A stretch of 64,000 nt of DNA from the human T2T-CHM13v2.0 reference genome, Homo sapiens. The notes beneath the pieces are model-generated. The model saw nothing but the letters and a program-made list of their open reading frames with translations. It made no database searches and was not told where the DNA came from. The translations under genes and the position numbers were made by a program. Numbering within the stretch: position 1 is the first letter of the stretch; each line of letters opens with the position of its first letter. Location: NCBI GenBank assembly GCA_009914755.4, contig CP086569.2, positions 5,472,001 through 5,536,000 of the forward strand. The letters are read 5' to 3'. Below are positions 1 to 64,000 of this stretch, piece by piece.

Positions 1-1267
1 AGTCTGTATTTTTTAATTTTTAAAAAAATTTTGTAGGTACATAGTATGTGTATATATTCATGGGGTACATGATGTGTTTTGATACAGGCATGCAATGTGA
101 AATAAGCACGTCATGGAGAATGGGGTATGCATCCCCTCAAGCATTTATTCTTTCAGTTACAAAGAGTCCAATTATATTAAGTTATTTAAAAATATACAAT
201 TAAGTTATTTTTGACTATAGTTACCTTGTCCTACAAAATACTAGGTCTTATTAATTCTTTCTACTTTTTTGTACTAATTAACCTCCCTCCTAACTCCCAA
301 CTCTCCACTACCCTTCCCAGCCTCTGGTAAGCATTCTTATAATATCTCTGTGTACAAATTCAATTGTTTTCATTTTTAGATCCCACAAGTAAGTGAGAAC
401 ATGTGATGTTTGTCTTTCTGTTCCTGGCTTATTTCACTTAACATAATGATCTCCCATTTCATCTACCTTGTTGCAAATGACTTAATCTTATTCCTTTTTG
501 TGGATAAATATACTCTGTTGTGTATATGTACCACAATTTCTTCATCGATTCATCTGTTGATGGACACTTAGTTTGCTTTCAAGTCTTAGCTATTGTGAAT
601 AGTACTGAAACAAACATAGAAGGGCAAATATCTCTTTTATACACTGATTTGCTATTTTCGCTTACATACCAAGCAGTAAGATGACTGGATCATATATTAG
701 CTCAATTTTTAGTTTACTGAGAAACCTCTACACTGTTATCCATAGTGGTTGTACTAATTTACATTCCCATCAACAGTTTATAAAGACTCTCTTATCTCTA
801 CATCCTCATCAGCATTTGTTATTGCCTGTATTTTTTATGTAATTCATTTTAACTGAGGTGAGATGTTATCTCAGTAGAGTTTTGATTTGCAATTATCTGA
901 TAATCAATGATGTTGAGCACCTTCTCATGTGCCTGCTTGTGATTTGTATGTCTTCTTTCATGAAATTTCTAGTCAAATCTTTTGCCCATTTTTTTTATCA
1001 GATTATTAGAGTATTTAATATAGAGTTGTTTGAGCTCCTCATATATTCTGGTTCGTAATCTGTTGTCAAATGGGTAGTGTACAAATATTTTCTCACATTC
1101 TATGGGTTGTCTCTTTACTTTCTTGATTGTATCACTTACGTGCAGAAGCTTTCTAACTTGTTGTGATGCCATTTGTCTATTTTTCCTTTGGCTATCTGTG
1201 CTTATAGAGTATTACTGAAGAAATTTTTGCCCTAAACAATGTCCTGGAAAATTTTCCTGGTAGTTTT

Positions 1268-1811
<544 letters not shown>

Positions 1812-1898
1812 TCCTGATAGTTTTCTTGTAGCAGTTATGTAGTTTGAGATCATAGATTTAAGTCTTTAATTCATTTTGGTTTGATTTTGTATATGGTG

Positions 1899-2277
1899 TG
1901 TATTATTCCATTCTCATACTGCTATGAAGAACTACCTGGGACTGGGTAATTTATAAAGGGAAGAGGTTTAATTGACTCAGTTCCGCATGGCCAGGGAGGC
2001 CTCAGGAAACTTACAATCATGGTAGAAGGCAAAGGAGAAGCAGGCACCTTCTTTACAGGGTGGCAGGATGGAGTGAGTACAAGCAAGGGAAATGCCAGAT
2101 GCTTATAAAACCATCAGACATGGTGAAACTCTCTATGATGAGAACAGCATGGGGGATAATGCCTCCATGATCTGATTACCTCCACCTGATCCTGCCCTTC
2201 ACACTTGGTGATTACACAGATTATGGGGATTAAATTTAAGGTGAGATTTTGGGTGAGGACATAACCAAACCACATCA
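1899..2277 (-). mobile_element. MaLR solo LTR, THE1/MST-type (ERVL-MaLR), nested in L1
   Basis: Reverse complement matches the THE1 LTR consensus ends (TGATATGGTTTGG...CATCTCA... at one end, ...CAGTCTC.GGTAATTTATAAAG..TGAGAATGGAATAATACA at the other). About 379 bp. Confidence 0.8.
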
Positions 2278-5200
2278 TTGTGAGAGATAGTTAACCAGTT
2301 TTATTATTCTGTATAAGGATATCTAGTTTTCCCAGCATCATTTATTGAAGGACTGTCTTTCCCTCAGCATATGTTCTTGGTATCACTGTCAAAAATGGTT
2401 TTACTGTAGGTGTGTGGATTTGTGTCTGTTTCATTGGTTTAAGTGTCTGGTCTGAGTTCCAGCACCATACTATTTTAGTTACTATAGTTCTGTATTATAA
2501 TTTGACATCAGATAATGTGATTATTCCATTTTTGTTCATTTTCTTCAGCATACCTTTGGCTATCCTGGGTCTTTTGTGGCTTCATATACATTTTAGAATT
2601 AGTTTTTGCTAGTTCTGTGAAAAATGAATTTGTATTTTGATACAGGCTCTATTGCATCTGCAGATAGCTTTGGTAGTGCGTACATTTTAACAATGTTGAT
2701 TCTTCCAATCCATGAACATGGAATAATTTTCCATTTTATGGTGTCCTCCTTAATTTTTTATCAGTGTTTTATAGTTTTTGATATAGGAATCTTTCACTTC
2801 TTTGGTTAATTTCTAGGTATTTATGTGTGGCTGTTGTAAATGGGATTTCTTGTTTTGTTATTTTTTTTCACATTGTTAACTACTGGCATATAGAAATGTT
2901 ATTCATTTTTTCTACATTGATTTTGTATCCTGTAACTTTACTGAATTTGTTTATCACTTCTAATAATAGTTTCCTTGTGGAGTCTTTAGATTTTTCCAAA
3001 TACAAGATCATATAATCTGCAAATAAGGGCATTTTGACCCTTTCCTTTCAATTTGAATGCCCTTTATATCTTTCTCTTGTCTGATTGCTCTAGCTGGGAC
3101 TTTCAGTACTATCTTAAATAACAATGGTGGCAGTGTACGTCCCTGTTGTGCTCCAGATCTTAGAGAAAACCCTTTCAGTTTTTACGCGTTCAGTTTTTAC
3201 GCATTCAGTATTATATTAGCCATGGCACTGTCATAATGGATTTTATTATGCTGAGGTATATTCCTTAAATTTCCACCATTTGAAGGTTTTTATTATGAAG
3301 ATATGTTGAATTTTATCAAATGCTTTTTCCACATCAATTGAAATAATCATATAATTTTTTCCTTTATTCTGTTGATATGATGCATCATATTGGTTGATTT
3401 GTATATGTTTAAACATCTTTGCATCCCAGGGATAAATCCCACCTGGTCATGATGAATAAACTTTCTTAGGTATTATTGAATTCAGTTTGCTAGTATTTCA
3501 TTAAGAAATTTTGCAACAATATTCATCAGAAATATTGCCCAGTGCTTTTCTTTAATTAAGGTGTCTTTTTATAGTTTGGGTATCAGGGTAATACTGGCCT
3601 CATAGAATAAGTTTGGTCTTGCCCTCTATTTTTTAAAATAGTTTGAACAGAATTGATATGAGTTTTTCTTTATATTTTTGTTAGAATTCAGTAGTGAAAC
3701 CATCAGGCCTTGGGCTTTTCTTTACTGTGAGACATTTCATTATGTATTTGATCTCATTATTTGTTAATGGACTGTTCAGGTTTTGGATTTCTTTCTGGTT
3801 AAATCTTGGTAAGTTGCATGTATCTAGCAATTTGTCCCTTTCTTTGAGATTTTCCAATTGTTTCCAATTTGTTTTAAGAATTCTTTTAACTTTCTTTTTT
3901 CATTGAACTGCTGGTCACTTAGGAGCATATTGTTTAAATTTCATGTATTGGCATAGTTTCAAAAATTTCTCGTTATAAATTTCTAGTTTTATTCCATTGT
4001 TGCCAGAGAAGATGCTTGATATTATTTCAAATATTTGAATATTTTAAGACTTGCTTTGTGACCTAACATATTGTTTATCCTTGAGAGTCATCCATGTGTT
4101 GAAGAAAAGCATGTGTATTCTGCAGCTGTTATGTAAAATGCCGTGTAAACATCTATTATATCCATTTGTTCTATAGTACAGATTAATTCTGATTTTTTTT
4201 ATTGATTTTCTGTCTAGAAGATCTGTCCGGTGCTGAAAGTGGGGGTGTCAAAGTCTCCAGCTATTATTGTACTGGAGCCGATCTCTTTCTTTAGCTCTAA
4301 TAATATTTTCTGTGTACCAGGGTGTTCCCGTGTTGGGTGACTACATATTTAAAATTGTTATATCCTCTTACCAAATTGACCCCTTTATCATTATATAGTG
4401 ACCTACTTTGTCTATTCTTATAGTTTTTGTCTTGATATCTATTTTTTTTCTAATATAAGTATAGCAACTCCTGCTTTTTTGGGGTTTGCATTGGCATGGA
4501 ATACAGTTTTCCATTTTTTAATTTTCAGATTATGTGTGTCTATATAGGTGAAATGTACTCCATTTACACAACAGATAAATGGATCTTGTTTCTTCATCCA
4601 TTTAGCCAGTCTATATCTTTTGATTAGAGTGTTTAGTCCATTTACATTAAATGTTATTATTGATAAGTAAAGACTTACTCCTGCCATTTTGTTATGTATT
4701 TTCTGGTTGTTTTGTGGTCTATCTTTTCTCCTTTTATTCTTTCCTGTCTTTCTCTAGTGAAGATGATTTCCTCTGATGATATAATTTAGTTTCTTGTTTT
4801 TTATTATTTATGTATTCATTGTATGTTTTTTGGTTTGAGGTTACCATGAAACTTGCAAATACTGTCTTATAGCCCATTATTTTAACCTAAAAACAGCTTA
4901 ATATTTGCATAGAGAAACAAAAAACAAGCAAAACAATAACTAATAAAAACTTGCCTTAACTTTTTCCTTCACTTTTAAATTTTTGTATTTTCTATTTATA
5001 TTTTATTGTACTATGTCTTGAAAAGTTGTTTTAGGTATTTTTGTTTGGTTCTTTATTTAGTCTTTCTACATATAATAAGAGTAGTTTACACACCACAGTT
5101 ACAGTAGTTACAGTTTTACAATATTATATGTTTTTCTATGTAGTTGATACTACCAGTAACTTTTGTGCCATCAGATGATTATTTATTGCTCATTAATGTT

Positions 5201-6429
5201 TTTTATTCATTTAGTTGAAGTACTCTTCTGAGTATTTCTTGTAATATGGGTCTTGTATTGATTAAATTCTTCATCTTGTATTTGTCTGCGAAAATTATTA
5301 TTTCTTTTTCATGTTTGAAGTTTACTTCACCAGATATACTATTCTAGGGGATACGTTTTTTTCCTTCAGCATTTTAAATATGTCATGCCATTCTTTCCTG
5401 GCCTGTAAGGTTTCTACTGTAAAGCATACTTCCAGATGTATTGGAGCTCCATTGTATGTTATTTGTTGCTTTTCTCTGGCTGCTTTAAGACCCTTTTTTT
5501 CCTTGACCTTTAGGAGTTAGAGTATTAAAAGCTTTGAGATTAGTCTTCTTTGGGTTATATCTGCTTGGGGTTGTATAACCTTCTTGTACTTGGATATTGA
5601 TATATTTCTCTACATTTGAGATGTTGTATTTTATTATCACTTTGAATAAACTTTCTATCCCTATCCTTTTTCTACCTCCTCTTTAAGTCCAGTAGCTCTT
5701 ATATTTACCCTTTTGAGGCTATTTTCTAGATCCTGTCGGTGTGCTTCATTGTTTCTTCATTTTTCTTTTTTCTCCTCTGAATGTGTATTTTCAAATAGCT
5801 TGTCTTCAAAGTCACTAATTTTTTCTTCTTCTTGATCAATTCTGCTATTAAAGACTCTGATGCACTCTTCATTATGTCAATTGCATTATTTAACTTCTCC
5901 AGAATTTATGCCTGATTCTTTGCAATTATTTTAGTCAGCTTTTTAAATTTATCTGATAGAATTCTGCATTTCTGCCCTCCGTTATGTTGAATTACTTTGA
6001 GTACTTTGTGTTCCCTCAAAACAGCTATTTTGAATTCTCTGTCTGAAAGGTCACATATTTCTATTTTCCCCAAATTCATTTCTGGTGCCTTATTTAGCTT
6101 ATTCTGTGAGATCATATAGTCCTGAATAATCTGGATGCTTGTGGATGTTTATCTGTGTCTGGCTATTTAAGAGATAGGTATTTATTTTCATCTTCACACT
6201 CTGTGCTTAGTTGTACCCAACATTCTTGGGAAAGCTCTCAACATATTCAAAAATACTTGATTGTTGTAATCTTAGCTGCATGTGCATTAGGGGGAAACCC
6301 AAATCCAGTAAAGCTGTGGTTCTTGCAGACTTATTGAAGTACCACCTGAAGGTCTTAGATGAAATTCTTAAGAATTATCTGGATTATGAGGCAGAGACTC
6401 TTGTTCTCTTCCCTTATATTCTCCCAAAT

Positions 6430-6465
6430 AAATGAAGTCTCTCTCTCTCTCTCTGTCTCTCCATT
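6430..6465. repeat. (CT)n dinucleotide microsatellite within the L1 5'UTR
   Basis: ctctctctctctctctgtctctcc. Confidence 0.8.
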
Positions 6466-8214
6466 CTGAGCTACCTGGATCTGGTGGTAGGGTGTTACAA
6501 GCACCCCTATGAGCACCACAACTGAGACTGTGCTGGGTTAGACCCAAAGCCAACACAGCACTGGGTCTTGCCCAAGGCCTGCTATAACCATGACCTGGCT
6601 ACGGCCTATGTTCACTCAAGGCTCTACAATCAGCAGCTGGTGAAGCCACCAGACTTGTATTCTTATCTTCAGGGCAGTGAATTTCCCAATGCCATGGTGG
6701 TTCCAGAGATGACATCTGGAAACCAGGGACTATAGTTAAAAAAAAAACAAAAACAAAAAAACAAAAAAAAAACCTTAGAAATCTACATGGTGTTGTGTTG
6801 CAGAGTGGCTGAGTTGGCACTCAAACCATGAGATACAGTTCTTTTCTCTCTTCCCTCCCCTTTCCACAGGCAGAGGAGCCTCACCCCATATCTATTCCCA
6901 CCATAGGCCTATGGGGATTACTGCCAGGATACCACCAATATTCGCTTTAAGCCCAAGGGCTCTTCAGCAAGATTGAGGTAAATGTTGCCTGGCCTATGAC
7001 TCACCTTTCAGGGAAGTGGGCTCCTCTCTGGCCCAGAGCAGGCTTTGTGATGCCATCCAAGAGGCAAGTCCTGAAATCAGGGATCCAAAGGCCTCACTTG
7101 TGTGCTATCCCTTTGTGGCCTAGCTGAAATCTAAGGTGTGAGACAAAATTTTCTTTACTTTCCCCTATGTTTTTTTTAAGCAGATGAAGTCTCTTCCAAT
7201 AGCCACTATAGCTGGGAATGTGCTGTAGCAGAAGCAAGGAATCACCAAAAGTAAAAGTCTCAAAGTCTTACCCAAGGACCATGGCATGTACCACCTGGGT
7301 ATCACTGCTTGTTATTCAGTGCCCATTAACTCTTTAGTCAGCAGGTGATGGGCCTTTCCCTTCAAGGCAGTGGGTTTCCTTTTGGCCCAGGGTGTGTGTA
7401 GAAATGTTGTCTAGGATCTGTCACCTGAAAATGGGGCCTCACAACACTGACCGGTTCCCTATTTTACTGTTGCTTAGCTGGTATTCAAGAGGCAAGAAAA
7501 AGTCCTCTTACCCTTCTCTCTCCTCAAGCAAAATAAAGGGGTTTCTTTTGAGGTCATGAGCTGCACTTCATGAGTTGGGCATGGATGACACAACTGCTCT
7601 GTTAGCAACCCCAGCTGGTATCTCAGTAGGTCACTTGCTCCCCAAATCTACTGGCTCTGAGCCTAGTTCAGCACTAGGACTCACCTAGGACTTGCAGTCC
7701 TTATGGCCTAGACTGTCCTTCAAATTCACATAGGGCCCCAGAGCAGCTTAGCTCGAGGTGGTGAGGCTTGTCAAATTTCAAGTGTCAATTACTTCAAATG
7801 GAAAATTACTCTCAGAGTAGGGTTGGTTTAAGTATTCCAGCCATGTTTTGGCATCAGCTGAGTTCAGGTGGGTTTTGCTTTCTGCTCTGACAAGGCAGCA
7901 CTGAGTTCAAAGCAGTGTCTCACAATTGCTGCACTCTCACTCTCCCAAGCACAGAGATTCTGTCTCTGCACCATGCAGCTGTTGTTGCAGGATGGGACGG
8001 TGGTGACATTTGTGATTCAGCACTTCTTTTCTAACCTTCTCAGTGCCTCTTTTAGTGATATGAAGTTAAAACCAGGTACTTTATGTGCTCACCTGTTTTG
8101 TGGTTCTTATGAAGGTGCTTCTTTTTGTGTGTAGATAGTTGTTAAATTTGCGTCCTTGTTGGAGGGATGATCAGTGGAGCCTTCTATTTGGCCATGTTGC
8201 TCTGCCTTTCTCCA

Positions 8215-8290
8215 AACCTTTCTTCTTTATAAATTACTCAAGCCTCAGGTGTTTCTTTATGGCAATACTATGCAGACTAAGACAAAATAA
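8215..8290 (+). mobile_element. MaLR LTR 3'-end fragment abutting the L1 5' terminus
   Basis: ctttcttctttataaattactcaagcctcaggtgtttctttatggcaatactatgcagactaa resembles the MaLR LTR terminus (CTCTTTTCTTTATAAATTACCCAGTCTC.GGTATTTCTTTATAGCAGTGTGAGAACGGACTAATACA). Confidence 0.45.
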
Positions 8291-11286
8291 TCCACATTTA
8301 TTACACTATTTAATTTCTTTTCTGTTTACTTTACTAAAATTATTACAGGTGTTTTTTTTAATGGTTTTACCCTTTTATATACCCTTCAGCAAATTTCTCT
8401 AGTATTTTATTGAATGCAAGATTGATCCCTAAGAGTATGTGATTTTTTTATACCTCTTTCTTCTTATATTGCATCTCACAACTGCTCAAATCAGTAATCC
8501 TTCTGACAAACTTTGCCGTAAAATGTATGTATTCTCAATCGCAACAATAAAACATAGCTTTGGAAAGTATTTGGCAACACACTGAGAAGGGTTTTCACAA
8601 ACATGACTAGTTAAGAGTCTATGTCTTATGGAATTCAACATAGTCTTTTCATTGTAGAGGTCCTGTGTTTACCGAGGTATCTAAGAGCACCAAATGTGCT
8701 ATTTTCCATTTTGTGTGCCTGGTCAGTCATAGAAGCATAACCATGTTAAAAAGATTAGAAACTTTGGAATGTCTCTGAGAGTACTTGAGGATAAACCATA
8801 AATAGAAGGCTTTTTACCTGGATACAGTTACCTAGATAATCCCAGGGAAAAGAGCTCATTCTAAATTCATAGAAAAAATGTAGTTTTATATAACTATGCT
8901 TGTCAGCACACTAATTTCTCTTGTCAAATTCAGCAAGATTGCCCCTTATAGCAGCTGTAGCTACCTGGCATTAGTATGCCTATGATTTGGAAAATTATTT
9001 TCCCTGAATATTTTTCCTGGCTTACTCAAATGAAAGACTTGTGAGTGAAGTAACAAATTATTAATGCTACATGCCATAAAGTAAAACATATTCTTTTTCA
9101 GATCTCGATTTATTAATCAAGAATAAATGAATGCATCTGAATTATTTTTAAAAACCTAAAATTATACAGATTGTACTCAAATTGAGTATTTTCAATATTC
9201 TATTCAAAATATAATGAAAGGCATCACTCTTCACATTAACCTATACATTTATGAGGAAGCAGTCAGGTTCTCATATGAAATATTTAACATTGTATCTTGT
9301 ATGAATTAAAATGAAAAGTATGTCTTATATATTAGAAATTTTGCATCAAGTTCAGACTGGAGAGTCAGCTGCTTTGGCCTTATAAGATAGACCTCAAGGG
9401 GTCAGATTCCAAAGCTTGTCATTCTCTACTACCTCAGCCAAGCTTCAGTCAGTGTTGCTATAACTATGTGATAGCGTTCCATATTAAGCACTATTTATTA
9501 CCTCTTGTTGATTCTCAATGACTGCTTGAAAACTGGCCTTCTTTAAGTGTTACACATAAAAAATTGAGATTTTGATTTAATCTATAATGCTTATGAGAGC
9601 GTACCAGGCTTGTGCCATGCTAAATTAGGCTGTAAAAATCTAGGGTTAGAGGTAACCCACTTTTATAATATCCAGTATTTATTTTGCTCTAGACCCTCAG
9701 TCTATAAAAATGTATATTCCAAATGCATTTTAATTGAGTTTGTACTGTTATTGGTTAATTACTTAATTTGTTTTAGTTTCAAAATTAGTTGAATCCCACT
9801 ATACCAAAGATAAAGACAAAATTGGGATTATAAACTTCTTGTTTTATAGTAAAATAATGGGTTGCTGTGGAGATTAAATTATTTGGGGCATGCAAATCAT
9901 AGTGCTTTACAAACAGTAATGGTGGCTGGTGCACTTCTAAATATAATTCGCTCGTCTACATTTATACAAAACTGTTCTGCCTTGCTTTAAAAGTTCTACC
10001 ATAGGTGCCTTAAAATACATGCTTATACTGTTTCTTCCAGGATAGAAAACCCATTTCGGTAAGGGTTCTATGTCTGTTGTCTTACTTTTTTTTTTTCCAA
10101 ATTTGTAAACAATTCTTTCTTTCACAACCAGTTCTGAAACCCACAAAAGTCTTACAATGTCATTCAAGATGAGAAAATATCTTGGAATGGACAGGCTCAC
10201 TTCTATACTTGAAGAAGTTGTTGGAGTACCTGTAGGCAGAGTCTTCCACTACTCTGACTGATAGACAAGTTTGCACTCCATCATGTATGTTCTAAGTACT
10301 CAGCCTCTCTAGAGGTTTTCAATCCCAATTATTACTTTTTCTACTAGATAAGAGAGTTTTTGAGAGAGACACTGGGTTGACGACAGGGAATTGATTGAAA
10401 GTATGAATATTAATGAGTAAATTTCCCATTCAATCAATCTATCCTAAAAAGTAAGTACTGCCTCCACATCTGGAAGTGCTAGCTTCCAAATATAATACAT
10501 TGTTCCAGTTAAAGAAAACTGAGCTATCTTAGAGTGAAATTTTCTGAGTTCTTGCATTTAAACATTCATCAACATAATGACCAAATCTCTAATCAAAGGT
10601 CTCCCTAAGCTTACATGTAAGCAAGCTCGATTGACTTATACAGAGCTTCTTAACAGTTTTTAGTTCCTCATTCTTAACTGTGAACATATATTCTGACTTT
10701 TGAGAAAAATTGGAATACAAAATGTCAATAAAACAACAACAATAATAAGAATCATTGATGGAAATTTTCTGGAGATGTCAATAGGATTCTCACTGAACAG
10801 TTATCAGAGTACTGATCAGTTCATGCTTGGGAGGAAACTACTCAAGGCAAAAGAACTTCCCAATAATATGAATAAAACAATTTATCCAACCCAAAGAAAG
10901 TAACAGATATTTGATTTTTTGTCTAAAAACAAACAATAACTTGAAAAATATATGAAAATAACACTTTTCAAAACGTTGGAGTTCAGGCAATGCATGACAA
11001 TAATTCCCCAGGTTACCACCTTCTGAGAGTTTCCCAGATGCAGCTCAGAGACAGGGAAGCCAGGGGAAGCCCAGCAGACTCTCACAGTTGAGGAGATATG
11101 CCTGTAAGTCCAGAGAGAGCAAGGTGGCTACAGCTTACAAGGTAGAGTAACTTAGAGGAAAGGCCTACACAGAGAAAACACTTAGAAAATCACAATAGGA
11201 TCATCACTGAGTATTCATCAGAGTACTGTGAAGTTGATGCGTGGGAGAAAACTACTCAAGACAAAAGAACTGCTCAAAGGAATTAG

Positions 11287-11726
<440 letters not shown>

Positions 11727-11749
11727 TAGAGATAATAAACCTTGCATAA

Positions 11750-12450
11750 AATGTTGTTTAGGTCCCACCTAACAAACCTTAAAAAGCATGGATAAAGCTG
11801 TTTACGAAATAAAACTGCATCCCAGAATAAAGCTTGAGAAGAATTATAGAATAGAAAAATCAACACCACATCAAGCAAGTGGAAGGATTGAATATTATGT
11901 AGAGACAAGAAAAATATTCAAAAAGACAAATCAAATCTGAAAAATTAAAGAATACAATGTCTCAGATGATATTCTGGATGAATGGCAGATTAGACATTAC
12001 AGAAGAAAAGATAATTGAACTTAAAGTCTTATCAGCAACTATCATAAATGAAACTGGAAAAAAAGGAATAAAAAATGTGAACTGGGAGAAAACTTTAACC
12101 TAGGAAACATGTTAAGTGGACCCCCAAAGTTGGAGAGTGGGGACAGAGAAAACATTTGAAGAAAAATATTTGAAATATGGTCATGACAAGCCATATGTTT
12201 CTGTCAAGAACTGTAAAGGGTCTGAAATTTTACTCAAACTTGTTAGGTGAGCACAATTTTGGGCCAGCTGAATGGGAAGAAGACTTGAGACTCCTAGATC
12301 AGCAACCAAGAACAGTTTATTATTCACAACAACAATAGTAGTTAGAGTGTCACCATTTTTTGCACTGCTTTCTTGAGCCCCAGTTCTCACAGGGTGATGC
12401 AATAGAAAGCCAGTTAATATCTCCTCTTACAGGAGAGAAATCTTGAGTTT
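11750..12450 (+). mobile_element. Possible ancient L1 (L1M-type) ORF1-region fragment
   Basis: A/G-rich sequence with L1 ORF1-like phrases (gaaaaattaaagaatacaatgtctcagatgatattctggatgaatggcagattagacattacagaagaaaagataattgaacttaaag). Judged by eye only. Confidence 0.3.
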
Positions 12451-12579
12451 ATGAAACTAACACCTTTTATAATGGGTTCTCTATATGTCTTCCTTTTGCT
12501 CCGGAGGGAAACAGTCTCAATCTTTCAAGGCTGTTCTCTACACACATCCTTGAAATGTTAGTTTGGAAAAAGGGACACT

Positions 12580-12655
12580 TAGTACCTCATTCACAAGACA
12601 TGCAGAAACTCAAAAGGTAGTACCTCATTCACAAGACATGCAGAAACTCAAAAGA
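12580..12655. repeat. Perfect-to-near-perfect 38-bp tandem duplication (2 units)
   Basis: tagtacctcattcacaagacatgcagaaactcaaaag appears twice back to back, with one base difference at the unit ends. Confidence 0.9.
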
Positions 12656-13131
12656 TCTACTGAAAATTATCTCCCAAAATTACTATCTAAATTTAATAAA
12701 ATTTGAAAAGTCAGTTCCTTAGGTGCATGAGTCACCTTTTAAGAGTTCAATAGTCACATATGGCTAGAAACTGTCCTATTGACAGTGAAGATATGGAACA
12801 TTTCCATTACTGAAGAAAATACTATCATATAGAATGGTTGTACATCATATAATAGCAATAATAAGGTGTAATAATAATAGTAGCCCTATAAATTATGGGT
12901 TATTATCTGCACTTTACAGATGAAGAAACTATGCCTTAAGAAAGTAAAGCAACTTACTAAGTTAATATGTCTAGCAGGTGTCAGAGTTTGGACTGCATTA
13001 AACTAATTTCTTATACTGCTTTCTATAATGCCTGTGGCAGATTGTATGTTCAAGTAATGACTGCAACAATATTTATGATCCCACATGCTCTTCTAGATCC
13101 TTGCTACTATCCTGTCAAGAAGTGGAGCCTA

Positions 13132-13352
13132 GGGCTGGGCGAGGTGGCTCACACCTCTAATCCCAGCACTTTGAGAGGTTGAGGCGGGTGGATCACGAGG
13201 TCAGGAGTTCGAGGCCAGCCTGCCCAGCATAGTGAAACCCTGTCTCTACTAAAAATACAAAAACTTAGCTGGTGGTGTGTACTTGTAATTCCAGCTACTC
13301 AGGAGGCTGAGGCAGGAGAATCACTTGAACCCAGGAGGCAGAGGTTGCAGTG
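13132..13352 (+). mobile_element. Alu SINE, plus orientation, 3'-truncated (no right-arm end or A-tail)
   Basis: GGGCTGGGCGAGGTGGCTCACACCTCTAATCCCAGCACTTTGAGAGGTTGAGGCGGGTGGATCACGAGGTCAGGAGTTCGAGGCCAGCCTG... stops at ...GAGGTTGCAGTG. Confidence 0.93.
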
Positions 13353-14989
13353 TCCTTGAACTTGGGTGGGCCTTTGTTACTGCCCCTATGGAAGTGATAT
13401 TACATACAGTGTAAATGATGATATGTAAGGTTAACTGTATCCTTGAAAAGATGTCATATCTTTAACAAGATGATAGAGCTTCTACATGGCTCCTTTTTGG
13501 GACAATAGCTCCTGGAAGTCACTTGCCAGGCTATGAGGAATCCCAGGTCACATATTTATATCTTTTAGCTGAGGCCATTATTGAGTTCCCAGGCAGCAGC
13601 CAGAATTAACTCATACACATGAATTACGAAGGCTTCTAAATGTCTCCAGCCCCAGTCACCTTTGGATTTTAGCCCGGGAGATCCACAAAAATAATTATCG
13701 ACCTGATCTAATCCTAACTTATATTTCAAATCACAAATAGTAATAATAAAAATAAGTTTGTTTCATGTTATTATGCTTGGGATGATTCCTTATGCAGCAA
13801 TAAATCATTGAAACAATGTATCTTCAAACCAATTATTTAAAAACCTTTTTTTCAGCCAATGAATCAATATTTGTTTGCTTTATTCACTGGTGCATTCAAC
13901 AAATGAATATATACGTGGGTAATTTCTTGTATAGCCTGTGTCACATTTTGTAGAACTAGAATTAAAAAGAAAAAGTCAATTTATGGCTTATATGAAAAAA
14001 TATACATATTTAAAAAAGAAATTTTATCTAAGCAAAATTGTTTCTCAAGTAGCTCTGTACATTTTTTATGTATTGTCATATTTGGGTTTCATACCCTAGA
14101 CTTCTGTCTTTCATTTATTTATTCTGGTTGATAGGTAAGTTGCCTTATTTGCATTATTTCTAAAGATGTGAAAAATTATTATGATTTTTAAATGTTAAAG
14201 TAAACATACCTCATACTTTTCACTAAAATGCAAAATATTGTAATAAAATAAATGACAAATTTTTCAAAGAAATGTGAAGCATAGTCAATAAAACATACAA
14301 CTTTATTAAATCTCTATGTTCTAGAATCAGTTTTTGCACTGACATATATTCATAAGACACCTAGAAAATACCTTGTTAATTTTCATAGATTTAAACATTT
14401 CACAGGTTTAATTTTAGTAAGCTGACAATTTTCTAGAGGATATTTTTATTTGCAAATACAAATTATTTACAGTTAAACTTTGAAATTGGATATTCTTTCC
14501 AACTTGATCAATTCTTAAAGAACTGAGAAAAGTCTCAAAATAAAATGGGTTAGAAATAGTTTATATGTTATTGCTTTAAAATCATTTCAAGTAGTTACAA
14601 TGCACTTTCACAGAAGCATCATTTTGCCTGAAGCATACAGGAGGGACACGGAATCAGGAACGAACAGAATGGAGGCCCCTGGAGCTATGTTTATAGATCC
14701 TTGCTCATTTATTGTGCAATTTATTCACTATAGCTTAAGGGACAAGCAAGCATTCATCACCCACTGCTCCCATCATTTTCAAGGCTGTTCAGTAGATAAC
14801 ACAAATGCTAAGCAAACAAGTCTTTTGATCCATTTCAATCTACTTCTGATTTTTCTTTTAGGTAACAAAAGTTTATTGATTTGACTCTATCTATGTGTTT
14901 CTATCTCTATGTCTACATCTAAAATTTTTCCATCTGTGTCTCTACTTACACATAAAATTGGAAAAAACACCACCCTTGGAGTATTCTCT

Positions 14990-15500
14990 GAACAGGGACA
15001 GAAAGTAAAATTGTTTGGTACAAAAGGGATTCCCATCTAAGAGTTTGATATGTGTGGAGTCTTAAATAGACAAAAGAGTTAGGCTGGTGAGAGATGGGAA
15101 AAACAAAACGAAAAAACAGATAAGCTCTAAGTACGCCTTTCTTCACGGTTCAGGTCATATAGACCTCTTGTGCAAACAACTGACAATCTTCCTGAGCCCA
15201 ACTATCATTAGACACCTACAAGTTAGGTCACCGCAACCTTAGCGTTTTTAGTACTGCACAAAGCCCTCTTCAGCAGACAGCATAAACACTATTTGATAAA
15301 ATTTCCACCGAGCCTTTGTTTCCCGGCAGTCAGTTTCTGTTGGCCTTCCCATTGCCTCCTTGCAAACTATTTTCCTAACAATTTTTCTAATAAATCTGCC
15401 TTTCTTTACCTACAACTGTCTTGGCAAATTCTTCTATCCCCATGCCACCGGCCCAGATAGTTGTCGTTCACCTGTAATATTTTGGTGGCCCATTAGGGGA
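14990..15500 (+). mobile_element. Putative class I ERV LTR (R-U5 region with AATAAA) followed by a diverged tRNA-Arg-like PBS candidate. Speculative
   Basis: ttttctaataaatctgcctttctttacc (AATAAA at about 15386), then about 65 nt downstream tggtggcccattaggggac, which is loosely similar to the ERV9/HERV-W tRNA-Arg PBS TGGCGACCACGAAGGGAC. No upstream U3 landmarks confirmed. Confidence 0.25.
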
Positions 15501-15734
15501 CTTTCTTTTCACGGGGAACTCTCTCCCCTGTCTCTTTCCCTTTCCCAACTTGGGACCCTCAGCAGACAGCGTCTAAGCACGAGCCAATTGCAGGTCACTG
15601 ATTGGAGCTACACACAGGTGGGACCAAAAGGTGTCTATGTGGAAGTGTCTGACCACCATCACCCGTTTTGGTCAAAGGACCTGAGTTTACTTATTTTTTT
15701 CTGTCTTTCAGCAGCCAGTTTCTTGCATCCCTCT

Positions 15735-15813
15735 GGCAATTAAACCTGTTTTCCTTATATATTACCCAGTCTCAGGTATTTCTTTACAGCAGCATGAGAA
15801 CGGACTAATACAG
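15735..15813 (+). mobile_element. THE1-type MaLR LTR, terminal ~80 bp only (5' LTR remnant of the plus-strand MaLR copy)
   Basis: caattaaacctgttttccttatatattacccagtctcaggtatttctttacagcagcatgagaacggactaatacag versus the THE1 consensus terminus. Confidence 0.75.
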
Positions 15814-16460
15814 TAAGATGATACAGCAGAGAGTGGGATACTGCTATAAAGGGACTGAAAAATGTGGAAGTAACTTTGGAATTGGGTAACAGGCAGAGGT
15901 TGGAAGAGTTTGGAGGGCTCAGAAGAAGACAGGGAGATGTGGGAAAATTTGGAACTTCCTAGAGACTTGTTGAATGGTTTTGATCAAAATGCTGATAGTG
16001 ATATGGACAATGAAGTCCAGGCTGAGGTGGTTTCAGATGGAGATGAGGAACTTGTTGGAAACTGGAATAAAGGTGACTCTTGCTATGCTTTATCAAAGAG
16101 ACTGGTGGCATTTTTTTGCCTCTGCCTTAGAGATCTGTGGAACTTTGAACTTGAGAGAGATGATTTAGGGTATCTAACAGAAGACATTTTTAAGTGGCAA
16201 AGTGTTCAAGAGGAAGCTGAGCATAAAAATTTGGAAAATTTGTAGCCTGACCATGCAATAGAAAAGAAAAATCCATTTTTATGGGGAGAAATTCAAGCAG
16301 GCCACAGAATTTGTATAAGTAACGAGAAGCTGAACATTATTTCCCAAGCTAATGGGAAAAATGTCTCCAGGGTGTGTCAGAGACCTCCATGCCAGCCCTC
16401 TCCCATCAAAGGCCCAGAGGCCTAGGAGGAATACATGGTTTCATGGGCCTGGCCCAGTGC
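15814..16460 (+). mobile_element. MaLR internal region (THE1-int-like). Contains the ORF 15910-16245
   Basis: ORF MEGSEEDREMWENLELPRDLLNGFDQNADSDMDNEVQAEVV... is about 75% identical to the minus-strand ORF 18868-19713. In both copies it begins about 96 bp downstream of a THE1-type LTR end. Confidence 0.75.
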
Positions 16461-16645
16461 CCCCCTGCTCTATGCAGCCTTGAGACATGGTGCCCTGCGT
16501 ATCAGCTGCTTCAGCTTCAGGTGATTGTAATTACCTGAGGCCTCCCCAGCCATGCTGAACTCTGAGTCAAAAAACCTCTTTTCTTTATAAGTTACCCAGT
16601 CTCTGGTATGTCTTTATTAGCAGTGTGACAACAGACTAATACAGA
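16460..16645 (+). mobile_element. THE1-type MaLR LTR, 3' portion (3' LTR remnant of the plus-strand MaLR copy)
   Basis: ...gtgattgtaattacctgaggcctccccagccatgctgaactctgagtcaaaaaacctcttttctttataagttacccagtctctggtatgtctttattagcagtgtgacaacagactaatacag. Confidence 0.8.
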
Positions 16646-16649
16646 GGTC

Positions 16650-18450
16650 TCTGATTGTCTCACAGCTGTATGTAGTAGAGGATCTTCACTTAGTGCCTGA
16701 GTGGCTTTGACTCTGGAGAGGCGGACCCATGGAGAGACACCTCGGAGATTTACAGCCATTGGGGTGGTAGGAAGAACTTGATATGGCCCAGTCCAGATGG
16801 ATTCTAAAGGCCTTTCCTCCTATGCGAGAGTTTTAAGATACACCCAGTCCTCAGGCATCAGTTTAGGCTGTGTGTTCTCTGGAAAAGAGGGATTGGGTTT
16901 TAGACTATGAAGATTTTGGTAATGGGTAATGGTTTTGATGGTTTGTCCTAAGAGATATCACATGCTGTGTGAAATAATGACTTTCTGGATCTAACAAGAG
17001 GTCTGTTTGTAAGAAGGGCCTTCCATAAAGAACTTCAAATGGGCTGAGATGGGTTTCTGAATTTGGGGTAATGCAAGACCTTAAGAGGGCAATAGGGAGC
17101 ACAGCGGGCCGTGACTGTTCAGTTTCCTGTATTAGCTTTGTGAGATGCCTTTTTATGGTTTGATTAGCTTTTTCTACTTTTCCAGAGGATTGTGGATACC
17201 AGAATGCAAGCAAGTAGTATTTCATTTGAAGGCCTTAGCAACTTCTTGTTTTGAGAAATGAAGGCAGGGCCATTGTCTTATGGAATGAGTAAGGGAGCCC
17301 AACACAGGGAAGAATGTGGTCCAAAAGGGCCATGGTGGCTTCTAATGCCTGTTCAGTTTTGGTGGGAAAGGCCTCTATCCCCCCAAGTATCTACAAAGAC
17401 TAGCAAGTATTTAAGTTCCTTGCATTGGAGGCATGTGCGTAAAATCTAGCTGCCAATCTTCTCCTGGTAGGGTCCCTCATCTTCGAATGGAGTAGAGGAG
17501 AGGAGGAGATTTGTGGGTCCCTTCAGGATTCATTTTCGCAGCATGTGGCACAAGCCTGCAAGATGGCTCGCTGAAGATTGGGTTATTCCTTTACCAATAA
17601 ACAGTGGACTTACTAAGTTTTGGAGGGCTTTGGCCCCCACATTAGTTGATTTGTGTAAGCTTTTTAAATGTTTCCATTGTGAGGCTCCTGGAATGAAAGT
17701 TTGCCGTTAGAGCTTTTTAGCCAGCTTTCTGAGTTATGAGAGAAGCCTTTCACTAGAGCCCTTTGGGTTTCTTTCTGTGAATAGTGTGAGACAGGAGAGT
17801 GGGGTTAGGAACCAAAACTGCCTGAAGGGGCAGCCTGGCAGCTGCTTTTGCTTAGTCATCAGCTCATTTGTTCCCAATTGAGATTTCATCACTGCTTCCC
17901 TGATGGGCTCTGCAGTGAATGATAGCTACCTGTGCAAAAAGCAAAATTGTCTCTAACAGAATCATGATTACAGGAGCATGTCTAATTGGAGAAGTTTGGT
18001 CTGTTGAGAGTTTCCTTTTTCACCAAATGGCTGCATGGGCATGTACTACATGAATGCCTAGGCTGAGTCTGTGTAAATATTAAATCTCATGCCTGGTCCT
18101 AATTGTAAGGCTTGAGTAAGGGCAATAAGTTCTGCCTTCTGGGCTGAGGTGGTGCTGCCTGGTACGGGCCTTGATTCTATAACTTCAGTAAGGCTAACAA
18201 TTGCATACCCTGATAACTGGGTACCTTCCAACATGAAACTACTGCTGTCTGTGAACCAAGTGGCCTCTAGATTGATTGGTAAGGGGGGTGTCTTGGAGGT
18301 CTGTTCTGGTGCAACAAGTTAAATCAATAGTTTGTAAGCAGGAGTGTTTAAGTGGTCCATCTGCATTTGGAGATGGTAACAGGGTAGCAGGATTAAGAAA
18401 TTGACGTGGCTTAATGTTTAATTATGGTGTTTGCAGTACTGACTGATATC
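16650..18450 (-). mobile_element. Class I (gammaretrovirus-like) ERV pol fragment on the minus strand: RNase H (about 18300-18050) and integrase (about 17700-16905)
   Basis: Minus ORF 16905-17225 carries ...SSGKVEKANQTIKRHLTKL...LPIALLRSCITPNSETHLSPFEVLYGRPF (MLV IN C-terminal signature). The reverse complement near 17400-17470 gives ...WQLDFTHMPPMQGT.KYLLVFVDTWG (IN DDE core). The reverse complement near 18090-18200 gives SAQKAELIALTQALQLGPGMRFNIYTDS (RNase H). Disrupted by stops. Confidence 0.82.
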
Positions 18451-18499
18451 TGCTAATTCCACTATTAGAGACCCAGTGAAAGGGCTTTGAGTTTAAAAT

Positions 18500-19808
18500 A
18501 TTTGTTACATTGTGTGGTGTATATATTATTATTTCTTGGCCCAGAGTTAGCTTGGAGACCCCCCTCAACTAATAGGGTCACAGATGCTAGCGCATGGAGG
18601 AACGGAGGCCAGCCCTGTGCCAACCAATCAGGGTTCTCTGATAACTGATTGGTCATTGGAAGGGATCCAATGGCTGGGTTAGGACCATTTTCAGGGTACA
18701 GCCCTACTCCTGGCTGCTTTCATGGGCTGGCATTGAGTGTCTGCAGCTTTTCCAGGCACATGGTGCAAGTTGTTGGTGGATCTATCATTCTGGGGTCTGG
18801 AGAACAGTGGCCCTCTTCTCAGAGCTCCACTAGGCAGTGTCCCAGTGGGTACTCTGTGTAGGGGCTTCTACCCCACATTTTCCTTATATACTAACATGGC
18901 AGAGGTTCTCCATGAGGGCTCTGGCCCTGCAGCAAACTTCTGCCTGAATATCCAGGCCTTTCCATACATACTCTGAAATCTAGGCAGAGGTTTCTTAACC
19001 TCAATTCTTGACTTGTATGCACCCACAGGCCCAACACCATGTGAAAGCTGCCAAGGGTTGGGTCTTACACTCTCTGAAGCAATGGCCTGAGCTGTCCGTT
19101 GGCCCCTTATAGCCATGCCTGGAGTGGCTGGGATGTAGGGCACCAAGTCCCAAGGCTGTATAGAGTAGTGGGTCCCTGGACCTGGCCCAGGAAACCACTT
19201 TTCCTTCCTAGGCCTTGGAGTCTGTGATGGGAGGGGCTGTTGTGATGGTCTCTGACATGCCCTGGAGACATTTACCCCATTGTCTTGGTGATTAACATCC
19301 AGCTCCTCATTACTTATGCAAATTTCTGCAGTGGGCTTGAATTTCTCTTCAGAAAATGGGATTTTCTTTCCTATCCCATGGTCAGGCTGCAAATTTTCCA
19401 AACTTTTATTCTCTGCTTCCTCTTGAATCCTTTGCTGCTTAGAAATTTCTTTGGCCAGATACCCTAAATCAGGTCTCACAAATTCAATGTTCCACAGATC
19501 TCTGGGGCAGGAGCAAAATGCCACCAGTCTCTTTGCATAGCAACAGTGACCTTTACTCCAGTTCCCAACAAGTTTCCCATCTCGCTCTAAAACCACCTCA
19601 GCCTGGACTTTATTGTCCATATTATTATCAGCATTTTGATCAAAGCCATTTATCAAGTCTCTAAGAAGTTCTAAACTTTCCCACATCTTCCTGTCTTCTT
19701 CTGAGACCTCCAAATTGTTTCAACCTCTGCCTGTTTCCCAGTTCCGAAGTTGCTTCCACATTTTTGGATATCTTTATAGGAGCACTCCACTCCTGGTACC
19801 AATTTCCT
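18500..19808 (-). mobile_element. MaLR internal region (THE1-int-like), minus orientation, containing an open 281-codon ORF (18868-19713)
   Basis: ORF MEVSEEDRKMWESLELLRDLINGFDQNADNNMDNKVQAEVV... is paralogous to 15910-16245. It lies directly downstream (minus sense) of the THE1-type LTR at 19809-20157. Confidence 0.78.
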
Positions 19809-20157
19809 GTATTAGTCCATTCTCATGCTGCTAACAAAGACATATCTGATAGTGGGTAATTTATAAAGAAAAGAGGTTTAACTGACTCACCATTCTGCAT
19901 TCGGCCTCAGGAAACTTATAATTATGGTGGAAGGGGAAGCAAACACATCCTTCTTCACATGGTGGCAGGGAGAAGAAGACTGAGTGCCCAGTGCAGGGGG
20001 AAGCCCCTTATAAAACCATCAGATCTCCTGAGAGCAGGATGGGAGAAACCGCCTGCATGATTCATTTGTCTTCACCTGGTCCCACCCATGACATATGGGG
20101 ATTTGGAGAACTATAATTCAAAATGAGATTTGGGTGAGGACACATCCAAATCAGACT
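19809..20157 (-). mobile_element. THE1-type MaLR LTR (5' LTR of the minus-strand MaLR copy)
   Basis: tgtattagtccattctcatgctgctaacaaagacatatctgatagtgggtaatttataaagaaaagaggtttaactgactca ... tgagatttgggtgaggacacatccaaatca is the reverse complement of the THE1 LTR. Confidence 0.85.
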
Positions 20158-21142
20158 CTATCTATTGTTTAGACAAACTCAGACTCTGAGTTGGATTCAG
20201 GTAATACTAACCCTAATTTTCAACTCTAGCTTCAAGGAGTTTCTTTTTCCTTACTCCCTTAACTTTCCTTAAAAATCAATGAAATCTACTTTTTTCCTGG
20301 CTTCTTTACTTAATTACAGCTGTAAACTGCATCCTGGTCATTACTTTCATTGTTCTGCACTTCAACTGCCTTTTTACATCTGGATGCAATAATATTCTCC
20401 TTTCTCCTTGAACTTCACTCTTTAAGAATAAGCATGCCAATGACTCAACCACCATAACATAGTCTAGCTACTGTAGCTAACAATTAAAGCTATTACTGAG
20501 TCCTCTGAAATTTCTGGTGGGGATCCCAGATAGTTAATCTATTTATTAAATTAGCAAATAGATACTCATCAAGGCAGTTTGCACTCTATCAAGCACATAA
20601 AAACATGCAAGCGCTGGTGGACTCAAGGCAGTAATACCAACTTTGAGATTTGGGTTTATCTAATCAGCCATATAATTTAATGTCACAAAATCAATACCAC
20701 ATACTATAGGAAAAATAGCATAAAATTTTCAGTAAAAACTTCCTTCACTTGGATTTTCTGAAAAGATAACCAATTAGAACAATTTCTAAAAACCAGATGC
20801 CTAAACAATATTTTATTCTTGATGACCTTGTTTGTAACTGTGCTTTCTAAATTACCAATCACCAAAGGAAGAAGCCATGAACTTCTTATATTTTATATTT
20901 ATAATTTACAGAGGTCCCAAAAACATCATTTAATACCAGGGCTTCCTGCTTTCCCAAGAAATCTAGAATATTTTGATCTCTCTTGAAGTTGACAGAAATT
21001 AGCCCAATGGCTTTTTAAAACTTTATTCTTAGAGCTAACTCTTTTTACTCAATTCTATTACAGGCTCACAGTAATTATCCAACTGCTTCACTTAAACAGC
21101 TTCATCCTCTTGACATTAATACTATTATAAGGGAAGTAGGAT

Positions 21143-22978
21143 ATGGTTGCTATTTGCAGGGGGATTTCCAAGATTACCACCCAGATAAAATTTCTTTATA
21201 TTTGTCCTAGTAATCTCATATACCTCCATGCCACACAACAATATACCAAGGTACTAGGTGTTTGTTTGTTTTTCTTATACTCTGTACAGTCCTTCTTCTT
21301 TCCTGTCTCCCTGAATTCACTATATATTGTCACCTTTAACATGTCAGGCTTCATCCTAGTTACTTGGATATCTCTACAATTAGCATTAACACTTAAAATG
21401 AACCTTACTCTGCCAAGTCTTGTGGATTACATTGTACTTGAAGGGACTCACAAGCTATTAAGGAAACAACATTCTCTGTGTGCCAAGGATTGTTGGTTTT
21501 GTTTACTATTAGTCCCTGAAAGGTATGATTCCATATTCCCTATTTATGCTCAGAATTTCATCCCTTTTAACACCACCTTGTATCCCAAATTCCTGTTTTC
21601 CCACTCCCACAGGACCCTAAAAAGCATACACAAGGCATGGTAGCTTCATTCTCTGCCTATTTAAGTCAATACACAACCAAGCTAAAAACATAAACCCTCT
21701 CAAAGGACTGGTTCCCTGACCCAAGAGAAAATCCCCTGTTGTAGGCCCCCTTTTTAAACAAGTCCAATTCAAACATTAAGCTTTTTTTTTTAAGCAACAG
21801 AAAACAAACATTACTTCAACCCTGTTGGTAATGTTCCTAAACCCCTTTGCAACTACACTGTAACTATAAATTGTACCAATAGAAAATATGTATCGGGGAA
21901 AATATAATTTGGTACCAGTTAGAATATCAGGCCTAGCCAACCTCAATGCCCCAAATCTCCAAACTATAAACTATCACTTCTGTACAGTGAGGCCCTCTCC
22001 AGACACTTGTCCTGATGTAACTCCATGGCAAAATGGCAAGGTTATGAATTCCCCTAACAATTGCCTACAACTTCTCATGCTCAGCAACCCCAAATCTCAG
22101 ATTTTTCTAGACTCTCAATGCTTTCAGTTATTCTGGGAAAACAAAATCCACCCAAATGCAAACTATAATATCCAAGCCTTACAGCCTCTTACAACTGCTA
22201 CTCTAGCTACCTCATACTTGTTCTTCAGGTCAGAAGGCCAAAACACACTTCGTTTCTTCACTCTAAGTTTAATATCTTGCCTTAAATCTGAGGAAGCATT
22301 CTTCCTCCATAAACAAATGCATGTATTTGTCTTCCAGCCAACTGAACTAGAACTTGTACACTAGTTTACTTAGTCCTAGACATCCAAATTGCTCCTTCCA
22401 ATCAATTCCTTCCAATACCACTTTATAGTTCTAGCAGAGAAAACTGAGCAATCCATCTGATTGCCCTGTTCATTGGCCTAGGGATTGCCATTGGGTTAAG
22501 CATGGGAATAATAGGTATGAGCCTCACAGCCCATACTTATTATACCCTCTCAATGGAACACCCCACCAAGCTCAAACATATCTCGGACACCCAGGAAGTC
22601 CTCCAAAATCAGGCCAACTTCATAGCACAAATTGTTCTCCAAAATGGCTGTGGCATAAATCTGCTTACAGGAGCCCAGTGGGGTATTTGTTTAGTCCTTG
22701 AATAGGAATGTTGTGTTTATGTTAATCAGTCGGGAATAGTGCAGAACCATGTCCAAAAAAAAAAAAAAAACCATGTCAAGCTGCTGAAATAGAAAAAAAA
22801 AAAAGCATCACAAGCATAGTCTTCATGGATATCTACTTTGGGATGGTTCTCCTGGTTCCTCTCCTTTTTGGGGCCACAAACAGGTATTTTATTATTCCTT
22901 CTTTTCAATCCTTGTATCTTCAACTTACTTGTCAAATTTTCTAGATCTTGTGGGAATGCTTCAATCTCTTTATTCTTT
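21143..22978 (+). mobile_element. Class I ERV env gene remnant (SU and TM), plus strand. The TM tail resembles the HERV-W/ERV9 group. The cytoplasmic tail is cut at about 22978, where a minus-strand L1 ORF1 begins
   Basis: ORF 21143-21643 contains the SU motif CWFC (..AKDCWFCLL..). ORF 22502-22705 contains ...LQNQANFIAQIVLQNGCGINLLTGAQWGICLVLE (immunosuppressive-domain-like), followed out of frame by CCVYVNQSGIV (CX6CC). Frame 3 of 22820-22978 gives GWFSWFLSFLGPQTGILLFLLFNPCIFNLLVKFS (membrane anchor, cf. syncytin-1 LLLFGPCIFNLLVNFVSS). Confidence 0.8.
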
Positions 22979-22984
22979 TTTCTT

Positions 22985-23368
22985 TAGTCTCCTTTGTGTA
23001 CTTTCAAATAGACTGTCTTCAAGCTCATTAATTCTTTCTTTGCTTGATCCATTCTGCTAAGAGATTCTGATGCATTCTTCTGTATGTCAATTCCATCTTT
23101 CAACTCCATAATTTCTGTTTGATTTTTTAAATTTATTTCAATGTCTTTGTTAAATTTATCTGATATTATTCTAAATTTCTTCTCTTTGTTATTATGAATG
23201 AGTTTCTTAAAAACAGCTATTTTGATTTCTGTGTCTGAAACAACACGTGCATCCATTTCTCTGGCATTGTTTCCTGGTGCTTTATTTAGTTTATTTTATG
23301 AACTTATTGTTTCCCGGATAGCCTTGATGCCTGTGGGTGTTAACTGTTGTCTGTGCATCGAGTAGTTA
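22985..23368 (-). mobile_element. L1 (older primate L1) ORF1 N-terminal part plus the proximal 5'UTR, minus orientation. This is the same element as 24790-26800, split by the LTR12 insertion. ORF1 C-terminus, ORF2 and 3'UTR are absent
   Basis: Minus ORF 22984-23256 is an L1 ORF1 coiled-coil region (...KNQTEIMELKDGIDIQKNASESLSRMDQAKKELMSLK...). The sequence is collinear with L1 #1 at 5900-6170. Confidence 0.85.
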
Positions 23369-24788
23369 TGTGTCCGAAATTGGTGGGTTCTTGGTCTCAC
23401 TGACTTCAAGAATGAAGCCGCAGACCCTCGTGGTGAGTGTTACAGTTCTTAAAGATGTGTGTCCGGAGTTTGTTCCTTCTGATGTTCAGACATGTTCGGA
23501 GTTTATTCCTTCTGGTGGGTTCGTGGTCTCGCTGGATTCAGGAGTGAAGCTGCGGACCTTCGCGGTGAGGGTTACAGCTCTTAAGGTGGCGCGTCTGGAG
23601 TTGTTCATTCCTCCTGTCCGGAGTTGTTCATTCCTCCCGGTGGGTTCGTGGTCTCGCTGGCCTCAGGAGTGAAGCTGCAGACCTTCATGGTGAGTGTTAT
23701 AGCTCATAAAAGCAGCGTGGACCCAAAGAGTGGGCAGCAGCAAGATTTATTTCAAAGAGCGAAAGAACAAAGCTTCCACAATGTGGAAGGGGACCCGAGT
23801 GGATAGCCACTGCTGGATCCAGCAGCCTGCTTTTATTCTCTTATGTGGCCCCACCCACAACCTGCTGATTGGTCAATTTTACAGAGAGCTGATTGGTCCA
23901 TCTTGACAGGGTGCTGATTGGTGTGTTTACAATCCCTGAGCTAGACACAGCGTGCTGATTGGTGTGTTTACAATCCCTGAGCTAGACACAGCATGCTGAT
24001 TGGTGCATTTACAATCCTTTAGCTAGACATAAAAGTTTTCCAAGTCCCCACTAGATTATCTAGACACAGAGCACTGACTGGTACGTTTACAAACCTTGAG
24101 CTAGACACAGAGTGCTGATTGGTGTATTTACAATCCTTTAGCTAGACATAAAAGTTCTCCATGCCCCCACCCGACTCAGGAGCCCAGCTGGCTTTGCCTA
24201 GTGGATCCCGCACCAGGGCCGCGGGTGGAGCTGCCCGCCATTCCCATGCCATGCACCTGCATTCCTCAGCCCTTGGGTGGTTGATGGGACTGGGTGCTGC
24301 AGAGCAGGGGGACGGTGCCCATCAGGGAGGCTCGGGCCGTGGGGCAGCCCACCGTTGGGGGGCTCAGGCATGGCGGGCTGCAGGTCCTGAGCCATGCTGA
24401 GGCCCGGCGAGAATTCAAGTGCAGCGTGGATGGGCCGGCAGTGCTGGGGAACCCGGTGCCCCTCCACAGCTGCTGGCCCGGGTGCTAAGCCCCTCACTGC
24501 CTGGAGCAGCAGCGCTGGCTGGCCACTCTGAGTGTGAGGCCCACTGAGCCCATGCTCACCCAGAACTCACGCTGGCCCGCAAGTGTCGCTCCCAGTTTCC
24601 CGCCCGTGCCTCTCCCTCCACACCTACCCGCAAGCAGAGGGAGCCGGCTCTAGCCTCTGCCAGCCCAGAGAGGGGCTCCCACAGTACAGAGGCAGGCTGA
24701 AGGGCTCCTCAGGCATGGCCAGAGTGGATGCCGAGGCCAAGGAGGCGCTGAGAGCGAGCGAGGGCCATCAGCACATTGTCACCTCTCA
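23369..24788 (+). mobile_element. LTR12-family (HERV9 LTR, LTR12C-like) solo LTR of about 1.42 kb, inserted in the L1 5'UTR, with a 4-bp TSD GTTA
   Basis: Begins TGTGTCCGAAATTGGTGGGTTCTTGGTCTCACTGACTTCAAGAATGAAGCCGCAGACCCTCG. Three ~72-bp U3 tandem repeats (GGTGGGTTCGTGGTCTCGCTGG..TCAGGAGTGAAGCTGC.GACCTTC..GGTGAG.GTTACAGCTC). A run of GCTGATTGGTG..TTTACAATCCCTGAGCTAGACACAG units. GC-rich R/U5. Ends ...CATTGTCACCTCTCA. Flanks are ..GAGTAGTTA | LTR | GTTAGGTATTT. Confidence 0.88.
23860..24125 (+). promoter_or_regulatory. Cluster of six CCAAT boxes (as ATTGG, NF-Y-type) in the LTR12 U3 repeat units
   Basis: gctgattggt occurs at about 23866, 23893, 23917, 23955, 23996 and 24112. One further unit is mutated to gactgg. 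This is established LTR12 enhancer/promoter architecture. Confidence 0.7.
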
Positions 24789-24789
24789 G

Positions 24790-37990: not shown

Positions 37991-40659
37991 ATTTTACAGA
38001 TATTAAATTTTTTCACAACAGTTCACTAGATGCATTAAAAGATACAACCTATTAGTTAAAAAAAAAGCAAAACATTCAAGCCCTTGGTTGTTATCTGTGA
38101 AAGCTGAAATGAAACTAAAAGAGAGTACTGAGTAAGACCTTTATTCTATCACAAGCACAGATTTCAGTGAGTCTGAGCTTTAGCCACTAGCCTCTAAGCT
38201 GATGCCCAAGGTAAAAATTATGCAGGGACAACAGACAGTACTTCTAAGACCTGTGGTTACTAAGAAGGTAGTCAATGTGGGGGAAGGGAAAAACCAAGTA
38301 ATGATTGGAACCAGTGGGTATAGTGTGAAAAAAAATTGTTTCATTTTGTAAATCTGTATCATCAAATTTCTGAGAAGCCTTTACTAAAATGGATTGTGAG
38401 AGTGTAACTGGCCAGTGGGTTTTTCTTGTCTGTTGCCCAGAGTGAGCAAATTTATCAAGACAGGGAAATGCCAATAGAGAAAGAGTTTAACTCATGCAGA
38501 GCTGGCTGAACAGGAGAATGGAGTGTTATTATTACTCAAATCAGTCTCCCTGAAAGTTCAGAGACTGAGTTTATTTTAAGAATAACTTGGGGGGTAGCGG
38601 AGAGTAAGTGGGGAGTGCTGATTTGTTGGGTCAGAGATAAAGTCATAGGGAATCAAGGCTGTCTTCTTGTGCTGAGTCAGATTATGGATTGTGGCCACAA
38701 GACCAGATGAGCCAGCTTATTGATCTGGGTTGTGCCAGCTGATCTATTGAGGACAGGGTCTGCAAAATATCTCAAGCACTGATCTTGGGTTTTACAATAG
38801 TGATGTTATCTCCAGGAGCAATTTTGGGAGGTTCCTCATCTTGCAGCCAGAACCTGCATGACTTCTCAACCATAATTTCTAATTGTGTAGCTAATTTGCT
38901 AGCCCTGCAAAGCAGTCTAGTCCCCAGCCAGGAAGGGAGTTTGTTTTGGAAAATAAGCTGTTATCATCTTTGTTTGAAAGTTAAACTATAGACTCAGTTT
39001 TCCCAAAGTTAGTTCAGCCTATGCCCAGCCCAGGAATGGACAAGGACAGCTTAGAGACAAGAAGCAAGATGGAGTCAGTTAGGTCGATCTCTTTCACTGT
39101 CATAATTTTCTCAGTTATAATTTTTTCAAAGGCAGTTTCACTGGGGACCTAAAGCTTTCTTACACAAGAGGGGATAAACTGATCTGGGGGTGGAGAAGAG
39201 AAGTTCCTAGGACTAGAATATAAAAATGTAAAGGTTGATATAATTATAAAGGTTGGAATGCTTTAACAGGTTTTATGTAAAGAAGTTGTGTCTCCTTTAG
39301 CTAAACATTTTATGAAACTGGATATTATATCTGAGTGGGGAACACTTTTCCTACCTAGTATCATAAAACAAAAACCAGTTGATAAAGTCCTAATGGAGGT
39401 TACAGTTGGGAAAGTAAGAGTTGATAAAATGAAAAGTTTATAGGCGAGTTTGTACACGTGAACATGATTTATATGAAGTGGTAGTGTCTCCTTTACTTGA
39501 TTGTATAATGAGCATGGACATTGTATCTGAATGGGAAATCTCCTACCCAGTTGTGTAAAATAGAAGAAATATAAATATGCCAATTTAGCAATATTAATTG
39601 GACATCATGTTAAACAGAAATCAGCAAGATTTTCTGAGCCCACAGAATGTAGAATAGAAGCTGGAGTTCTGGTAGGAATAAACTCTCCCTTTAATAGCCC
39701 TCTGTTCAGTGAGAGAAAAGAAAAATAGCTCAGAGCAATCTGAACTGTGTGAGGTATGCAGAACCAAGAGAAAATGAGTACAGGATTTTAGTCATCTCCC
39801 TCTGCTCACACTTATGCCTGGAGAAAATTTTTAAAAGTCATTTTGTTTCTGAATAGCTGTCTCACCCATTATTTTTATGTTCCTGGAATTCGTGATAAAA
39901 AGAACAATGTATAGCTGATCAATAGCTTATGTAATTTTAATGTAAATTCCGGGGAAACAACTCAGAAACTGACTCTTCTTTTCTTTACAAATCCACCTGT
40001 AACTGCTGCCAATTGAAGTTGTCCTGCCATATTCAGGACAATATGAATCTATGCTCTCAGGTTGCAAATTCTCAATTTTGGACCCAATAAAATCTCTACT
40101 TTTGTTAATTTTGCCCCAGCTTCTTCCATTTAGGTCAACAAGTGTTAGCAGAGGTAGAGCTTATGGCAAAAGTGGGTGAGTGCCTCTCTGTGATGATTAC
40201 CTGGAAGTTTGGATTAAAATCTTTTTACTTGCAGGACATTTGGTGCTTTACTATGGGACATTAAGTGAAGCTACCCTTTATGATTGAAATGAAGCTACCC
40301 TTCATTTTATAAACCTCGAATACCAAACTATCTTGGGTGATGTCAGAGAAATACTCTAACATAGTAGCAGTGGCCAGAAGAGTTTCATAATAAAACTGAA
40401 ATTGTTTATACAGAATCTTGTTACCTGGGGAATCCAAAAAGAAGATACTCTTGAGAAGGAAACCTCTTTTTCCCTAGAAATGACTAAGAAACTGTGTCCA
40501 AAGCTGCTGGATTCTATCAAAAGTTTGAAAGTGCCCTATAAACAACCCTCTTCTGACTAACAAAGAGCTGCTTGGGATGTAAATGACAATTCTGAGGTGA
40601 ACAGATGACATCCTATTTGGAAGGATGCCAGTCTGATTAAAGAAGGTAATGCCCACTTG

Positions 40660-46380
<5,721 letters not shown>

Positions 46381-48659
46381 TCTTATGCCCTAAATCAAGT
46401 CAAATATGATAGACTGATATAGAGATTATTTTTACAGGAAATGCACCAATAAAACGAACAAGTTTAACAACAACAATAAAAAAAGGTAACAGCAACAACA
46501 AAATAACCCTGGTGGGATGAACTGCATTCTGTAAAATAAATAAATTAATAAATAATAAAAGCCCCTGTGCTTGGGTTTTTATTGATTCATGGGCAGTGGC
46601 CAATGGCTGGGCCACATGATCAGGCAGAAGGGCAATGAAAATCTGGCTTATTAATGGGATGCCCATATGACCTTATGGAAATTTGAGGAGTTCATTAAAG
46701 TAGAACATGTCTATGCTTATCAGAATAGCCCCTTTTCAGGTTCAGAACGTAATTAGAATTGACAAGCTGATATCCATCCACCATGCGATCCCTTGAAGTG
46801 GCTGCCTGGGTCCATGAAATGAGTGGATATAGGCATATTTCAGCAATTAAGAGATGAACTTAATCTAGACATGTTTCTCTTACACCCTATTAGACACATA
46901 ACAACAATAAAAATTCTTATGTATGCCAGCAAGGAGACAGAGCCTGCCAATGGTTATGTGGCAGATTCCCTGGTGGGAAGGCCATAAAACTAGCTGGCAA
47001 GTGGGACTGAAGCTGGTAGACCTGAGGGAGCTACAAATGGGTCTTGACAGGAAGAAACAGGTTCTGGACTAGGCTTTGATTATCCTGTGGAAGATGCAAA
47101 TGTTCAGAGTGTTGTAAGAAAACCAGAACAGAAGATATTGCATAGATGTGAATGGGCAAGCATCATTACTTCAGGCTGAGAGACCCACCATACAGGCAAT
47201 AACGTTCAACAGTGGGCAAAGATATCTCCTTTCAGAGTAATAGTTTGATAGAAAAGTGAAACAGGCAATGAAAACATTGGCTGCCTAAAACAAGGGGAGA
47301 TAAAAGAATAACGGAATGGCTTATGAATGTGAGCACAGGGCTTCATAAATGTGTGACCACACTCAACGTAAGTGGGGTTAAGGGAAGGTTCCCATTGGTT
47401 AGATTCCTTCACATTTCTGTGGTTTTTGTGAAGAGGGGATGGGAAAGAATGCCAGTGTGACTATGTGACCCTTGCCAAGAGAGGAGTATATTAATACAAG
47501 GACTATACTTTTTCCCTACATAACCTCAAAAAAATATTTCTCCTGTTTGATGCAGTGGTTCTAGGACCAGGGCAGTAAAAACAAGTGCTGAAAGCAGAGA
47601 CGATTTTTAAGAAAGAAACTATAACTATGTATTAAAGCTTTATGTCAGAATTTCAAAAGGCCAGATGTGGGTGGATGTTGCCTTCACCACATCTGGCAAA
47701 ATTGGAGTTAACAGTGAATGTAGCTACATTTTCTGGAGGTAACAATAGCTATCTAAATGTGAATGGACTGAGGAGGAGGTACCTGCTAGACTAGTGCTTG
47801 CAACGTAGATCAACACGACTGCTTATTCTAATGTCTCATCCAAAGGTGGAAGTCTGAGTATTAATGGAGAGATGGAATAATAGCTGAGGGTAAAGGGATG
47901 AATAAATGGGTTTTGAATTGAGGGAAATCCTATATTACTTTAAAACCTCAAAAGAGGCTTAAAGAAAGATTATATTGTCTCTTAGCTCAAGTATGCCAGA
48001 TGCCTGAAAGGGTGAAGCTATGTTTGCTAAGACCACTGCTGCTTTTGTATCCTGCCAAGATTGAATGAATATCTGTAAACATTAATGGCCTTACCCTGGA
48101 AGAGATTCATGCAATATAATGGACTGAACTAATGATTATATGGGATTCTAGAATTTGGTAGTGTCCTCTGAGTTGTATGTCCTTTTGATGTAAGGGATTT
48201 GAATTTGAAGACCAGGGGCAGTCTGTGATATTGTAAAATACATATTTAGTCTTCAATCTTGTTTCCAGCAATACAACTTCTAAAATCTTTAGAAACTCCA
48301 AAGTGATGTCTTTGTATATGCTAATAAGTTGACTGATGACTGGCATCCCCAAGGTAGCTTCAGGATAGGAGCTGGTTACGGGAAACACTAAGGCAGGATT
48401 AGAGGGTTGAGAGATTTCCCCAAATTCCAGGGGCTAAAGACTACCATGATCACCAATAGCCAATGGTTTAATCAATCATGCCTATATAATAAAGCCTTCA
48501 TAAAAACTCAAAAGGACAGGGTCTGGGGAGCTTCTGAATAGTTGAACATATGTAATTTCCTGAATGATGGTATGCCAGGAGAGCCATAAAAACTCCACAC
48601 CCCTCCCACATGCCTAGCCTTATGAATATATTTATGTGCATCTTTTGCAATATTCTTTA

Positions 48660-51600
48660 TAATAAAGTGGTAAACATAAAAAAGAGAAATTAGAAAAACA
48701 AACAAAACAGGAACTCAGAAGATGAAAAGTACAATAATTGAATTAAAAATTCACTAAAAGGATTCAACAACTTTGAGCAGGCAGAAAAATGAATCAGCAA
48801 AATTGAAGATAATTTAAATGAACTAGTGTGAGGAATATAGAGAAAAAATAATGAAAGAAACGAACAGAAACTGAAGTAAATGTCAAACATCAAAAAGTGT
48901 ATTAACATATACATTATGGGAATGCCAGAAGGAGAAGAGAAATGGGAAAATAAAATATTTAAATAAATAACTAATGGATGAAAAGTTAAATATGATAAAA
49001 TATATGAATCTACACACCAAAGAAGCTAAATGAACTTCAAATAGGAAAAACTAAGAGACTCACATTGAAACACATTACAATCGAACTGTTGGAATCTAAG
49101 ACAAAGAGACCTCTTGAAAGTGGCAAGATAGAAATGATTCATTTCACATAAAGAAATCTCCAATTAGATTAACAAATGATTTTTTATTAGAATCCATAAA
49201 GGCAAGCAAGAGGTGAGATGACATATTTAAAGTTCTAAAGACATAAAACTGGCAACAAAAATTCTATACTTCACAAAACTATTCTTCAAAAATAAAGGAT
49301 AATTAAAATATAACTAGATAAGCAAAAGCTGACACAGATTATTAATTGTAGAACTTCCCTGCAAGAAATACTAAAGGGAATACTTTAGGCTAAAATAAAA
49401 GAACACTAGACAAAAACTTCAAGGTATATGAAGAAATAAAGAACACTGGTAAAAGTAACTATATAGGTAAATATGAAAGGTGGTATTATCATACTTTGGG
49501 TTTGTGACTCCTTTATTTCTTCTACAATTTAAAGTCTAAATTAATAAAATTTTAATTATAAATCTATGTTAAAGGAAACATAATATGTAAGAATACGATC
49601 TGTGACTATTAAAATACAAAAGAAGAATGAAGGAGATATATAGTAGCAGTTTTTATACTACTGAAATTAAGTTGGTATTATTCAAACTAAGTTGTCTTAA
49701 GTTTAATATGCTAATTGTATTCTCCATGGTAACCAATAAGAAACAAGTAAAATGTATAAAGAAAAGAAAGAAGAAAATCAAAATGGTGAACCATTAAAAT
49801 TTTAAAAAGTAAAAATAAAGCAGTAATGGAGGAGTAGAATGAATATAAGACATACAGAAAACAAATATCTAGATGGCAAAGGTAAGCCCCTTCAAATCAA
49901 AAATTACTTTAAATATTAACAGATTAAACTCTCTAATTGAAAGGCAGATATTGGCATAAATGATGGAGAAACGTGATTTATTTATATGCTGGCTATAAGT
50001 GACACACTTTAGTTACAAATGCACAAAGAGGTTGAAATTAAAAGAATGGAAAAAGATTTTTCATGAAAATAGAAATCAAAGTGAGCTGGGGTGGCTATAT
50101 TATTGCAAAGAAAACAGACTTAAAGTAAAAAAGAAGTTACAAACACAAAGAGGATATACACTGGTAAAAGGCAAAATGTGGCAAGAAGATATAGCAATTA
50201 TAAACATATATGAACCCAACAACAGACTTCAGTGCTCCGTGTTCAATAACGGATAGAACAACCAGACAGAACTTTAATAAGGAAGTAGAGGACTTGAATA
50301 ATACTATAAAACTATTAGACCTTAAAGATATATACTGAATATTCCACCCCAAACGACCATACATTCTTTTCAAATGCATGCAGAAAATCTGTAGAACAGA
50401 TCATATTTTAGGCCGCAAACAATTTTTAATAAATTTTAAAATATTGCCATCATATAAAATATTTTATGATTATAACGGAATACAATTAGAAATCAATACC
50501 TAAAGAAAATCTAAAAACTTCATAATTATGCAGAAATTAAACCAAAACCTCTCAAACAACTAAAACATTAAAGAATAAATCATAAGGGTAATTGGAAAAT
50601 GTTAAGAAATATGCAAAACAATCTATCAAAACTTATGAGATGCAGCCAAAGCACTGCTGAGAAATCTATAGCTGCAAATGCTTAAATAAAAAAAAAAATT
50701 AAAATCTCCATTCAACAACGTAACTGTATGCCTAAAAACTATAAAAAGAACAGCAAACTAAACCAAATATTAGCAGAGGAAAGAAATAATAAATATTAGC
50801 AGGGAGGTAAATGTAACAGATAATAGAAAAGCAACAGAGAAAATTAATGAAACTGAAAGTTTTTGAAAAGATATTGACTAAGAAAAAGAAGACAAATTAA
50901 TACAATAAAAAGTAAAAGGATAACATTATTATCAACTTCATAAAAATAAAAGGATTAAAAAACATTATGAGCATTTACATATCAGAAAATTGACTAACCT
51001 AGATGATATAAACTCACTTTTAGAAAGATAAACTACCAAAACTGACACAAGAATAAATAGGAAATATGAAGAGAACAGTAAAAAGTAAACATATTAAATT
51101 GTTAATCAAGAACCTCCAAACATATAAAATTCCAAGATAGATCAGATGGGTTCATTGGTAAATTCTACCAGACGTTTAAGAAACAATTGGCACTAATTCC
51201 TTTGAAACTTTTCAAAAAAGTGGAAGAGCAGGAAATAGTTTTAAACTCATTCTGTGAGACTAACATTACCGCACCCCAAAGCCATATAAAGACAATACAA
51301 CAAAACTACAGGCTAGTTTCTTTTTGACTATAAATTTAAAAATCCTAAGCATAATATTAGAAAACCTAATTCAACAGCATATTAGAAGGATTATACATAA
51401 TATCTAAGTGGTATTTATCTCAAAAATCCAAGAGTGATTAAATATATGAAATTCAATCACTGTAATACACTATACTAACAGACCAAAGAAATAAAGCCAC
51501 ATTATCTGAATTGATACAGAATATGCATTGAATAAAATACAATATCCTTTCAGGATAAAGACATTCAAAAACTAAGAATGGAAGAAAATGTTCCCAAGAT

Positions 51601-52056
51601 TAAATAAATACCATAAACGAAATACCCACAGCTAATATCGTACTCATTTGTGAAACACTGAAAGCTCTTCTGAGGATTCCTGCTTTAGCCATTTCTATTC
51701 ATCATAGTCCTGGAAGCCCTAACAAGGAGATTATGCAGGAAAAAAACCTACAAGCACCCAAATTGGAAACTACATGGAAAATTATCTGTTTTCGCAGGTG
51801 ACCTAACATTATATGTAGAAAACCCTAAATATTACACAAAAAATAATCTGTCAGAGATAATAGACAAATGTATCAAAGTTTCAGAATACATAGTTACCAT
51901 TCAAAAATCAGTTGTATTTGTATACAGTAACAATTAAAAAATTATTCTATTTTCAATAGCATCAAAAAGAATAAAATACTTATGAATAAACTTAGCCAAG
52001 AAGGTAAAGGACATACATCAAAAAACCATAAAACATTACTGAAAGAAATTAGGGAC
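48660..52056 (+). mobile_element. Ancient L1 (L1M/L1PB-type), plus orientation, 5' part (ORF1 and ORF2 EN/RT remnants). Interrupted at 52056/52057 by the HERV-L provirus and continued at 58571
   Basis: Heavily decayed reading frames with L1 signatures: ..KAGVAILL.. (EN region near 50080), ..YKIPR.IRWVHW.ILPDV.ETIGTNSFETFQK.. (RT N-terminus near 51130), ..FISKIQE.LNI.NSITVIHYTNRPK.. (RT). A/T-rich. Confidence 0.8.
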
Positions 52057-52512
52057 TGTGATGGTTAATATTGAATGTCAACTTGATTGGATTGAAGGAT
52101 GCAAAGTATCGGTCCTGGCTGTGTCTGTGAGGGTATTGCCAAATGAGATTAACATTTGAGTCAGTGGACTGAAAAAGGCAGACCCACCCTCAACATGGGT
52201 GGGCACAATCTAATCAGTTGCCAGTGCAACCAGAATAAAAGCAGGCAGAGGAATGTGAAAAGACAAGTCTGGTTTAGTCTTGTGTCCTACATCTTTCTTC
52301 AGTGGTGGATGCTCCCTGCCCTTGAACATCAGACTCTAAGTTCTTCAGCTTTGGGACTCAAACTAGCTTACTTGCTCTGCGGCTTGCAGATGGCCTACTG
52401 TGGGACCTCACCTTGTTATTGTGTGAGTCAATACTCCTTAATAAACTCCTCTTTATATATACATCTATCCTATTAGTTCTATCCCTCCAGAGAACCCTGA
52501 CTAATACAAATT
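52057..52512 (+). repeat. HERV-L 5' LTR (MLT2-like)
   Basis: TGTGATGGTTAATATTGAATGTCAACTTGATTGG ... ccaatcagttgccagtgcaaccagaataaaagcaggcagagg ... ccctgactaataca. Homologous to 58119-58570. Confidence 0.85.
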
Positions 52513-52514
52513 TT

Positions 52515-52538
52515 GGTACCAGAAGTGGTTCTAGAGCA
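52515..52538 (+). promoter_or_regulatory. Primer binding site complementary to the tRNA-Leu (UAA-type) 3' end
   Basis: TGGTACCAGAAGTGGTTCTAGAGC lies 2-3 nt after the 5' LTR end. The tRNA-Leu 3' end ...GGGTTCGAACCCCACTCCTGGTACCA predicts TGGTACCAGGAGTGGGGTTCGAAC, which matches over about the first 14-15 nt. Confidence 0.65.
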
Positions 52539-53422
52539 ATAGAATATCAAGATGGAGTTATTTTGTTGGTTTTGGGGTTTCTGGAGTTGGCTACTTAATA
52601 TGGATTAGGCCTCAAAATGCTAAGGACTCTACTTCTAACTGTATGAAGAACACTGATAGTCCTTACCGTGAACTGTTTGGAGAGTTATGCATAATGAACA
52701 CATTTGATACTTCTGATTTCACTGCTCATGAGAGGCAAGGAGGTTAGTTACTCTACATAATACCTTTGATCATATGTGGAGAACCAAGGATATAATAAAG
52801 TTGGTTGGTTGCTTCTGAGTTCACTGGAAAGGGATGAAAGAAAATGATGAACTCAAGGATTCCAACTCCTGGCTTCAGAAGCAGACACGGAGCCTTAAAC
52901 CTTCTAAGACTGCTCTGAGTGAGAGTATTATCTCTTGTAGGAAAAGAACTGAAATTGTGGAAAATCAGACACAAGTTCTTATCATGTAAGCAGCTGACCT
53001 GCAACAAAAGGTGCATGCACAGCCTTTCCAGGTGTCTACTGTTAAAGTGAGGGCATTGATTCAAAAAGAATGGGACCCTGAAACTTAGAATGGGAATGTG
53101 TGAGAGGACCCTGATGAGGCTGGGGACATTGAGCTTGTAAACTCTGATGAGACTTTTTTGCCAGAAAACAAAAAACAGCTTCCCTATCCCCAGTAGTGGC
53201 AATATCCCCCCTGCCCCAACCCATGCTGCCATCAGCCTTTCCACCTTTGTCTGAGGAGATAAACCCTGCACTGCCTGAGGCAACAATGATGGCCTCCCCT
53301 GAGGCAGTTGTCAGCAAGACAATGCTGATTCTCCTCAGGAGCCACCCCCAACACCCCTGTTTGCATCTAGTCCTGTAACTAGACTAAAGTCCTGGCTGGG
53401 CCCCAGAGGTGAGGTTCAGAGT

Positions 53423-54290
53423 GTGACACACGAGGAGGTACACTACACTCCAAAAGAACTGATTGAGTTTTCTAATTTTTATAAGCAGAAATCTGGAGAA
53501 CAGGCATGGGAATGGATATTAAAGGCGTGCAATAATGGTGGAAGGAACATAGAATTGGATCAGGCTGAATTTATTGATTTGGGCCCACTAAGCAGGGGCT
53601 TTGCATTCAATGTTGCAGTTTGGGGAATTAAAAAAGGTTCCAATAGTTTATTTGCTTGGTTAGCTAAAATGTGGATTAAAAGATGGCATATTGTGAATGA
53701 GCTGGAAATGCCTGATCTTCCTTGGTTTAATGTGGAGGAAGGGATCCAAAGGCTTGGTGAGATTTGGATGCAGGAGTGGATTAGTAAATTTAGACCTACT
53801 CATCCTAGCTGGGAGGGTTCAGAAGATATACCCTTGACCAATATTTTGTTAAATAGATTTGTGAGGACAGTACCTGCATCCTTGAAGAGCTCTGTTATTG
53901 CTCTTCTCTGTATGCCAGATCTTGCAGTAGGAACCACAGTCACTCAACTACAAAATGGGAATAATTGGATCCCGAGGTGGCAGAGGCCAAGTGGCAGCAC
54001 TCAAACGTCAAAGGCAAGGTGGGCATAGGTACGATAATGGAAAGCAAAGGCAGAGCAGCAATCAGAATAGTCTGACTCTTGTAGAGCTCTGGCATTGGCT
54101 AATTAATCACAGTGGTCCTAGAAGTGAAATTCACAGGAAGCCTACTGCACTCTTACTTAATTTATATAAGCAGAAAACTTCCAGGCCAAGTGAACAAAAG
54201 ACAAATTTGAATTATAAAAATAGAGAATCATGGCGCCTCCATCAATTTCCAGACTTGAACCATTTTACAGACCCAGAACCACTTGAATGA
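53423..54290 (+). CDS. HERV-L gag remnant (two overlapping frames 53423-54028 and 53955-54290, frameshifted)
   Basis: Open frames lie between the leader and protease. Assignment rests on position in the provirus. No zinc-finger motif was recognised by eye. Confidence 0.5.
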
Positions 54291-54308
54291 AGGGGAAGCC
54301 AGTTCCCC

Positions 54309-54840
54309 TTGGGGAAGGACCCCACTACACTACCAACAATTTATGCTGTTAATTTTTCTTCCATCTTTTACCAAGGAGACCTCCAGCCTTTTACCAGGGT
54401 AACTATGCATTGGGGAAAGGGAAATAATCAGACCTTACAAGGACTGGACACAGTCTCTGACCTGATGTTGATTCCCAGGGACCCAAACGTCATTGTCGTC
54501 CTCTAGTAAAAGTAGGGGCTTATGGAGGTCAGGTAATTAATGGAGATTTAGCTGAGGTCTGACTTACAGTAGGTCCAGTGGGTTCCCAGACTCATCCTGT
54601 TGTCATTTTCCCAGTGCCAGAATGCATAATTGGCATAGATATACTGAGCAGCTGGCAGAATCACCACATTGGGTCCCTGACTGGTAGGGTGAGGACTATT
54701 ATGGTGGAAAAAGCCAAATGGAAGCCATTAGAGCTGCCTCTACCTAGAGAAATAGTAAATCAAAAACAATATTGCATCCCTGGAGGAATTGCAGAGATTA
54801 CCACTACCATCAAGAACTTGAAAGACGCAGGGTGGTGATT
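54309..54840 (+). CDS. HERV-L retroviral aspartic protease remnant
   Basis: ..TLQGLDTVSDLMLIP.. (degenerate D-T/S-G active site) and ..IIGIDILSSW.. (GRD/N-like flap motif), in ORFs 54309-54506 and 54578-54838. Confidence 0.7.
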
Positions 54841-55950
54841 CCCACCACATCCCCATTCAACTTTCTTATTTGGCCTATGCAGAAAACAGGTGGGGCTTGC
54901 AGAAAGACAGTGAATAATTGTAAGCCTAACCAAGTGGTGACTCAAATTGCAGCTGCTGTACCAGATGTGGTTTCATTGCTTGAGCAAATTAACACATGTC
55001 CCAGTACCTGGAATGCAGGCATTGACTTGGCAAATGGTTTTTTCTCCATCACTGTCCATAAGGCCCATCAGAAGCAATTTGCCTTTAGCTGGCAAGGCCA
55101 GTAACATAACTTTACTGTCCTACCTGAGGGGTACATCAGCTCTCTGGCTTTGTGTCATCATTTTGTTTGAAGAGCTCTTGATTCCTTTTCCCTACCACAA
55201 GATTGATCCATTACATTGATGACATTATGCTGGCTGGATCCAGTGAGCAAAAAGTAGCAAACACACTGGACTTATTGGGAGACGTTTGTGTGCAAGAGGA
55301 TGGGAAATAAATCTGACTAAAATTCAGGGACCTTCTATCTCAGTAAAATATCTAGGGGTTATGGGGTGTGGGGTCTGTCAAGATATTCCTTCTAAATTGA
55401 AGGATGAGTTGCTGCATTTGGCCCCTCCTACAACCAAGAAAGAGGCACAACCTATTTAGATTTTGAATACAACACATTCCTCATCTGGGAGTGTTACTCT
55501 GGCTCATTTATCAAGTAACCAAAAAAGCTGCCAGTTTTGAGTGGGGTCCAGAAGAGGAGAAAGCTCTGCAACAGGTTCAGGCTGCTGTGCAAGCTGCTCT
55601 GCCACTTGGGCCATATGACCCAGCAGATCCAATAGTGCTTGAGGTGTCAGTGGCAGATAGAGGTGCTGTTTGGAGCCTTTGGCAGGTCCCCATAGGTGAA
55701 TCACAGCAGAGGCCTCTAGGATTTTGGAGCAAGGCCTTGCCATCTTCTGCAGATAACGACTCTCCTTTTGAGAGACAGCTCTTGGCCTGTTACTGCGCTT
55801 TGGTAGAAACTGAACGTTTGGATATGGGTCATCAAGTTACCATGAGACCTGAAGTGCTTATCATAAACTGCGTGCTTTCTGACCCATCTAGCCATAAAGT
55901 GGGGCATGCACAGCAGCATTCCATCATCAAATGAAAGTGGTACATATGTG
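54840..55950 (+). CDS. HERV-L reverse transcriptase remnant, frameshifted
   Basis: ..LANGFFSITVH.. (RT motif B-like, ORF 54772-55104). Y-I-D-D at 55212-55223 (LIHYIDDIMLAGSSEQ). The connection region is in ORF 55491-55934. Confidence 0.8.
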
Positions 55951-57300
55951 ATAAGACTAGAGCAAGTCCTGAGGGCACAAGTAGGTTACATGAGGAAGTG
56001 GCTCAAATGCCCATGGTCCCCATCCCTGCCACCCTGTCTTCTCTCCCCCAGCCTGCACTGATGGCCTCATGTGGAGTTCCCTATGATCAGTTGACAGAGG
56101 AAGAGAAGACAAGGGCCTGGTTTACAGATGGTTCTGCACAATATGCAGGCGCTACCTGAACATGGACAGCTGCAGCACTGTAGTCCCTTTCTCGGACATC
56201 CTTGAAGGAAAGTGGCAGAGGGAAATCTTCTCAGAGGGCAGAACCTTGAGCAGTGCACCTCATTGTGCACTTTGCTTGGAACAAGAAATAGCCAAATGCT
56301 TAATTATATACTGATTAATGAGCTGTAGCCAATGGTTTGCCCGGATGGTCAAGAACTTGGAATAAGCATGATTGGAAAATTGGTGACAAAAGAATTTTGG
56401 GAAGAGGTATGTGGATGGACCTCTCTGAGTGGTCAAAAATTGTGAAGACATTTGTATCTCATGTAAGTGCTCACCGAAGGGTGACCTGAGCAGGGGAGGA
56501 TTTTAATAATCAAGTGGATAGGATGACTCATTCTGTGGATACCACTCAGCCTCTTTCCCCAGACACTCCTGTCATCGCCCAATGGTCCCATGAACAAAGG
56601 GGCCATGGTGGCAGGGATGGAGGTTATGCATGGATTCAGCAACATGGACTTCCACTTACCAAGGTGACCTGGCTATGGCCACTGCTGAGTGCCCAATTTG
56701 CCAGCAGCAGAGACCAACACTGATCCCTCGATATGGCACCATTCCTTGGGTAATTAGCCAGCTACTTGGTGATAGGTTGATTACATTGGACCTCTTCAAT
56801 CATGGAAGGGGCAGAGGTTTGTCCTCACTGGAACAGACACTTACTCCGGATATGAGTTTGCCTATCCTGCACACAATGCTTTTGCGAAGACTACATCCAT
56901 GGATTCACGAAGGTCTTATCTACCATCATGGCATTCCACATAGCACTGCCTCTGATCAAGACACTCACCTTACAGCTAAAGAAGTGTGGCAGTGGGCTCA
57001 TGCTCATGGAATTCACTGGTTTTACCATGTTCCCCATCATCCTGAAGCAGCTGGATTAATAGGATGGTGGAATGGCCTTTTGAAGTCACAATTACAATGC
57101 CGACTAGGTGACAATACTCTGCAGGGCTGGGGAAAAGTTCTTCAGAAGGCTGTGTGTGCTCTGAATCAGCATCCAATATATGGTACTGTTTCTCCCGTAG
57201 CCAGGATTCATGGGTCCAGGAATCAAGGGGTGGAAGTGGAAGTGGCACCATTCATCATCACTTCTAGTGACCCACTAGCAAAATTTTTGCTTCCTGTTTC
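55950..57300 (+). CDS. HERV-L RNase H plus integrase remnant
   Basis: RAWFTDGSAQYAG at about 56100-56140 (RNase H). H-x3-H near 56461-56475 and CPICQQ at about 56690 (IN zinc finger). The IN core lies in the 251-aa ORF 56630-57385 (..HHGIPHSTASDQDTHLTAKEVWQWAHAHGIHWFYHVPHHPEAAGL..). Confidence 0.78.
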
Positions 57301-57774
57301 CTCGACATCATGTTCTGCTGGACTTAAGGTTGTAGTTCTGATGGAGGAATGCTGCCACCAGGAGACACAACAACAATTTCATTGAACTGTACATTAAGAT
57401 TGCCACTTGGCCACTTTGGGATCCTTCTACCTCTATGTCAACAGGCTAAGAAGAGAATTACAGTGTTGTCTGGGGTGACTGACCAGGGCTATCAAGTTAA
57501 AATCAGTCTACTACTCCACAGTGGAGGTGAGGAAGAGTATGTGTGGAATACAGAAACATTTTTAGGGTATCTCTTAGTATTACCATGCCCTGTGATTAAG
57601 GTCAATGGGAAATTACAACAGTCCAATCCAGGCAGGACTACAAATGGCCCAGACCTTTCAGGAATGAAGGTTTTGGTCATTGCACCAGGTGAAAAAACAC
57701 AACCTGCTAAAGTGTGTGCTGAAGGTAAAGGGAATACAGAATGGGTAGTAGAGAAAAGCGGTCATCAAAATTAG
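57290..57774 (+). CDS. dUTPase domain at the 3' end of pol (ERV-L hallmark)
   Basis: ORF 57349-57774: ..GVTDQGYQVKISLLLHSGGEEEYVW.. corresponds to dUTPase motif 3 (G.ID.DYRGE..V.L.N). Upstream, SAGLKVV corresponds to motif 1 (AGxDL). Its location after integrase matches the published ERV-L/MuERV-L organisation. Confidence 0.7.
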
Positions 57775-58118
57775 CTACAACCACGTGACCAGTTGCAGAA
57801 TCAAGGACTGTAATTGTCATGAGTATTTTCTTCTTATTTTGTTAAGAACATGTTTGTGCATGTATACACTGTACTAAGAAAATATCTTCAATTTATTTCC
57901 TTTTTATTTTATCATGTGACATAAGATTTATTGACTTCATATCAACATTTAAGTGTTATTAACTATGTAATAGCATTTGTGTTAGCGATTGGTGCATTTC
58001 CTACTGTACAAAAGACAGTTGTATTATGTTAGGTGTAATTATGACCTTATTATTGTCTTTACTTAAGATTATGTATGATTTCAGATGTGTATGAGTTCAA
58101 GTTGACAAGGGGTGGACT

Positions 58119-58570
58119 TGTGATGGTTAATGTTGAGGGTCAACTTGATTGGATCGAGGATGCAAAGTATTGCTCCTGAGTGTGTCTGTGAGGGTGTTGC
58201 CAAAGGAGATTAACATTTGAATAATTGGATTGGGAAAGGCAGATCCACCCTCAATATGGGTGGGCACAATCTAATCAGCTGCCAGTGCAGCCAGAATAAA
58301 AGCAGGCAAAAGAAAATGAAAAGACTAGACTAGTTTAGTCTTCTGGCCTACATCTTTCTCCCATGCTGGAAGCTTCCTGCCCTTGAACGTCAGACTCCAA
58401 GTTCTTCAGCTTTGGGAACCGGACTAGCTTCCTTGCTCCTCAGCTTGCAGACTTCTTATTGTGAGACCTCACCTTGTGATTGTGTGAATCAGTATTCCCT
58501 AATAAATTCCCCTTTACATATACATCTATCCTATTAGGTCTGTCCCTCTAGAGAACCCTAATAGATACAC
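58119..58570 (+). repeat. HERV-L 3' LTR (MLT2-like). It is preceded by a purine-rich tract (..caaggggtggac)
   Basis: TGTGATGGTTAATGTTGAGGGTCAACTTGATTGG ... ccaatcagctgccagtgcagccagaataaaagcaggcaaaag ... ccctaatagataca. Homologous to 52057-52512. Confidence 0.85.
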
Positions 58571-60290
58571 AAAAAGTAAATGAAAAGACATCTGTGTTGT
58601 TAAGAGGACAATAGTCCCCAAAGCGACATACAGGTTCAATACAATTTGATTTTTCTTTAATATATAATTTTTTTTAATAGAGATGTGGTCTATGTTGCCC
58701 AGGCTGTCCTGAACTCCTGGGCTCAAGCAATCTTCCTGCCTTCACCTCCCAAAGTGCTAAGATTGCAAACATGGTCCACAATGCCCAGCCCACAATTTTT
58801 TAATGGCCTTTTAAAAAAATGCATGATTTTAAAAATAGAATTATCTATTCCAAAATTCACATGGATTTTCATGATACCCTGAATAGCAAAAAGTAATCTC
58901 AAAAAGAAACACAAGAAACAAAGTGGAGGACTCACATGTCCTGATTTCAAAACTTACTATAGTACACAAAACATAGTATGGTTCTCACATAGGGATATAC
59001 AAAAAGGCCAAGAGAATAGAAATGAGAGCTCGGAAGTAAACCTTCGCATATATCACTAATTGATTTATAACAAAGTGCCAAGGCTATTCAATGTGGAAGG
59101 AAAGTTGTTCAACAAATGGAGCTGATAAAACTGGATATGCAAATGTATTGAATGACGTGAAATCTTTACTTTACAGCGTATCTGAAAATAGCTCAAAATG
59201 AATGAAAGACCTAAATTGAAGAGGTGAGACTCCAAAATTCTTAGTAGAAATCATAGGAACAAATTTTCATGACCCTTTATTTGGCAATAGTTACTTAAAT
59301 ATCATACCAAAACTACAATTAAGAGAAAAAAAAGGTAAATTCGACTTCATAAAAATTAACTTTTGTATATCAAAGGACACTATCAAGATAATGAAAACAC
59401 AACCCACAGAATTGAAGAATATATTTGCAGATAATATCTTAAGATTTAACATCTAGAATATATAAAGAACTCTTACAAAAAGGTAACTCAATTAAAAATG
59501 GTCAAAGTACTTCAACAGACATTGTTCCACAGAAGATATATAAATGGCTAATAAGCATATGAAAATATTCTTAGCATCATTAGTCTTATGAAAATGCAAA
59601 TCAAAACTACAATGAGATACCACTCCCCACCCACTAGAATGGCTACTAAAAAATATTCAAAAATAACATCAATTGTAATGGATGTGGGGAAATTGGAACT
59701 TTTTGCATTACTTGTGCAAATGCAAAATGTTGCAGCCTCCATCAAAAGCAGAGTTTGAGAGTTCCTCAAAAAGTTAAAATGTAGAATTACCATGAGGGAC
59801 TCAAACTGATAGTTGTACATGAATGTGCATAGTAACATTATTCACAATAGTCAATAGGTGGAAATAACCTGTGTGCATCAATGGATGAATGGATAAAAAA
59901 TGTATATTTATATAATAGAATATTATTCAGGCATTAAAAGGGATGAAGTTTTGATACACACTGCAACATAGATAAACCTTAAAAACATCTATTTTAAATA
60001 AAGTAAGCCAGACACAAAAGGACAAAAATGAACCATGTAAAACAGACAAAAATGTAGAGATAGAAAACAGAGGTTTCCAGTGGTTGGCAGGAAAAGCACT
60101 GGAGATTTATTGCTTAACAGGTTTATAGTATTTGCTTAGTGTGATGAAAAATTTCTAGAAATATACAGTGGTTTTGGTGCAGAATATTGTGAATTTGTTG
60201 AATACCACTGAATTGTACAGTTAAAAATGGTTCAAATGGAACATTTTATGTCATATTTTACCACATCAAAAAATGTATAATCTCTGAAAG
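58571..60290 (+). mobile_element. Ancient L1 (continuation of 48660-52056): ORF2 C-terminal region and 3'UTR
   Basis: gtccccaaagcgacatacaggttcaatacaatt (..[13 protein letters not shown]..), aaaatgcaaatcaaaactacaatgagataccactccccacccactagaatggctac (..[15 protein letters not shown]..), ..atgaatggataaaaaatgtatattta.. (DEWIKKMWYIY). 3'UTR phrase gaataccactgaattgtacagttaaaaatggttcaaatggaacattttatgtcatattttaccaca. Confidence 0.8.
58677..58795 (-). mobile_element. Alu fragment (monomer-length), minus orientation, nested in the ancient L1
   Basis: agagatgtggtctatgttgcccaggctgtcctgaactcctgggctcaagcaatcttcctgccttcacctcccaaagtgctaagattgcaaacatggtccacaatgcccagcc. Confidence 0.85.
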
Positions 60291-60299
60291 AAGAGTAAA

Positions 60300-62995
60300 C
60301 ATCTGAACAGGCGAGTTAATTTTGAAACAACCAAGAAGAAAGCATACTTAGAACTCCACAAACTGCAATTATATATGTATTGTCAGACATGAAATATAGA
60401 GTAGGTAAGCACAAAATGTTTAAAGAATAAAAGGTGAAATTACAAAGATCATTTAGTAAGAAAATATCAGAAAACAACAGGCATACTTGAACAAAGTGAA
60501 ACTTCCTGAAATGAAAAACTATATATTCAGTGTAATAACAAAACTCAAATCCAGGGATTAAATGGCAGATTGCAATTTTCACTAGAAAATAAATTTGAAG
60601 AACTTATTCAGAGTGCAGTTAAAGATATAAGATGGAAAATATAAAAAAGAGGTTAAAAGAAATGGAAGATAGACTGAGAATGTGTAACATTTGACTGATT
60701 AGGTTTACCAAGAGAAAATGAAAAAGAAAAATGAAATACAAAAATCAAAACTGAAAAAAAAATTGTGGCTTCCATTTCTAATAATAGTCATATGGATATT
60801 CCAGAAATAATAAAAAAAAATTAGATTTAAGATATAATACATAGATTTAATTAGATTACATTTAATTGATTAGATTTAAGATATAATAATAGATTTAAGA
60901 TATATAAGATATAAATGTATTATATCTTAAATCTAATCTTACTAAATTTAAAATCGTTTGTAAAAACTATTGTGGAGATATTTCTAGAAATTTCAAGACA
61001 CCAAATGAATTGCGTATGTGATAAATATAAATAAATCATCACTAGGTATGTTCTAATAAAATTTCAGAACACCAAAGATGAAGATAAATTTTAAAAGTAG
61101 CCAGAGGAAAAAGGTGAATTACCTTTAAAAGGTTACAGTTTAACAAGAAGTCTGACTTTTCAACTACAAAGATTTTCAGAATAATATCTTCAGTATGCTG
61201 AATGAAGTTTTAAAAAGCAGCTGCCAAAAGAGTTTTAAACTGTGTAGGTATATTTCAAGACTAAAGGGAAATGAAAACATTTGTAGATAATGAAATCTGT
61301 AATTACCAACTGAACTTAAGGATATGCTTCAAGTGGAAGAAAAGTAAATTGAAATGGAGGGTCTGAGATGTAAGAGAGAATGAGAAATAAATAAAATAGT
61401 AAATATATAAATAAATCTAGATGAACACTGACTGCAAAAAGCTACAATAATGATAACATCTTTGGGCATTTAAAAAGATAATTAAAATAAGTAAGAGGAG
61501 TGACAAATTCTTTGGGAGGTGATTAAATTGAATGAAGGTATTCTAAGGTACTTGCACAGTCACAAGGGGTGAAAAAAGGTTTTGTTTATAGTAAGACTTT
61601 GTCAAGTAGGCATATGTAATTTCCAGGTTACCCATAAAAAATTCAAAACAGAAAGTGAAATTTCCAAATTAGTAGAGAAAAAAATGACATAATAAAAATT
61701 ATTCAATTCAAAATGAGGCAAAAAAGAAGAGACAAAGAAACACAGGATATTTAGTACAAATAAAAATCACAACATAATACAGTTCATTAAAACTCAAATT
61801 TGTTAGTAATTCCATTGATTATATATGAATTATGTGTTCCATTTATGAAGCAAAATATCAGAAGAAAAATCCACCCATATACTGTTTTAAAGAAACATTT
61901 AAGACATAAGAATACAGAAAGTTTGGCAGTAAATGAATCAAAAATGAAATAATGAGTCTATGTGAAGATAATCAATGTTCACTGAAATATTAGGGTGAAA
62001 TGCTGATGGAGAACTTTATAATAGATATACCAGGTCTATAACACCTGAGCCTAATCAAATGTAACACCATAAAAGTGAAATATCCAGACACTATCCACCA
62101 GGTTATAGGAAATGCAAAGCAAAAGAATATTAAAAGACATAAAGATGACTCAATCTTGCAATTCCAGAACATGGGAACTTCTAAAAGATAAATTGTTTTA
62201 ATCAATATGTAGTAAAAAGGGAAAGGGAACTGTTACTGAATAAAAGTGACATCGTGACCAAATGTAATAACTTTGGACACTGCTTGAAGAAACCAACTAT
62301 AAAAATTCATATTGAGTCAGTCAAGAACATGTTTATATTGACTGGAATTTTATTACTTTAAGGATTAGTATTAATTTTTCAGTGTAGTAATGGATTGTAG
62401 TTATAGTAAAAAAAAGTTCTTATTTTTGAAATTTACATTGAATTATTGATGAATAAAATTATGTGATATTTGGAATTTTCTTTAACATAATTTTCATTAT
62501 TAATAATAAAATCATGAAAAGGAACAACTCTTGTTGAATGCACATTTGAACTCTGTTGAAGCAGGCATTTCTGACCTAGGGGGAAAAAAACATAAAAGAG
62601 AAGATTTTTATGTGATAAATACAGGTGGTTGCCAGGGGCTGCCGGGTGGGGAAAATGGGGAGATGTTAGTCAAATGGTACAAAGTTTCAGTTGTGCAGGA
62701 TGAGTAAATAAGCTCTGGAGATCCAGTGTACAACATGATGACTATAGTTAATAATACTGTATTATATACTTAAAATTTTCTGAGTAGATTTGAAACGTTC
62801 TCGCCATACACACACAGAAAAGGGTAACTGTGAGGTGATGAATACGTATTCAAGCTAATCACGTAATTAGCTCGATTGTGGTATTTATTTCACAATGTAT
62901 AAGTAAATTAATAAATCACATTGTACTCAACTATATATATTTTTTGTCAATTATACCTCAATAAAGCTGGGGAAAATGTAAAAATAAATAAATAA
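60300..62995 (+). mobile_element. Another ancient L1 copy, plus orientation: ORF1 region (about 60300-62200) joined to an L1 3' end (about 62560-62995), i.e. internally deleted for most of ORF2. Ends in an (AAAT)n-like tail
   Basis: ..ENIKKRLKEMEDRLRMCNI.LIRFTKRK.. and ..FQNTKDEDKF.K.PEEKGELPLKGYSLTRSLTFQLQRFSE.. (L1 ORF1-like). 3' end: ..ggtggttgccaggggctgccgggtggggaaaatggggagatgttagtcaaatggtacaaagtttcagttgtgcaggatgagtaaataagctctggagatc...ttttgtcaattatacctcaataaagctgggg. Confidence 0.65.
60795..60945. repeat. AT-rich tandem/palindromic low-complexity repeat (agatttaagatata units and their inverse tatatcttaaatct)
   Basis: attagatttaagatataatacatagatttaattagattacatttaattgattagatttaagatataataatagatttaagatatataagatataaatgtattatatcttaaatctaatct. 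Confidence 0.8.
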
Positions 62996-64000
62996 ATAAC
63001 CGAGAAAACCCAAACATCCATAAATGAAAATGATACCAAACCTGGCGCCACTTTTTACAATGGATGTAAAAGTCAAGAGTTAAAATCTTTAACATGCATG
63101 CTTACTATGTCGAAAGATCACGTACATGAAAACAAACATACTTTATTGTGATTTTTTTGAATGTAAGCGATGAAAATCTATCATAAAATAGCTTATGTAA
63201 AACAGGGAATGTAGCAACCTGTATAATAGAGGAAGACTAAGAGTAGTTTCGGTTTCAGGCCTGACAATACCAAGATATTCAAAAGCTGTTTTCTGTTTGG
63301 CTCTCCCTCATTCTTTTGGCTCTGCTTCACTTTGTGAACTGTGTGTTGCCTCATTCTCTTCTCCTACATGTGAGTTTCCCTCATGTGGCCTATAAGAAGT
63401 TGGAAGACAGAGCAATACATATCCATGGAAAAATATAAATGATTAGCAATAATGTTGGTTCAATTATAGTTATTTAATACATTCCAACTTTGCTTGACTA
63501 TGAGAAATAATGCTATAGACACATATTTAATTATGTAGCAGTGTTGTGAAAGTGCCTTCAGATATATAAATGCAATGTCTTTTTTTATTGTCTACAATTG
63601 ATTTGACTTTTATTTTAGGACCTGTTCATGACCCTATTAGATAGCAATAAAAATAATAAAAGCCACCCCCCACCCAAGGTTGAATATAATCCTGTAATCT
63701 CATTTTACTCCAATAACTTAAACTATCTCTTTAGGTAATTCAGTTCATGTCTCCTTGGAAGACCCAAGTACCTCAGTTTTTAGTGTTCTGCCTCCCTCTT
63801 CTTGATCCTCTCTCAGATGGCTTGTGGGTATGTTTAGAACTGAAGTGCGTGTGGCTTATGTGACCCTCCGGGCAATAAAAGGGATATGGGATGTCCTGCA
63901 TTCTTATGGAACCCTTTGGACTTCCGTTGTTCTCTCTGGATACTCAGCAGTTTGTGCTGCTTCCTAGAATGATGAGTGCTGGTGTGCAACTGGTCTCATT

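What the first reader, a model, noticed from the sequence alone, without database searches (positions are those of the whole stretch)
52057..58570. Complete-ended HERV-L provirus (both LTRs, tRNA-Leu-like PBS, dUTPase after integrase) nested in an ancient L1
Two ~455-bp direct repeats that both begin TGTGATGGTTAAT flank 5.6 kb of internal sequence. The internal order of motifs is protease (LDTVSD, IIGIDIL), RT (YIDD at 55212), RNase H (TDGS), integrase (H-x3-H, CPIC) and then a dUTPase-like domain (GVTDQGYQVKISLLL) at the 3' end of pol. No env is present and the PBS matches the tRNA-Leu 3' end. A dUTPase downstream of integrase is the defining oddity of ERV-L and MuERV-L, and here it sits in an element that still has both LTRs. 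LTR-LTR divergence would date the insertion. The L1 ORF2 sequence resumes just outside both LTRs, so the insertion was clean.
Basis: partly seen in the sequence, partly recalled or inferred. Interest (0 to 1): 0.5.

Follow-up and report, generated by a model that had tools for sequence, protein, structure and literature searches.

The report
Dead HERV-L (ERV-L) provirus inside L1
This is an ordinary, long-dead copy of the well-known ERV-L/HERV-L endogenous retrovirus (two LTRs, gag, pol with a dUTPase after the integrase, no env) that inserted into an older L1 element roughly 35-40 million years ago.

Summary
Window 52057-58569 is a 6.5-kb LTR retroelement. Its two LTRs (452 and 451 nt) align end to end at 85.4% identity (K2P 0.165).

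Between the LTRs, all on the + strand, lie:
- a tRNA-Leu(UAA)-type primer binding site (14/18);
- a gag remnant;
- a gag stop followed in frame by protease, RT, RNase H, integrase and then a dUTPase;
- a purine tract directly before the 3' LTR.

There is no room for env. Only about 305 nt separate the end of pol from the 3' LTR.

The closest intact relative found is mouse MuERV-L. It shows 72% amino-acid identity over the whole stitched pol and 74% nucleotide identity over 4.5 collinear kb. Its LTR end, primer binding site and purine tract are nearly the same.

The copy is dead. At least 23 stops and about 6 frame changes interrupt gag and pol, and the protease active site reads DTV instead of DTG.

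The flanks are one L1 ORF2 on the + strand, and the ORF2 alignment runs straight across the insertion point.

- the element ends at 58569, not 58570;
- the integrase zinc motif is H-x4-H, not H-x3-H;
- no clean target-site duplication can be read;
- rve falls just under Pfam's cut-off, and dUTPase passes only after frameshift stitching.

This is a known kind of element, of which humans carry on the order of 200 proviruses. Interest is low.

The parts
52057..52508 (+). 5' LTR (452 nt), TG...CA ends. AATAAA at 52440. DUX4-like CAATCTAATCA at 52206-52216.
   Evidence: The last ~70 nt of the LTR, aligned together with the primer binding site region (window 52440-52544), are 81% identical to the MuERV-L LTR end in L001.
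52514..52531 (+). Primer binding site, TGGTACCAGAAGTGGTTC
   Evidence: 14/18 to the reverse complement of the tRNA-Leu-TAA-1-1 3' end (tRNA sequence from PMC10359600). One mismatch in 23 nt to the MuERV-L site TGGTACCAGGAGTGGTTCTAGAG.
52552..54290 (+). gag remnant: ATG at 52552, TGA at 54288-54290. Three reading frames, 3 internal stops, no CCHC zinc finger.
   Evidence: tblastn with MuERV-L gag: 45-54% identity over residues 87-571. No Pfam hit. CCHC scan negative.
54291..54700 (+). Protease remnant, in frame after the gag stop. The active site reads LDTVSD (54444) where MuERV-L has LLDTGSE. IIGIDIL at 54626.
   Evidence: 81% identity to MuERV-L pol residues 8-124. No Pfam RVP hit.
54988..55360 (+). 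Reverse transcriptase core (YIDD at 55212-55223), split over three frames
   Evidence: Pfam RVT_1 at 61 bits, E 1.6e-16, on the stitched sequence. PDB: MLV/XMRV RT and foamy virus PR-RT.
55542..55841 (+). RT connection / RNase H-like domain
   Evidence: Pfam RT_RNaseH_2 at 40-43 bits, above the cut-off.
56112..56531 (+). RNase H (TDGS at 56124)
   Evidence: Pfam RNase_H at 37.2 bits, cut-off 25.8. PDB RNase H hits.
56589..57043 (+). Integrase: HHCC zinc motif (HEQRGH at 56589, CPIC at 56690) and catalytic core 56758-57043, split over three frames
   Evidence: Pfam rve at 29.7 bits, E 7.8e-7, cut-off 32.6. The best PDB hits are prototype foamy virus integrase, E 2.6e-11.
57290..57603 (+). dUTPase-like domain at the C-terminus of pol (GVTDQGYQVKISLLL at 57472). 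The pol homology ends at 57810.
   Evidence: Pfam dUTPase at 25.9 bits, E 9e-6, cut-off 22. PDB FIV dUTPase, E 1.4e-6. 60% identity to MuERV-L pol residues 966-1124 in one frame.
58107..58117 (+). Polypurine-tract-like AAGGGGTGGAC next to the 3' LTR
   Evidence: Read directly. MuERV-L has GACAAGGGGTGGAT at the same place.
58119..58569 (+). 3' LTR (451 nt). AATAAA at 58501. CAATCTAATCA at 58267-58277.
51600..52056 (+). Upstream L1 ORF2 remnant (host element), ending ...LLKEIRD
   Evidence: PDB phmmer hit to LINE-1 ORF2p residues 667-828, E 1e-24, spanning the insertion point.
58570..59760 (+). Downstream continuation of the same L1 ORF2, interrupted by an Alu-monomer-like piece at about 58671-58790

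Best explanation
The region 52057-58569 is a full-length but inactivated class III (spuma-like) endogenous retrovirus of the ERV-L family. It would be called HERV-L if the window is human.

Inferred history. An ERV-L RNA was reverse transcribed, primed from a tRNA-Leu(UAA) on the primer binding site. The DNA copy, with two identical LTRs, was integrated by its own integrase into the ORF2 of an already resident L1 on the same strand. With no env gene, the family spread by intracellular retrotransposition in the germ line.

Since integration the two LTRs have diverged by about 15%. That corresponds to roughly 35-40 million years at about 0.4% LTR-to-LTR divergence per million years. gag and pol have collected stops and frameshifts, so nothing in this copy can be translated into a working protein.

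What is shown: the anatomy, the homologies, the decay and the L1 host. What is inferred from established retrovirus biology: the replication steps, and the age, which depends on the substitution rate assumed.
For: LTR pair.

Primer binding site: 14/18 to tRNA-Leu-TAA, and one mismatch in 23 nt to the MuERV-L site.

Pfam on the frame-stitched pol: RVT_1 61 bits, RT_RNaseH_2 43, RNase_H 37, rve 29.7, dUTPase 25.9.

PDB hits lie in the order RT, RNase H, IN, dUTPase. Foamy virus integrase is the best integrase match.

The best database protein, P0001, is an intact 1124-aa pol with the same Pfam set. It is 72% identical over 100% of the query. Its contigs carry gag, then pol, with no env. They are MuERV-L by exact match to the published primers.

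The DNA is collinear with MuERV-L at 74.4% identity over 53366-57813.

The layout of a gag stop followed in frame by pro-pol is shared with MuERV-L.

At least 23 stops lie inside the homology segments, which sit in three frames.

The L1 ORF2p alignment crosses the junction.

Literature: the dUTPase lies C-terminal of the integrase in MuERV-L (PMC1224870). Nearly all HERVL have it. HERVL is paired with MLT2 LTRs at about 200 copies, and class III LTR divergence is 13-42% (PMC4724089).
Against: - No unambiguous 5-bp target-site duplication. The 5' flank reads GGGAC, but CAAAA follows the 3' LTR. GGGAC/GATAC (3/5) fits only if the 3' LTR lost its last bases.
- rve is 3 bits under Pfam's gathering score.
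- The protease and gag have no Pfam hit.
- The RT's best PDB matches are gammaretroviral (MLV/XMRV) rather than foamy.
- The MLT2 identity of the LTR was not tested against a repeat library.
- Published assignments of the primer binding site in HERVL are themselves split: 35 Leu and 33 Met among 87 chains (PMC4724089).
Confidence: 0.96

Rival explanations
1. It is a class III ERV of a sister subfamily (for example an ERVL-B4, ERVL-E or HERVL40-type internal region with MLT2B-F LTRs) rather than HERV-L proper with MLT2A LTRs.
For: No repeat library was available, so the subfamily was never tested. Identity to MuERV-L (72% aa) shows family membership but not subfamily.
Against: The dUTPase is present, whereas HERVL32, HERVL66 and HERVS lack it (PMC4724089). 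The total length of 6.5 kb, the ~450-nt LTRs and the end-of-LTR sequence GAGAACCCTGACTAATACA, identical to that of MuERV-L, fit HERV-L. An LTR divergence of 14.6% lies at the young end of the class III range, as expected for the primate HERV-L burst.
Confidence: 0.12
2. Part of the element is still functional for the host: an LTR acting as a cleavage-stage (DUX4-driven) promoter, or a surviving ORF that is expressed (201-aa gag piece at 53423-54028, 251-aa integrase piece at 56630-57385).
For: Both LTRs keep CAATCTAATCA, 10/11 to the DUX4 consensus. MLT2A1/HERVL are DUX4 targets in human embryos (PMC6341076).
Against: The first T of the DUX4 motif is changed in both LTRs. The ORFs are fragments of decayed genes in different frames, and the 251-aa ORF itself runs out of frame through the first half of the integrase core. 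No expression or conservation data are available here.
Confidence: 0.05
3. The two repeats are not LTRs of one insertion but two independent solo LTRs, or the product of recombination between two different proviruses.
For: The missing clean target-site duplication is what a recombinant provirus would show.
Against: The L1 ORF2 reading continues across the element with no loss or gain of more than a few bases. This would not be expected if the two ends came from different integration sites. The internal region is collinear with MuERV-L from gag to the end of pol.
Confidence: 0.03

Closest known systems
HERV-L (HERVL-int with MLT2-type LTRs), class III human endogenous retrovirus (Cordonnier 1995; Vargiu 2016, PMC4724089)
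   Same: Length of 6.5 kb and LTRs of about 450 nt with TGTGATGG...ATACA ends. Leu-type primer binding site. gag without a zinc finger. pol with the dUTPase after the integrase. No env. LTR divergence within the published 13-42% for class III.
   Different: Nothing in kind. This copy is one decayed member. The LTR subfamily was not determined.
MuERV-L / MERVL (mouse; Benit 1997), represented here by loci L001-L004 and protein P0001
   Same: The layout of gag, stop, then in-frame pro-pol-dUTPase, with no env. 72% aa identity in pol, 45-54% in gag, and 74% nt identity over 4.5 kb. Nearly identical LTR 3' end, primer binding site and purine tract.
   Different: MuERV-L has intact ORFs and a different LTR body (MT2). 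In the window, only the LTR termini are alignable. The window copy has at least 23 stops and about 6 frame changes, and the protease DTG has become DTV.
Foamy viruses (Spumaretrovirinae)
   Same: The integrase core's best solved relatives are prototype foamy virus integrase (E 2.6e-11). This is the basis of the 'class III / spuma-like' label.
   Different: Foamy viruses have env and accessory genes and no dUTPase. The RT part matches MLV/XMRV RT slightly better than foamy PR-RT.

Membership tests
ERV-L / HERV-L (class III ERV) | Two direct LTRs with TG...CA termini flanking about 5.5 kb | tested here: met
   52057-52508 and 58119-58569; 85.4% identity; one gap column.
ERV-L / HERV-L (class III ERV) | LTRs of the MLT2 (primate) / MT2 (mouse) family | not testable with these tools
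   No Dfam/Repbase library. Indirect support only: the LTR 3' ends (window 52440-52544 and 58501-58559) are about 80% identical to the MuERV-L LTR end, and the first ~30 nt of the 3' LTR lie within a 69%-identical segment (57993-58148) that also covers the region before the LTR.
ERV-L / HERV-L (class III ERV) | Primer binding site complementary to tRNA-Leu | tested here: met
   14/18 to tRNA-Leu-TAA (14/15 over the core). The next best Leu isoacceptor scores 12/18. One mismatch to the MuERV-L site. Caveat: published calls for HERVL are split between Leu and Met.
ERV-L / HERV-L (class III ERV) | dUTPase domain C-terminal to the integrase within pol | tested here: met
   Pfam dUTPase at 25.9 bits (cut-off 22) at 57290-57603, downstream of rve at 56758-57043. 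FIV dUTPase, E 1.4e-6.
ERV-L / HERV-L (class III ERV) | No env gene | tested here: met
   pol homology ends at 57810 and the 3' LTR starts at 58119. The ~305 nt between them partly align to the MuERV-L 3' untranslated region.
ERV-L / HERV-L (class III ERV) | gag of the MuERV-L/Fv1 type, without a CCHC zinc finger | tested here: met
   45-54% identity to MuERV-L gag over residues 87-571. No CCHC motif in any + frame. Similarity to Fv1 itself was not tested.
ERV-L / HERV-L (class III ERV) | pol closest to ERV-L/MuERV-L and, among exogenous viruses, to foamy viruses | tested here: inconclusive
   The top hit is MuERV-L pol at 72%. The integrase is closest to PFV integrase, but the RT scores slightly higher with MLV/XMRV RT than with PFV PR-RT. 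No phylogeny was made.
ERV-L / HERV-L (class III ERV) | 5-bp target-site duplication | tested here: inconclusive
   GGGAC lies before the 5' LTR and CAAAA after ...ATACA. The candidate pair GGGAC/GATAC requires a truncated 3' LTR end.
MaLR (THE1/MST/MLT1) | Non-autonomous: LTRs around a short internal region without pol | tested here: not met
   A full gag-pro-pol is present.

The most novel reading that the evidence does not exclude
This copy, which sits at the young end of class III LTR divergence and keeps a near-consensus DUX4 motif in both LTRs, is still used as a cleavage-stage promoter or enhancer. Alternatively, one of its surviving ORFs is expressed in early embryos.
Probability: 0.05. 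Interest if true: 0.2.

Novelty: already known. Interest (0 to 1): 0.07.

Why it matters
It matters little beyond correct annotation. HERV-L proviruses with both LTRs and the post-integrase dUTPase have been described since 1995, and any RepeatMasker run annotates them. The nested order is a small, usable dating constraint for this locus: the L1 is oldest, the ERV-L came in about 35-40 million years ago, and the Alu-like piece nearby lies within the L1. The LTRs belong to a family known to be switched on by DUX4 at human embryonic genome activation, but nothing here shows that this copy takes part.

Tried and rejected
- Pfam on raw three-frame translations of 52509-58118 found only RT_RNaseH_2, RNase_H and a weak RVT_1. 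rve and dUTPase appeared only after I stitched the frames by eye. The protease and gag pieces gave no Pfam hit.
- Rfam at gathering thresholds and ARAGORN found nothing in the whole window, so there is no tRNA gene to compare with the primer binding site. I took the tRNA-Leu sequence from PMC10359600 instead.
I used stitched peptides against the PDB instead.
- The original HERV-L and ERV-L papers (PMID 7543594, PMC104094) are not held.
- I tried to read a target-site duplication three ways (full 3' LTR; truncated 3' LTR with GGGAC/GATAC; no duplication). None is clean.
- I searched the window for a second L1 copy covering the junction to reconstruct the target. None was found.
- I considered and rejected MaLR, because pol is present, and a chance repeat, because the pair is 450 nt at 85% identity.
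- The answer did not depend on them.
Full report
**1. The observation**

The region holds two long direct repeats. The repeat finder gave a 300-nt core pair at 85% identity, 6061 nt apart. MAFFT extended this to full-length units: 52057-52508 (452 nt) and 58119-58569 (451 nt). Both begin TGTGATGGTTAAT and end ...ATACA.

The two units align with a single gap column and 66 differences in 451 sites (44 transitions, 22 transversions). That gives a p-distance of 14.6% and a K2P of 0.165. Leaving out CpG sites barely changes the figure: an earlier run whose coordinates were shifted by one base gave 0.158 without CpG sites against 0.168 with them. blastn of the LTR against the whole window finds only these two copies.

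**2. What lies between the repeats**

Five bases after the 5' LTR comes TGGTACCAGAAGTGGTTC (52514-52531). It matches the reverse complement of the last 18 nt of human tRNA-Leu-TAA-1-1 at 14 of 18 positions, and at 14 of 15 over the core. The tRNA sequence was checked in PMC10359600. The chance of 14 or more matches in 18 at one fixed alignment position is 4e-6; the best of ten offsets was taken.

An ATG at 52552 opens a gag remnant that ends at TGA 54288-54290. The next codons continue in the same frame into the protease.

The pol domains are spread over three frames. Raw frame translations gave only RT_RNaseH_2, RNase_H and a weak RVT_1. After stitching, Pfam gave:

| Pfam family | Bits | Cut-off | E-value |
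|---|---|---|---|
| RVT_1 | 61 | 29.6 | 1.6e-16 |
| RT_RNaseH_2 | 43 | 29.8 | 4.8e-11 |
| rve | 29.7 | 32.6 | 7.8e-7 |
| dUTPase | 25.9 | 22 | 9e-6 |

phmmer of the stitched 1025-aa pol against the PDB placed the hits in this order:
- RT/RNase H at residues 14-541, matching XMRV/MLV RT and foamy PR-RT;
- RNase H at 470-611;
- integrase core at 688-823, with prototype foamy virus integrase best at E 2.6e-11;
- dUTPase at 861-979, with FIV dUTPase at E 1.4e-6.

One detail differs: the zinc motif is HEQRGH, which is H-x4-H.

pol homology stops at 57810. About 305 nt later a purine tract, AAGGGGTGGAC (58107-58117), abuts the 3' LTR. There is no space for env.

**3. Relatives**

One search of the large protein collection returned an intact 1124-aa protein, P0001. 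It is 72% identical over 100% of the query and carries the same Pfam set, including dUTPase. The next hits, at 35-38%, are uncharacterised proteins with the same Pfam domain set from amphibians, fish and birds.

P0001 is encoded on contigs of about 6.1 kb that carry a 571-581-aa upstream ORF (gag, with no Pfam hit), then pol, and nothing else. The published MuERVL qPCR primers match these contigs exactly and in convergent orientation. The primers are quoted in PMC4829419. The contigs are therefore mouse MuERV-L.

Comparison with locus L001:
- The window element is collinear at 74.4% nucleotide identity from 53366 to 57813.
- gag is 45-54% identical at protein level over residues 87-571.
- The LTR 3' end (GAGAACCCTGACTAATACA), the primer binding site (one mismatch in 23 nt) and the purine tract are shared.
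- MuERV-L also has its gag stop followed in frame by pro-pol, so that layout is conserved.

**4. State of the copy**

The copy is dead. The homology to MuERV-L gag and pol is broken into nine segments in three frames. At least 23 stop codons lie inside those segments.

The protease active site reads LDTVSD where MuERV-L has LLDTGSE. The dUTPase motif 3 reads GVTDQGYQVKI where MuERV-L has GVIDPDYHGEI.

The longest ORFs are 251, 201 and 147 aa. They are fragments of the integrase, gag and the RT connection domain.

**5. Surroundings**

A peptide stitched from the last about 120 codons before the 5' LTR and the first about 25 after the 3' LTR aligns as one stretch to human LINE-1 ORF2p residues 667-828 (E about 1e-24). 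The junction falls in ...LLKEIKE|ETNKWKNI.... Further downstream, 59588-59758 matches the ORF2p C-terminal region.

So one L1, on the + strand, was split by the insertion. At most a few bases were gained or lost.

I could not read a clean 5-bp duplication:
- GGGAC precedes the 5' LTR.
- After ...ATACA of the 3' LTR comes CAAAA.
- If the 3' LTR lost its terminal bases, GATAC would be the second copy (3/5 match), and the L1 reading would continue correctly.

The last 10 nt of the 3' LTR differ from the 5' LTR at 4 positions, far above the LTR average, so something local happened there.

An Alu-monomer-like piece lies at about 58671-58790 on the minus strand. Four full Alus elsewhere in the window show a primate host.

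**6. Mechanism and age**

The mechanism follows from established retrovirus biology. Minus-strand synthesis was primed by tRNA-Leu at the primer binding site, and plus-strand synthesis at the purine tract. This generated two identical LTRs, and the element's integrase then inserted the DNA copy. The family lacks env, so it amplified as an intracellular retrotransposon.

The age is an inference. At the 0.4% LTR-to-LTR divergence per million years used in PMC4724089, 14.6-16.5% gives about 37-41 million years. At 2.2e-9 per site per year it gives about 38 million years. The L1 must be older than the provirus.

**7. Comparison with what is known**

The anatomy is that of ERV-L:
- Jern et al. place the third retroviral dUTPase acquisition 'C-terminal of IN' in MuERV-L (PMC1224870).
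- Vargiu et al. report that nearly all HERVL have a dUTPase at the pol C-terminus.
- They also report that gag lacks zinc fingers, that HERVL is paired with MLT2 LTRs at about 200 copies, and that class III LTR divergence is 13-42% (PMC4724089).

The window copy meets every defining feature I could test. Three were left open: the LTR library identity (not testable here), the target-site duplication, and a formal pol phylogeny (both inconclusive).

**8. Verdict**

The element is an already known kind of sequence and one of many copies. Interest is low.

The only reading with any novelty is residual regulatory use of the LTRs. Both keep CAATCTAATCA, 10/11 to the DUX4 consensus, and MLT2A1/HERVL are DUX4 targets. 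I put that at about 5%.

Noticed in passing
window 52206-52216 and 58267-58277: Both LTRs carry CAATCTAATCA, 10/11 to the DUX4 binding consensus TAAT[T/C][T/C]AATCA. HERVL/MLT2A1 LTRs are known DUX4 targets at human embryonic genome activation. Binding at this copy was not tested.
   Followed up: partly
window 58560-58575 and 52052-52056: The last 10 nt of the 3' LTR differ from the 5' LTR at 4 positions (AATAGATACA against GACTAATACA), and no clean 5-bp target duplication is readable. A small local deletion or rearrangement at the 3' junction is likely.
   Followed up: partly
window 58655-58790 (minus strand): An Alu-monomer-like fragment of about 120 nt (74-88% to parts of an AluY consensus) lies next to a short T-rich stretch at about 58670-58676, inside the L1 just 3' of the provirus.
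   Followed up: partly
They indicate a primate genome.
   Followed up: no
L001-L004 (ENA metagenome assemblies ERZ12802750, ERZ14864667, ERZ1755897, ERZ14241442): Contigs of about 6.1 kb in metagenome assemblies are intact mouse MuERV-L. The published qPCR primers match them exactly. This is host (mouse) nucleic acid assembled within metagenomes. The pol cluster has 753 member sequences.
   Followed up: partly
P0001 residues ~975-1090; window 57290-57603: Even the intact MuERV-L dUTPase departs from canonical dUTPase motifs. Motif 1 reads SAGLEV rather than AGxD. Motif 2 lacks the PRSS-type sequence. No clear motif 5 is present. Whether the ERV-L domain is an active dUTPase is not evident from sequence.
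   Followed up: no
window 54288-54290; L001 1944-1946: The gag stop codon is followed in the same frame by pro-pol in both the window copy and MuERV-L. This implies read-through rather than frameshift expression of pol in this family.
   Followed up: partly
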